A stretch of 64,000 bases of DNA from an uncultured Candidatus Rokubacteria bacterium (GCA_963826115.1 CAWGVS010000006.1:288001-352000); one strand, 5' to 3'. Positions 1-64,000 are shown, numbered from the stretch's first letter. The notes: generated from the letters alone by a model not told the origin. Translations and numbers: made by a program.

Positions 1-313
1 GCGCGGCGTGGACCGCTGGAACCAGATCATCCGGAAGCACGGGATCGATTTCGAGCTTCGGCTACCCCACCGCGGCTTCCACCGGGCGATCGGGCTGTTC
101 TCGGAAGCGCGCGTATCGCCCGACGGTCGGGTGATGAGCCAGGCCGAGTGGGACACGCGGCATGGCGAGTGGCTGCCGACGGAGAGCGACAAGGCCTTCG
201 TGCAGAGCCTCATGCTTCCGGTCGTGGAACGAGGGAAGTTCGCCAGCTGGATCGCGCCGCCCGCCCGCGGGATCAACGCGCAGCCCGTCGACTTCGAGTA
301 CGTCCGGAGCTGA
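1..313 (+). CDS. boxB: Benzoyl-CoA 2,3-epoxidase subunit BoxB, C-terminal fragment (5' truncated by window edge)
   Basis: C-terminus 'LPHRGFHRAIG...WLPTESDKAFVQSLM...GKFASWIAPPARGINAQPVDFEYVR' matches my recollection of the BoxB C-terminus. Confidence 0.85.
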   Translation, partial: RGVDRWNQIIRKHGIDFELRLPHRGFHRAIGLFSEARVSPDGRVMSQAEWDTRHGEWLPTESDKAFVQSLMLPVVERGKFASWIAPPARGINAQPVDFEYVRS

Positions 314-316
314 CCG

Positions 317-871
317 GTGTCCCTCGGCGCGCGGATCCGGGGGCTCCGAACGGACCGGGGCATCCGCCAGAAGGCGCTCGCAGAGCAAGCCGGGCTGACG
401 CCGAGCCTCGTCTCCCAGATCGAGTCCGACAAGCTCTCGCCCTCGCTCCACACGCTCGGCCGGCTGGCGGGCGCGCTCGGCGTCCCGATCGGCGCCTTCT
501 TCGAGCAGGCCCCCAACGGGCAGCTCCACCTGGGCCACCGCAAGGACTACGCGGTCGTCAGCTTCGACGGCTCGACGGAGCGGTGGGAGGTGCTGGCGGC
601 CGGCCTGTTCCGGGGCAAGGTGCGCGCGGTGGTCTCGACGCTCGGGCGCCGGGGCGCGAGCGTCCCCCCCGAGCGCGTCCTCATCGAGCCGGGGCAGATG
701 AAGCTCATGTACGTCCTCGACGGCAAGATCGCGCTCCAGTACAACGGGGTGCGCCATCTCCTCGAGGCGGGCGACTCCGCCTATCTCGACGGCGGCGTGC
801 CGCACACCTGGGAGAACGTCGGGTCGGGCACCGCGCGGACGCTCTGGGTGATCACGGGCAAGGACGCGTGA
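317..871 (+). CDS. XRE-family HTH transcriptional regulator with C-terminal cupin domain
   Basis: N-terminal HTH 'LGARIRGLR...QKALAEQAGLTPSLVSQIE...PSLHTLGRLA'; cupin 'YVLDGKI...LEAGDSAYLDGGVPHTWEN'. Confidence 0.9.
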   Translation: MSLGARIRGLRTDRGIRQKALAEQAGLTPSLVSQIESDKLSPSLHTLGRLAGALGVPIGAFFEQAPNGQLHLGHRKDYAVVSFDGSTERWEVLAAGLFRGKVRAVVSTLGRRGASVPPERVLIEPGQMKLMYVLDGKIALQYNGVRHLLEAGDSAYLDGGVPHTWENVGSGTARTLWVITGKDA

Positions 872-2217
872 GCCGAGAGGCCGGCGTCCGGACTGAGGCC
901 GACGTCCCGTTCCTCGACCGCGAGCGGGAGACCGCGCCGCCCGAGACCCTGCGCCGGTGGCAGTGGGAGCGGCTTGCCGCGGGGCTCGGCGAGATATGGG
1001 GCACGAACGCGTTCTGGCGGGAGCGCCTCCGGGCGGCCGGCGTGCGGGACCCGGGCGACGTCGCCTCGTGGGAGGACTTCGCGCGGCTGCCACGGCTCGC
1101 CAAGGGGGAGCTGGCCACCGACCAGGCGGCGCGGCCCCCGTTCGGCACGAACCTGACGCATCCCTTGGACCGCTACGTCCGGGTGTTCCAGACCTCGGGC
1201 ACCACGGGCCCGCCGATCCGTTGGCTCGAGACGGAAGCATCGTGGGCGTGGTGGGCGCGGTGCTGGGCCTTCGTGTTTCGGAGCGCCGGTCTCGGGCCCG
1301 GCGACCGCCTGGCGTTCCCGTTTTCGTTCGGGCTCTTCGTCGGCTTCTGGGCGGGGCTGGAGGGCGCGCGCGTCATCGGCGCGATGGCGATTCCCGGCGG
1401 GGGGCAGGACTCGCCGACGCGGCTCCACGCCCTGCGACAGCTCGGCGCGACCGCGCTCGTCTGCACCCCGTCGTACGGGCTCCACCTCGCGGAGGTCGCG
1501 CAGGCGCAGGGGGTCGACCCGGCGGGGCTCGGAGTCCGCGTGACGGTTCACGCCGGCGAGCCGGGGGCGGGCATCCCCGCCGTGCGCGAGCGTCTCGAGC
1601 GACTCTGGGGTGCGCGCGCGTACGACCACGCGGGCATGACGGAGGTGGGGGCGTACGGCTTCGAGTGCCTCGTCCAGGCCGGCCTTCACGTCAACGAGCT
1701 CGAGTTCGTCGCCGAGGTGCTGGACCCCGAGAGCGGGCGGCCGGTGGCGCCCGGCGAGGTGGGCGAACTGACGCTGACCAACCTGGGCCGCTGGGGCGCC
1801 CCGGTCCTCCGTTACCGCTCGGGCGACCGGGTGCGGCTCGCTCGGCACGCGTGCGCGTGCGGCCGCACGTTCGCGCGGCTCGAGGGCGGCATCCTCGGTC
1901 GGGTCGACGACATGCTGGTCGTGCGCGGCGTCAACGTCTTCCCCTCCGCGCTCGAGGGCATCGTGCGCCGGTTCGCCGGCGTGGACGAGTTCCAGATCGA
2001 GGTCTTCCGCCGCGGCGCGCTGGACGAGGTGCGGCTCCTGCTCGAGATCGACGGGAGCGCGGGACCCGACGGCCGCGTGCGCGAGACGGTCGACGGGATC
2101 CTCGAGGCGGTGCGGCGCGACCTCGGCATCCGGATCGAGGTCGCGACCGTGCCGGCCCGATCGTTGCCGCGCTTCGAGCTGAAGGCCCGCCGCGTCGTGC
2201 GGCGGGCGGAGCCCTGA
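868..2217 (+). CDS. Phenylacetate-CoA ligase (PaaK-like) family acyl-CoA ligase
   Basis: GTG overlaps upstream TGA (GTGA); motifs 'QTSGTTG', 'DHAGMTEVG', 'LRYRSGD', 'GRVDDMLVVRGVNVFPS', 'LPRFELKARR'. Confidence 0.85.
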   Translation: MSREAGVRTEADVPFLDRERETAPPETLRRWQWERLAAGLGEIWGTNAFWRERLRAAGVRDPGDVASWEDFARLPRLAKGELATDQAARPPFGTNLTHPLDRYVRVFQTSGTTGPPIRWLETEASWAWWARCWAFVFRSAGLGPGDRLAFPFSFGLFVGFWAGLEGARVIGAMAIPGGGQDSPTRLHALRQLGATALVCTPSYGLHLAEVAQAQGVDPAGLGVRVTVHAGEPGAGIPAVRERLERLWGARAYDHAGMTEVGAYGFECLVQAGLHVNELEFVAEVLDPESGRPVAPGEVGELTLTNLGRWGAPVLRYRSGDRVRLARHACACGRTFARLEGGILGRVDDMLVVRGVNVFPSALEGIVRRFAGVDEFQIEVFRRGALDEVRLLLEIDGSAGPDGRVRETVDGILEAVRRDLGIRIEVATVPARSLPRFELKARRVVRRAEP

Positions 2218-2276
2218 CCCCGCCGGTCCGAGGGACCGGCGACGCCCTCTGCCGCCAGACCTCAAGGAGACGCCCC

Positions 2277-3278
2277 ATGCCCGCGCCGCTCAAGGTCCTC
2301 GTCGTGCCCGCGCTCCTCGCGAACCGCCCGTCCCCGTACCTCGCGGACCTCGAGGCCGCGGGCCTCGAGGTGCTGCGCTCGCCGCTGGGGCGGCCCTACG
2401 GTGAAGACGAGCTGCTCGAGGGCCTGCGCGGCGTCTTCGCGACGGTCGCCGGGATCGAGCCCTACACCGATCGGGTGCTGCGCGAGGCCCAGGACCTCGA
2501 GGTGATCGCGCGCTTCGGGGTGGGCTACGACCAGATCGACGTGCCCGCCGCGACTCGCCACGGCGTCTACGTCGCCATGGCCTTCGGCGGGAACCACGAA
2601 ACGGTCGCGGACCTCGCCCTCGCCCTGATGGGCGCCGTCGCGCGGAACATCGTCGTCTACCACCAGCGCGTGGCGAGCGGTGGCTGGGGGTGGGAGTTCC
2701 GGCAGGGACTCTGGCGGGCCACGGTCGGCATCGTGGGACTCGGGCGGATCGGACGGGCCGTGGCCCGGCGCTGTCGCGGCTACGAGATGCGCATCCTGGC
2801 CCACGACGTCGCGCCGGACACGGCGTACGCGCGGAGCCACGGCATCGAGCTGACGTCCCTCGAGCAGCTGCTCGAGCAGTCCGACTTCGTGACCCTGCAC
2901 GCGCCGCACAGTCCCGAGACCGACAAGCTGATGAACGCCGCGCGGCTCCGGCTCATGAAGCCGAGCGCCGTCCTCATCAACACCGCGCGCGGCGGGCTCG
3001 TGGACGAGGAGGCCCTCTACGAGGCGCTCGTGTCCCGACGTCTCGCCGCCGCCGGGCTCGACGTCTTCCGCCGCGAGCCGCCCGCGGGCTCGCCGCTCCT
3101 CTCGCTCGACAACGTGGTGCTGACCCCGCACGCGGCCGGATCGGACCTGGCGTCCGAGGCGCTGACCGGGCAGTGCTGCGTGGAATCGATCCTCGCCGTG
3201 GCACGCGGCGGCGCGCCGCGCCCCGAGCTCCTGCTGAACCCGGCGGCGACGTCCGTGCCGCGGGGGCGGCGCCGATAG
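2277..3278 (+). CDS. D-isomer-specific 2-hydroxyacid dehydrogenase (phosphoglycerate dehydrogenase-like)
   Basis: SD AAGGAGA before ATG 2277; 'RFGVGYDQID', 'GIVGLGRIG', 'LINTARGGLVDE', 'AGLDVF', 'LTPHAAG'. Confidence 0.88.
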   Translation: MPAPLKVLVVPALLANRPSPYLADLEAAGLEVLRSPLGRPYGEDELLEGLRGVFATVAGIEPYTDRVLREAQDLEVIARFGVGYDQIDVPAATRHGVYVAMAFGGNHETVADLALALMGAVARNIVVYHQRVASGGWGWEFRQGLWRATVGIVGLGRIGRAVARRCRGYEMRILAHDVAPDTAYARSHGIELTSLEQLLEQSDFVTLHAPHSPETDKLMNAARLRLMKPSAVLINTARGGLVDEEALYEALVSRRLAAAGLDVFRREPPAGSPLLSLDNVVLTPHAAGSDLASEALTGQCCVESILAVARGGAPRPELLLNPAATSVPRGRRR

Positions 3279-3307
3279 ACGCCGCCGCCCCGCCGGGCGC
3301 CGGGCGC

Positions 3308-4873
3308 CTGACCGCCGCCAGCCACGACCTTCTCGCGGGCGCGCGCCTGCTCGCGCGGCTCCCCGCGTTCGTGCGCCATCCGGTCGCCCTCGGCGCCGCG
3401 CGCCGCGAGCTCGCCCGCCGTCTCCGGACGCGCGGGGAGACGTTCCTCGCCCTCGTGCGGGACACGGTCTACGGGCGCCCCGAGACCCCGTACGCCCGCC
3501 TCCTGCGGCACGCGGGTTGCGAGGCCAGCGATCTCGAGCGGCTGGTCCGCCGGGACGGAGTGGAGGGCGCGCTCGGGACGCTACGGGCGGCGGGTGTCTA
3601 CCTCACGAGCGACGAGCTCCGGGGTCGGCGGCCGGTTCGGCGCGGCGGTCTCACGCTCGCGGTGGAGCCGTCCCAGCTCTGGAACCCGCGTGTGGCGTGG
3701 GACCTGCCGATCCGGAGCGGCGGCAGCCGGAGCGCGGGGCTGCCCTTTGGCTGGAACCTCGACTTCGTCCGCGATCGCGCGGTGAACCTCTCGTTGTGGG
3801 CGGCGGCGCTCGGCCCGGCGCCCCGCCGGCATGCGATCTGGGAGCCTCTCGGGAGCGGCGCGATCGTGCACCTCCTCGATCTGCTCGCGGAGGGGCGCGG
3901 GGCGTCGCGCTGGTTCTCTCCGGTGGACCCGGCCGCGACCGACGTCTCGGCGCGGTACCGATGGAGCGCGCGACTCGCCCGCGCCGGAAGCTGGCTGGGC
4001 GGCCGCGTGCTGCCCGCCCCCGCCCCCGCGCCGCTGCTCGCCCCGGGGCCGGTCGTGGAGTGGCTGGCCAGCGTGCTCGCCGCCGGAGAGCGGCCGGCCG
4101 TGCACGCTCGACCGAGCGCGGTCCTCCGGATGTGCGAGGCGGCGGCCGCGCGGGGAGTCGATCTGCGCGGCACCGAGGTGGCGATCGGGGGTGAGCCGAT
4201 CACCAGGAGCCGGGCCGCCGCGCTGCGCAGCGCGGGACTCCGAGTCCTGCCGCGGTACGCGGCCAGCGAGACCGGCCTCATCGGGAACGCCTGCCTCGAG
4301 CCGCGCGGCGCCGACGACGTTCACGTCTTCCACGACCTCGTCGCGGTGATCCCGGACGACTGCGCCGCGAACGGCCGACATTCCGGCCGCGGCATCCTCG
4401 TCTCGTCGCTCCGTCCGGCCGCGCCGCTCGTGCTCCTCAACGCCTCGATGGGCGACGTGGCGGTCCTCGACGACACGCCGTGCGGCTGTCCCGTCGCGGC
4501 CGAGGGCTGGCCCGCGCGCCTCCGCGGGATCGAGCGTCTCGACGATTCCGCGCTCGACGTCGCGGCGCCGCCGTTCGCCGACATCGCGCGTGCCCTGGAC
4601 GAGACGCTGCCGGGCCGGTTCGGCGGCGGTCCCGGCGACTACCAGCTGGTGGAGGACGCGCTCGCCACCGGGGCGACGCACTGGCGCCTCCTGGTCCACC
4701 CGGCGGTCGGACCGATCGATCCGCGCGCGGTCGCCGCCGCGTTCGTCGCGGTCCTCGACGGCTGGCCGGGCCACGCCCCGTTCGCGGTGGAGCGACACGT
4801 TCCCCTCGTCACCGCGGTGGGCAAGGTCCTCCACGTCCACCGGACCCCGAGCGAGGTCGAGCGGGCGACGTGA
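3308..4873 (+). CDS. Divergent PaaK-like adenylate-forming (ANL) protein; start uncertain
   Basis: Degenerate P-loop 'RSGGSRSAG', 'YAASETG', 'LLNASMGD...CGC', terminal Lys 'TAVGKVLH'; no clear ATG (CTG 3308 or GTG 3371). Confidence 0.55.
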   Translation: MTAASHDLLAGARLLARLPAFVRHPVALGAARRELARRLRTRGETFLALVRDTVYGRPETPYARLLRHAGCEASDLERLVRRDGVEGALGTLRAAGVYLTSDELRGRRPVRRGGLTLAVEPSQLWNPRVAWDLPIRSGGSRSAGLPFGWNLDFVRDRAVNLSLWAAALGPAPRRHAIWEPLGSGAIVHLLDLLAEGRGASRWFSPVDPAATDVSARYRWSARLARAGSWLGGRVLPAPAPAPLLAPGPVVEWLASVLAAGERPAVHARPSAVLRMCEAAAARGVDLRGTEVAIGGEPITRSRAAALRSAGLRVLPRYAASETGLIGNACLEPRGADDVHVFHDLVAVIPDDCAANGRHSGRGILVSSLRPAAPLVLLNASMGDVAVLDDTPCGCPVAAEGWPARLRGIERLDDSALDVAAPPFADIARALDETLPGRFGGGPGDYQLVEDALATGATHWRLLVHPAVGPIDPRAVAAAFVAVLDGWPGHAPFAVERHVPLVTAVGKVLHVHRTPSEVERAT

Positions 4874-4971
4874 CCTGAGCGCGCCTCGGGAACAGCGCGG
4901 GCCAGCGCGCGTCGTGGGAGACCCGGACCGGAATGGCTCCGACCGCGGGTGTATAGTGGGTGGTCACCGCC

Positions 4972-5172
4972 ATGAAGGTCGTGTTTCGCAACCAGGGTCG
5001 TGAGGTGGAGCTCACCGGTCGCCGCCGCGTGCGCGAGCTCCTGGCTGAGCTCGGCGTGCTCCCGGAGACCGTTCTCGTGATCCGCGGCCGCGACCTCCTC
5101 ACGGTCGATGAGGTCGTCGCCGAGAACGACGTCGTCGAGCTCCGCCCGGTGATCTCGGGAGGCCGCGCGTGA
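4972..5172 (+). CDS. ttuB: Ubiquitin-like sulfur carrier (TtuB/MoaD/ThiS family)
   Basis: 'REVELTGRRRVRELLAELGVLPETVLVIRGRDLLT..EVV.END.VELRPVISGG' closely resembles Thermus TtuB; GTGA-coupled to ttuA. Confidence 0.8.
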   Translation: MKVVFRNQGREVELTGRRRVRELLAELGVLPETVLVIRGRDLLTVDEVVAENDVVELRPVISGGRA

Positions 5173-6191
5173 AGTGCCGGAAGTGCGGCGGGCGGGCGAC
5201 GCTGGAGCTCCGGCGCCACAACACGGCCTTCTGCGGGCCCGACTACCTGGACTTCTTCCGGCACCACGTGCTGGAGGTGGTGCGCCGGTGGCGCATGTTC
5301 GAGCGCGACGAGTCCGTTCTCGTCGCGGTGTCGGGCGGCAAGGACTCGCTGGCCCTGTGGGACGTTCTCCACGGGGCGGGCTACCGGACCACGGGCCTCT
5401 ACATCGACCTCGGGATCTTCGAGTACTCGCACGCCTCCAAGGCGCGGTGCGAGGCGTTCGCCGCCGAGCGGGGGCTCGACCTCCGCGTCGTCGCGGTGGC
5501 CGACGAGGTCGGCGCGGCGATTCCGGCGGTAAAAGACGCGACGCGGCGGCCCACGTGCTCCGCGTGCGGGCTGTCCAAGCGCTACATCATGAACCGCGCC
5601 GCCCTCGAGGGCGGGTTCCCGGTGGTCGCGACCGGGCACAACCTCGATGACGAGGCCGCGACGCTGTTCGGCTCCACGCTGCGCTGGGACGAGTCCGCGC
5701 TGTCGCGGCAGACGCCGGTGCTCGCGGCGACGCACCCGCGGCTCGCCCGTCGGGTGAAGCCGCTCTTCCGGATGAGCGAGCGTGAGACCGCCGCCTACGC
5801 CTTCCTCCGAGGGATCGACTACATCGTGGAGGAGTGCCCCTTCTCCCGGGGGGCGACGTCGATCGCGCACAAGGAGCTGCTCAACCGCCTCGAAGACACC
5901 TCGCCCGGCTCGAAGGCGATGTTCCTCCAGGGGTTCCTCGAGAAGGCGCGCGAGCGCTTCCAGGAGCCCGCGGCCGTCGTGCTCGTCGAGTGCGTCCGGT
6001 GCGGCCAGACCACGACCGGCGAGGTCTGCGCCTTCTGCAAGCTCCGGGACCAGGTGAAGCGGGGCGCCCGGCCTGCGCGCGTGGCCGGCCCGCTCGCGGA
6101 CGCCCCCCAGCCCTCCGACCCCTCCGATCCTCCGGCCGCGCGCGGGTTGATCTCGGACCTCCACGCCGCATCCGAGATCCACGCGCCCTGA
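5169..6191 (+). CDS. ttuA: tRNA 2-thiolation sulfurtransferase TtuA (TtcA/Ctu1 family, PP-loop, Fe-S)
   Basis: N-terminal CxxC, PP-loop 'VAVSGGKDS', 'CSACGLSKRY', 'TGHNLDDEA', 'EECP', C-terminal CxxC...CAFC zinc finger. Confidence 0.88.
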   Translation: MKCRKCGGRATLELRRHNTAFCGPDYLDFFRHHVLEVVRRWRMFERDESVLVAVSGGKDSLALWDVLHGAGYRTTGLYIDLGIFEYSHASKARCEAFAAERGLDLRVVAVADEVGAAIPAVKDATRRPTCSACGLSKRYIMNRAALEGGFPVVATGHNLDDEAATLFGSTLRWDESALSRQTPVLAATHPRLARRVKPLFRMSERETAAYAFLRGIDYIVEECPFSRGATSIAHKELLNRLEDTSPGSKAMFLQGFLEKARERFQEPAAVVLVECVRCGQTTTGEVCAFCKLRDQVKRGARPARVAGPLADAPQPSDPSDPPAARGLISDLHAASEIHAP

Positions 6192-6205
6192 GGGGCGCGC
6201 CAACC

Positions 6206-7021
6206 GTGCCGCCGACGCCTCGTCCCGACAGCGACCAGGTCGTGTTCGTCGGCACCGGCGGCGGCCGCATGACCACGGCCTTCCAGGCGCGGGCAACGGG
6301 CGGCCTCTGGATCTGCCTCGACGGCGTCTGGGCCTGCGTGGACCCCGGGCCCGGCGCCCTGTCGCACGCGCGCAGCCGCGCGCTCGGCCTCGACCCGGGC
6401 GTGCTCGACGCCGTGGTGCTGACCCACAAGCACCTCGACCACTCCGGCGACGTCAACGCCATGATCGAGGCGATGACGCAGGGCGGGACCAAGAAGCGAG
6501 GCGTCGTCTACGCGCCGCGCGACGCGTACGACGAGGACCCGGTGATCCTGCGCTACGTCCGGAGCTACCCGGCGGCGACGGAGACCCTCACGGAGGGCGG
6601 CCGCTACCCGATCGGCGGGGCCGGCGGGCCGGTGCTCGAGACCCCGCTCCGGCTCAAGCACCCGGTCGAGACGTACGGGCTCCGGTTCGTCGGGAGCCGC
6701 TTCACCGTCGGGCTCGTGTCCTGCACCGGGTACATCCCCGAGATCGAGCAGGCCCTCGCGGCGGACCTCCTGATCCTCAACGTCGTCTATCGCGATCCGC
6801 GGGACGAGATCCACCTGGCCGTGCCGGACGCCCGCCGGCTCATCGAGGCGATGCGGCCCCGGCTCGCGGTCCTGACGCACTTCGGGCTCACGATGCTGCG
6901 CGCTCGCCCGTGGGAGCTGGCCGAGACGCTGTCGCGCGAGACGGGCGTGCGCGTGCTCGCCGCGCGCGACCGCTGGCGCATCGACCTGGACACCGAGCTG
7001 GACGGCCAGCCGGATTCGTAA
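6206..7021 (+). CDS. MBL-fold metallo-hydrolase (RNase Z/PhnP-like)
   Basis: 'FVGTGGGR', 'VDPGPG', HxHxDH 'THKHLDH', 'HPVETYG', 'LTHFG'. Confidence 0.85.
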   Translation: MPPTPRPDSDQVVFVGTGGGRMTTAFQARATGGLWICLDGVWACVDPGPGALSHARSRALGLDPGVLDAVVLTHKHLDHSGDVNAMIEAMTQGGTKKRGVVYAPRDAYDEDPVILRYVRSYPAATETLTEGGRYPIGGAGGPVLETPLRLKHPVETYGLRFVGSRFTVGLVSCTGYIPEIEQALAADLLILNVVYRDPRDEIHLAVPDARRLIEAMRPRLAVLTHFGLTMLRARPWELAETLSRETGVRVLAARDRWRIDLDTELDGQPDS

Positions 7022-7092
7022 GGGGGCGGGCCGCGGGGAGATGACGTTCTGGCTCGCGGCGGCGGAGCGCGAGCTGGCGGCGCTGCGCTGAC

Positions 7093-7740
7093 TCAGGGGC
7101 GAACGGCGAGGTCGGCGAGGCGCGCGGCGAGATCGTCGCCGCGATCCACGCGGTACACGATGCCCCGCATGCCCAGCGCCTCGGCCGCCCGCACGTTGAC
7201 CTCGGCGTCGTCCACGAAGACGCATGCCTCGGGGGGCACGCCGATGCGCGACGCCGCCCGCCGGTAGATCTCGGCCTCCGGCTTGGCGACGCCTTCCTCG
7301 GCCGACGAGACCACCGTGTCGAAGTGATCGTGGATGCCGAGCTCCCGCAGGCGGCCGCGGAGGCTCTCGTCGGCGTTCGACAGGATCGCCGTCCGGAACG
7401 CCGGCCGCAGGCGCCGCGCCAAGCGCACGTTCGCGTCGATCAGCTGGCGGGCGGCCACCCAGGCATCGTGGAGCCGCGGCAACGGGTGGCCAGCCTGCCG
7501 CTCGAGGAGACGGTGGGCCTCCTCGCGCCAGGCGAGGATGTCGCCGCGCCCGCGCTCGATCCCGCGCCACGTCTCGGTCCGGTACAGGGTCTCGAGGAGG
7601 GCGTGCCGGGGCAGCCCGTGTGCCGTCTCGAGCCCGGCGGACACGTCCCACCGCATGTCGATCAGTACGCCGCCGAAGTCGAAGAGGACGCCGCGGATGG
7701 GCGGGTCTGGCGCCAGGGAAGTTTTGGTCGAGCCGTGCAC
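7093..7740 (-). CDS. HAD-superfamily phosphatase
   Basis: 'LFDFGGV', 'ILSNA', 'VAKPEAEIY', 'FVDDAEVNV'. Confidence 0.88.
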   Translation of the reverse strand: MHGSTKTSLAPDPPIRGVLFDFGGVLIDMRWDVSAGLETAHGLPRHALLETLYRTETWRGIERGRGDILAWREEAHRLLERQAGHPLPRLHDAWVAARQLIDANVRLARRLRPAFRTAILSNADESLRGRLRELGIHDHFDTVVSSAEEGVAKPEAEIYRRAASRIGVPPEACVFVDDAEVNVRAAEALGMRGIVYRVDRGDDLAARLADLAVRP

Positions 7741-7748
7741 GACGCGGT

Positions 7749-7777
7749 ACGCTAGCCCGCGGCGTGGTCGGGGTCAA
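7749..7777 (-). promoter_or_regulatory. sigma70-like promoter of the HAD gene (TTGACC-17-TAGCGT)
   Basis: Minus strand -35 at 7777-7772, -10 at 7754-7749, 8 nt before GTG 7740. Confidence 0.55.
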
Positions 7778-7816
7778 GCGAGCCTCGCGCCACCTCGGAG
7801 CCGCACGACAGGAGCC

Positions 7817-10123
7817 ATGCCGCCAAAGCCGCCGCGCCCGTCCCTCCGTCCGGGTCTCGCTCGCCTCCGCGCCCGCGTCGCGGAGCTCGAGCAGGAGGTC
7901 GCGCGCCGCCAGCGCGAGGCCGCGGCGCTGGCCGTGGAGAACGCGGACCTCGCGCGCCAGACGGCCGAGAAGCTGGACGAGATGGAACGCCTGCTCGGCC
8001 TGAGCCGGGCGCTGACGTCCACCATCGAGCTCGGGCCGCTCATGCGGACCCTGCTCCAGCAGGTGGCGCGGACCGCCGGCGCCGATTCCGCCGGGATGTG
8101 GCTCGCCAACGGCGCCACCGGCGAGCTCGAGCCGTTCGCGGGCTACCACGTTCCCCCGGCCATCCTCGAGCGTCTGCGCGAGCACCGGATCGACCCCGCC
8201 CGGAGCCCGCTCTACGCCGAGGCGATCGCCCGCCGCTCGGTGGTGACCTGGCGGAGCGAGTCCGGGGCGCCGCCGCCCGGCTTCGCCGGCCTGGTCCCGC
8301 ACCGCGCCCAGCTCTTCGCCCCCATCGTCGCCAACGAGCGGCTGATCGGCGCGATCATCGTCGTCTGGTGGGAGCGCCCGTCGACCTGCGGCGACCGGGA
8401 GGCCGGCCTGGTGGACGCGATGGCCAGTCAGGCGGGCATCGCGCTCGAGCACGCGCGTCTGTTCGAGGACGACCGGCGAAAGCTGGCGGAGCTGTCCGCG
8501 CTCCACGAGCTGTCGCGGGCGGTGACCGGTCAGCTGGACACGGCGCAGCTGGTCGAGGCCGTCCATCGCGAGGTGGCGCGGGTGCTGGACGTGCGCAATC
8601 TGGCGATCTTCCTCTACGACCAGGACCGGCGCGAGCTCGAGATCGCGCTGCGGGAGTGGGAGGGCACGCGAGAGGCCGACCTCCCGCGCCGGCGCCCGCT
8701 CGGCGTCGGCCTCGCCACGGCCGTCGTGACGCGGCGGGTCGCGATCCGCACGGCCGACTACGCGGCGACGTGCGCGCGGGAGGGGGTCGCGCCCGTGCCC
8801 GAGGCCCTGCTGATGCCCCACTGGCTCGGGGTGCCGATGATCGCGGGAGACGACGTGCAGGGGGCGCTGACCCTGTCCGCCGCCCGCCCGTTCACCGCGG
8901 CCGACGAGCGCCTGCTGAGCAACATCGCGAGCCTCGCGGCGCTCGCGCTCCGGAGCGCTCGACTCTTCGAGGAGCGCTCGGCCACCTACCGGGAGCTCGC
9001 GCTGGCCCAGGACCACCTGGTCCGCACCGAGAAGCTCCGGGCGCTCGGGGAGATGGCCGCGGGCGTCGCCCACGACTTCAACAACCTCCTCGCCGTCATC
9101 GTCGGGCGCGCCGAGCTCTTGCTCCGCCGCGCCAAGGGGACCGACCTCGCGCGCGGGCTCGAAACGATCCACCAGGCCGCCCTGGACGGCGCCCAGACCG
9201 TGCGGCGCATCCAGGAGTTCACGCGCACGCGCCGCACCCGGCCGTTCCGGCGCGTGGACCTGCTGGACGTCGTGCGCGAGGTCGTGGAGATGACGCGTCC
9301 GCGCTGGAAGGACGAGGCGCAGAGCCGGGGCGTCACGTACGAGGTGGAGATCGAGCATGCCGCGCTCCCGTGGGTCGCCGGGCGCCCCGAGGAGCTGCGC
9401 GAGGTCTTCACCAACCTCCTCACCAACGCGCTCGAGGCGATGCCGCGGGGCGGCCGTCTCGTCTGCGGGCTCGGCGCGGAGGCGGGCGCCGCGGTGGTGA
9501 CGGTGCGCGACACCGGCGTCGGCATGCGACCCGAGACCGCGCGCCGCGTGTTCGAGCCCTTCTTCACGACGAAGGGGCCGCAGGGGAGCGGGCTCGGCCT
9601 CGCCGTCGTCTGGGGCATCGTGACGCGGCACGGCGGCACCGTGGAGGTCGCGAGCCGACCCGGCGAGGGGACCACCTTCACGGTGCGCCTGCCCGGGGCG
9701 CGCGCGGTCGCCGAGCCGCCGGCCGGCGCCGCGCCCGCGCGGCCTGCGCGGCCGGCGCGCGTTCTCGTCGTCGACGACGAGCCCGGCGTGCGCGAGGTGC
9801 TCCGCGAGCTCCTGGGCAGCGAGGGCTACACGGTCGTGGACGCGCCGGACGGGCCCGCGGGCCTTGCGCTCTGCGAGACGGCGCCGGTGGACGTCGTCCT
9901 GAGCGACGTGTCGATGCCCGGCATGTCGGGCTGGGAATTGGCCGAGGCGTGCCACGCCCGTTTCCCGGACGTGCCCGTCGGGCTCATCACGGGCTGGGGC
10001 GATCGTCTCGATCCGGCCGAGCTCGCGCGGCACGGCGTCCGGTTCGTCGTCGCGAAGCCGTTCGAGGCCGCCGAGGTCCTCCATCGGGTCGGTGACGCCC
10101 TCGCGGCTGCCGAGACGGACTGA
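7817..10123 (+). CDS. Cytoplasmic hybrid sensor histidine kinase (2 GAF + HisKA + HATPase + REC)
   Basis: SD AGGAG before ATG 7817; two GAFs ending 'ALEHARLF'/'LRSARLF'; H-box 'GVAHDFNN'; 'FEPFFTTKG..GSGLGL'; receiver 'VLVVDDE...SDVSMPGMSG...KPF'. Confidence 0.93.
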   Translation: MPPKPPRPSLRPGLARLRARVAELEQEVARRQREAAALAVENADLARQTAEKLDEMERLLGLSRALTSTIELGPLMRTLLQQVARTAGADSAGMWLANGATGELEPFAGYHVPPAILERLREHRIDPARSPLYAEAIARRSVVTWRSESGAPPPGFAGLVPHRAQLFAPIVANERLIGAIIVVWWERPSTCGDREAGLVDAMASQAGIALEHARLFEDDRRKLAELSALHELSRAVTGQLDTAQLVEAVHREVARVLDVRNLAIFLYDQDRRELEIALREWEGTREADLPRRRPLGVGLATAVVTRRVAIRTADYAATCAREGVAPVPEALLMPHWLGVPMIAGDDVQGALTLSAARPFTAADERLLSNIASLAALALRSARLFEERSATYRELALAQDHLVRTEKLRALGEMAAGVAHDFNNLLAVIVGRAELLLRRAKGTDLARGLETIHQAALDGAQTVRRIQEFTRTRRTRPFRRVDLLDVVREVVEMTRPRWKDEAQSRGVTYEVEIEHAALPWVAGRPEELREVFTNLLTNALEAMPRGGRLVCGLGAEAGAAVVTVRDTGVGMRPETARRVFEPFFTTKGPQGSGLGLAVVWGIVTRHGGTVEVASRPGEGTTFTVRLPGARAVAEPPAGAAPARPARPARVLVVDDEPGVREVLRELLGSEGYTVVDAPDGPAGLALCETAPVDVVLSDVSMPGMSGWELAEACHARFPDVPVGLITGWGDRLDPAELARHGVRFVVAKPFEAAEVLHRVGDALAAAETD

Positions 10124-10159
10124 CGCCGCCGTCTGAGTGGCGGCGCGGGCCTGCGCCCG

Positions 10160-10188
10160 TTGCGGGGCCTGACGGCCGCCGGTATGAT
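10160..10188 (+). promoter_or_regulatory. sigma70-like promoter TTGCGG-17-TATGAT placing +1 at about the ATG at 10195 (leaderless)
   Basis: -35 at 10160-10165, -10 at 10183-10188, 6 nt to ATG. Confidence 0.65.
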
Positions 10189-10194
10189 GACGTG

Positions 10195-10278
10195 ATGGCA
10201 GGGTTCTACTGTCCGAAGTGCTTCAAGACGGCTCCGGTGCAGAAGATGTGCTGCGGCCGGCCGATGAAGCGCGGCTAG
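10195..10278 (+). CDS. 27-aa Cys-rich microprotein, desulforedoxin/Zn-ribbon-like (MAGFYCPKCFKTAPVQKMCCGRPMKRG)
   Basis: YCxxC-x9-CCGxPM pattern like desulforedoxin; coding-like GC3 (TTC, TAC, AAG, TGC); own promoter; below ORF-track cutoff. Confidence 0.7.
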   Translation: MAGFYCPKCFKTAPVQKMCCGRPMKRG

Positions 10279-10329
10279 CGCCGGCCGGCATGATCGTCTC
10301 GCGCCCCATTCCTTGAGCCTCCCGCCTGC

Positions 10330-11334
10330 ATGACCGCTGCCCCGCCCGACGCGCCGCTCGTCGTCATCTGCGGCCTCGACCACGCCAACATCTCGGAGGA
10401 GCAGGACGTCTTCGCGAAGGCGGGCGTCCGGCACCAGACCGTGGTGGCGCGCACCGAGGCCGAGTACCTCGAGCGGTGCCACGAGGCCGACGGCCTCCTG
10501 ATCCAGTACGGAGACGTCACGCGGCGCATGTTCGAGGGGCTGCCGCGGATCCGCGTGGTCGTCCGCTACGGCGTCGGCGTGGACGGCATCGACCTCGCGG
10601 CGGCGACCGAGCACGGCGTCCCGGTCGTCAACATCCCGGACTACGGGACCGACGAGGTGGCGAACCACGCCGTCGCCCTCCTCCTGGCCCTGGCCCGCAA
10701 GCTCCCCCGGCTCGACCGGCAGACGCGCGCCGGCGCGTGGGACGTGTTCCGGGTCGGCCCCATGACGCGGCTGGCCGGGCAGACCGTGGGCATCATGGGC
10801 TGCGGGCGGATCGGCTCCGCCGTCGCCCGGAAGCTTGGCGGGTTCGACGTGCGGCTTCTCGGCTGCGACCCCTACGTCCAGACCTTTCCGCCCGGCGTCC
10901 AGCCGGTCGCCTTCGAGCGGCTCCTCGCCGAGTCCGACTACGTCACGATTCACTGCCCGCTGACCGAGGAGACCCATCACGCGTTCGACGCCGAATCCCT
11001 CGGCTGGATGCGCCACTCGGCCATGCTCATCAACACGGCGCGCGGCGGGATCGTCGACACCGCCGCCCTCGTCGAGGCGCTCCAGCAGGGATTCCTCGCG
11101 GGGGCGGGGCTCGACGTCCTCGAGCAGGAGCCGATCGATCCGGCCAGCCCGCTCCTCCGGATGGAGCAGGTGATCGTGACCCCGCACGCCGCCTGGTACT
11201 CGGAGGAGGGGCGCTCGGACCTCAAGCGCCGCGCCGCCGAGGAGGCCGTCCGGGTGCTGCGGGGCGAGCGGCCACGGAACTGCGTCAACCCCGAGGTGCT
11301 CGGGCGCATGCGCCGGGCGCCGACGGCCGGTTGA
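10330..11334 (+). CDS. D-2-hydroxyacid dehydrogenase (CtBP-like/SerA-like)
   Basis: 'RYGVGVDGID', 'NIPDYGTDEVA', 'GCGRIG', 'INTARGG', 'TPHAAWYSE'. Confidence 0.9.
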   Translation: MTAAPPDAPLVVICGLDHANISEEQDVFAKAGVRHQTVVARTEAEYLERCHEADGLLIQYGDVTRRMFEGLPRIRVVVRYGVGVDGIDLAAATEHGVPVVNIPDYGTDEVANHAVALLLALARKLPRLDRQTRAGAWDVFRVGPMTRLAGQTVGIMGCGRIGSAVARKLGGFDVRLLGCDPYVQTFPPGVQPVAFERLLAESDYVTIHCPLTEETHHAFDAESLGWMRHSAMLINTARGGIVDTAALVEALQQGFLAGAGLDVLEQEPIDPASPLLRMEQVIVTPHAAWYSEEGRSDLKRRAAEEAVRVLRGERPRNCVNPEVLGRMRRAPTAG

Positions 11335-12308
11335 CCGTGTCCGGGCCCGCCTTCGACGTCGTCGCGCCGGGCGAGGTGATGCTGCGCCTCGCCTCGCGGC
11401 CGCCCACCCGGCTCGAGCAGGCGCGCGAGCTCGACGTCTCCTACGGGGGGACCGAGGCGAACGTGCTGTGCGCGCTGGCGCGCCTCGGGCACCGCACGGC
11501 GTGGATCTCCGCGCTGCCGACGAACGTCTGGGGCGAGCGGCTGGCCCGGGAGCTCCGCGGCCACGGTGTCGACGTCCAGCACGTGGCGTGGCGCGAGGGC
11601 GGCCGGATCGGCACGTACTTCATCGAGTACGCCGTGGCGCCGCGCCCCATCCGTGTCGTGTACGACCGGAAGGACTCCGCGTTCGCGTCGCTCGAGGCGA
11701 CGGAGGTCGACTGGGACGCGGTCTCGCGCACCCGAGTCGTCCACGTCACGGGGATCACCGCGGCGCTCGGCGACAGGCCGCGGCGCGTCTTCGAGCGGGC
11801 GGTCGAGGCGGCGCGCGCGGGAGGGGCCCTCCTGTCGCTCGACGTCAACCACCGCACGGCGCTCTGGACGCACGAGGCGGCGCGGGCGTACCTCGAGCCG
11901 CTGCTGTCGCGCGTCGGTCTCCTGTTCGTGGGGCTGGAGGACGCGCGCCGCGTCTTCGGGCTCGCGGGCGACCCCGAGGCGGTGGCGGCGGGGCTCCGCC
12001 GGCTCGCGCCCGACGCCATCGTCGCCCTGACGCTCGGGGACCAGGGCTCGATCGTCCTGACCGACCGGCCGCACCGCCCGACGCGCCTCTACAGCCTGGA
12101 CCTCGTCGCCGACCGGGTCGGGGCGGGGGACGCGTTCGCCGCGGGCTTCCTGCACGGCTGGCTGACGTCCCGCGACGTCCAGCGGGCGCAGGATCTCGGC
12201 ACCGCGCTGGCGGCCCTAAAATGCACCATGTGGGGTGACATCGCGGTAATCCGGCCCGGCGAGCTCGAGGAGCTCCTGGCCCAGCCGGACCCGCGCATCC
12301 GACGTTGA
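11331..12308 (+). CDS. kdgK: PfkB-family sugar kinase (2-keto-3-deoxygluconate kinase-like)
   Basis: 'GEVMLRL', 'GGTEANV...LARLG', 'VVYDRKDSAF', 'DVNHRTALW', 'DRVGAGDAFAAG'; start TTG 11331 or GTG 11337. Confidence 0.8.
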   Translation: MTVSGPAFDVVAPGEVMLRLASRPPTRLEQARELDVSYGGTEANVLCALARLGHRTAWISALPTNVWGERLARELRGHGVDVQHVAWREGGRIGTYFIEYAVAPRPIRVVYDRKDSAFASLEATEVDWDAVSRTRVVHVTGITAALGDRPRRVFERAVEAARAGGALLSLDVNHRTALWTHEAARAYLEPLLSRVGLLFVGLEDARRVFGLAGDPEAVAAGLRRLAPDAIVALTLGDQGSIVLTDRPHRPTRLYSLDLVADRVGAGDAFAAGFLHGWLTSRDVQRAQDLGTALAALKCTMWGDIAVIRPGELEELLAQPDPRIRR

Positions 12309-12345
12309 GACCCGCCACGCGGCGGGCCCCGGAGGGAGGATCTCG

Positions 12346-13266
12346 ATGACGACGCCGAACCGCTACCTATATCTAGACGGGAAGCTCGTGCCCTACGCCG
12401 ATGCCCGGATCCACGTGCAGTCGACGGCAGTGAAGTACGGTGGGTCGGTCTTCGAGGGTCTCCGGGCCTACTGGAACCCGGCGCACGAGGAGCTGTACGT
12501 GTTCCGGCTGAAGGAGCACGTCGATCGTCTGCTCGGCTCGATGCGGCTCATGCGCATGAAGCACTCGCTGACGCGCGAGGAGATCGAGCGGTCGATCCTC
12601 GACGTCCTCCGCAAGAACGAGGCGCGGGAGGACGTGCACATCCGGCAGACCGCCTACCTCGCCGGCGACGGCGACATGGACGACACGGGCCCGGTGGGGC
12701 TCTCGGTCGACGCACGGCCCCGGAAGGCGACGCAGAAGCCGGGCATCACGGTCGGTGTCTCGTCGTGGACGCGGATCGCCGACGGCTCGATGCCGCCGCG
12801 CATCAAGTGCTCCGCGAACTACCAGAATGGGCGGCTGGCCGTGCTCGAGGCGAAGGCCAACGGCTACGACGGCGCGCTCCTCCTGAACACGCGCGGAAAG
12901 CTCGCCGAGGCGCCCGGGGCCTGCTGCTTTCTCCTGCGGGGCGGCGTGCCGATCACCCCGCCCGTCACGGCCGACATCCTGGAGTCGGTGACGCGAACGA
13001 CGCTCCTCGAGCTCCTGCGCACGGAGCTCGGCCAGACCCCGGTCGAGCGGGACGTCGACCGGACGGAGCTCTACCTCGCCGACGAGGTCTTCCTCTGCGG
13101 CAGCGGCTGGGAGATCACCCCGGTGGTGTCGATCGACCGGATGCCGCTCGGGGACGGGACCCAGCCGGGCCCGGTGACGCGGGCGATCCAGGCCTGCTAC
13201 TTCGCGGTGGTCCGGGGCGAGAAGCCCGCGTACCGGCACTGGCTGACACCGGTCTACGGCCGGTGA
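12346..13266 (+). CDS. ilvE: Branched-chain amino acid aminotransferase (PLP class IV)
   Basis: SD GGAGG; 'YGGSVFEGLRAY', PLP Lys in 'RIKCSANY', 'ILESVTR', 'LYLADEVFLCG'. Confidence 0.85.
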   Translation: MTTPNRYLYLDGKLVPYADARIHVQSTAVKYGGSVFEGLRAYWNPAHEELYVFRLKEHVDRLLGSMRLMRMKHSLTREEIERSILDVLRKNEAREDVHIRQTAYLAGDGDMDDTGPVGLSVDARPRKATQKPGITVGVSSWTRIADGSMPPRIKCSANYQNGRLAVLEAKANGYDGALLLNTRGKLAEAPGACCFLLRGGVPITPPVTADILESVTRTTLLELLRTELGQTPVERDVDRTELYLADEVFLCGSGWEITPVVSIDRMPLGDGTQPGPVTRAIQACYFAVVRGEKPAYRHWLTPVYGR

Positions 13267-13404
13267 CGCGTGCCGGGACGCGGCCCGTGGTGACCTCGGC
13301 CTGACGGCTCGCGGCCGGCCGCGCCCGTCGTGACGCCGCCGCCCGACGGGATGCGCCTGCTCCCAACGGGTGGCTAACCGCACCGGGCCCGGCGGGGGCT
13401 CGCC

Positions 13405-13433
13405 TTGTCGGGCGCGAGGCCGAGGGCTAAGAT
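13405..13433 (+). promoter_or_regulatory. sigma70-like promoter TTGTCG-17-TAAGAT, 5 nt before GTG 13439 (leaderless)
   Basis: -35 at 13405-13410, -10 at 13428-13433. Confidence 0.6.
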
Positions 13434-13438
13434 CGGGC

Positions 13439-16400
13439 GTGTCCTCCCCTCGCTCGCCGGAGCCGATCGCTGCCGCCCCTGAAGGGCAGGATCTCGCCGC
13501 GCAGCGCATCCTCGACGGCCTCAATCCCGCTCAGGTCGAGGCGGTCACCCACGATCAGGGGCCGCTCCTCATCGTGGCGGGGGCCGGCACGGGCAAGACG
13601 ACCGTCCTCACGCGCCGCATCGCCCATCTGATCGCCACGCGCCGGGCGCGCCCGGAGGAGATCCTCGCCCTCACGTTCACCGACAAGGCGGCGCTCGAGA
13701 TGGAGGAGCGCGTCGACGTCCTCGTCCCCTACGGGTATGCGGACGTGCGCATCGCGACGTTCCACGCCTTCGGGGACTGGCTCCTCCGCGAGCACGCGCT
13801 CGAGCTCGGCATGACCCCGGCGTTCCGGGTGCTCAATCGCGCCGAGCAGGTTCTGTTCCTCCGCACGCACCTGTTCGAGCTGCCCCTCGACCACTTCCGG
13901 CCGCTCGGCAATCCGACCCGCCATCTCCAGGCCCTCGCGGGGCTGTTCGGGCGGGCCAAGGACGAGGACGTCACGCCCGAGGCCTACCTGGCCCACGCGG
14001 AAGCGCTGGCGGCGGAATCCCGGGCCCAACCGGACGACGCCGAGCGCCGGGACCTCGCGGCCCGCACGCTCGAGCTGGCGCGGACCTACGCGGCGTACCG
14101 GGATCTCATGACCCGTGAGGGCTTCGTCGACTTCGGCGATCAGATCTTCCTGGCGCTCCGGCTGTTCCGGGAGCGGCCGTACGTCCTGGCGCACTACCAG
14201 CGGCGGTTCCGCTACGTCCTGGTCGACGAGTTCCAGGACACGAACCACGCCCAGTTCGAGATGGTGAAGCTCCTGGCGGCCCGGCACCGGAACATCACCG
14301 TCGTCGGCGACGACGACCAGGCGATCTTCCGGTTCCGCGGCGCGTCCATGAGCAACATCCTGGGCTTCGAGGCGGCCTACCGGGATGCCCGGAGCGTCGT
14401 GCTAACCCGGAACTACCGCTCGGGCCAGTGTCTTCTGAACGCCGCCTACCGGCTCATCCAGCACAACTCCGACCGGCTCGAGAACAAGCGGCGCCCCTCC
14501 GAGGCGGAGCAATTCAACAAGCGACTGGTGGCGGAGGGCGGCCCTGGCGTGGAACCAGACTTCCACTCCTACGAGACCGTCACCCAAGAGGCGGACGCGG
14601 TCGCCCGGACGATCGAGGAGGCCGTGCAGAGCGGGCGGCGGGCCTACCGGGACTTCGCCGTCCTGGTCCGCGCCAACGCCGACGCCGACCCGTTCCTCCG
14701 CTCGCTGAACCTGCGCGGGATCCCGTGGACGTTCTCGGGGAACCAGGGGCTCTACGGGCGCCGGGAGGTGCGGTTCTGCATCGCGTTCCTCCGGGTTCTC
14801 GCGCGGCCGGACGACTCGGTGAGCCTCTACGAGCTGGCCTCGCAGCTGTTCTCGGTGCCGGCGATGGACCTCGCGCGCTGCGGCGCCCACGCCGACCGAC
14901 GCAGCCGATGGTTGTTCGACGTTCTCCGCGGGCTCGACGAGACGCCGGACCTCCGCGCGGCGCTGTCGGTGGAGGGCGCGGCGGCGATCGCGCGCATGGT
15001 GAAGGAGCTGGAGCGATACTTCGGGCTGGCCGCCGAGCTCGGGACGGGGGAGCTCCTCTACCAGTTCCTCGCCGACAGCGGCTGGCTCGGGCGGATGTCC
15101 CGGGCGAGCACGGCCCGCGAGGAGGCCGAGGTCCAGAACGTTGCCCGGTTCTTTCGCCGGATCCAGGACGCGACGCCGATCCTGCCCCGGGACCACGTCC
15201 GCGAGTTCGTGGGGCACCTCGACGCGCTGATCGACGCCGGCGAGGACCCGGCGGTGGCGGAGGCGGACATCGACACGCCGGCGGTGCGGGTCCTGACGGT
15301 CCACAAGGCCAAGGGGCTCGAGTTCCCGATTGTGTTCGTCGTCGGCCTCGTCCAGGGTCGCTTCCCCTGGCCGAGCCGCGGCGACGTTCTCGAGCTGCCG
15401 GACGCGCTCCTCCGGGACCGCCCGTCGTCGGATGACTTCCGGCTCCAGGAGGAGCGGCGGCTCTTCTACGTCGCGATGACGCGCGCGAAGGAGATGCTCC
15501 ACCTCACATCGGCGCGTGACTACGGCGGCCGCCGCGTACGGAAGGTGAGCCAATTCGTGCGGGAGGCGCTCGATCTCCCCGTGGACGCGGTGGTCCCCCT
15601 GAAGATGACACCGCTCGAGAGCCTGAAAGGGTTCGCGCCGCCTGTCGAGGTTGGCGGTGAGGTCGAGACGCCCCTCGGACCCGACGTGGTGCTCGACCTG
15701 AGCCACCGTCAGGTCGACGACTACGAGACCTGCCCGCTGAAGTACCGCTACGTGCACGTCCTGCGCGTGCCGATCCGTCGTCACCACAGCGTGGTCTACG
15801 GCGAGACGCTCCACCGCGTGGTGGAGCACTACTTGCGCCGGCGGGTCGCCCGCCTCTACACGCCGCTCGAGGACCTGCTCGCGACCTACGACCGCGAGTG
15901 GCGGAACGAGGGCTTCCTCACGTGGGCCCACGAGGCGGCGCGCCGCGACGCCGGGCGCGAGGCGATCCGGCGCTTCTGGCACGAAGAGGAAGCCGCGGGC
16001 ACGCGGCCCGCATCCGTCGAGCGCGAGTTCGGCGTGAGCCTGTCCTTTCCGTCGGGGCCCGTGCGGGTCCGCGGGCGATGGGACCGTGTCGACGGCTCGG
16101 ACGCCGAGGCCGTTATCGTCGACTACAAGTCGTCCGATGTCCGAGACCCCGAGCGCGCGGCGGAGCGGGCATCGGAGAGCCTCCAGCTCCAGATCTACGC
16201 GCTGGCGTGGCGGGAGATGCATCGTCGCCACCGCCCGGATGGCTCCCCGGACGAAGAGGACCGGCCTCCGCTCCCCGCGCGGGTCGAGCTGCGGTTCCTC
16301 GAGTCCGGTGTCGTGGGCGGACATGTCCCGACGGACGAGGACGCCGAGACCGCCCTGGCGGCGGTGCGCGCGGCCGCCGAGGGGATCCGCGCCCGGCGCT

Positions 16401-16483
16401 TCGCGGCGACGCCGTCGTACCGGGCCTGCCGGTACTGCGCCTACAACCAGATCTGTCCGGACACGGCCAGCCGGGACGTCTGA
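13439..16483 (+). CDS. UvrD/PcrA-type ATP-dependent helicase fused to a C-terminal PD-(D/E)XK nuclease with 4-Cys Fe-S staple (AddB/AdnAB/Cas4-like domain)
   Basis: 'AGAGTGKT', 'LVDEFQD', 'VGDDDQAIFRFRGA', 'NYRS', 'TVHKAKGLEF', 'EERRLFYVAMTRAK'; nuclease 'YETCPLKY...RGRWDRVD...IVDYKS...QLQIYA...CRYCAYNQIC'. Confidence 0.92.
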   Translation: MSSPRSPEPIAAAPEGQDLAAQRILDGLNPAQVEAVTHDQGPLLIVAGAGTGKTTVLTRRIAHLIATRRARPEEILALTFTDKAALEMEERVDVLVPYGYADVRIATFHAFGDWLLREHALELGMTPAFRVLNRAEQVLFLRTHLFELPLDHFRPLGNPTRHLQALAGLFGRAKDEDVTPEAYLAHAEALAAESRAQPDDAERRDLAARTLELARTYAAYRDLMTREGFVDFGDQIFLALRLFRERPYVLAHYQRRFRYVLVDEFQDTNHAQFEMVKLLAARHRNITVVGDDDQAIFRFRGASMSNILGFEAAYRDARSVVLTRNYRSGQCLLNAAYRLIQHNSDRLENKRRPSEAEQFNKRLVAEGGPGVEPDFHSYETVTQEADAVARTIEEAVQSGRRAYRDFAVLVRANADADPFLRSLNLRGIPWTFSGNQGLYGRREVRFCIAFLRVLARPDDSVSLYELASQLFSVPAMDLARCGAHADRRSRWLFDVLRGLDETPDLRAALSVEGAAAIARMVKELERYFGLAAELGTGELLYQFLADSGWLGRMSRASTAREEAEVQNVARFFRRIQDATPILPRDHVREFVGHLDALIDAGEDPAVAEADIDTPAVRVLTVHKAKGLEFPIVFVVGLVQGRFPWPSRGDVLELPDALLRDRPSSDDFRLQEERRLFYVAMTRAKEMLHLTSARDYGGRRVRKVSQFVREALDLPVDAVVPLKMTPLESLKGFAPPVEVGGEVETPLGPDVVLDLSHRQVDDYETCPLKYRYVHVLRVPIRRHHSVVYGETLHRVVEHYLRRRVARLYTPLEDLLATYDREWRNEGFLTWAHEAARRDAGREAIRRFWHEEEAAGTRPASVEREFGVSLSFPSGPVRVRGRWDRVDGSDAEAVIVDYKSSDVRDPERAAERASESLQLQIYALAWREMHRRHRPDGSPDEEDRPPLPARVELRFLESGVVGGHVPTDEDAETALAAVRAAAEGIRARRFAATPSYRACRYCAYNQICPDTASRDV

Positions 16484-16503
16484 GCCACGCGGGGGGGCGG
16501 GGG

Positions 16504-17415
16504 ATGAAGCGGGCGGGCAAGTCGAGACCCACCGGGCGGCGGTCGGCGCGCGCCCGATCGGGCCGGCGCGCGCGGGTCAAGCCGCTCCGCCTGCGCACCT
16601 ACCTGACGCCGAGCGTCCCCCGGCCCCTGTTCGCCTATCTCGCGGATTATCTCGGCGAGCGGCTGGGGATGCCGACCGAGCTCCAGATCGAGACGCACCA
16701 CTCCGGGCCGCCGCGCGGCCAGCTCGACCCTTTCACCGAGGGCACGCTCGACATCGGCTTCTTCTGCGCCCCTCCGTACATCTGGCTGCTGGAGCGTCCC
16801 ACGCCGCCGGTGGAGCTGCTTCCGTTCGGGCTCGTGTTCGAGGATCCCCGCGGGGCCGGGCGGCCCGTGTACTTCTCGGATATCGTCGTGCGAAAGGACC
16901 ATCCCGCGCGCTCGTTTGCGGACCTCGTGAACGCGCGCTGGGGCTACAACGACCGCGAGTCCCTGAGCGGCTACTACTCGGTGGTCCAGACGGCGGCCGA
17001 GCACGGCGCCGACGCCACGTTCCTCGGGCGCCTCCGCGACATGGGGAGCCACCTGGCCTCGCTCCGCGCCCTTCGCCGGGGCGCCATCGACGCGGCGGCG
17101 ATCGACTCCACGGTGCTCGCCCTCCGCAGGCGACGCGATCCCGGGCTGCGCGCCGACCTCCGTGTGGTCCACGGCCTGGGGCCCTGGCCCATACAGCCCA
17201 TCGTGATGCGCCGGAGCCTGCCGGCCCGACTCAAGACCCGGCTGACCGCCGCGATCGGCGCGCTCGGGGAGACGGCCGAGCGGCGGCGCGCGCTCCGCCG
17301 CTGGCTCGTCTCCGGGGTGGCGCCGATGACCGACGCCGACTTCGACGTCGAGCGCGCGGCGCTCGCGCGCGCCCAGGCCCTCGAACGCGCGCTCGGAGCG
17401 CCGTCGCCCCGCTAG
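16504..17415 (+). CDS. PhnD/transferrin-like periplasmic-binding-fold protein
   Basis: 'LRTYLTPS', 'DIGFFCAPPY', 'PVYFSDIVV', 'YNDRESLSGY', 'GSHLASL...DAAAIDS'. Confidence 0.75.
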   Translation: MKRAGKSRPTGRRSARARSGRRARVKPLRLRTYLTPSVPRPLFAYLADYLGERLGMPTELQIETHHSGPPRGQLDPFTEGTLDIGFFCAPPYIWLLERPTPPVELLPFGLVFEDPRGAGRPVYFSDIVVRKDHPARSFADLVNARWGYNDRESLSGYYSVVQTAAEHGADATFLGRLRDMGSHLASLRALRRGAIDAAAIDSTVLALRRRRDPGLRADLRVVHGLGPWPIQPIVMRRSLPARLKTRLTAAIGALGETAERRRALRRWLVSGVAPMTDADFDVERAALARAQALERALGAPSPR

Positions 17416-17858
17416 CCCGCGAGCGGGGCCGAGCGGTGGAGCCGCATCGGCCGGAGCGTGCGCAGCTTGTCTCGCTGCTCCGGAGTGAGCACGCGCGCGA
17501 CCTCCTGGAGGGTGCGCGCCCGCGCCTCGAGGACCTGGCCGGACAGGTCCCGGACCTCGGCGGCCTTCGTGGCGAAGGTGGCCTCGTCCGTGTCGGCCAG
17601 GACCAGCTCGCGCAGCGCGCGCCGCGCCTCGCGGAGGGCACGCACCGTCTCGCGCATCGACTGCCAGTTGCGGGCGCGGATCTCCTTGATCGACTTGACC
17701 TGATCCTCGGTCAAGCCGAGCTCCTCGCGGAGCGCCGAGCGCTCGATCGGCGTCACCCGGCGCGCGACCTGGGCCTCGGCCGGCATCGTCCCGCTGACCA
17801 GGATGACCAGACCGCTCAGGACTCCCGCGACCGGCCACTTCGTGGAGAGCTTCGCCAT
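17412..17858 (-). CDS. Spy/CpxP-family periplasmic chaperone-like protein
   Basis: SD GAGG; signal peptide ending AEA; LTxxQ repeats 'LGLTEDQ' and 'VLTPEQR'. Confidence 0.8.
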   Translation of the reverse strand: MAKLSTKWPVAGVLSGLVILVSGTMPAEAQVARRVTPIERSALREELGLTEDQVKSIKEIRARNWQSMRETVRALREARRALRELVLADTDEATFATKAAEVRDLSGQVLEARARTLQEVARVLTPEQRDKLRTLRPMRLHRSAPLAG

Positions 17859-17915
17859 GATCTCATCCTCCCCGAGCGGGGCTGGCCCGCTCCGTCCGTT
17901 GGCATCGTTGCCGGG

Positions 17916-17946
17916 TTGGACGGAGGGCGACGGCCCGGCGTTCAAC
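17916..17946 (-). promoter_or_regulatory. Candidate ECF-sigma promoter GTTGAAC-17-CGTCCAA
   Basis: GAAC/CGTC geometry typical of ECF promoters, upstream of a Spy/CpxP gene; similar motif at 19236-19266. Confidence 0.45.
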
Positions 17947-17971
17947 CCCCCGGGGGGCTGCGGAACCTTCC

Positions 17972-18652
17972 TTACGGGGGCAGGGAGGCCCCGGCCGGGA
18001 CCCACGCGGGGGGCTCCCCGCGGCGGAACACCTTGACCCGGGCCGTCCCGCGGACCCGGCGGACCCCGTCCTCGACCCTGACCATCGCGCCCTCCTCGAT
18101 CCCGACGACCGGGTTGTCCCGGACCACGTGATACTCCGCGATCCGCTGGTCTCGGGTCTCGCTGCCGGGCGCCATCGCGGGGTCCGTCTCGAGGTAGTGC
18201 GGATTCACGTTGAACGGGACCAGACCGAGCGCCTCGAAGGCCGTCAGCCCCACCACGTTCCAGTCGTTCGTCGTGAGGATGTTGGGTCCGGCGACGTTCG
18301 AGCCCGCGCTCGTGCCCATGTACGGGAGCCCCGCGCGGACGCGCTCCCGGATCGGGTCGAGGAGGCCGGCCTGGCGCAGGCGCCGGAGGAGCGCGTACGT
18401 GTTCCCGCCGCCGACGAAGAGCGCCTCGATGCGGGCGAGCGCCGGGAAGGGGTCGTGGTCCCACCGCACGTGCTCGACGACGAGGTCCGGCGCGAGCGCG
18501 TCGCGGGCGGTCTCGTAGTAGGCCTGCTCGTCGCCGAGCGACGCCGCCGTGACGAACCCCAGGCGCCGCACCGCGCCCAGAAAGTCGAGGACCTCTGCCC
18601 GCGCGTGGGCGAGATAAGGCCGGCCCGTGTTGCTCAGCAGCAAGACACGCAC
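17972..18652 (-). CDS. pepE: Dipeptidase E (peptidase S51)
   Basis: 'LLLSN', 'FVGGGNTYALL', nucleophile 'GTSAGSN', 'PFNVNPHY', 'ETRDQRIAEY', 'GIEEG'; GTG 18652 follows extended -10 TGcTACGCT. Confidence 0.88.
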   Translation of the reverse strand: MRVLLLSNTGRPYLAHARAEVLDFLGAVRRLGFVTAASLGDEQAYYETARDALAPDLVVEHVRWDHDPFPALARIEALFVGGGNTYALLRRLRQAGLLDPIRERVRAGLPYMGTSAGSNVAGPNILTTNDWNVVGLTAFEALGLVPFNVNPHYLETDPAMAPGSETRDQRIAEYHVVRDNPVVGIEEGAMVRVEDGVRRVRGTARVKVFRRGEPPAWVPAGASLPP

Positions 18653-18695
18653 GCGCGCGAGCGTAGCATGGGAGCGCATCCTGCGATCCCGCGCC

Positions 18696-18724
18696 TTGAC
18701 GCGCTCGCGGGGCGTCGGTAGGGT
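18696..18724 (+). promoter_or_regulatory. sigma70-like promoter TTGACG-17-TAGGGT
   Basis: Correct spacing upstream of the 18790 gene. Confidence 0.5.
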
Positions 18725-18789
18725 GACCCGCGTTCTCGCGGTACCGGCCACGCACGACGGCGCCGCCCGAGCGCGGCGAGGAGGGCACG

Positions 18790-19203
18790 ATGGCGGTGAA
18801 CATCCGGCGGGTTCAGTACTTCTACGTGATGGCAGCCGATACGCCTGGCGAGGGCGCCCGGGCCCTCCGCGCGCTGAAGGAGGCAGGGGTCAACCTGCTG
18901 GCCTTCTCCGGCTTCCCGGCGGGCAAGCGCGCCCAGCTCGACTTCGTCCCGGAGGATCCCGCGGCCTTCCGGGCGGTCGCGCGGAAAGCCAAGTGGAAGG
19001 TGACCGGCCCCAAGATGGGCTTCCTGATCGAGGGCGACGACCGGACTGGCGTGATGGCGGACATCTACGACCAGCTGGCCGCCGCCCGGATCAACATCAC
19101 GGCCAGCGACGCCGTGTGCGCCGGCGCGGGCCGCTTCGGGGCCATCCTGTGGGTCAAGGCGCGCGACGTCAGCCGGACGGCCAAGGCGCTGGGCGCCTCC
19201 TGA
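18790..19203 (+). CDS. Tandem ACT-domain-like protein
   Basis: SD GGAGG; two ACT-like units 'DTPGEGARALRALKEAGVNL' and 'DRTGVMADIYDQLAAARINI'. Confidence 0.7.
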   Translation: MAVNIRRVQYFYVMAADTPGEGARALRALKEAGVNLLAFSGFPAGKRAQLDFVPEDPAAFRAVARKAKWKVTGPKMGFLIEGDDRTGVMADIYDQLAAARINITASDAVCAGAGRFGAILWVKARDVSRTAKALGAS

Positions 19204-19235
19204 CTGTCAACCATGTGACGCTTGCCAGCTCGGGG

Positions 19236-19266
19236 GTCGAATAGGCCCCCGGGGGGTGGCGTCGAA
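19236..19266 (+). promoter_or_regulatory. Candidate ECF-sigma promoter GTCGAAT-17-CGTCGAA
   Basis: Same geometry as 17916-17946; 24 nt before the ATG of a secreted protein. Confidence 0.4.
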
Positions 19267-19290
19267 GTGGGCAACAGGAGGAGGACGACG

Positions 19291-19644
19291 ATGAAGCGCG
19301 CGAACAAGGTCATCGCAGCGGTGCTGATCGCAGGGGTCCTGGGGATGTTCCTGGTCCTGCCGCCGGCGGCCGAGGCGGGAGGCCGCCACTGGAACCACGG
19401 CCACTATCACCACTCCGGGGTGAACCCCTTCTGGGGCGGCCTCGCGGTGGGCGCGGTGACCGGGCTCGTCGTGGGGAGCGTCATTGCGGCGCCGCGCGTC
19501 TACGCCGCGCCTCCGCCCGTGGTCTACCAGCCGGCGCCCGTGGTGGTGATGCAGCCGGTGCCGGTGTGCTCGAACTACTGGGTGAACACCTACTGGAACG
19601 GTTACCAGTGGGTGCCGGGGTACTGGGCGCAGGCCTGCCGGTAG
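19291..19644 (+). CDS. Small secreted Gly/His/Pro/Trp-rich protein
   Basis: SD AGGAGG; signal peptide ending AEA; glycine-zipper 'GGLAVGAVTGLVVG'; PPPVVYQPAP; 'WVNTYWNGYQWVPGYW'. Confidence 0.75.
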   Translation: MKRANKVIAAVLIAGVLGMFLVLPPAAEAGGRHWNHGHYHHSGVNPFWGGLAVGAVTGLVVGSVIAAPRVYAAPPPVVYQPAPVVVMQPVPVCSNYWVNTYWNGYQWVPGYWAQACR

Positions 19645-19664
19645 CACGTCTCGACCGCGCTTCC

Positions 19665-19706
19665 ACGCCGGGCCCGGGCGACGACCCCCGGGCCCGGTGT
19701 CTTTTT
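19665..19706 (+). terminator. Rho-independent terminator
   Basis: 14-bp GC stem ACGCCGGGCCCGGG/CCCGGGCCCGGTGT followed by CTTTTT. Confidence 0.75.
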
Positions 19707-19744
19707 GCGGGACGGCGGGCCCGCGCTCCCGGTAGGCTGATTTG

Positions 19745-20776
19745 GTGACCCCGATGCTCCCCGGTCGCCTCGCCCTGGCCGCGTCGCCCACGCCCATCCA
19801 GCCACTGCCGCGCCTGAGCGACGCGCTCGGGCTCGAGCTCTCCGTCAAGCGGGACGACCTCACCGGGTTCGCGGAGAGCGGGAACAAGATCCGGAAGCTC
19901 GAGTTCCTCGCGCACGACGCGCTCCAGCAGGGCGCGGACACGTTGATCACCGTCGGCGCGCTCCAGTCGAACTGCGCGCGGGCCACCGCCGTCGTCGCGG
20001 CGCGGCTCGGGCTCGGCTGCGTGCTGGGGCTCCGGGGCGCGGCGCCGGAGGCGCCGGACGGCAACCTGCTCCTGGCCGAGCTCTGCGGCGCGCGCCCGGT
20101 CTTCGTCGCGCCCGAGGCGGTCGACAGCCCCGACGCGCTCTTCGCACGGCTCTCCGACGACGTGCGCCGGGAGGGCGGCCGCCCGTACGTCATCCCGGAA
20201 TCGGGCTCGAACGACCTCGGGGCGTTCGGATACGCGGCGGCGGTCGAGGAGCTCCAGGCCCAGATCGCCGACGGCCGGCTGGCCCCGCCGGACGCGATCG
20301 TGGTCGCGGCCTGGAGCGGCGGCACCCTGGCGGGCCTCTACCTCGGCAAGGCGCTGTTCGGCCTCCGCGCGGAGATCTGGGGCGTGCCGGTCCAGTTCGA
20401 CGCCGAGACCATCCGGGCCTCCGTGTGGGCGACCGTGCGAAAGGCGGCCGCGCGCATCGGGGCGGAGGTCCACGTCGAGCGGACCGCGATCCGGCTCCTC
20501 GACGGCTACCAGGGCGACGGGCGCGCGGGGGTGCGGCCGGAGGAGCTCCAGGCGGTGGCCCGCGCGGCGCGCCACGGCCTCCTGCTGGATCCGGTATACA
20601 CGGCCAAGGCGTTCCTCGCGCTCGAGGACACGGCGCGCCGCGCGCCCGGCCTCCTCGGACGGCGCGTCCTCTTCGTTCACACCGGCGGCGGCTTCGGAGT
20701 CTTCCCGTTCCGGGCGGCGCTCGCGGAGCTCCTGGATTCGGCGGTGGCAGGCCGCCCGGAGGGACATGCGTCGTGA
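19745..20776 (+). CDS. PLP-dependent D-cysteine desulfhydrase / cysteate sulfo-lyase (DcyD/CuyA) family
   Basis: 'VKRDDLTG..SGNKIRKLEF', 'QSNCARATA', 'LLDPVYTAK', 'HTGG' (Thr/Thr, not the Glu/Leu of ACC deaminase). Confidence 0.82.
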   Translation: MTPMLPGRLALAASPTPIQPLPRLSDALGLELSVKRDDLTGFAESGNKIRKLEFLAHDALQQGADTLITVGALQSNCARATAVVAARLGLGCVLGLRGAAPEAPDGNLLLAELCGARPVFVAPEAVDSPDALFARLSDDVRREGGRPYVIPESGSNDLGAFGYAAAVEELQAQIADGRLAPPDAIVVAAWSGGTLAGLYLGKALFGLRAEIWGVPVQFDAETIRASVWATVRKAAARIGAEVHVERTAIRLLDGYQGDGRAGVRPEELQAVARAARHGLLLDPVYTAKAFLALEDTARRAPGLLGRRVLFVHTGGGFGVFPFRAALAELLDSAVAGRPEGHAS

Positions 20777-21822
20777 CGGGTGAGCCACGGGTTCCGGCGG
20801 CCGAACTGCAGGAGTTCACGAAGGGCGTCTTCGTCGCCGCCGGGGTGCCGTCGGAGGACGCGGCCCTCGAAGCCGAGGTCCTCGTGTGGGCGAACCTCCG
20901 TGGCGTCGATTCCCACGGGGTGCTCCGCATCCCGTGGTACCTGGAGCTGATCGACCGGGGGGACATGAACCCGCGGCCGAACATCCGGGTCGAGCGCGAG
21001 ACGCCGGCGACGGTGCTGATCGACGGCGACCACGCGCTCGGTCCCGTGGTCACCACCATGGCGATGCGCCGCGCGATCGAGAAGGCCCGCGCCGTCGGCA
21101 TCGGCTGGGCGGTGATCCGGAACACGACGCACCAGGGCGCGATGGCGTACTACGCTCTCATGGCGGCGGAGGCCGGCATGGCCGGGCTCGCCATCGTCTG
21201 CAGCCCGCCGAACATGGCGCCGTTCGGCGCGCGGGTCGCCGGTCTCCACAACAGCCCGATCTCGATTGCGGTGCCCGCGGGCCGGCACCGCCCGCTCTGT
21301 CTCGACATGGCCACCAGCGTGGCCGCGGGCGGCAAGCTCAGCCTGGCGAAGGACAAGGGGATCCCGCTGCCGCCCGGGTGGGCGCTCGACGAGACCGGGG
21401 CGCCGACGACCGACGCGGACCGCGCGAAGATCCTGCTGCCGTTCGGCGGCTACAAGGGCTCGGGGCTCGCCATGATGTTCGAGACGCTCACGAGCCTCAT
21501 GGTCGGCAACCCGCTCGTGGGACCCTTTCTGTCCCGCGAGGCCGGCGCGAGCCGACACCGCCAGAACAGCGTGGTGGCGGCGATCGACATCGGCGCCTTC
21601 ACCGACCTCGCCGCCTACCGCACGGAGGTGGACCGGCTGATCGACGGGCTCCGGACGCTGCCGCGCGCGGACGGCTCGTCGGAGGTCCTGGTCCCGGGCG
21701 AGCCGGAAGACCGCACGACCGCCGAGCGGCGCCATCACGGGATCCCGCTCCCGCCGGGGACCGTCGAGAACCTCCGTGCCGCCGCCGCGCGCTTCCGGGT
21801 GCCGCTGCCCCCGGGCGTCTGA
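20773..21822 (+). CDS. Ldh_2 family oxidoreductase (malate/L-lactate/sulfolactate/ureidoglycolate dehydrogenase)
   Basis: 'ANLRGVDSHG', 'NTTHQG', 'LDMATS', 'PFGGYKGSGL', 'VLVPGEPE'; GTGA overlap. Confidence 0.88.
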   Translation: MTGEPRVPAAELQEFTKGVFVAAGVPSEDAALEAEVLVWANLRGVDSHGVLRIPWYLELIDRGDMNPRPNIRVERETPATVLIDGDHALGPVVTTMAMRRAIEKARAVGIGWAVIRNTTHQGAMAYYALMAAEAGMAGLAIVCSPPNMAPFGARVAGLHNSPISIAVPAGRHRPLCLDMATSVAAGGKLSLAKDKGIPLPPGWALDETGAPTTDADRAKILLPFGGYKGSGLAMMFETLTSLMVGNPLVGPFLSREAGASRHRQNSVVAAIDIGAFTDLAAYRTEVDRLIDGLRTLPRADGSSEVLVPGEPEDRTTAERRHHGIPLPPGTVENLRAAAARFRVPLPPGV

Positions 21823-21867
21823 GCCGCGCCGCGGGTTCGAGCCCGAGACGCGGGCGCCGGGGTCGGC

Positions 21868-21896
21868 TTGGCGCTCGTCGAGTCAAGGGGTACACT
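21868..21896 (+). promoter_or_regulatory. sigma70-like promoter TTGGCG-17-TACACT
   Basis: 8 nt before GTG 21905. Confidence 0.55.
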
Positions 21897-21904
21897 CCGG
21901 CCTC

Positions 21905-22228
21905 GTGGAACCGTTCGCCGAGATCTCGCCCTCCGAGCTGAAGCGCCGGGTCGACGCCGGCGAGCGCATCGCGATCCTGGACGTCCGCGAGCCGTGGGAG
22001 CGCGAGATCTGCTCGATCGCCGGGTCCACGCTGATCCCGATGGACGAGCTGCCCCGTCGGGTCGGCGAGCTCGACCGGGCGCGGGAGATCGTCGTCCACT
22101 GCCACCACGGCCAGCGCTCCGCCGCCGTCGTCGGGTGGCTTCGCCGCCAGGGCATCCCCGCCGTGAACCTCGGGGGCGGGATCGACGCCTGGTCCGTCGA
22201 GGTCGACCCGGCGGTGGGCCGCTACTAG
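21905..22228 (+). CDS. Single-domain rhodanese (MoeZ/Uba4 C-terminal type)
   Basis: 'ILDVREPWE', active loop 'CHHGQRS', 'NLGGGIDAWS.EVDP..RY'. Confidence 0.85.
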   Translation: MEPFAEISPSELKRRVDAGERIAILDVREPWEREICSIAGSTLIPMDELPRRVGELDRAREIVVHCHHGQRSAAVVGWLRRQGIPAVNLGGGIDAWSVEVDPAVGRY

Positions 22229-22234
22229 CCCCGC

Positions 22235-22978
22235 GTGTCTGAGCTCCGCGTCACCCGCGACGGAGGCGTCGCGCGCCTCACGCTGGATCGCTCGCCCCTC
22301 AACGTCCTCACGCCGGTCCTCATCGACGCGCTGGGCGCCACCCTCCGGGAGCTCGGCGCCGACCCGACCCTCCGCGTCCTCGTGCTGGCGGGCGCCGGCC
22401 GCGCGTTCTCGGCGGGCGTGGACGTGGCCGCGATGCGCGACCTCGACGCCGCGGGTGCCCGGGCCCTGATCGGCCGGCTCCGGGCGACGGTGCGGGCCCT
22501 CGAGGAGGTTCCGGTCCCCACCATCGCCCGGCTCCACGGTCACGTGCTCGGCGGCGCGCTCGAGCTCACGCTCGGCTGCGACCTCCGGCTCGCCGCCGCC
22601 TCGTGCCGCCTCGGCATGCCCGAGATCACGGTGGGCATCCCGTCGGTCATCCAGGCGGCGCTCCTGCCCGGGCTGGTCGGCTGGGGGCGCACGGCCGAGC
22701 TCCTGCTCGGCGGCCGGCCCATCGACGCCCGGGAAGCCGAGCGCTGGGGTCTCGTCAATCACGCGGTGGAGGACGACGCTCTCGACCGGGAGGTGGAGGG
22801 CTGGGTCGAGCGATTCCTCGCGCTGCCGCCCGACGCGCTCCGGCTCCAGAAGGCGCTGCTCGCGCGCTGGCGGCGCGTGGACCTGGACACGGCCGTCGCC
22901 CTCTCGATGGACGTCTTCGCGCGCGCGTACGCCACCGGGGAGCCCCGGCGCGCGATGCAGGCCTTTCTCGAGCGCTGA
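22235..22978 (+). CDS. Enoyl-CoA hydratase/isomerase
   Basis: 'AFSAGVD', 'GGALELTLGCD', 'GMPEITVGIP' (both catalytic Glu present). Confidence 0.88.
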   Translation: MSELRVTRDGGVARLTLDRSPLNVLTPVLIDALGATLRELGADPTLRVLVLAGAGRAFSAGVDVAAMRDLDAAGARALIGRLRATVRALEEVPVPTIARLHGHVLGGALELTLGCDLRLAAASCRLGMPEITVGIPSVIQAALLPGLVGWGRTAELLLGGRPIDAREAERWGLVNHAVEDDALDREVEGWVERFLALPPDALRLQKALLARWRRVDLDTAVALSMDVFARAYATGEPRRAMQAFLER

Positions 22979-22980
22979 GC

Positions 22981-24177
22981 GTGGATGCGCGTCCCCCGCT
23001 CGCCGTCCTGTCGGGGGTCCGCGTGCTGAGCTTCACGCAGTTCCTCCTCGGCCCGTCCGGCGTCCAGTTCATCGCGGATTTGGGCGCCGACGTGATCAAG
23101 ATCGAGCCCCCGGGCGGGACGCTCTGGGAGCGCAACTGGGCCGGCTGCGATCTCTACCTGAACGGCGTCAGCACCTTCTTCCTCTCTACGCACCGGAACC
23201 AGCGGAGCCTCACGCTGGATCTCAAGCACCCCGAGGGCTTCGCGATCGCGCGCCGCCTGGTCGAGCAGGCCGACGTGCTCGTGCAGAACTTCCGGCCGGG
23301 CGTGATGGACCGTCTCGGTCTCGGATGGGAGACGGTGCGCGCCTGGAATCCCCGGCTCGTCTACGTCTCCGCGTCCGGATACGGAGAATCGAGCCCGTAC
23401 CGGGACCGCCCCGGGCAGGACCTCCTCCTCCAGGCGCTCTCGGGGCTCGCCAGCATCTCCGGCCGCGCCGGCCAGCCGCCGACCCCCGTCGGCACCGCTG
23501 TCGTCGACCAGCACGGCGCGACCCTCCTGGCGATGGGGGTCCTGGCCGCGCTGCTCGAGCGGGGGCGCACGGGTCAGGGCGTGCACGTCGAGGTGAGCAT
23601 GCTACGGGCGGCGTTCGACCTCCAGCTCGAGATCGTCACGTACTTCCTGAACGGCGCCCGGCTCGCGAAAAGCCCGACCAGCCTGGCGAGCATGTTCCAC
23701 CCCGGCCCCTACGGCTGCTACGAGACGCGGGACGGCTGGCTCGTGCTGTCGATGTCGCCGCTCAAGGTGCTCCAGGAGGCGCTGGACCTGCCCGCGCTCG
23801 CGCCGTACGCGACGGTCCCGTACAACTTCAAGGCGCGCGAGGAGATCGCGCGCCTGCTCGAGCCCGTGATGCGGACCCGCTCGACCGGGGAGTGGATCGA
23901 CTTCCTGGTGCCGCGCGGGGTCTGGGTGGCCCCGATCCGCACCCACGAGGAGGCCTTCGCCGACCCTGCCGTCCAGGCGGCGGACGCGATCGAGGAGATC
24001 GACCACCCCGTGGCCGGCCGTGTGCGGCTGCTCCGCTTCCCCGTGGAGCTCTCGTCCGGTCGCGCGACGGTCCGCCGGCCGCCGCCCATGCCGGGCGAGC
24101 ACGCCGAGGAGATCCTGCGGGAGCTCGGCTACCCGGACGCGGAGGCGCGGCGCCTCCGGGAGCAGCGGGTCATCTGA
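22981..24177 (+). CDS. Class III CoA-transferase (CaiB/BaiF)
   Basis: 'LGADVIKIEPP', 'RNQRSLTLDLK', 'QNFRPGVMDRLGLG', 'RPGQDLLLQA'. Confidence 0.9.
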   Translation: MDARPPLAVLSGVRVLSFTQFLLGPSGVQFIADLGADVIKIEPPGGTLWERNWAGCDLYLNGVSTFFLSTHRNQRSLTLDLKHPEGFAIARRLVEQADVLVQNFRPGVMDRLGLGWETVRAWNPRLVYVSASGYGESSPYRDRPGQDLLLQALSGLASISGRAGQPPTPVGTAVVDQHGATLLAMGVLAALLERGRTGQGVHVEVSMLRAAFDLQLEIVTYFLNGARLAKSPTSLASMFHPGPYGCYETRDGWLVLSMSPLKVLQEALDLPALAPYATVPYNFKAREEIARLLEPVMRTRSTGEWIDFLVPRGVWVAPIRTHEEAFADPAVQAADAIEEIDHPVAGRVRLLRFPVELSSGRATVRRPPPMPGEHAEEILRELGYPDAEARRLREQRVI

Positions 24178-24190
24178 CGGACGGGCAGGG

Positions 24191-24973
24191 ATGAGCGTGC
24201 CGGGCCCGCCCGCGGCTCCGCGAACGGCGCTGATCACTGGCGCAGGGTCGGGTATCGGCCGGGCGATCGCGCTTCGCCTGGCCCGGGATGGCTGGGCGGT
24301 CGCGGTGAACGACGTCGAGCCGGGGCGCGCCGCGCAGGTGACGCGGGAAGTGGATGCGGCGGGTGGCCGCGGCGTCGCGGTGGTCGCCGACGTCGGGGAC
24401 CGCCCGGCGGTCCGGCGCATGGTGGCCGAGACGCTCGCGGCGCTCGGCGCGGTCGACCTCCTGGTGAACAACGCGGGCCTGTGCCGGCTCGGCGCGATCG
24501 CCGAGTTCCCGGAGGCCGACTGGCACGCCACCTTCCGCGTCAACGTGGACGGCGTCTTCTTCTGCTGCCAGGCGGTGCTCCCGCACATGCTCGCGCGCGG
24601 GCGGGGGAACATCGTCAACCTGGCGTCGTGGAGCGGCAAGGCGGGCGCGCCGTTCTTCGGGGCCTACTGCGCCTCGAAGTTCGCGGTGATCGGCCTCACG
24701 CAGTCCCTCGCGAAGGAGGTCGCCGGGCAGGGGATTCGCGTCAACGCGGTCTGCCCGGGCATCGTCGCCGGCACCGACATGCGGGCCCAGGTCGACGCGG
24801 AATCCCGCGCCCTCGGCCGTCCGACCTCGACCGATCGCGTGAGCTGGATCCCGCTGGGCCGGCTGGGCGAGGCGGAGGACGTCGCCGGCGTGGTCGCGTT
24901 CCTCGTCTCCGACGACGCGCGCTACATGACCGGCCAGGCCATCAACGTCACCGGCGGGCTCTGGATGCACTGA
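24191..24973 (+). CDS. Short-chain dehydrogenase/reductase
   Basis: 'TGAGSGIG', 'VNNAG', YxxxK 'YCASK', 'VNAVCPG'. Confidence 0.9.
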   Translation: MSVPGPPAAPRTALITGAGSGIGRAIALRLARDGWAVAVNDVEPGRAAQVTREVDAAGGRGVAVVADVGDRPAVRRMVAETLAALGAVDLLVNNAGLCRLGAIAEFPEADWHATFRVNVDGVFFCCQAVLPHMLARGRGNIVNLASWSGKAGAPFFGAYCASKFAVIGLTQSLAKEVAGQGIRVNAVCPGIVAGTDMRAQVDAESRALGRPTSTDRVSWIPLGRLGEAEDVAGVVAFLVSDDARYMTGQAINVTGGLWMH

Positions 24974-25070
24974 CCACGGTCGCGCCCGGATCCGGACAGC
25001 TTGCGCCGCTATCCGGACCTATTGCAGAATCGGCGCGCGCGCCAGGTTCCAGGCGCCCACGGGAGGGCGG

Positions 25071-26666
25071 ATGACCCGTCCCAGTCGCCGTCAGGTTCTC
25101 CGAGGCGCGGCCGCGACGGCCGCCGCCGCGACGCTCGGCGCGCCGGCCGTCCACGCCCAGAAGGGCCGTCGGACGTTGCGGTTCGTGGCGCAGGCGGACC
25201 TGAAGATCCTGGATCCCATCTGGACGACCGCCTACATCACGCGCAACCACGGATACCTCGTATACGACACCCTCTTCGGCACCGACGAGCAACTCCAGAT
25301 CAGGCCGCAGATGGTCGATCGCGTCAGCGTGTCACCGGACGGGATGAAGTACACGTTCACGCTCCGTGGGGGTCTCCGGTGGCACGATGGGCAGCCCGTG
25401 CGGTCGGAAGACTGCGTGGAGTCCGTCAAGCGCTGGGGCAAGAGGGATCGCTTCGGCCGGCTCCTCATGGCGCACACGGGGAAGATCCTCCCCGTCGATC
25501 AGAAGACGTTCAGGCTCGAGCTGGCCGAGCCTTTCGGACCGGTGCTGGAGGCGCTGGGCAAGCCGTCGAACAACGTGCCCTTCATGATGCCGGCGCGGAT
25601 TGCGGCCACCTCGGCGGACGAGCAGATCAAGGAGGTCGTGGGCTCCGGGCCGTTCAGGTTCGCGAGGGACGAATGGCAGCCGGGCAAGCAGGTCGTGTAC
25701 CTGCGGAACCCTGACTACGTCCCGCGCGACGAGGAGCCGAGCGGCTCGACGGGCGGCAAGAAGGCGTACCTGGACAAGGTCATCTGGCGATACATCCCCG
25801 ATCCCGCGACCGCGGCGGATGCTCTCGCGCGTGGCGACGTCGACTGGTATGAGCAGCCCCCCCTCGACTTCATCCCGAAGATCGAGCAGAACCCCGCCCT
25901 GCGGACGTTCCTGGTCGATCCCCTCGGGATGCAGGGCTGGCTGCGGCCGAACTTCCTCCACCCGCCGTTCAACAACAAGAAGGCGCGCCAGGCACTGCTC
26001 CACATGATGGATCAGGTGACGTATCTGGCCTGGGCTCACGGACAGTCGAAGTACTACCGGTCCTGCTATTCGGTCTTCGCCTGCGGCAGCCCCTACGTGA
26101 CGCAGGCTGGCGCTGGGCCGATGATGACGCACGACCTCGACCGGGCGAGGCAGCTCGTGAAGGAGTCGGGTTACGACGGCCGGCCGGTCGTGGTGATCCA
26201 CGTCACCGACGTCTCGTTCATCAACGCGGCGACGATCGTCACGCGCCAGCGGCTCGAGTCCATCGGTTTCAACGTGGTCCTCAGACGGATGGACTGGTCA
26301 TCGCACCTCGCCGTGCGCGCCAACAAGGAGCCGCCCGATAAGGGCGGCTGGAACATCGTGCATACCTGGTGGGCGGCGGCCGACGTGTTCAGCCCCGTTG
26401 TCCACTTCGGCCTCTCGGGGGCGGGTCCGGGCGCGTGGTTCGGGTGGCCCGACGTTCCCCCGCTCGAAAAGCTCCTGACCGACTGGATGCGCACGACCGA
26501 TCAGGGACGCCGCCGGCAGCTCGCCGAGGAAATCCAGAAGGTCGCGCTCGACGAGGTGATGTACGTGCCGTGGGGCGAGTGGTTCCAGCCGACGGCCTTC
26601 CGCAAGGAGGTCCAGGGCCTCCTCAGGTTCACCGCGCCGGTCTTCTGGAACGTGAGAATCGCCTAG
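25071..26666 (+). CDS. ABC transporter substrate-binding protein, family 5 (peptide/nickel), Tat-exported
   Basis: Tat 'SRRQVL'; 'LDPIWTTAYITRNHG', 'FTLR.GLRWHDG', 'GSGPFRF'. Confidence 0.9.
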   Translation: MTRPSRRQVLRGAAATAAAATLGAPAVHAQKGRRTLRFVAQADLKILDPIWTTAYITRNHGYLVYDTLFGTDEQLQIRPQMVDRVSVSPDGMKYTFTLRGGLRWHDGQPVRSEDCVESVKRWGKRDRFGRLLMAHTGKILPVDQKTFRLELAEPFGPVLEALGKPSNNVPFMMPARIAATSADEQIKEVVGSGPFRFARDEWQPGKQVVYLRNPDYVPRDEEPSGSTGGKKAYLDKVIWRYIPDPATAADALARGDVDWYEQPPLDFIPKIEQNPALRTFLVDPLGMQGWLRPNFLHPPFNNKKARQALLHMMDQVTYLAWAHGQSKYYRSCYSVFACGSPYVTQAGAGPMMTHDLDRARQLVKESGYDGRPVVVIHVTDVSFINAATIVTRQRLESIGFNVVLRRMDWSSHLAVRANKEPPDKGGWNIVHTWWAAADVFSPVVHFGLSGAGPGAWFGWPDVPPLEKLLTDWMRTTDQGRRRQLAEEIQKVALDEVMYVPWGEWFQPTAFRKEVQGLLRFTAPVFWNVRIA

Positions 26667-26704
26667 GACGAGCCTGAGCGTCTTTCGTCGCCCGGGTACC
26701 CCCG

Positions 26705-26734
26705 TTGACAAGGCGCGAAAGCGTCCCCTAGAGT
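26705..26734 (+). promoter_or_regulatory. sigma70 promoter TTGACA-18-TAGAGT of the sugar ABC operon
   Basis: Consensus -35; about 100-nt leader follows. Confidence 0.6.
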
Positions 26735-26837
26735 CCGCTCAGATCACTCCGAGCACCGACGGGCCTCTCCCCTTGACGCGTCCGTCGTCGAGGCCCGTCG
26801 TGACGATGTCCACCAAAGACCGAGAGGAGGGTGCCGC

Positions 26838-28157
26838 ATGACGAGGCTCCGAGCGAATGCGTTCCGGGCGCTCGCGGCGCTGGCCGCGGGGGCGTGGCTC
26901 CTGGTCCTGGCGGGACCGGCCGCCGCCGCCGGCAAGCTCTCGATCGCCTACATGCCCCATCCGATCCACGAGCAGCAGCTCAAGTGGATGAAGAAGTGGG
27001 GCGAGATGAAGGGCGTCGAGATCAAGCCCACCCCGGTCTCGTACGAGGTGTACGTCGAGAAGCTGACCGCCAGCTTCCTGGCGAAGTCCCAGGAGTACGA
27101 CATCCTCTGGCACAACGACGACTGGGGCCAGCTCTGGGGCGCCTTCCTGGAGCCCGTCGAGGACATGAAGGTCCTGACCCTGATGGATCGGAAGCTCCTC
27201 GTGGACAAAGCGATGCTCTGGAAGCAGCCCGACGGCAAGCGCGCCGCGACGGCCGTCCCGTTCAGCGAGACCAACGGGGTCTTCTTCTACCGGAAGGATC
27301 TCATCAACGAGGCGGAGTACCCGAAGACGTGGGCGGACCTCGTCCGCGTGTCGCAGAAGCTCCAGAAGGAAGGCAAGGTGAAGTGGGGCTTCGTGGGTGG
27401 GTTGAAGTACCCGCACACGTGGTTCACGCTCCTCTGGTCCCTGTGGACGAACGACTGCGACATCTTCTCGCCGTACAACGAGCGCGACAACGAGGTCCTC
27501 GCGAAGAACGACTGGAAGAGCATGCTCACCGAGAAGTGCGCCCGCGAGGCCATCGAGTTCTGGTGGGACAACATCAACGTGCACAAGATCTCGCCGCCGG
27601 CGCTCGTCAGCTACACGCGGACCGAGTCGGACGCGATCTTCATGGCCGGCGATTCGTTCATGACGATGAACGACACTCCGCTGTACGGCAAGTACAACGA
27701 CCCCGCCGCGTCCAAGGTCGCCGGGAAGGTGGCGATGGGCACGTTCCCCATGGGGCCCAGCTCGACCAAGAAGGGCGTCGCCTGGCGCGCCGCCTGGTTC
27801 TGGGCGATCCCCAAGGCGATCGCGCCGGAGCAGAAGAAGCTCGCGAAGGAGCTGCTCGAGTGGATGGGAGAGAGCGAGGAGGTCCAGCGGGACATCTTCA
27901 AGGCGACCGCGGGGATCCCCCCGATCTCCAGGATCCAGGAGGCGCTCGCCAAGGAAGAGCCGCTGTTCCAGCAGATCAAGGCGAAGCTCCTCGACGCGCC
28001 GTTCCACGTCGTCCCGGCGTACTACTTCAAGCAGTGGCCCGAGGTGCATGCGACCTTCTCGGACATCGCGTCGAAGGCGCTCATCGGGAAGCGCGAGGAC
28101 ATCGGAAAGGTCCTCTCCGAGGGCGCCCAGAAGCTCTCGGAGATCATGCGGAAGTAG
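26838..28157 (+). CDS. Carbohydrate (CUT1) ABC transporter substrate-binding protein
   Basis: SD GGAGG; signal peptide; 'FFYRKDL...PKTWADL'; followed by two permeases. Confidence 0.85.
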   Translation: MTRLRANAFRALAALAAGAWLLVLAGPAAAAGKLSIAYMPHPIHEQQLKWMKKWGEMKGVEIKPTPVSYEVYVEKLTASFLAKSQEYDILWHNDDWGQLWGAFLEPVEDMKVLTLMDRKLLVDKAMLWKQPDGKRAATAVPFSETNGVFFYRKDLINEAEYPKTWADLVRVSQKLQKEGKVKWGFVGGLKYPHTWFTLLWSLWTNDCDIFSPYNERDNEVLAKNDWKSMLTEKCAREAIEFWWDNINVHKISPPALVSYTRTESDAIFMAGDSFMTMNDTPLYGKYNDPAASKVAGKVAMGTFPMGPSSTKKGVAWRAAWFWAIPKAIAPEQKKLAKELLEWMGESEEVQRDIFKATAGIPPISRIQEALAKEEPLFQQIKAKLLDAPFHVVPAYYFKQWPEVHATFSDIASKALIGKREDIGKVLSEGAQKLSEIMRK

Positions 28158-28194
28158 GTGGGCGTGGGCCCAGCGCTCCGGCCCTGACGGACGC

Positions 28195-29139
28195 GTGACC
28201 GAGGTCCACGACGGCACCCTGAAGCGCGGCGGCCCGCCGACCGGCGGGGCCGCCGCGTCCTTGTTCCGGCAGCGCCGCTACTTCGCGCTGACGCTCATCG
28301 CGCCGGCCGCGCTCATCCTGCTCCTGTTCCAGGTCCTGCCCATCCTGATGGGCGTGGACGCGAGTCTCCGGCGGTTCTCGCTGACCGACGAGGAGCACCC
28401 CTTCATCGGGCTGCGCAATTTCCAGCGCATCCTCTCCGACTCCCAGTTCCTGTGGGTCGCGCTCCCGAACACCTTCTTCTTCATGCTCGCCTCGGTCGCC
28501 GGCGGCGTGGTGCTCGGCCTGACGATCGCCATGCTGCTGAAGCAGCCCTTTCCGGGCCGTCTCCTGGTGCGCACGCTCATCGTCTTCCCGCTCATGGTGG
28601 CGCCCGTGGTCGCGTCGATCATGATCGCGTGGATCTTCAACGACCAGTTCGGCGTCGCGAACGCGATCGTCACGACGCTCGGCTTTCCCCCGGTCGCGTG
28701 GCTCGTCAAGCCGTGGCTCAGCCTCTGCATCGTCGTCCTCACGGACGTGTGGCTCCAGACTCCGTTCTACGTGATCATCATCCTGGCCGCGCTCGAGACG
28801 CTGCCGCGGGAGCCGTTCGAGGCGGCCCGCGTCGACGGCGCCAACGCCTGGCAGATCTTCCGGAACGTGACCCTGCCGCTCCTCCGGCCCGTGCTGCTCG
28901 TGGCGATCGTGATCCGCTCGATCGACGCCTTCCGCGTGTTCGACACGGTGTGGACCATCACGAAGGGCGAGCCGGGCCGGGCGACCGAGGTGTTCAGCAT
29001 CTACGCGTACAAGGAAGCGTTCGTCTTCCTGAACCTGGACCGGGGGGCGGCCGCCTCCCTGATCGGCGCGGTGATCATCATGGCCGTGGGGCTCGTGCTC
29101 TACTGGGGCCTCCGCCGGGTCACGGAGGTGTCACGGTGA
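28195..29139 (+). CDS. Carbohydrate ABC transporter permease (MalF/UgpA-like)
   Basis: 'FIGLRNF', 'DVWLQTPF', EAA motif 'FEAARVDGANAWQIFRNVTLP'. Confidence 0.9.
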   Translation: MTEVHDGTLKRGGPPTGGAAASLFRQRRYFALTLIAPAALILLLFQVLPILMGVDASLRRFSLTDEEHPFIGLRNFQRILSDSQFLWVALPNTFFFMLASVAGGVVLGLTIAMLLKQPFPGRLLVRTLIVFPLMVAPVVASIMIAWIFNDQFGVANAIVTTLGFPPVAWLVKPWLSLCIVVLTDVWLQTPFYVIIILAALETLPREPFEAARVDGANAWQIFRNVTLPLLRPVLLVAIVIRSIDAFRVFDTVWTITKGEPGRATEVFSIYAYKEAFVFLNLDRGAAASLIGAVIIMAVGLVLYWGLRRVTEVSR

Positions 29140-29966
29140 CCGCCCGGCCGGGCGCGGGCGGGGTCCTGAGGAAGGGCTGGCGAACGGCCTTCGTGGGCCT
29201 CGCCCTGGTCGGCGTGCTGGGCCTGTTCCTGTTCCCGGTCTTCTGGCTGACGCTCACGGCCCTCCGGCCGGAATCCGAGGTGTTCTACGTCCATCGGGGG
29301 ACCCACCTCACGCTGGCCAACTTCGCCAAGGCCTGGCGGGCGCCGAAAATCCAGGAGTCATTTCTCAACAGCGCCATTCTCGCCGTGCTGGCGACGTTCT
29401 TCTCGCTCCAGGTGACCGTGATGAGCGGCTACATGCTGTCCCGCTTCAAGGGCGCGACGAACAAGATCTGGTTCACGGCCATCTATCTCTTCCGGACGGT
29501 GCCGTACATCACCTGGGTGATGCCGCTCTATCTGCTCACCCAGTCCCTCGGCCTCTACGACACGTACCTCGGGCTCCTCCTGCCCCACGTCGCCGTGCAC
29601 GTCTGCTTCTTCAGCTGGGTGATGAAGGGCTTCTTCGACGGCGTGGAACCGGAGCTCGAGCAGGCGGCCTATCTCGACGGATGCTCCCACTGGGGGGCGT
29701 TCCTGCGCATCATCCTGCCGCAGGCCCGCCCGGGTATCATGGCCCTCGGGATCCTGTGCTGGCTGTTCACGTGGAACGAGTTCCTGTTCGCGCTGATCCT
29801 GACGGGGAGCCGCACGCCCTTGCTCACGGTGACCATGGCGCAGTTCGTCCACGAGCTCGGAGTGGAATGGCACCTCATGAGCGCCACGGCGGTGATGGCG
29901 ATGGTCCCCGCGCTGGTGGTGACCCTCTTCGCCCAGCGCTACGTGGTGTCGGGGCTCCGGCTGTGA
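29136..29966 (+). CDS. Carbohydrate ABC transporter permease (MalG/UgpE-like)
   Basis: 'TLANF', 'ELEQAAYLDGCS', 'WNEFLFAL'. Confidence 0.9.
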   Translation: MTARPGAGGVLRKGWRTAFVGLALVGVLGLFLFPVFWLTLTALRPESEVFYVHRGTHLTLANFAKAWRAPKIQESFLNSAILAVLATFFSLQVTVMSGYMLSRFKGATNKIWFTAIYLFRTVPYITWVMPLYLLTQSLGLYDTYLGLLLPHVAVHVCFFSWVMKGFFDGVEPELEQAAYLDGCSHWGAFLRIILPQARPGIMALGILCWLFTWNEFLFALILTGSRTPLLTVTMAQFVHELGVEWHLMSATAVMAMVPALVVTLFAQRYVVSGLRL

Positions 29967-29985
29967 CCGCCCGTCGGGGGCCGGC

Positions 29986-30750
29986 ATGACGCTCGCGGGC
30001 CGGACGGCGCTGGTCACCGGCGCGTCGCGCGGCCTCGGGCGCGCGATCGCCCTCCGGCTCGCCGCGGCGGGCGCCGCCGTCGCGGTGAACTACCGGGCGC
30101 AGGCGGCGGCCGCCGACCTGGTGGTGCGGGAGATCGCGGCCGCGGGCGGCCGGGCGCTCGCGGTGCGCGCGGACGTCGCCGACGCCGCCCAGGTGCGCGA
30201 GATGGCCGCCCGCGTGACGGCGTCCCTCGGTCCCGTGGACATCCTGGTGAACAACGCCGGCGTGTCCCACCGGGGCGACCTCGGCGACGCCGACGACGCG
30301 CAGATCGAGGAGATGCGCCGCATCAACGTGGACGGCGTGGTGGCGGTGACCCGGTCGGTCGTGGACGGCATGAAGGCCCGAGGCTTCGGCCGGATCGTGA
30401 ACGTGGCGTCGATCGCCGCGCTCGGGACCGCCATGGCGGGGACGACCTTCTACGCCGCCACCAAGGCCGCGGTGGTGGTGCTGACGCGGCGCTTCGCGCT
30501 GGAGCTCGGCTCCCACGGCATCACGGTCAACGCGATCGCCCCCGGATTCGTCCTCACGGACATGGCGGCGGCCGGCCGCACGGAGGCGGACTTCACGGCG
30601 ATCGCGGCCCGGACGATGGTGCGCCGGGTCGGTCGGCCCGAGGACATCGCCCACGCGGTGGCCTTTCTCGTGTCGCCGGAGTCCGGATTCCTCACGGCCC
30701 AGGTCCTGACGGTGGACGGGGGCCGCATCGACTACATCGGGCATCCCTGA
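29986..30750 (+). CDS. SDR oxidoreductase (FabG-like)
   Basis: 'TGASRGLG', 'VNNAG', 'YAATK', 'VNAIAPG'. Confidence 0.9.
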   Translation: MTLAGRTALVTGASRGLGRAIALRLAAAGAAVAVNYRAQAAAADLVVREIAAAGGRALAVRADVADAAQVREMAARVTASLGPVDILVNNAGVSHRGDLGDADDAQIEEMRRINVDGVVAVTRSVVDGMKARGFGRIVNVASIAALGTAMAGTTFYAATKAAVVVLTRRFALELGSHGITVNAIAPGFVLTDMAAAGRTEADFTAIAARTMVRRVGRPEDIAHAVAFLVSPESGFLTAQVLTVDGGRIDYIGHP

Positions 30751-30801
30751 GCCAGGACGCCCCCAGACGCCACAGATGCCACAGATGGAGGACGCCGCAC
30801 G

Positions 30802-31245
30802 ATGACGACGCACGCGGGGGCCGACGCCGCGATGACCGCCCTGACCATCGGGAAGACGGTGACGGTCCGGAAGACGGTCGGCGAGACCGACGTGTATCTC
30901 TTCGCCGGGATCTCCGGCGACTTCAGCCCGAACCACGTGGACGAGGAGTACATGAAGGCGACGCGGTACGGCCGCCGGATCGCCCACGGGGCCCTCATGG
31001 TGGCCTACATGTCCCAGGCGTCGACCAAGATGTGCGCGAGCCTGCCGGGCACGATCGTGTCCTACGGCTACGATCGCATCCGGTTCCCGGGGGCCGTGTT
31101 CATCGGCGACACGGTGACCGTGACCTACGAGATCGCCGAGCGCGACGAGGCCGCCCGGAAGTCGTTCGCCAAGGTGACCGTGACCAACCAGCGCGGCGAG
31201 GTCGTTGCGGTCGCCACGCACATTCTCAAGGTCGTCGAGGCGTAG
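30802..31245 (+). CDS. MaoC-family (R)-specific enoyl-CoA hydratase
   Basis: 'FAGISGDFSPNHVDEEY', 'RIAHGAL'. Confidence 0.88.
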   Translation: MTTHAGADAAMTALTIGKTVTVRKTVGETDVYLFAGISGDFSPNHVDEEYMKATRYGRRIAHGALMVAYMSQASTKMCASLPGTIVSYGYDRIRFPGAVFIGDTVTVTYEIAERDEAARKSFAKVTVTNQRGEVVAVATHILKVVEA

Positions 31246-31321
31246 GCCGGCCGCGCGCCGCAATGGAGAGCGGGCTCACCGACGAGCTGGCCCGGGACGC
31301 GCGCGCCGGCGCGGGACCTCG

Positions 31322-32056
31322 GTGATCGAGCTCGTGACGCTCGACTTCTGGCAGACGCTCTTCGCGGACACGCACGAGAGCCTCCGCCGGGCTCACGACC
31401 TCCGGCTGGTGGGGCTCCGTGAGACGCTTGGCGCGGCGGGCCACCCGTACGCGGCGACCGACCTGACCGCCGCCGACGCCCGGGCCGGTGAGGCGTTCTC
31501 CGCGGTGTGGCGCGAGCATCGCGACTTCGAGCCGGGGGAGCAGCTCCGCCTGTTCCTGGCGATCCTCGACCCGGCGCTGCCCGGGCGGCTCGACTTCCCG
31601 GCGCTCGACCGGGTCGCTCGCGCATACCAGGAGCCGGCGCTGACGCACCGGCCGGAGATCACGCCCGCGGCCGCCGAGGCCGTGCGCGACCTCCGGGCCC
31701 GCGGGATCGCGCTCGCCGTGATCTCGAACACCGGCCGCACCCCCGGACGGGTGCTGCGCCACCTCCTCCGGGACGCGGGCCTCCTCGAGTGCTTCGACGT
31801 CCTCGCCTTCTCCGACGAGCAGGGCGTCCGGAAGCCGGCCGCCCCGATCTTCCGCCGGGTGCTGGAGCAGGCGGGGATCGCGCCGGCGCGGGCGGCGCAC
31901 GTCGGCGACGACGCGTCGACCGACGTGGCGGGCGCCCGGGGCGTCGGGATGCGGGCCATCCACTACGTTCCCGATGCGTCGCTCCCCGGGGCGCCCGCCG
32001 ACGGCGTCCTCCGACGGTTCGCGGACCTGCCGGCCCTCGTCGGCCGGCTCGCCTGA
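31322..32056 (+). CDS. HAD-superfamily hydrolase
   Basis: 'LDFWQTL', 'ISNTG', 'RKPAAPIF', 'HVGDD..TDVAGA'. Confidence 0.85.
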   Translation: MIELVTLDFWQTLFADTHESLRRAHDLRLVGLRETLGAAGHPYAATDLTAADARAGEAFSAVWREHRDFEPGEQLRLFLAILDPALPGRLDFPALDRVARAYQEPALTHRPEITPAAAEAVRDLRARGIALAVISNTGRTPGRVLRHLLRDAGLLECFDVLAFSDEQGVRKPAAPIFRRVLEQAGIAPARAAHVGDDASTDVAGARGVGMRAIHYVPDASLPGAPADGVLRRFADLPALVGRLA

Positions 32057-32069
32057 TCGCCGTCCGCGG

Positions 32070-32098
32070 TTGCGGGGCGGGGCGGCCGTCGCTACGAT
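32070..32098 (+). promoter_or_regulatory. sigma70-like promoter TTGCGG-17-TACGAT upstream of apt
   Basis: Correct spacing; about 115-nt leader to the apt ATG. Confidence 0.5.
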
Positions 32099-32221
32099 GA
32101 CGGAGCCGCCGTCGGGACGAGCACGCGGAAGCCAGCGAGCCCGGTCCGGGCTATCATGAAGCTCCGTGCGGCGTAGACGTGGGTCACCGCATGTCCGCCG
32201 CCTGAGAGGGGGGAACTCGTC

Positions 32222-32746
32222 ATGGACGCGGCCGAGCTGAGGGCCAAGATCCGGGACATCAAGGATTTTCCGACCGAGGGCATCCTCTTCAAGGACATCA
32301 CGACGCTCCTCAAGGACCCGAAGGCCTTCAAGTGCGTCCTCGACGAGCTGGGGACCCAGTACATCCAGGCCGGCGTCGAGGTCGTCGTCGGCGTCGAGTC
32401 CCGGGGGTTCATCTTCGGCGGCGCCCTGGCGCACGAGCTCGGCGCGGGATTCGTGCCGGTCCGGAAGCTCGGCAAGCTCCCGGCCAAGACCATCGAGGTC
32501 GAGTACGAGCTCGAGTACGGGCGGGACGCCCTGGCGATGCACGAGGACGCGATCGCGTCCGGACAGCGAGTCCTGGTCGTGGACGACCTCCTCGCCACGG
32601 GGGGGACGATGGCCGCCACCCTCCGGCTCGTCGAACAGTGCGGCGGTGTCGTCGTGGGGCTGGCGTTCCTGATCGAACTGGCGTTCCTGAATGGCCGGAG
32701 CAAGCTGAAGGGCTACCCGATCACGTCCCTGATCGTGTACGACTGA
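32222..32746 (+). CDS. apt: Adenine phosphoribosyltransferase
   Basis: 'DFPTEGILFKDIT', 'ESRGF', 'RKLGKLP', 'YELEYG', 'VVDDLLATGGT'. Confidence 0.97.
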   Translation: MDAAELRAKIRDIKDFPTEGILFKDITTLLKDPKAFKCVLDELGTQYIQAGVEVVVGVESRGFIFGGALAHELGAGFVPVRKLGKLPAKTIEVEYELEYGRDALAMHEDAIASGQRVLVVDDLLATGGTMAATLRLVEQCGGVVVGLAFLIELAFLNGRSKLKGYPITSLIVYD

Positions 32747-32777
32747 GCGGGGACCGGGAGCCGGCGGGAGGTTCTAC

Positions 32778-33398
32778 ATGAAAGCGATCATGCTCGCGTG
32801 TGTCGTGGCGCTGACGCCCGCGGCCGTCGTTGCGCCCGCGTGGGCCGGCGCGGCCACGGGCCCCTTCGAGGAGGCGGGCCGCCTGGTCGACCAGCTGGCG
32901 AGCCGCCTCGGCAGCTTCGGGGCCGAGCTCGCCCAGCAGATGCAGCCCGGGCGCGGCATGGGCGGTGGATCGATGGGCGGCATGATGGGGCGGACGGGCG
33001 ATCCCGCGGATCGGCCGCTCATCACGATCATGCTCCACCACCGGACCGAGCTCGGGCTCACCGCGGACCAGGTCGGCCGGCTGGAGACCCTTCGGGGTGA
33101 CTTCGCGCGGGAGGCGATCCGCCGGGACGCCGACATCCGGATCGCGGAGCTCGATCTGGCTGCCCTGCTCGAGCAGGAGCCGGTGGATCTCACGAAGGTC
33201 GAGGCGAAGGTGCGCGAGGTGGCGCAGCTCCGGGCCGAGCTCCGCATCGCACGGCTGCGCACGGTCGAGCAGGGCAAGGCGGTCCTGACGCCGGAGCAGC
33301 GGACCCGCCTCCAGGCGATGCTGAGCGGGGGGATGCACCACGGCTCCGGCGGCCCGCCCCCGGCGCGGCGCTCGGCCGACACCGGCGTGCGGCTGTAA
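32778..33398 (+). CDS. Spy/CpxP/heavy-metal-resistance periplasmic protein
   Basis: Signal peptide, Met/Gly-rich segment, 'LGLTADQ' and 'VLTPEQR'. Confidence 0.78.
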   Translation: MKAIMLACVVALTPAAVVAPAWAGAATGPFEEAGRLVDQLASRLGSFGAELAQQMQPGRGMGGGSMGGMMGRTGDPADRPLITIMLHHRTELGLTADQVGRLETLRGDFAREAIRRDADIRIAELDLAALLEQEPVDLTKVEAKVREVAQLRAELRIARLRTVEQGKAVLTPEQRTRLQAMLSGGMHHGSGGPPPARRSADTGVRL

Positions 33399-33421
33399 GG
33401 GCCGCGTCGGACGGAGGACGG

Positions 33422-34279
33422 ATGGCGATCTCGAAGGTCGGCGTGATCGGGTGCGGGCTCATGGGCGGCGGGATCGCCCAGGTCGTGGCGCAATCGGGGT
33501 ACGCGACGACGGTCGTCGAGGCGGACCAGGCGCTCCTGGAGCGGGGCGTCCGCGGGATCCAGCGGAATCTCGACGGGCTGGTCGACAAGGGTCGGCTCGG
33601 CGCCGCCGAGCGCGACGCGGCGCGGGGACGGCTCAGGGGCACGCTGCGGCTGGAAGACCTGGGCGAGGTGGACCTCGTCATCGAGGCGATCACCGAGAAC
33701 CCCGCGGTCAAGAAGGACGCGTTCGCGCGGCTCGACCGCATCTGCCCCCCGCACGCGATCCTGGCGTCGAACACCTCGTCGTGCACGATCACCGAGCTGG
33801 CGGCGGCCACCAAGCGGCCGGCCCAGGTGGTGGGGATGCACTTCTTCAACCCGGCGCCGGTGATGAAGCTGGTCGAGGTGATCCGGACGATCCTCACCGG
33901 CGATGCGGCGTTCCGCGACGCCTGGGCGTTCGTCCAGTCGCTCGGCAAGACCCCGGTTGCCGCCCAGGACACGACGGGCTTCGTGGTCAACCGGCTCCTG
34001 GTCCCCTACCTGCTGGAGGCCGTCCGGCTGCTGGAGTCGGGCGTGGCCTCGAAGGAGGACATCGACCAGGCGATGAAGCTCGGCTGCGGCTACCCCATGG
34101 GCCCGTTCACGCTCCTCGACCTGGTCGGCCTCGACACGACCTTGTACGTGGCCGAGGTCATGTTCCAGGAGTTCCGCGAGCCTCGCTTCGCCCCGCCCCC
34201 GCTCCTCCGGCGCATGGTCATGGCCGGCCACCTCGGCCGGAAGAGCGGGAAGGGGTTCTACGACCACACCGCGAGATAG
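33422..34279 (+). CDS. hbd: 3-hydroxybutyryl-CoA dehydrogenase
   Basis: 'GCGLMGGGIAQ', 'ASNTSS', 'GMHFFNPAPVMKLVE', 'GFVVNRLL', 'GYPMGP'. Confidence 0.9.
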   Translation: MAISKVGVIGCGLMGGGIAQVVAQSGYATTVVEADQALLERGVRGIQRNLDGLVDKGRLGAAERDAARGRLRGTLRLEDLGEVDLVIEAITENPAVKKDAFARLDRICPPHAILASNTSSCTITELAAATKRPAQVVGMHFFNPAPVMKLVEVIRTILTGDAAFRDAWAFVQSLGKTPVAAQDTTGFVVNRLLVPYLLEAVRLLESGVASKEDIDQAMKLGCGYPMGPFTLLDLVGLDTTLYVAEVMFQEFREPRFAPPPLLRRMVMAGHLGRKSGKGFYDHTAR

Positions 34280-34286
34280 CGGGACC

Positions 34287-34928
34287 GTGATGGCATCGCG
34301 GGTTCCCCCGTCGCCCGACCGCCCGGGGCGGCGCCGTGCCCGGGCGCTCGGCGCCCTGGCGGTTGTCCTGGTCGCCGCGCTGGCCGTGGCGGCGGCGGCG
34401 CAGGACCGGGTAGAGGGCGACCGCTACCAGAATCCCCGCTACGGCATCCAGATCGAGAAGCCGTCGCGCTGGTACTTCATCACGGCGTCCACGGTTCTCG
34501 ACGTCGCCCGCAAGGCGGCCGGGATGCCGCCGGCGAGCGGGGACACCGATCCCGTGAAGACGGCGGGCTTCGCCGTGATCGTGGCCAAGGCCCCGGTCCT
34601 CGGCCGCGAGGTGACGCCCCAGGTCGTGCTGATGGTGCAGGACCTTCCCAAGGCCCCCACGGACGTCGTCGAGGGCTGCGAGCGCCTCCGGAGCGGCATG
34701 AACGAACCGGAGACCGTCACGCCGACCAAGCCCGTTCGCATCGACGGTCGCCCGGCGGCGCGGCTCGACTTCAAGGGATACGTGGACGGCGCGCTCGTCC
34801 GGGCGACGGCGCTCTGCACCTTCCAGGACCGCCGCGCGTTCGTCGTCGTGGCCCAGGCGCTCGCGTCGGAGTTCGACGGAGAGGTCGCCATGTTCGACAC
34901 GATCCTCCGGAGTTTCAGGCTGCGTTGA
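34287..34928 (+). CDS. Exported hypothetical protein (possible PsbP/DUF1795-like fold)
   Basis: Arg-rich/hydrophobic signal; 'YQNPRYGIQIEKPSRW...FDTILRSFRL' pattern. Confidence 0.6.
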   Translation: MMASRVPPSPDRPGRRRARALGALAVVLVAALAVAAAAQDRVEGDRYQNPRYGIQIEKPSRWYFITASTVLDVARKAAGMPPASGDTDPVKTAGFAVIVAKAPVLGREVTPQVVLMVQDLPKAPTDVVEGCERLRSGMNEPETVTPTKPVRIDGRPAARLDFKGYVDGALVRATALCTFQDRRAFVVVAQALASEFDGEVAMFDTILRSFRLR

Positions 34929-34984
34929 GCCCCGGCCGGCGGGGGGCGGGTTGCCGCTCGCGCGCCGGGGCCCGGGAGTGAGCC

Positions 34985-36133
34985 ATGCACCTCTACTACA
35001 TCTCCGACGAAGAGCGGCAGGCGATGGAGCTCGCGCGGTCGATCGCCCGCGAGAAGATCGCGCCGGTCGCCGCGCATCACGATGAGACGGAGACGTACCC
35101 CGAGGAGCCCATGCGACTCCTCGGGCAGCAGGGCCTCCTGGGGATGTGGCTCCCCGAGGCGTATGGCGGCGGCGGCATGGGGGCGCTGGCCGTGGCGCTG
35201 GTGGCGGAGGAGATCGCCTGGGCGTGCGCGGCCACCGCGACGAACTGGGGCGCGACGCCCCTCGGCGGGTACCCGATCCTGCTGGCCGGCACCGAGGCCC
35301 AGAAGCGCCGCTACCTGCCGCGCATCGCGGCGGGCGAGCTCCTGGCCGCCTACTCGCTCTCGGAGCCCGATGCGGGGTCCGACGCCGCATCGCTCCGGAC
35401 CACGGCGGTGCGAAAGGGGGACCGGTACGTCCTCAATGGCACGAAGCTGTGGTGCTCGAACGGCTCGCACGCCGGGGTGATCACCCTGTTCGCCACCGTG
35501 GACCCCGGCAAGGGTCCCCGCGGCATCACCGCGTTCCTGGTCGAGCCGGGGTTCTCGGGCTTCGCCGTGGGGAAGCAGGAGCGCAAGATGGGGATCCGCG
35601 CGTCGCCGACCGTCGCGCTGCACCTCCAGGATTGCGAGGTGCCCGTGGAGAACCGGCTCGGCGAGGAGGGCGCGGGCTTCCGGATCGCCATGCAGACGCT
35701 CGACTACACGCGGCCCATGACCGGCGCGACGGCGGTCGGCGTCGGCCAGGCGGCGCTCGACGCCGCCACCGGCTACGCGAAGGAGCGCCGGCAGTTCGGC
35801 CAGCCCATCGCGGCGTTCCAGGGGATCCAGTTCATGCTCGCCGACATGGCGATGCAGGTCCACGGGGCGCGCCTGATGGTCCACCACGTGGCCGGGCTCG
35901 TCGACCGGGGCATTGCCGGCACCGTGCTCGAGGCCTCGATGGCGAAGTGCTTCGCCGCCGACGCCGCCATGAAGGTCGCGACCGATGCCGTCCAGGTGTT
36001 CGGGGGGGTCGGCTACACGCGGGAGTTCCCCGTCGAGCGCTACATGCGGGACGCGAAGATCATGCAGATCTACGAGGGCACCAACCAGATCCAGCGGCTC
36101 GTCATCGCGCGCGAGCTGCTCGGGCTGCGCTAG
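34985..36133 (+). CDS. Acyl-CoA dehydrogenase
   Basis: '[12 protein letters not shown]', 'NGTKLW', 'KMGIRAS', 'RRQFGQPI', '[11 protein letters not shown]'. Confidence 0.93.
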
Positions 36134-36146
36134 CGGAGGCCAGGAC

Positions 36147-37466
36147 ATGTCGGCGAGCCAGAGGCCGCGGATCGACCGGCGGTCGTTCGTGAAGGGGGCG
36201 GGCGTCGTGGCCGGCGTCTCCGCCCTCGGGTTCCCGGTGGTCCTGCGAGCGCAGGCGCCCACGGTCAAGCTGGGCGTGCTCCACACCGTGACGGGGCCGC
36301 TCGCCGAGCCCGGGCAAGCGTGTCGAATGGGAGCCCAGCTCGCGGCCGAGGCCATCAACCAGGCGGGGGGGATCAAGGCGCTCGGCGGGGCGAAGCTCGA
36401 CCTGGTGCTCGGGGACACGCAGTCGAGGCCCGAGGTCGCGCGGCAGGAAGGGGAGCGGCTGGTCAACGCCGGCGCCCAGATGCTCATGGGCACGTTCAGC
36501 TCGGGGGACACGAACGCCGTGGTGCCCGTCGCGCAGCAGCGGCGCGTGCCGTTCATCGTGGACATCTCGGCGGCCGACCCGATCACGGCGAACGTCGCCA
36601 AGTCCGTGAAGGAGGGCCAGCAGAAGGTCCAGTACGTCTACCGGGTCTTTCCCACCGGGGCGATGTTCGGCGAGCGCGCGGTGCAGTACATGGCCGAGAT
36701 CTTCAAGGAGGCCGGACTCTCGCCGAAGCGGGTCGTCCTTCTGTACGCCAACGACCTGTTCGGGCAGGTGCAGGCCAAGTCGTTCCAGGCGGCCCACAAG
36801 GCCGCGAACCCGGCATGGGACATCGTCGAGGTGATCCCGTGGCCCGAGCCGCCGGCCGACCTGTCGACCGAGGTCGCCAGGCTGAAGGCCGCCAAGCCCG
36901 ACATCATCGCCCCCGTCACCCGGCCGGCGAGCGCGCTCCTGCTGCTGCCGGAGATCGAGAAGCAGCGCGTGGAGGCCATGGGGATCATCTCGCCCGGCAG
37001 CCCCGGCCTGTACGAGGCCGGGCAGATCGCCAAGCTCAAGGATCAGCTCGAGTTCGTCATGGACAACCTGCCCTGGCCGAACTTCAAGAACCCGAGGACG
37101 CGGCAGGTCGCCGAGGAGTACGCCAAGCGGACGGTCGACGCGACGAATCCGAAGGGGAAGACGTTCGACACGAACTCGGTGTTCTCCTACGACGGCATGC
37201 TGCTGATCGCCGACGTGCTGGAGCGCGCCGGGCGCGACGGCCTCCGGCTGGACAAGTGGGACGCCGACGCCGTCGTGGCGTCCATCAAGAAGAGCCAGTT
37301 CGTGGGCGGCCTGGCGGTGACTGCCGGCCCGATCGCGTTCAACGAGACCGGCGACAATCAGAACGCCGCCACCGCCATGATCCAGATCCTCGGCCAGAAG
37401 CCGGTGGTGGTCTGGCCGAGGGAAGCGGCCGAGCAGAAGCTCGTCCTCCCGCGACCCAAGCGGTGA
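36147..37466 (+). CDS. Branched-chain amino acid ABC substrate-binding protein (LivK-like, Tat)
   Basis: Tat 'DRRSFVK'; 'TGPLAEPG...AAEAINQAGGI'; upstream of livHMGF. Confidence 0.88.
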   Translation: MSASQRPRIDRRSFVKGAGVVAGVSALGFPVVLRAQAPTVKLGVLHTVTGPLAEPGQACRMGAQLAAEAINQAGGIKALGGAKLDLVLGDTQSRPEVARQEGERLVNAGAQMLMGTFSSGDTNAVVPVAQQRRVPFIVDISAADPITANVAKSVKEGQQKVQYVYRVFPTGAMFGERAVQYMAEIFKEAGLSPKRVVLLYANDLFGQVQAKSFQAAHKAANPAWDIVEVIPWPEPPADLSTEVARLKAAKPDIIAPVTRPASALLLLPEIEKQRVEAMGIISPGSPGLYEAGQIAKLKDQLEFVMDNLPWPNFKNPRTRQVAEEYAKRTVDATNPKGKTFDTNSVFSYDGMLLIADVLERAGRDGLRLDKWDADAVVASIKKSQFVGGLAVTAGPIAFNETGDNQNAATAMIQILGQKPVVVWPREAAEQKLVLPRPKR

Positions 37467-37602
37467 CCAGGCGCGCGTGAAGGCCGACCGCGTGGCCGAC
37501 GGCATGGTCCGGAGCCGGCGCCCGGATCGGGCGGATCCCGTCAGGCGCGGCTGATCCGCCGCACTCGCGGGATCCGCTCGCGATCGGTTCCTTCCTCTCG
37601 AG

Positions 37603-38481
37603 ATGCACTCGATGGACCCCACGCTGATCGCCCAGAGCTTGATCAGCGGCATCCTGTTCGGCGGGGTCTACAGCCTCATGGCCGTCGGGCTCACCCTCAT
37701 CTTCGGGGTGATGCGGGTGGTCAACTTCGCCCACGGCGACATGATGGTCTGGGGGATGTACCTCGCATGGCTCCTCGCCACGCGGCTGGGGATCGATCCC
37801 ACGCTCGGGTTCGCCGCGTGCGCGGCGGCGCTGTTCGCCCTGGGGGTGCTCGTGCAGCGGGGTCTCGTGGACCGGATCATGGACGCGCCCCACGAGATGC
37901 AGATCCTCCTGCTGCTCGGCGTCGCGCTGGTGCTCGAGAACACGGCGCTGGTGCTGTTCGGGCCGGACCCGCAGCGCGTGCCCTCGGCGCTGAGCCGCGT
38001 CACGTTCTGGCTTGGCCCGGTGTTCGTCGACGCGGCGCGCCTCGCCGCGTTCGGGGTGGCGCTCGTGCTCACGGGCGCCCTGTGGCTCTTCCTCCACCGG
38101 ACGGACCTCGGGCGCACGATGCGGGCGACCGCCGACAACCCGTACGGCGCCCGCGTGGTCGGGACGGACGTCCGGCGCGTCTACGCCGCGGCGTTCGGCG
38201 TGGGCGCGGCGTGCGTCGGCGCCGCGGGCGCGCTCGTCGCGCCGATCCTGCCGTTTTCGCCCTCGTCGGGCCTGTCGGCGTCGGTCACGTCGTTCAACAT
38301 CGTCATCATCGGAGGAATGGGCAGCCTGCCCGGCGCCTTCGCCGGAGGCGTCCTCCTGTCGGTGGCCGAGTCGCTCGGGGCGGTCTTCCTGTCACCGTCG
38401 ATGAAGGAGCTGGTCAGCTTCGGCCTGCTGATCGCCATCCTGCTGTTCCGGCCCGCCGGCCTGTTCGGACGCCGCGCGTGA
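37603..38481 (+). CDS. livH: Branched-chain amino acid ABC permease LivH
   Basis: 'GLTLIFGVMRVVNFAHG', 'GRTMRA', 'IIGGMGS' (alternative start 37612). Confidence 0.9.
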   Translation: MHSMDPTLIAQSLISGILFGGVYSLMAVGLTLIFGVMRVVNFAHGDMMVWGMYLAWLLATRLGIDPTLGFAACAAALFALGVLVQRGLVDRIMDAPHEMQILLLLGVALVLENTALVLFGPDPQRVPSALSRVTFWLGPVFVDAARLAAFGVALVLTGALWLFLHRTDLGRTMRATADNPYGARVVGTDVRRVYAAAFGVGAACVGAAGALVAPILPFSPSSGLSASVTSFNIVIIGGMGSLPGAFAGGVLLSVAESLGAVFLSPSMKELVSFGLLIAILLFRPAGLFGRRA

Positions 38482-38509
38482 CCACGCCGGACCCGTCGCG
38501 GAGCGCGCC

Positions 38510-39487
38510 GTGCCGCCGGTGACGCGGAGCGCGCTACTCCTGGGCGGCGCGGTCATCGCGGTGCTCCTGGCCTTGCCGGCCGTGCTGAGCTCCTACGCCG
38601 TGACGGTGTTCATCTTCATCTTTCTCTACGGGTACCTGGGACAGGCCTGGAACATCCTGGGCGGCTACGGGGGCCAGCTCTCCGCCGGCCACGCCGCATT
38701 CGTCGGGGTGGGCGCGTACGCGACCACGCTGCTCTCGATGCATTGGGGGCTGTCGCCGTGGATCGGGATGCCGATCGGCGGGCTCGTCGCCGCCGGGCTG
38801 GGCGCGGTCATCGGCGGCCTGGGCTTCCGCTTCGGGCTGCGCGGCTTCTACTTCGTCCTCCTGACGGTGGCCTTCGCCGAGGTGTGCCGGATCGTCGCCC
38901 TCAACACGGACGCCATGGGCGGCGCCCTGGGCCTGTACATCACCTTCACCGGCAACCCCTGGCAGCTCCAGTTCCAGGACAATCGTGCGTACTACTACCT
39001 GGCCCTGGCGCTCGTGCTGGTGGCGACAGGCGTGGTGGCGCTGGTGGAGCGGAGCCGCCTGGGCGCGTATCTGCTGGCCATCCGGGAGGACGAGGACGCC
39101 GCGGAGGCGCTGGGCGTCGACACCTTCCGTTACAAGCTCTGCGCGATCGTCCTCTCGGCGTTCCTGACCGGGGTGGGCGGCGCCTTCTACGCGAACTACC
39201 TCTTCTCGCTCCAGCCCAATGCCGTCTTCGGCATCCCGCTCTCCGTCGACATCATCATTCGACCCATCGTGGGCGGCGCGGGCACGCTTCTCGGCCCCCT
39301 GGTGGGCTCGCTGATCCTCTCGCCCCTCGCCGAGCTCGCGCGCATCTACTTTTCGCGGCCCGGATGGACCGGGCTCCACCTCGTCGTGTACGGGGCGCTG
39401 CTGATCGGCGTCGTGCTCTTCCTCCCGCAGGGCGCCTATCCCTTCGTGCGCCGCCTGTGGGCGCGGCGTCGGCCGGAGGGCGCCTGA
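38510..39487 (+). CDS. livM: Branched-chain amino acid ABC permease LivM
   Basis: 'WNILGGYGGQLSAGHAAF', 'AIREDEDAAEALG', 'VGGAGTLLGP'. Confidence 0.9.
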   Translation: MPPVTRSALLLGGAVIAVLLALPAVLSSYAVTVFIFIFLYGYLGQAWNILGGYGGQLSAGHAAFVGVGAYATTLLSMHWGLSPWIGMPIGGLVAAGLGAVIGGLGFRFGLRGFYFVLLTVAFAEVCRIVALNTDAMGGALGLYITFTGNPWQLQFQDNRAYYYLALALVLVATGVVALVERSRLGAYLLAIREDEDAAEALGVDTFRYKLCAIVLSAFLTGVGGAFYANYLFSLQPNAVFGIPLSVDIIIRPIVGGAGTLLGPLVGSLILSPLAELARIYFSRPGWTGLHLVVYGALLIGVVLFLPQGAYPFVRRLWARRRPEGA

Positions 39488-39488
39488 C

Positions 39489-40227
39489 GTGCCCCTCCTC
39501 GAGGTGATCGGGGTTGCCAAGCGGTTCGGGGGCCTCCAAGCCGTCGCCGGCGTGAGCTTCGACGTCGCCCCGGGGGAGATCGTCGGCCTGATCGGGCCGA
39601 ACGGCGCGGGCAAGACGACCCTGTTCCACCTCGTCTCCGGCTTCGTCGCGCCGGACCGCGGCGACGTTCGGCTCGACGGCGCGTCGACGCTGGGCCTCAA
39701 GCCGCACGAAGTCTGCCGGCGCGGGCTCGCCCGGACCTTCCAGATCGTGAGGCCGTTCCCGGGGCTCACCGTGCTGGAGAACGTCCGCGTGGGCGCGCTG
39801 GCGCGCGCGCGCAGCTTCGCCGAGGCGGGCCGGAAGGCGCGCGAGATCGTCGCGTTGGTGGGACTCGAGGACCGGTCGGGCCGGCCGGCCCGTGGGCTCA
39901 CGCTGGCGGACCGCAAGCGGCTGGAGCTGGCACGCGCCATGGCGACGGAGCCGAAGCTCCTGCTGCTGGACGAGGTCATGGCCGGCCTGACGCCGACCGA
40001 GACGGAGCGAATCATCGAGCTCTGCCGCGTCATCAACGCGCGCGGAATCGCCATCCTTCTGATCGAGCACGTCATGCGCGCCGTGATGACCCTCTCCCGG
40101 CGGATCGTCGTCCTGAGCCAGGGGCAGGTGATCGCGGCCGGGCCGCCGGGTGAGATCGCGCGCGATCCGCGCGTCGTGGAGGCGTACCTGGGCGAGGTGT
40201 ACGACGATGCGGGAGGCGAGGACGGTC

Positions 40228-40241
<14 letters not shown>
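39489..40241 (+). CDS. livG: ABC ATP-binding protein LivG
   Basis: 'GPNGAGKTT', 'ARTFQ', 'LLLDEVMAG', 'LIEH', 'VVEAYLG'. Confidence 0.92.
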
Positions 40242-40928
<687 letters not shown>

Positions 40929-40932
<4 letters not shown>

Positions 40933-43900
40933 CCGTGAGCTCGCGCGGGGCCGACGCTCAGCCGGCGCAGTCCGCCACCGCCGCCCAGCGGGCGCTCCTC
41001 GAGCTCGCCGGCGCCGCCGGTCCGGGGGCGAACCTCGCCGAAGTGCTCGAGCGCGTGGCCCGCGCGGCGGCCACGCTGGTCCCGGGCTCGCTGGTCCACA
41101 TCTGGCTCGCGGGTGACGACCAGCGGGAGCTCCGGCTCGTCACGGAGCTCGGCGGGCGCCCGGAGCGTCCCGGCGCGGAGCTCCGGCGCGTCTTGCCGAT
41201 GGGCGAGGGTCTGCTGGGCGCGGTCGTCCGGAGCGCGGAGCCCGTCGTGGTGCCGGCCTTCTCCGCCGACGCACGCATCGTCAACCCGGCGTGGGCCCGC
41301 GCCCAGGGCATCGCGTCGCTCGCCGCCGTCCGGCTCGCGCGGGGCGAGCGGACGCTCGGCGCGCTTTGCGTCCTGACGTGGCAGCCGCACGAGTTCACGC
41401 CGCTGGAGGTGGACTTCCTCCGCTCGTTCGGGGCGCACGCGGCGGTGGCCATCGAGGGCGCGGCGCTCCTGGAGGTCGCCTCGAGCCGCCTCCGACGGCT
41501 CGAGACGCTGCGCGAGATCGAGGGCGAGATCTCCGGCCAGCGTGACCTGGACGCCCTCGTCGCGACGATCAGCCGCCGCGCGGCGGAGCTCCTGGACGCC
41601 GACACCGGCGGCGTCTACCTGCTGGACGAGACCGGACCGGTGCTACGTCCGCACGCGGCGTTCAACTGGCCCACCTGGATGCAAGGCGTCGCCATCGCGG
41701 TCGGCGAGGGTGCGATCGGGGTGACCGCCGCGCGCGGCCAGGGGATGATCGTCAACGACTTCGCGCGGTCGCCGCTGGCGCTGCCGCGCTTCCGCGACGT
41801 CCACCGCGCGCTCGTGACCCATCCGCTGGTGGCCGGCCGCACCCTCCGGGGCGTCATCGTGGTGACGCGGGACGTCTCCCCGCGCCCGTTCGCTCCGGCG
41901 GACCTCGCGACCCTCGGGGACTTCGCCGTCCAGGCGTCGATTGCGCTCGAGAACGCCCGCCTGCTGCGCCTCGCGTCGGCGCGTGCCGAGCGGGTGAAGG
42001 TCGCGGCCCAAGTGGGGCAGCTGCTCGCGTCCACGCGAGACGCCGACCGGATTCTCGACCTCATCGCCGAGAAGTGCCGGGAGATCCTGGGCGCCGAAGC
42101 GTTCGGCCTCTTCCGGCTCGAAGGCGACCATCTGCGATTCGTCCGCGGCTTCGGGCTGAGCGAGCGATTCCACGAGATCGCCCTCGGCGAGGGCGTGGTG
42201 GGGCGGGCGGCCCGGGACCGCCGCACCATGGAGACGCCGGACATCCTGCAGGACCCGACGGTGGAGCTCATGCCGGAGACGCGAGCCCGGATCGAGTCGC
42301 TCGATCTCCGCGCGGTCGCGGCGGTGCCGCTCCTGGCCACCGACCGGGTGCTCGGCGTGATCGCGATCTACCACCGCGTCGGGTTCCGCCTGCCGGCCGA
42401 GGACGGCGAGTTCCTGGAGACCCTGGCCGCGCACGCCGCGCTGGCGCTCGAGAACGCGCGCCTGTTCGCCGAGACCCGCCGCCGCCAGGAGACGGCCGAG
42501 GCGCTCGCGAGCATGACGCAGACGCTGACCGCCTCGCTCGACCTCCGCACGGTCCTGTCTCGGGTCGCGGACGTGGTCCGCGAGCTGTTCGCGGCCGACG
42601 GGGGCGCGATCGGGCTCCTCACCCGTCGCGGCACGATGCGCGTCGCCGCCCGAGTCGGGCTCGGGGCAGACGCGCTCCGGAGCCTGGCCGTGCCGCCGGG
42701 GCAGGGGGTGACGGGCTGGGTGCTCCGGCACGGACAGCCGTTCCACACGACCGATTACGGCCGCGACCCGCGGATCGCGGGTGCCCGCATCCCGGAGATC
42801 GAGGAGGCCGGGATCCGGAGCTTTCTGGCGGTGCCCGTCCGGCTGCAGGACGAGGTGGTGGGCATCCTCTACGGCTTCTGGAGCCAATCCGCGCCACTCA
42901 CGGACGAGCACATGAGCCTGGCGACCGACCTCGCCCGAGTGGTCGCCGTCGCCGTGGCGAACGCGCGGCTCTACCAGGAAGCTCGGGACCGCGAGGCGGA
43001 GGCGCGCGCCCTCTTCGAGGTCGGCCGGCTGATCAGCTCCACCCTCGATCCCGACCGCGTGTTCGACCGCATCGTCGAGCGCGTGCTCGAGCTCATGCGG
43101 GTCCGCGCGTGCGGGATCTTCCGCCTCGACCCGGACGGCCTGCTCCGCTACGCGCGCGGGGCCGGCCTGTCGCCGGAGTTCATGCGTGAGATGGCCGTCC
43201 CGATCGGCGAGGGGCCGTCAGCCCAGTCCGTCGCCGAGCGCCGGCCCGTGTGGACCGCCGACCTGGCGGAAGCCGAGACGCGGGTGCGGAGCCGCGCCCT
43301 GCGCGAGCTGGTCGATCGCGAGGGGTACCGGGCCGTCCTCTCCGTGCCCATCCTCACGCAGGGCGCGCCGTTCGGCTGCCTCGCGACCTACTGGTGGGAG
43401 CGCCACGAGCCGACCCCAGGGGAGATCCAGACTCTCACCTCGCTGGCGACGCTCGCCGCGGTCGCGATCGAGAACGCGCGCCTTTACGACGCGACCCGCC
43501 GTCAGGTGGACCGGCTGGAGCAGCTCAACCGCGTCAATCGAGCGGTGTCGGCGTCGCTTCGGCTCGACGACGTCCTGGACGAGATCACGCGGGCGGCCGG
43601 GACGCTGAGCGACGCGCCTCTGGCGACCGTCTGGCTGGCCGACGAGGCCGAGCGCGCCCTGTTTCGCCGAGCGTTCCACGGCGTTCCGGAGATGCGCGGG
43701 CAGCTTCCCGACCGCCTGGCGTTTGGTCAGGGTGGCGTGGGGATCGTTGCGGATCGCCGGGAGGCCCTGATCAACGTCGTCGTGGACGGGAATCCCGCGA
43801 TCGTCGGTCGCGAAGTGCTCCTGGCGAACGGGGTCCGGACGTTCAGCGGGTTCCCGGTGGTGCTCGGCGAGCGCTTGCTGGGCGTGCTCGCGGTCAGCGG

Positions 43901-45170
43901 CCGCGAGGGACGGCCTCTCGACGAGGCGGATGAGGTGGTGCTGCGGGCGCTCGTCGGCCAGGCGGCGGTGGCGATCCAGAACGCGAGGCTCTACGAGGAG
44001 GCGCGCGCCCACGAAGTCGAGGCGCGGCGGACGCTCGACGAGCTCCGGCGCACCCAGGAGCAGCTCGTGCGCATGGAGAAGCTCCGGGCGCTGGGCGAGA
44101 TGGCCTCCGGCGTGGCCCACGACTTCAACAACGTCCTGGCGGTGATCCTCGGTCGGGTGCAGCTCCTCCAGCGGAAGCTCGAGGACCCGACGTTCCGCCG
44201 GTGGCTCGCGATCGTGGAGCAGGCCGCGCTCGACGGGGCCCAGACCGTGCGCCAGATCCAGGAGTTCACGCGCGTTCGCCGCGACCAGCCGACGCAGACC
44301 GTTGACCTGAACCAGGCGGTCCGCGACGCGGTGGAGATGACGCGCGCGCGGTGGCAGGAAGACCCCCAGTCCCGGGGCGTGGAGGTTCGCCTCGCGCTGG
44401 ACCTCGGCGCCGTCCCGCCGGTGGACGGGCAGCCCTCGGAGCTCCGCGAGGTCTTCACGAACCTGATCCTGAACGCGGCGGACGCGGTCCCGCGCGGGGG
44501 CCAGATCCAGATCGCGACGCGGGAGCGCGGCGGCCGCGTGGAGATGACCGTCACCGACACCGGGATCGGGATGTCCGACTCCGTGCGGCGGCGGATCTTC
44601 GAGCCCTTCTTCTCGACCAAGGGCCCGCGCGGCACCGGCCTCGGCCTCGCCATGGTCTACGGCATCGTCTCCCGGCACGGTGGCGAGATCCTCGTCGACA
44701 CGAAGGAGGGCGCGGGCTCCACGTTCACCATCCGGCTCCCGGTGGGGCGGCCCCCGCTGCCCGCCCCGGTGGCGCGGGTCCCGCTGTCGGGCGCGGACTC
44801 GGTGCGCGTGCTGGTCATCGACGACGAGCCGTTCGTCCGCGACACGCTCGGGGAGATCCTGCGCCAGCAGCACCATGACGTCGTCGTCGCCGACGACGGC
44901 GCCTCGGGCCTGGCGCGCTTCCGGGAGGGGGCCTTCGACCTCGTGATGACCGACCTCGCCATGCCCGGGATGTCCGGCTGGCAGGTGGCGCAGGCCGTGA
45001 AGGCGGCGCGGCCCCAGGTGCCCGTCGTCCTGGTCACCGGCTGGGGCGTCGAGGTCCAGGCCGACGAGCTCCAGACGCACGGGGTCGATCGCGTGATGAC
45101 CAAGCCCTTCCGGTACGAGGACGTCGAGGAAGTGGTCGCCAGCATCCGGGGCGCCGGCGGATCGGAATAG
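40929..45170 (+). CDS. Cytoplasmic hybrid histidine kinase with six tandem GAF domains + HisKA + HATPase + REC
   Basis: Six repeats ending AIEGAALL/ALENARLL/ALENARLF/AVANARLY/AIENARLY/AIQNARLY; 'GVAHDFNN'; 'FEPFFSTKG.RGTGLGL'; 'TDLAMPGMSG...KPF'. Confidence 0.93.
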
Positions 45171-45183
45171 GAGACAAGAGATC

Positions 45184-46257
45184 ATGACCAGTCCCGTCAT
45201 CGTGGAAGCCATCCGCACGCTGGTGGAGCGGCGCGACCTCACGCGGCTGGAGGCGGCGGCGGCCATGGAGGCCCTCATGTCCGGGGCGGCCACCTCCGTC
45301 CAGGTCGCCGCCTTCCTGACCGCGCTCCGCATGAAGGGAGAGACCGTCGAGGAGCTGATCGGTCTCGCGGAGGTCATGCGGCTCAAGGCCGTGCGGGTGC
45401 GGACACGCGGCGACGTCGGGACCGCGCTCGCCGGCACCGACCGCGAGATGCTCATCGACACCGCGGGCACCGGCGGCGACGCGTCGGGGACCTTCAACGT
45501 CTCCACCGCCACCGCGTTCGTCGTGGCGGGCGCGGGCCTCAAGGTCGCCAAGCACGGGAACCGGTCGGTCTCGAGCCTCTGCGGCTCCGCCGACGTGGTG
45601 GAGACGCTGGGGGTGAGCCTTGACCTCACCCCGGCCAAGGTCGCTCAGTGCATCGACCAGGTCGGGATCGGGTTCCTCTACGCGCCGCTTCTCCACACCG
45701 CCATGAAGCACGTCATGCCCGCCCGGCGGGAGATGGGCATCCGCACGGTGTTCAACATCCTCGGGCCCCTGACGAACCCGGCGGGCGCCAACGCGCAGGT
45801 GATCGGCGTCTACGGCCGGTCGCTCGTCGAGCCCCTGGCGCGCGTCCTCGCCGAGCTCGGGACGATCCGGGCCTTCGTCGTCCACGGTGCCGACGGCCTC
45901 GACGAGATCTCCACGACCGGCGACAGCTGGGCGGCGGAGGTGCGCGAGGGCGTGGTCCGCACGGGGCCGGTCCGTCCCGAGGACTTCGGAGTGCCGAGGG
46001 CCACGATCGCCGACCTCCGGGGCGGAGACCGGGAGGAGAACGCGGAGATCATCCGCCGGATCCTCGGCGGCGAGCCGGGGCCGCGGCGCGACATCGTGGT
46101 CGTGAACGCCGGCGCCGCGCTCGTGGCCGGCGCCCGCGCGCGGGACTTCAAGGAGGGGGCGCAGGTCGCGGCCCACGCGATCGACAGCGGCGCGGCGCGC
46201 GGCAAGCTCGAGGCCCTGGTCCGGCTCTCGCACGAGCTCGCCGGGGAGAAGAGCTAG
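45184..46257 (+). CDS. trpD: Anthranilate phosphoribosyltransferase
   Basis: 'GTGGD..GTFNVST', 'KHGNRSVSS..GSAD', 'RTVFNILGPLTNP', 'DGLDEIS'. Confidence 0.96.
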   Translation: MTSPVIVEAIRTLVERRDLTRLEAAAAMEALMSGAATSVQVAAFLTALRMKGETVEELIGLAEVMRLKAVRVRTRGDVGTALAGTDREMLIDTAGTGGDASGTFNVSTATAFVVAGAGLKVAKHGNRSVSSLCGSADVVETLGVSLDLTPAKVAQCIDQVGIGFLYAPLLHTAMKHVMPARREMGIRTVFNILGPLTNPAGANAQVIGVYGRSLVEPLARVLAELGTIRAFVVHGADGLDEISTTGDSWAAEVREGVVRTGPVRPEDFGVPRATIADLRGGDREENAEIIRRILGGEPGPRRDIVVVNAGAALVAGARARDFKEGAQVAAHAIDSGAARGKLEALVRLSHELAGEKS

Positions 46258-46264
46258 GGTCGGG

Positions 46265-46897
46265 ATGGAGACCGCGGGGCCGATCGGCGCCGCGCTCGGC
46301 CTGGCCGTCGCCTCCGGGCTCTCGCTCTACGGCGCGGTCTTCGTCTCCGGCCTCGCGATCCGGCTGGGGTGGATCCACCTGGATCCGACGTGGGCGTCGC
46401 TCTCCGTGCTTGCGGACCCCGTGGTGCTTGGCGTGTCGGGCGTCCTGCTCGCGATCGAATTCCTGGCGGACAAGATCCTGGTGGTCGACTCCCTGTGGGA
46501 CGCCGTCCACACGGTGATCCGGCCGGTGGGCGGCGCGCTCCTCGCCAGCCGCGCGCTCGGCGAGCTGTCGCCGGCCGCCGAGGTGCTCGCGCTCCTCCTG
46601 CTGGGCGGGGCGACGCTCGCGACCCACGCGGCGAAGGCGTCCACGCGGCTCGTCGTGAACGCGAGCCCCGAGCCGGTCTCCAACGTGATCATCAGCCTCG
46701 CCGAGAACGGTCTGGTGGTAGGGGCGGTCTGGATGGCCCTGGCGCACCCGCTGCTCGCGCTGGGGGTCGGCGTCGTCGCCGTCGCCGCCGCCGTGACGCT
46801 GACGGTGTGGCTTGCCCGCCGCGTCGTCGGGGCCATCGGCCGGCTGGCCGGGCGCCCGGGTGCGCGCCCGCCCCGCGACGTCGCCGGCGCGACTTGA
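46265..46897 (+). CDS. DUF4126-type membrane protein
   Basis: 'ASGLSLY', 'EFLADKI..VDSLWDAVHTVIRP.GGA', 'SPEPVSN...SLAE'. Confidence 0.8.
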   Translation: METAGPIGAALGLAVASGLSLYGAVFVSGLAIRLGWIHLDPTWASLSVLADPVVLGVSGVLLAIEFLADKILVVDSLWDAVHTVIRPVGGALLASRALGELSPAAEVLALLLLGGATLATHAAKASTRLVVNASPEPVSNVIISLAENGLVVGAVWMALAHPLLALGVGVVAVAAAVTLTVWLARRVVGAIGRLAGRPGARPPRDVAGAT

Positions 46898-46906
46898 CGG
46901 CGCCGG

Positions 46907-49249
46907 CTAGGGACCCAGCCGTCGGACCTCGATGGCGTTGACGTACGCGAACCGTTCGGGGTTCTGGCGGGATATCTGGCTCAGCTCGAGCCGGATGGGA
47001 AGGCGGCCGCCCGGCCAGTCGACCTCGACCTCGTAGGCGCGCTCGCGCCAGACGGGCGGCGCCGCGCTCTCGAGCGCCATCGATTGGGGGGACCCGGCGC
47101 CGACCTGGATCGCGAGGGTCGGCGCGCCGGCCTGGGCCTGGGCGCCCGCGACCACCGCCACGCGGTAGCGGCCGGCGGGCACGCGGGGGCCAAGCTCGAG
47201 CACGCCATTCCGCTGGGTCGCCCAGACGAGACGCTCGCGCGCGGCAATCGCGTCCCCGCGGCTTACGACGAGCATCCCCAGGAACGTCGTGCCACCCCGC
47301 CCCGACGCGAGGACTGCCGGATAGACGCCGGAGGGCCACGTCCATGCGGCGACGCACAGGACCACCACGGCGAGCGCCGCGACGACGACGCCCGCGAGCC
47401 AGCTCCCCCGCGGAGCCCGGTGCCCGGTTCCCCGCGAGAGGCCATAGCCGGCGGCGGCGATCGCGGTGAGGATGCCGAGGGCCGCCCACGTCCACCTCGC
47501 CTCAGGCGTGATGAACGAGGGGAGGAACCGGCCGGGGTCGAGCCCCGTCCGATGGAAGAGGGCGAGCCCGGCCATGGACCGGCCAGTGGCGTTCTGGAAT
47601 CGCCAGGGGGGCCAGGCCGACAGCACGGCCGCGTACCCGGCCGTCCCCGCGTAGAGCAAGGCGACGAGGCTCCAAGCGAGCCGCCCGCGCACGTGGTCCA
47701 GCGCGACGGCGAGCAGGACGGTGAGGAGCGGGAGGCTCGCCATGAGGAAGCGTGCCGGCGGGCTGAAGCCACCGTACCAGTACGACACGCCCCTCGACAT
47801 GATGCCCACCACGGCCACGGAGCCGAGGTAGTAGCCCGAGAGCAGGAAGGGCCCGCCGGCGAGGAGGAGCAGCCGCCACCGGCGCTGGACGGCCAGGACC
47901 ACGCCGCCCACCATCGCGAGCGCGAACACAGGCGCGGCCCACAGGAGCCCGAACTCCTGGTCCAGGAGGAGGCCGAGCTGCCCCCGGTGCTCAAGGGGCG
48001 CGCGGATGGTCCAGTCGACGAGCCAGCGCAGGATCCCGAGGGCGTTCGCGCTCCCCGAGCGCCGCACGACGTGCGCGCCGAGGATGCGCGCGTCGTAGAT
48101 CGTGGCGGCCGCCAGTCCCGCGGCGAGGACGCCGGAGAGCAGCGCCACCCTCCGCCAGCTGAAGCGACGGAGCGCGCCCAGCGCGATCGGCGGCACCAGC
48201 ACGAACAGGCGCGACTTGGCCGCGACCATGCCCAGGAGGCAGGCGGCGGCCGTCGCCACGGCCGCGCGACTCACCGGCTGGCGCCAGAGGAGGTACGCGG
48301 CCGCGGTCGCCAGGCAGGCGCCCGTCATCTCGGGGAACGGGGAGGTCGCGTAGACCACGAAGGGCGCGCTGAAGGCGGCCCCGACCCAGGCGAGGAAGGC
48401 GGCGCGCCTGCTCGCCCCGCTGGCGATCGCCAGCCGGAAGGCAAGGGCAAGCGCGAGGGCGCCGAGGACGCTCATCGTGATGGCCGCGCCGCGGCGGCCC
48501 GCGATCGCGTAGCCCGGCAGCAGCACGAGAGGCTGGAATCCCTGATAGAGGCGCGCGTACACGCGGCCATCGGGCGTCGCCTCGAACCCCGGAGCCTCCG
48601 AGGTCAGCGTCCCCCAGTAGAACGGGAGGTAGTCCTGACGCTCGAAGTTGTTCCGGAGGTTCGCGTCGCCGTCGCTCAGGAGACTGTGCGCGACGAGCAG
48701 GTAGTAGGGCTCGTCACCCGTCGCCGACATGGCCGTCGTCGTGTGCGCGCCGAGAAACAGGTACGGCAGGAAGGCCCCCAGGAAGAGGCCGACGGCCGCG
48801 CGGCGCGGCGCCACCTCCTGACTCGACAGCCAGCGCCACAGGCCCGCCGCGAGGATCGCGGCCTTCGCGCCGATGAAGGCCGTGTGCCAGACCCCGACCA
48901 GGGTGCGCCACGCGCCACCGGGCCCGACCAGCAGTAGACCGGCGACGAGCGGAAGGACCAGGGCGAGGCTCGCCTGATCGGCGAGGCGGTGACGCCGCAG
49001 GGCACCGCGGGAGTCCCACCGCGCCAGGAGGTCGTAGGCGAGGGCGAACAGGACGTGCGCGGCGGGCACCCAGAGAGCGAGCAGCCGGGGCCACGCGTAC
49101 GGATCGGGCCCGTGGCCGTCGAGCCCCGGCGTGAAGACGCCGGCCGGGTAGCCGGCCCACCACCAGAGCTTCCACAGGACGACGCCCGTGGCCAGCGCGG
49201 TCGCGCCGCTGACCAGGAGCGCCGGGCCGGCGCCGCTCCTGCGCATCAC
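46907..49249 (-). CDS. Large polytopic membrane protein, GT-C/PMT-like glycosyltransferase with C-terminal extracytoplasmic beta domain
   Basis: Many TM segments; first-loop motif 'TGDEPYYLLVAHSLLSDGD.NL.NNF'; 'FPEM'; 'WYGGFSPPARF'. Confidence 0.6.
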   Translation of the reverse strand: MMRRSGAGPALLVSGATALATGVVLWKLWWWAGYPAGVFTPGLDGHGPDPYAWPRLLALWVPAAHVLFALAYDLLARWDSRGALRRHRLADQASLALVLPLVAGLLLVGPGGAWRTLVGVWHTAFIGAKAAILAAGLWRWLSSQEVAPRRAAVGLFLGAFLPYLFLGAHTTTAMSATGDEPYYLLVAHSLLSDGDANLRNNFERQDYLPFYWGTLTSEAPGFEATPDGRVYARLYQGFQPLVLLPGYAIAGRRGAAITMSVLGALALALAFRLAIASGASRRAAFLAWVGAAFSAPFVVYATSPFPEMTGACLATAAAYLLWRQPVSRAAVATAAACLLGMVAAKSRLFVLVPPIALGALRRFSWRRVALLSGVLAAGLAAATIYDARILGAHVVRRSGSANALGILRWLVDWTIRAPLEHRGQLGLLLDQEFGLLWAAPVFALAMVGGVVLAVQRRWRLLLLAGGPFLLSGYYLGSVAVVGIMSRGVSYWYGGFSPPARFLMASLPLLTVLLAVALDHVRGRLAWSLVALLYAGTAGYAAVLSAWPPWRFQNATGRSMAGLALFHRTGLDPGRFLPSFITPEARWTWAALGILTAIAAAGYGLSRGTGHRAPRGSWLAGVVVAALAVVVLCVAAWTWPSGVYPAVLASGRGGTTFLGMLVVSRGDAIAARERLVWATQRNGVLELGPRVPAGRYRVAVVAGAQAQAGAPTLAIQVGAGSPQSMALESAAPPVWRERAYEVEVDWPGGRLPIRLELSQISRQNPERFAYVNAIEVRRLGP

Positions 49250-49490
49250 GGTGCGGGCCGGGCAGGTCGCACGTTCGAGGGCCAGGCCACCGTCACGTCT
49301 CTCCTGCTCGTGTTGGACCGTGCGTCGCCGCCGCGGTACGGCGCCCGGCGGGGAAGCGGATCGGTCCGGCGCGGCGCCGCCAGGATACCGTTCGCGTTCC
49401 CGAGCGCCAACTGCCGCGCGCCGAGCCCGGGATCCGCGTTCCCGCGCAAAAAGCTTGGGAAGCCGCCGGCCCGGTTGCTAGCGTGGGCGC

Positions 49491-49925
49491 ATGAGACAAA
49501 AAGCGTTCGTCACCGCTGCTGTAGGCCTCGCGCTGGCGCTCTCGGCGTGCTCGTCCACCAAGGGCGTCCCGCCGATCAAGAGCGAGTTCATGGACATCCC
49601 GCTTCCGGCCGGGCTCAAGTACATGCCCGAGCGGTCGGCCGTCATCGAGTCCGAGACGGTCCGGGCCGCGCGGATCATGTACTCGAGCAACTTCGAGGCG
49701 GGAAGCCTCGTGCTCTCGATCCAGGAGGGCCTCCTGGGGAACGGCTGGCGCCTGACCCGGACGACCGCCTTCCCGGAAGTGGGAGCGATCCAGATCTACG
49801 AGAAGGGCGACTCCTCGCTCCAGGTGCGGATCTGGGAAGGCGGCGCGTTCAGCGGCTCTACCTACGTCGAGCTGAGCGGGACCCGCGCGCTCCCGCGCGT
49901 CCAGAAGACGGCCGCGACCCAGTAG
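49491..49925 (+). CDS. Lipoprotein of unknown function
   Basis: Lipobox LSAC; TAGCGT -10 6 nt upstream (leaderless). Confidence 0.75.
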   Translation: MRQKAFVTAAVGLALALSACSSTKGVPPIKSEFMDIPLPAGLKYMPERSAVIESETVRAARIMYSSNFEAGSLVLSIQEGLLGNGWRLTRTTAFPEVGAIQIYEKGDSSLQVRIWEGGAFSGSTYVELSGTRALPRVQKTAATQ

Positions 49926-49934
49926 CCCGCCCCG

Positions 49935-51404
49935 TCAGTCCGGCAGCCCCGCGTCCCGCTCGAGGCCGTCCAGGAGACGCCCGAGCGGGGTGAGGGCGGT
50001 CCGGGCCAGCGCGACCCGGTCGCGCCGGGTGGCCGCGTCGAGCTCGGCCTCCTGACGCGCCGGGGGCATCGCTTCCAGCCACGCCGCCGCCGCCCGGCGG
50101 ACGGCGGGCCCGACCATTCCGAGAACCTCGCGCACCAGGCGCTGTGCCAGTGCCCGCCGCGCGCCTGCCTCGGCGGCCCCGAGCGCGGCGCGATACGCGC
50201 GCGCGAGCTTCGGCGACAGCCGGACCGTCGCCCCGCGCGCGTTGACCAGATCGCCAGGAACCGGGCCCCACTCGACGGCAATCGCGGGCCAGACCGCCTC
50301 GATCGCTCCCGCGAGCAGCGGCGTGGCCTCGAGCGGGAGGAGCGCGCCGAGCGCGTCGCGCCACGCCTGGGCGAGCGGCGCCACGCCGGGCGGGTCGAGG
50401 CCGAGCGCGTGGCGCTCCAGCACGTCGGCGTGCGCATCGAGCGTCAGATGGTCCTCCACGACCGTCCCGAGCGCCTCGAGCGAGGCGACGTAGCGGCGCG
50501 TCCCGTCGGACCCGTCGACCGGGCGCACGACACGGTGCTCGCGCCGGTGGAGCCCCTGGATGTCGGTCCGTTGGTAGCTCCGGTCCTGCCAGACGATGCG
50601 TTCGACGCCGTCGCGGAGCTGGGCGGCGAGGCCGTCCGCGACGAGCCGCCGCTCGTGGGGCGCCGGCCGCCAGTCGACGGGGACCTCCTCCGCCGCGCCC
50701 CGGGCGAACGTGCCCTCGGCGCCGGCCAGAAACCGGGCGAGCGCGTCGGCGCCGCCCGTGACCTCGAACGACTCCGTGAGGCTCCAGAACAGCTGCTCGG
50801 TCGGATAGGGCCCGCGATAGCGCAGCGCGGATTGGCCCTGGTCCTCCGCCAGGGCGGCCAGCAGGTTGAGGAGCGCGCTCCCCGAGCCGGCGGGGAGCCG
50901 CCCGGGCTCGGCGACGGCAGGGATCCGGTCGACGGCCTGCCAGTCGAGCCCCGTGGCGAGGGTCACGGTCGTCGGCGCCTCCGCGGCGCGCGCGTGAACG
51001 ATCCGGTCCGACGGCCCCCACAGAGGATGTCGGGCGCCTCCCGGCACGAGGCCGACGGCGCTGCCATCCATCAGCCCGAGCCACGCCTCGCGGAGGTCTC
51101 CGCGCGGCCCGCGCGCGAGCGCGGCCGTCACGGCGCCGCGCGGGTCGACCTCCAGCGCGCGGAGGCCGAGTGCCGTGCTCGGATCGCTCCGGTAGAGCGC
51201 CACCGATCCGTGGGGCAGGCGCCGGCCGACGGGCCGGCCGTCCGCGACGAGCCGCGTCTGGCTCGTCCAGATCGCGCGCGTGAGACTCGCCTGGAGAGCC
51301 TGCCGCTCGCCCGGGTCCAATCGTCGCGCGAGGGGCTGATCGAAGCAGGCGGCGAGCCTCGCGGGGTCGGCCCAGGCGGTCGAGGTCGCGTGAGGGTGCG
51401 CCAT
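49935..51404 (-). CDS. Hypothetical protein (about 490 aa)
   Basis: Only long ORF filling the gap; TACAAT at 51464-51459 upstream; distinctive 'LRYRGPYPTEQLFWSLTESF' segment; alternative start 51422. Confidence 0.65.
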   Translation of the reverse strand: MAHPHATSTAWADPARLAACFDQPLARRLDPGERQALQASLTRAIWTSQTRLVADGRPVGRRLPHGSVALYRSDPSTALGLRALEVDPRGAVTAALARGPRGDLREAWLGLMDGSAVGLVPGGARHPLWGPSDRIVHARAAEAPTTVTLATGLDWQAVDRIPAVAEPGRLPAGSGSALLNLLAALAEDQGQSALRYRGPYPTEQLFWSLTESFEVTGGADALARFLAGAEGTFARGAAEEVPVDWRPAPHERRLVADGLAAQLRDGVERIVWQDRSYQRTDIQGLHRREHRVVRPVDGSDGTRRYVASLEALGTVVEDHLTLDAHADVLERHALGLDPPGVAPLAQAWRDALGALLPLEATPLLAGAIEAVWPAIAVEWGPVPGDLVNARGATVRLSPKLARAYRAALGAAEAGARRALAQRLVREVLGMVGPAVRRAAAAWLEAMPPARQEAELDAATRRDRVALARTALTPLGRLLDGLERDAGLPD

Positions 51405-51507
51405 GGCGTCGGCGGCGCCCACCGGCGCGGCCGGGTCACCGCCCGGCGCCGCGCGGCGATTGTACAGGCGCGCAGCGTGCCACGCGCGAGTTCAAGCCCT
51501 CCCGTCA

Positions 51508-51537
51508 TTGACTTCGTCGGTGCGGCGTGAATAAAAT
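51508..51537 (+). promoter_or_regulatory. sigma70 promoter TTGACT-18-TAAAAT of the etf-mutase operon
   Basis: Near-consensus AT-rich elements in a GC-rich background. Confidence 0.65.
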
Positions 51538-51597
51538 CAAGGCGTTACCGACCGGCGCTGGACCGCCCCGTACGCCTCGCTCAAAGGAGCCCGACGG

Positions 51598-52392
51598 ATG
51601 AAGCTGCTCGTCCTGGTCAAGCAGGTGCCCGATACGGCCACGCAGGTCAAGGTCGCGAGCGATCTGCGGACCATCGACCAGACGGGTATCACCTGGATCG
51701 TCTCCCCCTACGACGAGTTCGCGCTGGAGGAGGCCCTCCGGATCAAGGAGAAGCGCAACCAGGCGGGTGACGAGGTCGTGGCCGTGACCCTCGGCCCGGA
51801 GCGGGCCAAGGAAGCGCTCCGCTCATGCCTCGCGATGGGGGCCGACCGCGCCATCCACGTGAACGACCCGGCCTTCGAGGGCGCGGACACGCTGACCGCC
51901 GCCCGGGCGCTGGCCGCCGTCGTGAAGCTCGAGACCCCGCAGCTCGTCCTGGCCGGCCGCCAGGCCATCGACGACGACATGGGAGCCACCGGCGCGCAGG
52001 TGGCGGAGGTCCTCGGCTGGCCGTGCCTCTCCTGGATCATGGAGGAGACCGTTGCCGCCGACGCGCAGAGCATCCGCGTGGGGCGTCAGGTGGAGGGCGG
52101 CCTCGAGGTGTTCGACGTGCCGCTGCCGTGCGTGGTCACGGCCCAGAAGGGCATGAACGAGCCGCGCTACCCGACGCTGAAGGGGATCATGGGCGCCAAG
52201 AAGAAGGAGGTCAAGGAGTGGAAAGCCGCCGACCTCCAGGGGGGCGGGCTCGGCCCCGTGGCGCCGGCGCTGGAAATCGTGGCCCTCGAGGCCCTGCCGC
52301 CGCGCCCGCCGGGGCGCATACTCACCGGCGACCCGAAGGACATGGCGCGCGAGCTCGTCCGGACGCTCCGCGAAGACGTCAAGGCCCTCTGA
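51598..52392 (+). CDS. etfB: Electron transfer flavoprotein beta subunit
   Basis: SD AAGGAG; 'VKQVPDT', 'PYDEFALEEA', 'AMGADRA', 'GRQAIDDD', 'NEPRYPTLKGIMGAKKK'. Confidence 0.95.
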   Translation: MKLLVLVKQVPDTATQVKVASDLRTIDQTGITWIVSPYDEFALEEALRIKEKRNQAGDEVVAVTLGPERAKEALRSCLAMGADRAIHVNDPAFEGADTLTAARALAAVVKLETPQLVLAGRQAIDDDMGATGAQVAEVLGWPCLSWIMEETVAADAQSIRVGRQVEGGLEVFDVPLPCVVTAQKGMNEPRYPTLKGIMGAKKKEVKEWKAADLQGGGLGPVAPALEIVALEALPPRPPGRILTGDPKDMARELVRTLREDVKAL

Positions 52393-52407
52393 GGCGCGGG
52401 AGATCCC

Positions 52408-53394
52408 ATGGCAGGCGCGTTCTGGTGTGTCGTCGAGGATGACCGGCAGGGGCAGCCGAAGAAGGTCACCGCGGAGCTGATCGGCGAGGCGCGCCGCCGC
52501 GCCGGCGAGGTCGGCGGCGACGTCGAGGCCGTGTGGCTCACCGACCGCGCCGCGCCCGAGGGTCTGGACCACCTCGCCGCCTGGGGCGCATCGCGGATCT
52601 GGCTCTGGGAGGACGCGGCGCTGGCGCCGTACCGTGGAGAGGCGTGGGTGCCCGCGATCGCGGCGCTCGCCGAGCGCGAGGCCCCGCGGGCGATCTGGGG
52701 CGCCGTGACGAGCCGTCACCGGGAGCTGATGGCGCGGCTGGCGGCGCGGCTCGGCGCGGGGATCGCGGCCGACTGCGTGGCGTTCACCGTGGCCGACGGC
52801 CACCTGGTCGCGACGCGTCCCGTCTACGCCGGGAAGCTCCTGTCCCGGGTCCGGTGGAAGACGGGCCCCTGGGTGGCGACGCTCCGCCCGAACGTCTTCA
52901 AGGCGGCGGAGGCCGAGGTCGGCCGCGCGCCGGCGGTGGCGCGCCAGAGCCTCGCGGCCGCGCCCCCGGTCATGCGCTTCGTGGAGCGGCGGGACGAGGC
53001 GCAGACGGGGCTCCCGGAGCTCACCGAGGCCGAGATCGTCGTGTCGGGCGGTCGCGGGCTCAAGGGCCCCGAGAACTTCGTGCTGCTCGAGGAGCTGGCC
53101 GGGGTCATCGGCGCGGCGGTGGGCGCCTCGCGCGCGGCCGTCGACGCCGGCTGGAAGCCGCACCGCTTCCAGATCGGACAGACCGGACGGACCATCTCCC
53201 CGAAGCTCTACATCGGCTGCGGGATCTCGGGCGCGATCCAGCACCTGGCCGGCATGCGAACCTCCAAGGTCATCTGCGCCGTCAACAAGGACCCCGACGC
53301 GCCGATCTTCAAGATCGCAGACTTCGGCCTCGTGGGGGACCTGTTCGAGGTCGTGCCCTTGCTCACGGAGGAATTCCGCAAGCTGAAGAAGTAG
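52408..53394 (+). CDS. etfA: Electron transfer flavoprotein alpha subunit
   Basis: '[13 protein letters not shown]', '[11 protein letters not shown]', 'QIGQTG', '[12 protein letters not shown]'. Confidence 0.95.
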
Positions 53395-53477
53395 GGGATC
53401 GTGCCGCTCCCCGAGACCGCGTCGCGCGCCGCGCGCGATGCGGTGGACGGGAGCCGGCGTGTGACCCCGGGGTGGCC

Positions 53478-54623
53478 ATGAGATTCGAGCTGACCGACGA
53501 GCAGCGGATGGTCCAGGGCCTCGCTCGGGAGTTCGCCGAGCAGGAGGTCAAGCCCATCGCGGCCGAGTGCGATCACGAGGCCCGCTTTCCCCACGCCACG
53601 GTGAAGCGGATGGCCGAGCTCGGCCTGCTGGGGATCATGGTCCCGGAAAAGCTCGGCGGGGGCGGGGCCGACACGCTGTCCTACATCCTGGCCCTCGAGG
53701 AGATCGCCGTCGCCTGCGCCTCCCACGCCGTGGTCATGTCGGTGAACAATTCCCTCGTGTGCGCGCCGCTCCTGAAGGCGGGCACCCCCGAGCAGCACGA
53801 GCGCTTCCTGGTGCCGTTGGCGTCGGGGCGGGCGCTCGGCTGCTTCGCCCTGACTGAGCCCCAGGCGGGCTCCGACGCCCGGAACCTGACGACGCTCGCG
53901 CGCCGCGACGGGGACGACTACGTGCTGGACGGCCGGAAGGTGTTCGTCACGAACGGCCGGGAGTCGACGGTGGCCCTGGTCTTCGCGCAGACGGACCCTG
54001 CCCAGGCGCACCGCGGGATCACCGGGTTCCTCGTCGAGAAGGGCTCGCCGGGCTTCCTCGTCCCGAAGGTCGAGGACAAGCTCGGCCTGCGCGCGTCGGA
54101 CACCGCGGAGCTCGTGTTCGAGGGATGCCGGGTGCCCGCGGCCAACCGCCTGGGCCCCGACGGCGGCGGGTTCAAGATCGCCATGGCGGCGCTCGACGGC
54201 GGGCGGGTCGGCATCGCGGCTCAGGCTGTCGGGATCGCCCGCGCCGCGCTCGAGGCCGCGGTGAGCTACGCCAAGGAACGGCGGTCGTTCGGGGTGCCGA
54301 TCGGCCAGCACCAGATGATCCAGTGGATGCTGGCCGACATGGCAACGGGCGTGGACGCCGCGCGCCTCCTCACGTGGCGGGCGGCCGTCCTCAAGGACCG
54401 GGGCCAGCCGTACGGGACCGCCGCGTCCATGGCGAAGCTCTTCGCGTCGGAGACGGCGATGCGCGTGACGACCGATGCGATCCAGGTCCACGGCGGCTAC
54501 GGCTTCATGAAGGACTACCCGGTCGAGCGCTTCTTCCGGGACGCGAAGGTCACGCAGATCTACGAGGGCACGTCGCAGATCCAGCGGTTGGTCGTCGCGC
54601 GGGCGCTCCTGGAGGACGCGTGA
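53478..54623 (+). CDS. Acyl-CoA dehydrogenase (short/branched-chain, butyryl-CoA DH-like)
   Basis: '[12 protein letters not shown]', 'KLGLRASDT', '[11 protein letters not shown]', '[11 protein letters not shown]'. Confidence 0.93.
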
Positions 54624-56236
54624 GCGAGGAGCGGAATCCGGGCGCGGAGCGCAAGCCGGCCTTCGAGACGATGTCCGGCTTGCCCGTCGAGCGGGTCTAC
54701 ACGCCCGCGGCCCTGCCCGGCGGGCGCGACGCGGAGCGGGTCGGCCGCCCCGGCGAGTACCCGTTCACTCGCGGCGTCTATCCGACCATGTACCGGGGGC
54801 GCCTGTGGACGATGCGGATGTTCGCGGGGTTCGGGCGGCCTGCGGACACCAACCGCCGCTTCAAGTTCCTGCTCGAGCAGGGGCAGACGGGCCTCTCGAC
54901 CGCCTTCGACATGCCGTCCCTGATGGGCTACGACGCGGACCACCCGAAGGCGCGCGGCGAGGTCGGCCGCGAGGGCGTCTCGGTCTCGACGCTCGTCGAC
55001 ATGGAGCGGCTCTTCGAGGGCATCCCGCTCGGGCAGGTCTCCACGTCGATGACCATCAACTGCACGGCCTCCGTCATCCTGGCGATGTACCTCGCGGTGG
55101 CGGAGCGGCAGGGCGTGCCCTGGACCGCGGTGGACGGCACGATCCAGAACGACATGCTGAAGGAGTTCAGCGCCCAGAAGGAGTGGATCTGCCCGCCGGC
55201 GCCGGCCGTCCGGATCGTCGTCGACATGATCGAGTTCTGCATGCACTCGGTCCCGAAGTTCCACCCGGTGTCGATCTCGGGCTACCACATCCGCGAGGCG
55301 GGCGCGAACGCCATCCAGGAGCTGGCCTTCACCCTGGCGGACGGCATCGCCTACGTCGAGGCCTGCGTGAAGCGCGGGCTGCCGGTGGACCGCTTCGCGC
55401 CGCAGCTCTCGTTCTTCTTCGACATCCACTCCGACTTCTTCGAGGAGATCGCGAAGCTCCGGGCGGCCCGGCGCATGTGGGCGACGATCATGAAGGAGCG
55501 CTTCGGGGCCAGCGACCCGCGCGCCATGCGGCTCCGGACGCACACGCAGACGGCGGGCGTGTCGCTGACCGCGCAGCAGCCGCTCAACAACGTCGCGCGC
55601 GTCGCGATCCAGGCGCTCGCGGCGGTGCTCGGCGGGGCGCAGTCGCTCCACACGAACTCCTACGACGAGACGTGGGCGCTCCCGACGGAGGAGGCGGTGA
55701 CGCTGGCGCTCCGGACCCAGCAGGTCATCGCCGAGGAGACGGGGGTCACGAGCACCGTCGATCCCCTGGGCGGGGCGTACTTCGTCGAGGCACTCACCGA
55801 CCGGATGGAGGCGGAGGCGGGGCGCCTCATCCGGAAGATCGACGAGCTGGGCGGAATGGTCCGGGCCCTCGACGCGGGGTTTCCCCAGCAGGAGATCGCG
55901 GACTCCGGCTACCGGACGCAGCTCCAGGAGGACGCGGGCGAGCGGGTCGTCGTCGGGGTCAACCGCTACGTCCAGCCGGACGAGGCGCCGATCCCGTACC
56001 TCCGGCTCGACGAGGCGCTCGAGCGGGAGCAGGTGGAGTGCGTGCGGGCGGTGAAGGCCGCCCGCGGGCCGGCGGAGGTCGCCCACCAGCTGCGGCGGGT
56101 CGCGGACGCGTGCCGCGGGGGGCAGAACCTCATGCCGGTCCTCGTGGACGCGGTCAAGGCCCACGCCTCCCTCGGGGAGATCGCCGACGTCTACCGCGAG
56201 ACGCTCGGACGCTACCGGGAACCGATCATCTTCTGA
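54620..56236 (+). CDS. icmA: B12-dependent acyl-CoA mutase large subunit, isobutyryl-CoA mutase (IcmA)-type
   Basis: '[15 protein letters not shown]', '[10 protein letters not shown]' (Phe at MCM Tyr89), '[14 protein letters not shown]' (Gln at MCM Arg207), '[11 protein letters not shown]'; no fused B12 domain. Confidence 0.78.
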
Positions 56237-56273
56237 GCGCGGCCCCGGCCGTCGCCGGGGAAGGAGCGGAGCG

Positions 56274-56861
56274 GTGAGGGGCACAGAGCTGGCAGTGGCG
56301 GTCGGGCTCGCGGTGGTGGTGGTGGCGGCGCCCGTGGCGCGCGGCGACACCATTCACCTGACGAACGGGAACACCATCCAGGTCGACGCCTGGCGCGACG
56401 TGGGCGACGCGGTGGAGTTCACGCGCAGCGGCGGCATCATCCGCATCCTGAAGTCCGACATCCGGCGGATCGAGGGGTCGACGCAGACCCAGGACCTCCG
56501 CATGTACTCCGCCCCGGCGAGCGCCGCCGCCGTCCCGACGGCCAGCAGCGCGGTGGCGGCGGCCCGCGAGATGTCCCAGGTCCTGAAGGAGGGCGAGGCC
56601 TTGTTCACGCAGACGGTCCTGGACGCCCAGTCCAAGGCCTCCGCGTTCCGGCGCCTCGGCGAGAAGTGGCGGGCGCTCGAGGTGCCCGCGGACCTCCAGG
56701 ATCTCCACGGCCGGGCGGGGCGCGCACTCCAGATGTCCGCGGAGGCCTACGAGGCGGACTCCGAGGGCTCGGCGCCGGACACGCGGGAGCGCATCGAGTC
56801 CGCCAAGAAGCTCTTCTCCGAGGTCCAGGCGGAAGTGGACAAGCAGTCCAAGGAGGGCTAG
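56274..56861 (+). CDS. Secreted hypothetical protein
   Basis: SD AAGGAG; signal peptide ending ARG; 'DTIHLTNG...IRRIE' beta N-domain followed by a helical region. Confidence 0.7.
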   Translation: MRGTELAVAVGLAVVVVAAPVARGDTIHLTNGNTIQVDAWRDVGDAVEFTRSGGIIRILKSDIRRIEGSTQTQDLRMYSAPASAAAVPTASSAVAAAREMSQVLKEGEALFTQTVLDAQSKASAFRRLGEKWRALEVPADLQDLHGRAGRALQMSAEAYEADSEGSAPDTRERIESAKKLFSEVQAEVDKQSKEG

Positions 56862-56867
56862 GGCGCC

Positions 56868-57278
56868 GTGGACTGCGTGTTCTGCCGGATCCGGGACGGC
56901 CAGATCCCCTCGACGCGCATCTACGAGGACGAGCGTACGCTGGCCTTCATGGACATCAACCCCCTGAACGAGGGGCACACCCTGGTGATCCCGCGGGCGC
57001 ACGCCGCCACCCTCTTCGAGGCCGACGAGGCGGACCTCCGGGCCGCCATCGCGACCGCGAAGCGCGTGGCCACGGCCGTCCGGACCGCCCTCCAGGCCGA
57101 CGGCCTCAACATGCTCCAGGCGAACGGCGCGGCGGCGTTCCAGTCGGTGCCGCACTTCCACCTCCACCTGATCCCGCGCTTCACCGGGGACGGGAAGGGC
57201 TTCGACTGGCCGATCGTCCCCGGGGACCGCGGGCGCATCCAGGCGACGGCGGAGAAGATCCGCCGGGCGCTCGCGTGA
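56868..57278 (+). CDS. HIT-family nucleotide hydrolase
   Basis: 'DCVFCRI', 'GHTLVIP', histidine triad 'HFHLHLIP'. Confidence 0.92.
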
Positions 57279-57288
57279 AGGGCGTCCG

Positions 57289-57717
57289 GTGAGCGAGTCG
57301 TCGGGTCCGGCGGGCGAGCGCAAGCTGCGGATCCTGGTCGGGAAGCCGGGCCTGGACGGGCACGACCGGGGGGCGAAGATCGTGGCGCGCGCGCTCCGGG
57401 ACGCGGGGATGGAGGTCGTCTACACGGGCCTCCACCAGAGCCCGGAGGAGATCGTGGCCACCGCGATCCAGGAGGACGTCGACGCCATCGGGCTCTCGGT
57501 CCTGTCCGGCGCGCACAACTACCTCTTCGGCCGGGTCCTCGAGCTCCTGCGTGAGAAGGGCGTCGACGACGTCCTGGTCTTCGGGGGCGGCATCGTGCCG
57601 CCCGAGGACATCGCGCGGCTGAAGGCCGAGGGCGTCCGCGAGATCTTCACCCCCGGCACGTCCACGCGCGACATCGTCGCCTTCGTGACCGCGCACGTGC
57701 GGCCGACCCGCGCCTGA
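57289..57717 (+). CDS. icmB: Cobalamin-binding small subunit of acyl-CoA mutase (IcmB-like)
   Basis: '[12 protein letters not shown]', 'GLSVLSGAH', 'GGGIVP', 'FTPG'. Confidence 0.85.
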
Positions 57718-57718
57718 C

Positions 57719-57931
57719 ATGGTCTGGCGCCTGACCCTCGGGATCGTCTGCCTGCTCTTCGCCGTCGAGGAGTTCGTGCGCGCGGGCTGGGCCGCCGCCG
57801 CGGTGGTCCGGCATCCCGGTGAGCTCGTGGACGCGATGCTCGCGGGCGACGGCAGCGCGGGGCCGTGGCTCCTGGCCGCGTACGGCCTCCTCATGATCGT
57901 GCGCGCCTTCTCGGTCGGGCGCGCCGACTGA
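57719..57931 (+). CDS. Small membrane protein (2 TM)
   Basis: 70 aa, two hydrophobic stretches, starts 1 nt after the icmB stop. Confidence 0.5.
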
Positions 57932-57965
57932 GTCCCCGGCCCGGTCGCGGGCGGCGTCCCGAGCG

Positions 57966-59111
57966 ATGGACTTCGAGCTGACGGCCGAGCAGGCGCTGGC
58001 GCGGGGCACCGCCCGGGAGTTCGCGGAGGCCGAGGTCGCGCCGGTCATCGCCCGCTACGACGAGGCCGAGGAGTTCCCGGCGCCGGTCATCGCGAAGCTG
58101 GGCGCGCTGGGGTTCCTGGGCGCCCTGATCCCGCCGGAATACGGTGGCGCCGGGCTCGACTACGTCGCGTACGCGCTGGTCGTCGAGGAGCTGTCCCGCG
58201 TGGACGGCTCGGTCGGCATCACGATGTGGGCCCACAACTCCCTCTGTACGAATCACATCTACAGCTTCGGCACCGAGGCCCAGCGCGCGCGGTACGTGCC
58301 GCCGCTCGCGCGCGGCGAGGTGCTCGGCGCCTGGGCCCTGACCGAGCCGGGCTCGGGCTCGGACGCCGCGGCGATGCGGACCCGCGCCGTCGAGACCGAC
58401 GACGCGTTCGTGCTCGACGGCACGAAGGCGTTCATCACGAACGGCAGCGTGGCGGGGACGGCGGTCGTCATGGCCCGGACCGACCCGGCGGCAGGTGGCC
58501 GCGGCGTGTCGGCCTTCATCGTCGAGCAGGGCACGCCGGGGTTCCGGCCCGGCCAGCGCTACAAGAAGCTCGGTCTCCACGCCTCGGACACCGCGGAGCT
58601 CGTCCTCGAGGGCGCGCGCGTGCCGAAGGCGAATCTCCTCGGGGAGCGCAACCGGGGCTTCCAGGACACGAAGAAGGTGCTGGAGGGCGGCCGGATCGCC
58701 ATGGCGGCGATGGGGGTGGGACTGGCCCAGGGCGCTCTCGATCACGCCGTGCGCTACGCGAAGGAGCGCCAGGCCTTCGGCCAGCCGATCGGCCAGTTCC
58801 AGGGCATCCGGGCGATCCTCGCGGATCTGGCGACCGAGGTCGAGGCGGCGCGCCTCCTGACGCTCCGGGCCGCCTACGGGAAGGACCAGGGCCGGCCCGT
58901 GATGCGCGAGGCGTCGATGGCCAAGGTCTTCGCCTCGGAGGTCGCGGTCAAGTGCGCGACCAAGGCGGTGCAGGTGCACGGCGGGTACGGATACACGCGC
59001 GAGTTCCCGGTGGAGCGCTTCTACCGCGACGCGAAGCTCTGCGAGATCGGCGAGGGGACGTCGGAGGTGCAGCGGATGGTGATCGCACGATCGCTGCTGG
59101 GGGCGGGGTAA
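57966..59111 (+). CDS. Acyl-CoA dehydrogenase
   Basis: '[12 protein letters not shown]', 'KLGLHASDT', 'RQAFGQPIG', '[11 protein letters not shown]'. Confidence 0.93.
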
Positions 59112-59130
59112 CTCAGGACCGGGAGGCTCG

Positions 59131-59853
59131 ATGGACCGAACGAAGAGCGTGGTCACGCCCGAGCGCTACGCGTCGGGCATGACCTTCGAGCAGTACCTCC
59201 AGTACGTGGCGAGCCCCGAGAACCTCGGCCGGGAGGGCGGCGCCAACGGCGAGCGGCGCCGGGACTGGAGCGGCTGGATGCGGAGCTGGTACGAGTCCGT
59301 GCGCCTCTCGGAGCCCCAGGCCGAGGCGATCCGCTGGCTCGCGGCGCAGCCGGACGGACCGGCGAAGATCCTGGTCATCGCCGAGGAGTGGTCGTCGGAC
59401 TGCCGGCGGGACATCCCGATGCTGAAGCGGCTCGCCGAGGCCGGCGGCCTCGAGCTGCGGATCTTCCGCCGCGACGGGCAGCGCTTCGGCCGGAGCCAGC
59501 GGCCCACGCTGGCCGAGGCCCCGGACAGCAACGCCGACCTGATGGCCGAGTTCCTCAACGAGAAGCGGGGCGAGCCGTGGCAGTCCATCCCCGTCGTGGT
59601 CTTCTACACCGCGGACCTCCGGTACCTCTACCACTTCATCGAATATCCCCGGATCTACGACAAGGACCGACTCGTCTACGGCCACATCCGCGTGCCCCGG
59701 CCCGGCGAGACGCCGGAGGCGACCGACGCGCGCATCGGGCGGGAGTTCGGGGCGTTGCAGGCCTCGCCGTTCTTCCGCATCTGGGCCTCGGCCGCCATCG
59801 ACGAGATGCTCTCCGCCCTCCACGAGCGGGTGGTCCTCGGCCCGCGCGCCTGA
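59131..59853 (+). CDS. Thioredoxin-like protein (Thioredoxin_9 type) with SxxC motif
   Basis: SD GGAGG; 'ILVIAEEWSSDC..DIP', cis-Pro 'QSIPVVVF'. Confidence 0.75.
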   Translation: MDRTKSVVTPERYASGMTFEQYLQYVASPENLGREGGANGERRRDWSGWMRSWYESVRLSEPQAEAIRWLAAQPDGPAKILVIAEEWSSDCRRDIPMLKRLAEAGGLELRIFRRDGQRFGRSQRPTLAEAPDSNADLMAEFLNEKRGEPWQSIPVVVFYTADLRYLYHFIEYPRIYDKDRLVYGHIRVPRPGETPEATDARIGREFGALQASPFFRIWASAAIDEMLSALHERVVLGPRA

Positions 59854-59930
59854 GCCGCGCGGCGGTCCCGGACGCCCATCGTCGGCCCGCTCCGAGGACG
59901 GCGCCCGCGGCGTGCTAGGGTAGGTCCGCG

Positions 59931-60719
59931 ATGAAGCTCGTCGGCGCGCACGTCCGGTACGAGGCCGTGGACGGCGTCGGGTGGATCACGCTCGCGCGCC
60001 CGCAGGTGCTGAACGCGCTCGACTCCCAGCTCGTCGCGGACCTCGCGGCCGCGGTCGCCGCGGCCGAGGCCGATCCCGACGCGTGGATGATCGTCGTCAC
60101 GGGCGAGGGACGGGCCTTCTCCTCCGGCATGGACCGGAAGGCCCTGTCCGCCGGAGCCGTCGGCGAGTCGTTCTTCCGGGACTGGATCCGCGCGCTGAAC
60201 GGCCTCGAGGACATGGGCAAGCTGGTGGTCGCCGCGATCCGCGGCTACTGCATCGGCGGCGGGCTCCAGCTCGCGCTGGCGTGCGACCTCCGGCTCTGCG
60301 CGGCCGACGCGGTCCTCGGTCTCGGGGCGACCCGCCACGCGCTGATTCCCGACGGGGCCGTCCTCCGCCTGGCCCGGGTCGTCGGGCTCGGCCGCGCCAA
60401 GGAGCTCGCGCTCCTGAACGACCACCTGACGCCCGAGCAAGGCCTCGCGATGGGTCTCGTGAACTGGGTGGTCCCGGCGGAGACGTTCGACGCCGAGCTG
60501 CGCGGCCTGGTCGACCGGTGTCTCGCGGCCGCGCCGACGGCCACGCGCCACACCAAGCGTCTCCTCCTGGCGTCGTTCCACCGCGATCCGCGCGCGCTCG
60601 TCGACGAGGTCGTCGAGGCGCAGATGGAATGCATGCGGTCGTGGGAGATGAGCGAGGCGAACCGGGCGTGGGACGAGCGCCGCGAGGCGCGCTTCTTCCC
60701 GCCGCCCCCCGGGGCCTGA
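59931..60719 (+). CDS. Crotonase-superfamily enzyme lacking the canonical catalytic glutamates
   Basis: 'RPQVLNAL', 'AFSSGMD', 'GGGLQLALACD', 'GLGATRHALIPDG'. Confidence 0.85.
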   Translation: MKLVGAHVRYEAVDGVGWITLARPQVLNALDSQLVADLAAAVAAAEADPDAWMIVVTGEGRAFSSGMDRKALSAGAVGESFFRDWIRALNGLEDMGKLVVAAIRGYCIGGGLQLALACDLRLCAADAVLGLGATRHALIPDGAVLRLARVVGLGRAKELALLNDHLTPEQGLAMGLVNWVVPAETFDAELRGLVDRCLAAAPTATRHTKRLLLASFHRDPRALVDEVVEAQMECMRSWEMSEANRAWDERREARFFPPPPGA

Positions 60720-60723
60720 GGCC

Positions 60724-62364
60724 GTGGCGCACCCCTTCGACGACGGGCTCGAGCGGAACGCCGCGAACCACGCGGCGCTGACGCCGGTCAGCTTCCTCGC
60801 GCGCGCGGCCGCCGTCTATGCCGGGAAACCCGCGGTCCTCCACGGCGACCGCGCGCTCACGTACGCGGAGGTGTACGCGCGGTCCCGGCGCCTCGCCTCC
60901 GCGCTCGAGCGGCGCGGCGTCGGCCCCGGCGACACGGTGGCGGTCATGGCGCCGAACGTGCCCGCCATGCTCGAGGCCCACTACGGCGTGCCGATGGCCG
61001 GCGCGGTCCTGAACGCGCTCAACTACCGCCTGGACGCGCGGACCATCGCCTTCATCCTCCAGCACGGCGGGGCCAAGCTCCTCATCGCGGACACCGAGTT
61101 CTCCGAGACCGTGGGCCCGGCGCTCGCGCTCCTGCCGCGTCCCATCCCGGTCGTGGACGTCGTCGACCCGCTCGCGGACCCGGGGCGCGGGGGCGCGCGG
61201 CTCGGCGCGACGGAGTACGAGGAGCTCCTCGCCGAGGGCGATCCCGACCACGAGTGGGCTGGTCCGGCCGACGAGTGGGGGGCGCTCGCGCTCCTCTACA
61301 CCTCGGGGACCACCGGGAACCCGAAGGGCGTCGTGTACTCTCACCGGGGCGCGTACCTGAACGCCCTCGGCAACGCGCTGGCGTTCGGACTCTCGCCGCG
61401 CGCCGTGTACCTCTGGACCCTGCCGATGTTCCACTGCAACGGCTGGACCTATCCGTGGGCGGTGACGGCGGTCGGCGGCACCCACGTGTGCCTCCGCAAG
61501 GTCGACCCGGCCCTCATCTTCCGCCTGATCCGTCGTCACGGCGTCACCCACCTCTGCGGCGCGCCGGTGGTGCTGACGACCCTCATCCACGCGCCGGAGG
61601 AGGTGAAGCTCCGACCCGACCACGTGGTGGAGGTGGCGACCGGCGGGGCCGCGCCGCCGTCCGCCGTCATCGAGGCGATGGAATCGATGGGGTTCCGGGT
61701 GACGCACCTCTACGGGCTGACCGAGTCCTACGGCCCCGCGACGCTGTGCGCCTGGCAGCCGGAGTGGGGCGCGCTCCCGCTGCCGGAGCGGGCGGCCCGC
61801 ATGGCCCGCCAGGGCGTGGCGTATCCGACGCTCGGGGGGCTCATGGTCGCGGACCCGACGACGCTCGCGCCGGTGCCCCGGGACGGCGCGACCATGGGCG
61901 AGGTGATGCTCCGGGGCAACACGCTGATGAAGGGGTACCTCCGGAATCCCGCGGCCACCGCGGAGGCGTTCCGGGGCGGCTGGTTTCACACGGGAGACCT
62001 GGCGGTCTGGCATCCCGACGGCTACATCGAGATCAAGGACCGGTCGAAGGACATCATCATCTCCGGCGGGGAGAACGTCTCCTCGCTCGAGGTGGAGGAG
62101 GTCCTGTACCGGCACCCGGACGTGATGGAGGCCGCCGTGGTGGCGAAGCCCGACGCGAAGTGGGGCGAGACGCCCTGCGCCTTCGTGACCCTCAAGCCGG
62201 AGGCGCCGCCCGTCTCGGCCGACGACGTGATCGCGTGGTGCCGCGCGCACCTGGCGCACTTCAAGGCTCCGCGCGTCGTCGTGTTCGGGCCGCTCCCCAA
62301 GACCTCGACCGGAAAGATCCAGAAATACGTCCTGCGCGAGCAGGCGAAGGTGGTGGAATCATGA
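60724..62364 (+). CDS. Short/medium-chain acyl-CoA synthetase (AMP-forming)
   Basis: 'YTSGTTGNPKG', 'LPMFHCNGW', 'LYGLTESYG', 'WFHTGDLA', 'DRSKDIIISGGEN', 'LPKTSTGKIQK'. Confidence 0.93.
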   Translation: MAHPFDDGLERNAANHAALTPVSFLARAAAVYAGKPAVLHGDRALTYAEVYARSRRLASALERRGVGPGDTVAVMAPNVPAMLEAHYGVPMAGAVLNALNYRLDARTIAFILQHGGAKLLIADTEFSETVGPALALLPRPIPVVDVVDPLADPGRGGARLGATEYEELLAEGDPDHEWAGPADEWGALALLYTSGTTGNPKGVVYSHRGAYLNALGNALAFGLSPRAVYLWTLPMFHCNGWTYPWAVTAVGGTHVCLRKVDPALIFRLIRRHGVTHLCGAPVVLTTLIHAPEEVKLRPDHVVEVATGGAAPPSAVIEAMESMGFRVTHLYGLTESYGPATLCAWQPEWGALPLPERAARMARQGVAYPTLGGLMVADPTTLAPVPRDGATMGEVMLRGNTLMKGYLRNPAATAEAFRGGWFHTGDLAVWHPDGYIEIKDRSKDIIISGGENVSSLEVEEVLYRHPDVMEAAVVAKPDAKWGETPCAFVTLKPEAPPVSADDVIAWCRAHLAHFKAPRVVVFGPLPKTSTGKIQKYVLREQAKVVES

Positions 62365-62792
62365 ACATCGCGAGCATCCTTGCGCGGAAGGGCGCCCGGG
62401 TCGTCACGTGCGGGCCGGAGCAGTCGATCCGGCAGGCGCTGTCGCTCCTGGCGGAGCACAACATCGGCGCGCTGGTGGTCGTGGACGAGGCCGGCCGTCC
62501 CACCGGCATGCTGTCGGAGCGCGACGTCGTGCGCGAGGCCGCGCGCGACGAGCGACTGTTCGCGCGCCGGGTGGGGGAGATCATGACCCGCGACGTGATC
62601 GTCGGGGTGCCCGAGGACGACCTCCGGGCCGTCCGGCACACCATGACGGAGCGGCGGTTCCGGCACGTGCCCGTGGTCGTGGAGGGACGGCTGGTCGGCA
62701 TCGTGTCGATCGGGGACGTCGTGAAGGCCGAGCTCGACCAGTACCTGGGCGAGGTCGACACGCTCCAGACACAGGTCGGGGCCCGGCCGTGA
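62361..62792 (+). CDS. Tandem CBS-domain protein
   Basis: ATGA overlap; 'NIGALVVV...GMLSERD', 'RHVPVV..GRLVGIVSIGD'. Confidence 0.9.
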   Translation: MNIASILARKGARVVTCGPEQSIRQALSLLAEHNIGALVVVDEAGRPTGMLSERDVVREAARDERLFARRVGEIMTRDVIVGVPEDDLRAVRHTMTERRFRHVPVVVEGRLVGIVSIGDVVKAELDQYLGEVDTLQTQVGARP

Positions 62793-62847
62793 CGGCCCGG
62801 CGGACCGGACTGCGCGGCGCGCGCATGGACGTCAGGGCCTGACCCCG

Positions 62848-64000
62848 ATGGCGCGTCCGGGCCGGGAGGGGGGGCCGCTCCGCGTCGCGGTGATCGGCGC
62901 GGGGCCGGCCGGCTTCTACACCGCGGAGCAGTTGTTCCGCCAGGCAGGCCTCGCGGTCGAGGTGGATCTCTACGACCGCCTCCCGACGCCGTACGGCCTC
63001 GTCCGATTCGGCGTGGCGCCGGACCACCAGAAGATCAAGAACGTCACGGCGACCTTCGACAAGACCGCGGCCCATCCCGGGTTCCGGTTCTTCGGCCACG
63101 TCGAGCTGGGGAAGGACGTGACACTCGAGGACCTCCGGGCGCACTACCACCAGATCGTGTACACCACAGGGGCCCAGACCGATCGCCGGATGGGCATCCC
63201 CGGCGAGGACCTCCGGGGCAGCCACCCGGCGACCGACTTCGTGGCCTGGTACAACGGGCATCCCGACTACCGGGAGCAGCGGTTCGATCTCTCGCAGGAG
63301 CGGGTCGCGGTGGTCGGCGTCGGCAACGTCGCCGTCGACGTCGTGCGCATCCTCTGCCGGACGCCGGAGGAGCTGGCGACAACCGACATCAGCGACGACG
63401 CGCTGGCCGCGCTCCGCGAGAGCCGCGTGCGCGAGGTCTACCTGCTCGGCCGGCGCGGCCCGGCACAGGCGGCCTTCACCAATCCGGAGATCCGAGAGCT
63501 CGGCGAGTTGCCGGGCGCCGACGTGACCGACCGTGCCGAGGAGGTCGAGCTCGACCCTCTGTCGCGGGCGGAGCTCGAGAAGACCGGCGACCGCGGCACG
63601 CTCAAGAAGGTCGAGATCCTGCGCGAGTACGCCCGCCGGGCGTTGTCCGGCAAGCCGCGCACGCTGACCGTCCGCTTCCTGGTCTCCCCGGTGGCGCTAC
63701 ACGGCGACGAGAGCGGGGCGGTCACGGGCATTCGCCTCGTGCACAACGAGCTCCACGCCACGGCGGCCGGCACGCTGCAGGCTCGCCCGACCGATCAGTT
63801 CGAGGATCTGCCCGCGGGCCTCGTGTTCCGGTCGGTCGGCTACCGGGGCGTGCCGATTCCCGGCGTGCCCTTCCACGATTCGTGGGGCGTGATCCTGAAC
63901 GACAAGGGCCGCGTCCTCGAGCCGGAGAGCCGCGAGCCGCGCGCCGGCGAGTACGCGGCCGGCTGGATCAAGCGTGGGCCGAGCGGGGTCATCGGGACCA
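62848..64000 (+). CDS. Ferredoxin-NADP+ reductase (FprA/adrenodoxin-reductase type), 3' truncated by window edge
   Basis: Absent from the ORF track (no stop in window); translates MARPGREGGPLRVAVIGAGPAGFY...PTPYGLVRFGVAPDH...FVAWYNGHP...GVGNVAVD...GRRGPAQAAFT...GWIKRGPSGVIGT. Confidence 0.9.
   Translation, partial: MARPGREGGPLRVAVIGAGPAGFYTAEQLFRQAGLAVEVDLYDRLPTPYGLVRFGVAPDHQKIKNVTATFDKTAAHPGFRFFGHVELGKDVTLEDLRAHYHQIVYTTGAQTDRRMGIPGEDLRGSHPATDFVAWYNGHPDYREQRFDLSQERVAVVGVGNVAVDVVRILCRTPEELATTDISDDALAALRESRVREVYLLGRRGPAQAAFTNPEIRELGELPGADVTDRAEEVELDPLSRAELEKTGDRGTLKKVEILREYARRALSGKPRTLTVRFLVSPVALHGDESGAVTGIRLVHNELHATAAGTLQARPTDQFEDLPAGLVFRSVGYRGVPIPGVPFHDSWGVILNDKGRVLEPESREPRAGEYAAGWIKRGPSGVIGT

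Follow-up and report, generated by a model that had tools for sequence, protein, structure and literature searches.

Desulforedoxin, a 36-aa protein that comes from sulfate reducers, is the smallest natural Fe(Cys)4 protein that textbooks usually cite, and archaeal HVO_2753-type proteins, RNA polymerase subunit P (Rpo12) and eL40/eL43 represent a zinc-only class of comparable size. The canonical desulforedoxin motif, as given in PMC3116461, is CX2CX15CC. We analysed a 64,000-nt stretch of DNA from an uncultured Candidatus Rokubacteria bacterium (hereafter the window), in which a short gap between two larger genes encodes a 27-residue protein with four Cys. This micro-protein resembles desulforedoxin of Desulfovibrio gigas (36-aa Fe(Cys)4; 1dxg/1cfw) in being a small stand-alone protein with an aromatic residue before the first Cys and a C-x2-C knuckle, and in profile searches the two match along the entire domain; it shares with both desulforedoxin and centre I of desulfoferrodoxin (1dfx) an adjacent Cys pair followed by G-x-(P)-M-K. 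It differs in its spacer of 9 residues within 27 aa, as compared to 15 residues within 36-38 aa in desulforedoxin, in its strongly basic character, in the loss of Gly after the second Cys in the window's family, and in its source, namely Rokubacteria-type soil and groundwater genomes. With rubredoxin (PF00301) it has in common that the first knuckle is CxxC(G)-like and that, as predicted here, two short loops supply the four Cys ligands of one metal, but it carries CC where rubredoxin has its second knuckle, CPxCG, and it has half of rubredoxin's length. The zinc-finger and zinc-ribbon microproteins of the HVO_2753, Rpo12 and eL40/eL43 types are similar in size class, in the [FY][KR]CxxCGK knuckle and in basic character, while using two CxxC knuckles in place of CxxC plus CC. 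Taken as a whole, we consider it probable, with fairly good confidence, that the gene encodes a short-loop desulforedoxin-type Cys4 microprotein that acts in trans and is expressed from a promoter formerly belonging to a thiolase gene.

Translation of the window yielded an open reading frame of 27 residues running from an ATG at 10195-10197 to a TAG at 10276-10278, exactly where a first-pass annotation, made from the sequence alone, had placed it (Table 1). In the ORF listing, a GTG at 10192 is the sole other in-frame start after the preceding stop, which caps the ORF at 28 aa; a longer ORF could be ruled out, as no in-frame start lies further upstream. The G+C content at the three codon positions of the micro-gene was 0.44, 0.56 and 0.89, and the third-position value resembles that of five neighbouring genes (0.92-0.96), unlike those of the two shifted frames (0.46 and 0.58). 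The product contains 6 Lys/Arg and no Asp/Glu, giving a net charge of +6. Common gene callers apply a minimum length near 90 nt, and the micro-gene, at 84 nt including the stop, exemplifies the genes that they tend to skip or wrongly extend. Elsewhere, callers have sometimes treated the family correctly, as in a 27-aa JGI 'hypothetical protein' and in entries of 28-30 aa, and have often extended it wrongly at the N-terminus; in protein libraries its members bear either no name or the label 'hypothetical protein'.

Table 1. Features of the micro-gene locus, with coordinates counted from the first letter of the window.
Feature	Coordinates	Strand	Basis
Hybrid sensor histidine kinase (GAF x2, HisKA, HATPase_c, receiver), upstream of the micro-gene	7334..10123	+	Pfam
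Putative promoter block GTTGCGG-N17-GGTATGATG	10159..10189	+	Conserved; -35-like TTGCGG 10160-10165, -10 TATGAT 10183-10188
Putative junction left by thiolase loss: -10 box, 6 nt, ATG; no Shine-Dalgarno	10189..10197	+	Inferred from the intact arrangement and the remnants in L011, L019 and L021
Micro-gene, 27 codons + TAG, product MAGFYCPKCFKTAPVQKMCCGRPMKRG	10195..10278	+	Translation; intact in related loci
First metal-binding knuckle (predicted), Cys6-x2-Cys9, codons 10210-10212 and 10219-10221	10210..10221	+	Invariant columns in alignments A1 and A3
Second half of the predicted site, adjacent Cys19-Cys20 then Gly21-x-Pro23-Met24 (CCGxPM)	10249..10266	+	Invariant in A1
D-isomer-specific 2-hydroxyacid dehydrogenase, downstream of the micro-gene	10330..11334	+	Pfam

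The micro-gene is widespread among the relatives of its host. A six-frame search with the peptide found matches in 38 of 41 genomes (own genome included), among them all 20 relatives in the window's own family and 16 of 17 in a sister family. In a broader phylum sample, a profile search matched 95 of 201 genomes: 15/15 in the own family, 77/126 in the sister family, and only 2/59 in all other families together; both searches include one unpublished genome, G038, none of whose sequence was used. We fetched 36 related loci, the window's own among them, and every one contained an intact frame of 27-29 aa with start and stop at fixed positions (34 ATG, 2 GTG) and with the pattern C-x2-C-x9-CCG-x-PM. 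A scan with one genome per species gave 161 candidates and 94 confirmed stretches, from which 80 loci were kept, and all 80 of these public loci had the frame intact, with the same fixed ends and Cys pattern, at lengths of 27-30 aa across both sets. The two sets overlap, and counts of loci and genomes are not independent because the genomes are kin; the public records are titled mostly Rokubacteria, Rokuibacteriota or Methylomirabilota, with one Acidoferrum, one Binatia and several entries of 'uncultured bacterium'. Frameshifts or stops in the orthologous regions were absent from the 36 and the 80 loci alike, and as the frame is intact in every related locus examined, the ORF goes far beyond chance. 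The window's genome also contains, elsewhere, a paralogue with a strong ribosome site of its own.

How close the micro-protein stands to desulforedoxin was examined with family models and profile comparisons. The window's own protein had no match in Pfam or NCBIfam, even at an E-value of 10. Within the family, PF06397 (Desulfoferrod_N) ranked first in Pfam for 26 of the 32 members, with a best E of 3.2e-4, and all 32 stayed below the gathering cut-off of 23 bits; among 36 wider relatives it was listed for 25, of which three reached the cut-off (P0002, 23.0 bits; P0070, 23.7 bits; P0045, 26.6 bits). A six-frame scan of the window's genome with PF06397 returned nothing over the cut-off. TIGR00319 (desulf_FeS4) gave weak matches in 14 of the 32 members, with a best E of 0.0057 and well below its cut-off of 36.05 bits, and relatives scored 13.5-19 bits against it. 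Rubredoxin-type models produced weak partial matches, and PF00301 was absent from the families matched by the 32 members. In direct comparison by hhalign, the micro-protein family (alignment A1) aligned to eight canonical desulforedoxin domains from the same phylum with a probability of 94.3% and an E-value of 9.6e-8, which is pairwise and not database-corrected, and the wider alignment (A3) did so with a probability of 94.8%. The alignment to the canonical domains required a single 6-residue gap, setting CX2CX9CC against CX2CX15CC, and its score of 31.4 exceeded those of 100 column shuffles and of 100 shuffles with the Cys columns kept fixed, neither set of which rose above 19.6. The first knuckle falls on the CxxC of the canonical domains, and the CCGxPM half matches the VCCGEPMK of desulfoferrodoxin 1dfx and the CCGQxM of canonical relatives. 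The earlier proposal of a desulforedoxin-like protein with a 9-residue spacer is thus borne out by the hhalign probability of 94% and by the rank of PF06397. The micro-protein carries the Cys arrangement C-x2-C...CC of PF06397, but not the canonical spacing, and its scores stay under the cut-offs of PF06397 and TIGR00319. From sequence, we would place the family close to desulforedoxin, as a short-loop relative that borders on the Pfam model and falls outside that family's own criteria of spacing and score.

Upon searching 1.84 billion representative proteins with the profile, we obtained 84 matches at E <=0.001, including correctly called proteins of 28-30 aa and many frames that had been wrongly extended N-terminally. 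Tandem-double forms of 51-59 aa occur among these matches (P0011, P0062, P0031, P0040 and others), some with His replacing a Cys, and some forms of the wider family carry an extra Cys-rich N-terminus; the C-x2-C-x9-CC spacing was constant in every aligned single-module member. The four Cys (C6, C9, C19 and C20) were invariant in 32 of 32 sequences of A1 and in 33 of 33 aligned sequences, and in A1 the same holds for Gly21, Pro23 and Met24 beside the Cys pair. The Gly after the second Cys, which is nearly invariant elsewhere, is Phe, Leu or Lys in the window's family.

By homology with desulforedoxin, Cys6, Cys9 and the Cys19-Cys20 pair would hold one metal ion in a Cys4 site of the rubredoxin type, either the Fe found in desulforedoxin or Zn, and the site's two halves would be joined by a hairpin 6 residues shorter than the canonical one. 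From these data we infer one Cys4 metal centre (Fe or Zn) in a trans-acting protein, which may serve as a small metalloprotein for electron transfer or for metal or redox handling. Iron with redox activity is the default assignment by homology, and structural or docking zinc would be its main rival. In this rival explanation, the protein is a structural zinc-knuckle microprotein without a redox role, in which Zn(Cys4) stiffens a very basic 27-mer that docks onto the thiolase, its usual partner in transcription, onto the neighbouring hybrid kinase, or onto RNA or the ribosome; we regard it as unlikely, albeit the most serious of the alternatives. It draws on the N-terminal half of the protein, which fits C2H2 consensus fingers, RNA polymerase subunit P and eL43/eL40 at least as well as desulforedoxin, and on the net positive charge and lack of acidic residues. 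In a profile search of the PDB, the top scores indeed belonged to the repeated YKCxxCGK knuckles of C2H2 fingers. The CCGxPM half, by contrast, is specific to desulforedoxin-type sites and aligns across the entire domain: the only PDB chains aligned end to end were desulfoferrodoxin 1dfx (E 0.064) and desulforedoxin 1cfw (E 0.014), in which residues 3-35 of the chain pair with positions 5-31 of the profile, and the small zinc-ribbon proteins gave weak sequence or structure matches, none of which extended over the CCGxPM half. It should be kept in mind that short Cys-rich motifs can converge.

Structure prediction and comparison did not separate desulforedoxin from ordinary zinc ribbons. AlphaFold2, run on the alignment for a 30-residue construct that carries three non-native N-terminal residues, predicted short beta bridges at a mean pLDDT of 88.2. 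With this model, Foldseek ranked desulforedoxin 1dxg first of 350,542 chains at a non-significant level (E 2.7, TM 0.64), and VIA-align returned Z-scores of 2.0-2.5, with 1dxg (Z 2.4) tied with ribosomal eL40. As a control, a genuine 38-aa desulforedoxin domain reached just E 0.009-0.026 against desulfoferrodoxin and desulforedoxin entries, indicating that structure search has little power at this size. For a 30-aa relative, P0015, the best scores in the ESM Atlas were 0.85-0.86, below the 0.9 level, and the top clusters comprised one hypothetical and one rubrerythrin rubredoxin-like cluster. As the 6 missing residues fall in the canonical hairpin, the micro-protein may depart from desulforedoxin in details of its fold, in any dimer that it forms and in the geometry of its metal.

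We also compared the layouts of the related loci. Pfam confirmed the GAF kinase upstream and the dehydrogenase downstream that the first-pass annotation had named; after the dehydrogenase follow a PfkB kinase, a class IV aminotransferase and then a UvrD/PD-(D/E)XK helicase-nuclease. Among the 80 related loci, a thiolase gene ends at most 250 nt upstream on the same strand in 50, mostly with gaps of 0-30 nt, and in several its stop overlaps or abuts the ATG of the micro-gene. A hybrid kinase homologous to that of the window lies within the fetched locus in 59/80 (46 times as a convergent gene downstream and 13 times upstream in the same orientation), 36/80 have a TtuA-like PP-loop gene upstream, and the dehydrogenase is directly downstream in 16/80, all from the window's own family; 21/80 have neither the thiolase upstream nor the dehydrogenase downstream. 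Such tight and sometimes overlapping coupling to the thiolase, and the frequent presence of the kinase, would suit a zinc-stiffened docking peptide. However, the micro-gene persists where the thiolase is gone, and its own genome has no thiolase orthologue, so that the thiolase can be ruled out as an obligatory partner. No fusion to a larger domain was found among six 'longer' matches: the three inspected (P0087, P0088, P0089) proved to be read-through or miscalled frames, one of them joining a thiolase N-terminus, a remnant and the micro-gene. As the neighbours need no electron carrier and the thiolase is dispensable for retention of the micro-gene, the neighbourhood does not name a function for the desulforedoxin-type protein that we favour.

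The thiolase appears to have left its promoter behind. The first-pass annotation had pointed to a TTGCGG-17-TATGAT motif 6 nt before the ATG, and the motif is present exactly so: TATGAT is followed by 6 nt (GACGTG) and the ATG, with no GGAGG Shine-Dalgarno. So placed, the motif would direct a leaderless transcript whose first base is the A of the ATG, and the block is conserved in the family. A generic sigma-70 promoter scan flagged 0 sites at the motif, because its -35 element matches TTGACA at just 3 of 6 positions. The block is rare, with GTTGCGG-N15-19-GGTATGATG occurring once in the window against 0 expected from 100 shuffles, and TTGCGG-N16-18-TATGAT occurring once in the 6.2-Mb genome. 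Among the 20 family loci, the block is present in 14, in 4 of which it precedes the thiolase. In the 8 loci with the window's arrangement, column agreement was 0.90 over the promoter block and 0.93 over the ORF, as compared to 0.51-0.73 around them (end of the kinase gene, gap, spacer and beginning of the dehydrogenase gene).

Comparison of the family loci suggests how this arrangement came about. The ancestral order in the family is kinase, promoter, thiolase, micro-gene and dehydrogenase, as found in L009 and L014-L016, where the block lies between kinase and thiolase and is followed by a leader of ~40 nt that contains a GAGGAGG site. The thiolase is absent from the window and from L003, L004, L007, L008 and L013, so that the block stands directly before the micro-gene, and in L011, L019 and L021 some 10-70 nt of the thiolase 3' end are left between the two. 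The junctions differ among L001, L011, L019 and L021, and in the sister family thiolase remnants lie beside an intact micro-gene (L030; library protein P0089). In the window's own genome, which is 99% complete, no thiolase orthologue was found, the best match being 50% identical. Hence, the 1.2-kb thiolase gene was probably lost more than once, to judge from these sequences, while the 84-nt micro-gene and the promoter were kept, which amounts to a natural 'deletion experiment'.

We hypothesize that the micro-gene is now expressed from the conserved promoter that first served the upstream thiolase gene. Deletion of the thiolase would have brought the -10 box to a distance of 6 nt before the ATG, from which a leaderless mRNA follows as a plausible outcome, and this mRNA probably continues into the dehydrogenase gene. 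The window's sequence shows the two marks of such a gene, a -10 box that places the start at or next to the start codon and the lack of a Shine-Dalgarno, and from canonical spacing the transcription start is predicted at or next to A10195. Related loci follow the same division: loci with the -10 box at 6-12 nt from the ATG lack a Shine-Dalgarno, and those with the box at least 33 nt away have a GGAGG-type site. The window-like layout, with the -10 box 9-12 nt from the ATG, recurs in L003, L004, L008 and L013. The dehydrogenase starts 51 nt after the ORF on the same strand, and it probably sits on the transcript of the micro-gene.

This proximity is also what would favour a cis-acting role, in which the ORF is a leader peptide or upstream ORF whose translation itself controls the dehydrogenase, kinase and aminotransferase genes, as the first-pass annotation had suggested for its dehydrogenase-kdgK-ilvE genes. 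The same strand, the 51-nt distance and the 16 loci with the dehydrogenase downstream speak for it. We consider it very improbable, and reject it, as the downstream neighbour differs among the loci and is a convergent kinase in 46/80, purifying selection acts on the peptide throughout an order-level group, and an attenuator-like structure is missing: a generic scan found no terminator-like site, and folding against shuffles gave z 0.09 for the stretch from the ORF to the dehydrogenase (10195-10335). The paralogue mentioned above, with its own strong ribosome site elsewhere in the genome, likewise argues against a leader peptide.

The constraint on the peptide is evident from the pattern of substitutions. 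In a 23-codon core of the 20 family loci, 9, 7 and 19 of 23 sites were variable at codon positions 1, 2 and 3, and pN/pS summed over pairs was 0.227 in frame, as compared to 1.30 and 2.63 in the shifted frames, for which 30 and 6 pairs were dropped because their path ran through a stop. The Cys codons are invariant as Cys, while the synonymous choice between TGT and TGC varies among loci, and in distant members a strong ribosome site of the GGAGGTGA type precedes the ATG by 5-8 nt. The homologues thus display the features that the first-pass annotation had proposed to look for, namely four conserved Cys, substitutions biased to third positions, and a conserved -10 block upstream, and its claim of a real 27-aa gene holds, given the intact frames, the fixed ends and the purifying selection. 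Sequence comparison therefore identifies 10195-10278 as a genuine protein-coding gene under purifying selection.

That the stretch is no gene at all, being instead a DNA or RNA element (a promoter, operator or small RNA) or a chance ORF in G+C-rich DNA, we regard as extremely improbable. G+C-rich genomes do carry many spurious open frames, 51 ORFs of at least 20 aa occur in 7 kb here, and one antisense frame is also open in all 20 family loci. Against this stand the fixed start and stop, the excess of third-position substitutions, the invariant Cys codons with varying TGT/TGC and the ribosome sites of distant members, and on the codon-position pattern and the fixed ends we rule it out. An RNA element is further opposed by the lack of an Rfam match near the gathering score, as only a chance-level snoRNA match was returned for 9800-10600 at E <=1 (21.7 bits against a gathering score of 50), and by the lack of a fold signal, with z -1.19 for 10116-10158 beside the value given above. 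Equally improbable is a precursor of a ribosomally made, modified Cys-rich peptide, which small size and four Cys might suggest, but which we reject because modifying-enzyme genes are absent among the neighbours examined (thiolase, 2-hydroxyacid dehydrogenase, PfkB kinase, aminotransferase, TtuA-like PP-loop protein and sensor kinases), there is no division into leader and core, and the full length aligns with a folded metal-binding domain.

If the metal site of the short-loop desulforedoxin-type protein is real, a conserved 27-residue version with a loop 6 residues shorter would push the size limit of such a site further down and would provide bioinorganic chemists with a natural minimal scaffold. 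As the group is uncultured, a small metalloprotein present family-wide would also be a useful handle on the physiology of Rokubacteria. Full-text literature searches outside subscription journals returned no description of a short-loop desulforedoxin or of the present family. A bolder reading, which we put forward tentatively and would expect to fail in at least part, is that this is the smallest natural rubredoxin-type iron protein (27 aa, CX2CX9CC) and the founder of a 'mini-desulforedoxin' family that takes the place of the canonical protein in bacteria of the Rokubacteria type and has a wider distribution, in both single and tandem form. In that reading, the family would have specialised paralogues, one tied to acyl-CoA metabolism and a sensor kinase, and kept and rewired to a leaderless transcript after deletion of the thiolase, and the other tied to a superoxide-dismutase-like gene.

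The distribution of the short form is complementary to that of canonical desulforedoxin domains. In the phylum sample, 11 of 151 genomes have canonical domains over the Pfam cut-off, and not one of these 11 belongs to the 104 genomes scored in the two short-form families. In the phylum's other families, the canonical forms (10 canonical domains, CX2CX15CC) comprise desulfoferrodoxins and stand-alone desulforedoxins of 38 aa. The genes for the canonical stand-alone desulforedoxins in related genomes lie between those for a P-type ATPase and an HtrA-like protease.

A paralogue of the 27-aa short-loop micro-protein, 29 aa long and with the same C-x2-C-x9-CCG-x-PM pattern, is encoded outside the window in the genome from which the window comes (G000), where it is preceded by a strong GAGGAGGTGA ribosome site. 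Upon examining ten loci carrying this paralogue, the one in the own genome together with nine from eight genomes of the genus, we found upstream of it, in every case (10/10), a gene whose product carries the C-terminal domain of Fe/Mn superoxide dismutases. This gene order was kept in one divergent pair whose SOD-like genes are only 30% identical. This constant neighbour hints at a link between the paralogue branch of the micro-protein family and oxidative-stress defence.

Canonical stand-alone desulforedoxins of 38 aa, with the CX2CX15CC spacing and an extra Cys within the loop, occur at loci L133-L141, which belong to genomes from a different family within the phylum. The flanks were scanned at five of these loci. 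At four, the desulforedoxin gene has the 3' end of a gene for a P-type (E1-E2) ATPase on one side and a gene for an HtrA-like protease (Trypsin_2/PDZ) on the other; at the fifth (L138) an FAD-binding oxidoreductase gene lies upstream. The ATPase and protease neighbours suggest that these 38-aa proteins handle metals rather than carry electrons. In the sister family, the other of the two families carrying the short form, the thiolase/micro-gene neighbourhood has a conserved upstream member at 36 of the 80 public loci, a gene for a TtuA-like PP-loop ATPase comprising ATP_bind_3 and a TtuA LIM domain.

Around the micro-gene of the window, a conserved short motif, CTTGAGCC or CCTGAGGC, stands ~10-20 nt ahead of the dehydrogenase start codon, in a spacer that is otherwise variable and that, in the window and the equivalent loci, contains no obvious Shine-Dalgarno sequence. 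The G+C stem-loop behind the kinase gene lacks a T-run and folds no better than shuffled sequences (z -1.19), and the gap that holds it is poorly conserved.

Among the library proteins of the wider micro-protein family, retrieved by a profile search of representative proteins, tandem-double (51-71 aa) and triple modules also occur, some of which have His in place of one Cys of the CC pair, and further single modules carry a Cys-rich N-terminus of the MC(K/N)CCGCG type ahead of the module.

Table. Positions of the features and membership of the locus and protein sets (L, fetched loci; P, library proteins).
Feature	Position or members	Remark
29-aa paralogue	G000:C10:137006-137077 (locus L002 1489-1578; L128)	GTG start
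CTTGAGCC/CCTGAGGC motif	window 10312-10319; equivalent place in L003, L008, L009, L011, L013, L014-L016, L019	
G+C stem-loop, 7- to 8-bp	window 10124-10145	directly 3' of kinase stop codon
Loci with TtuA-like gene	L055, L058, L063, L070, L112, L113 and 30 more of L038-L117	
Variant library proteins, first group	P0008, P0011, P0023, P0031, P0037, P0040, P0043, P0054, P0055, P0057, P0058, P0062, P0084	
Variant library proteins, second group	P0047, P0052, P0053, P0071
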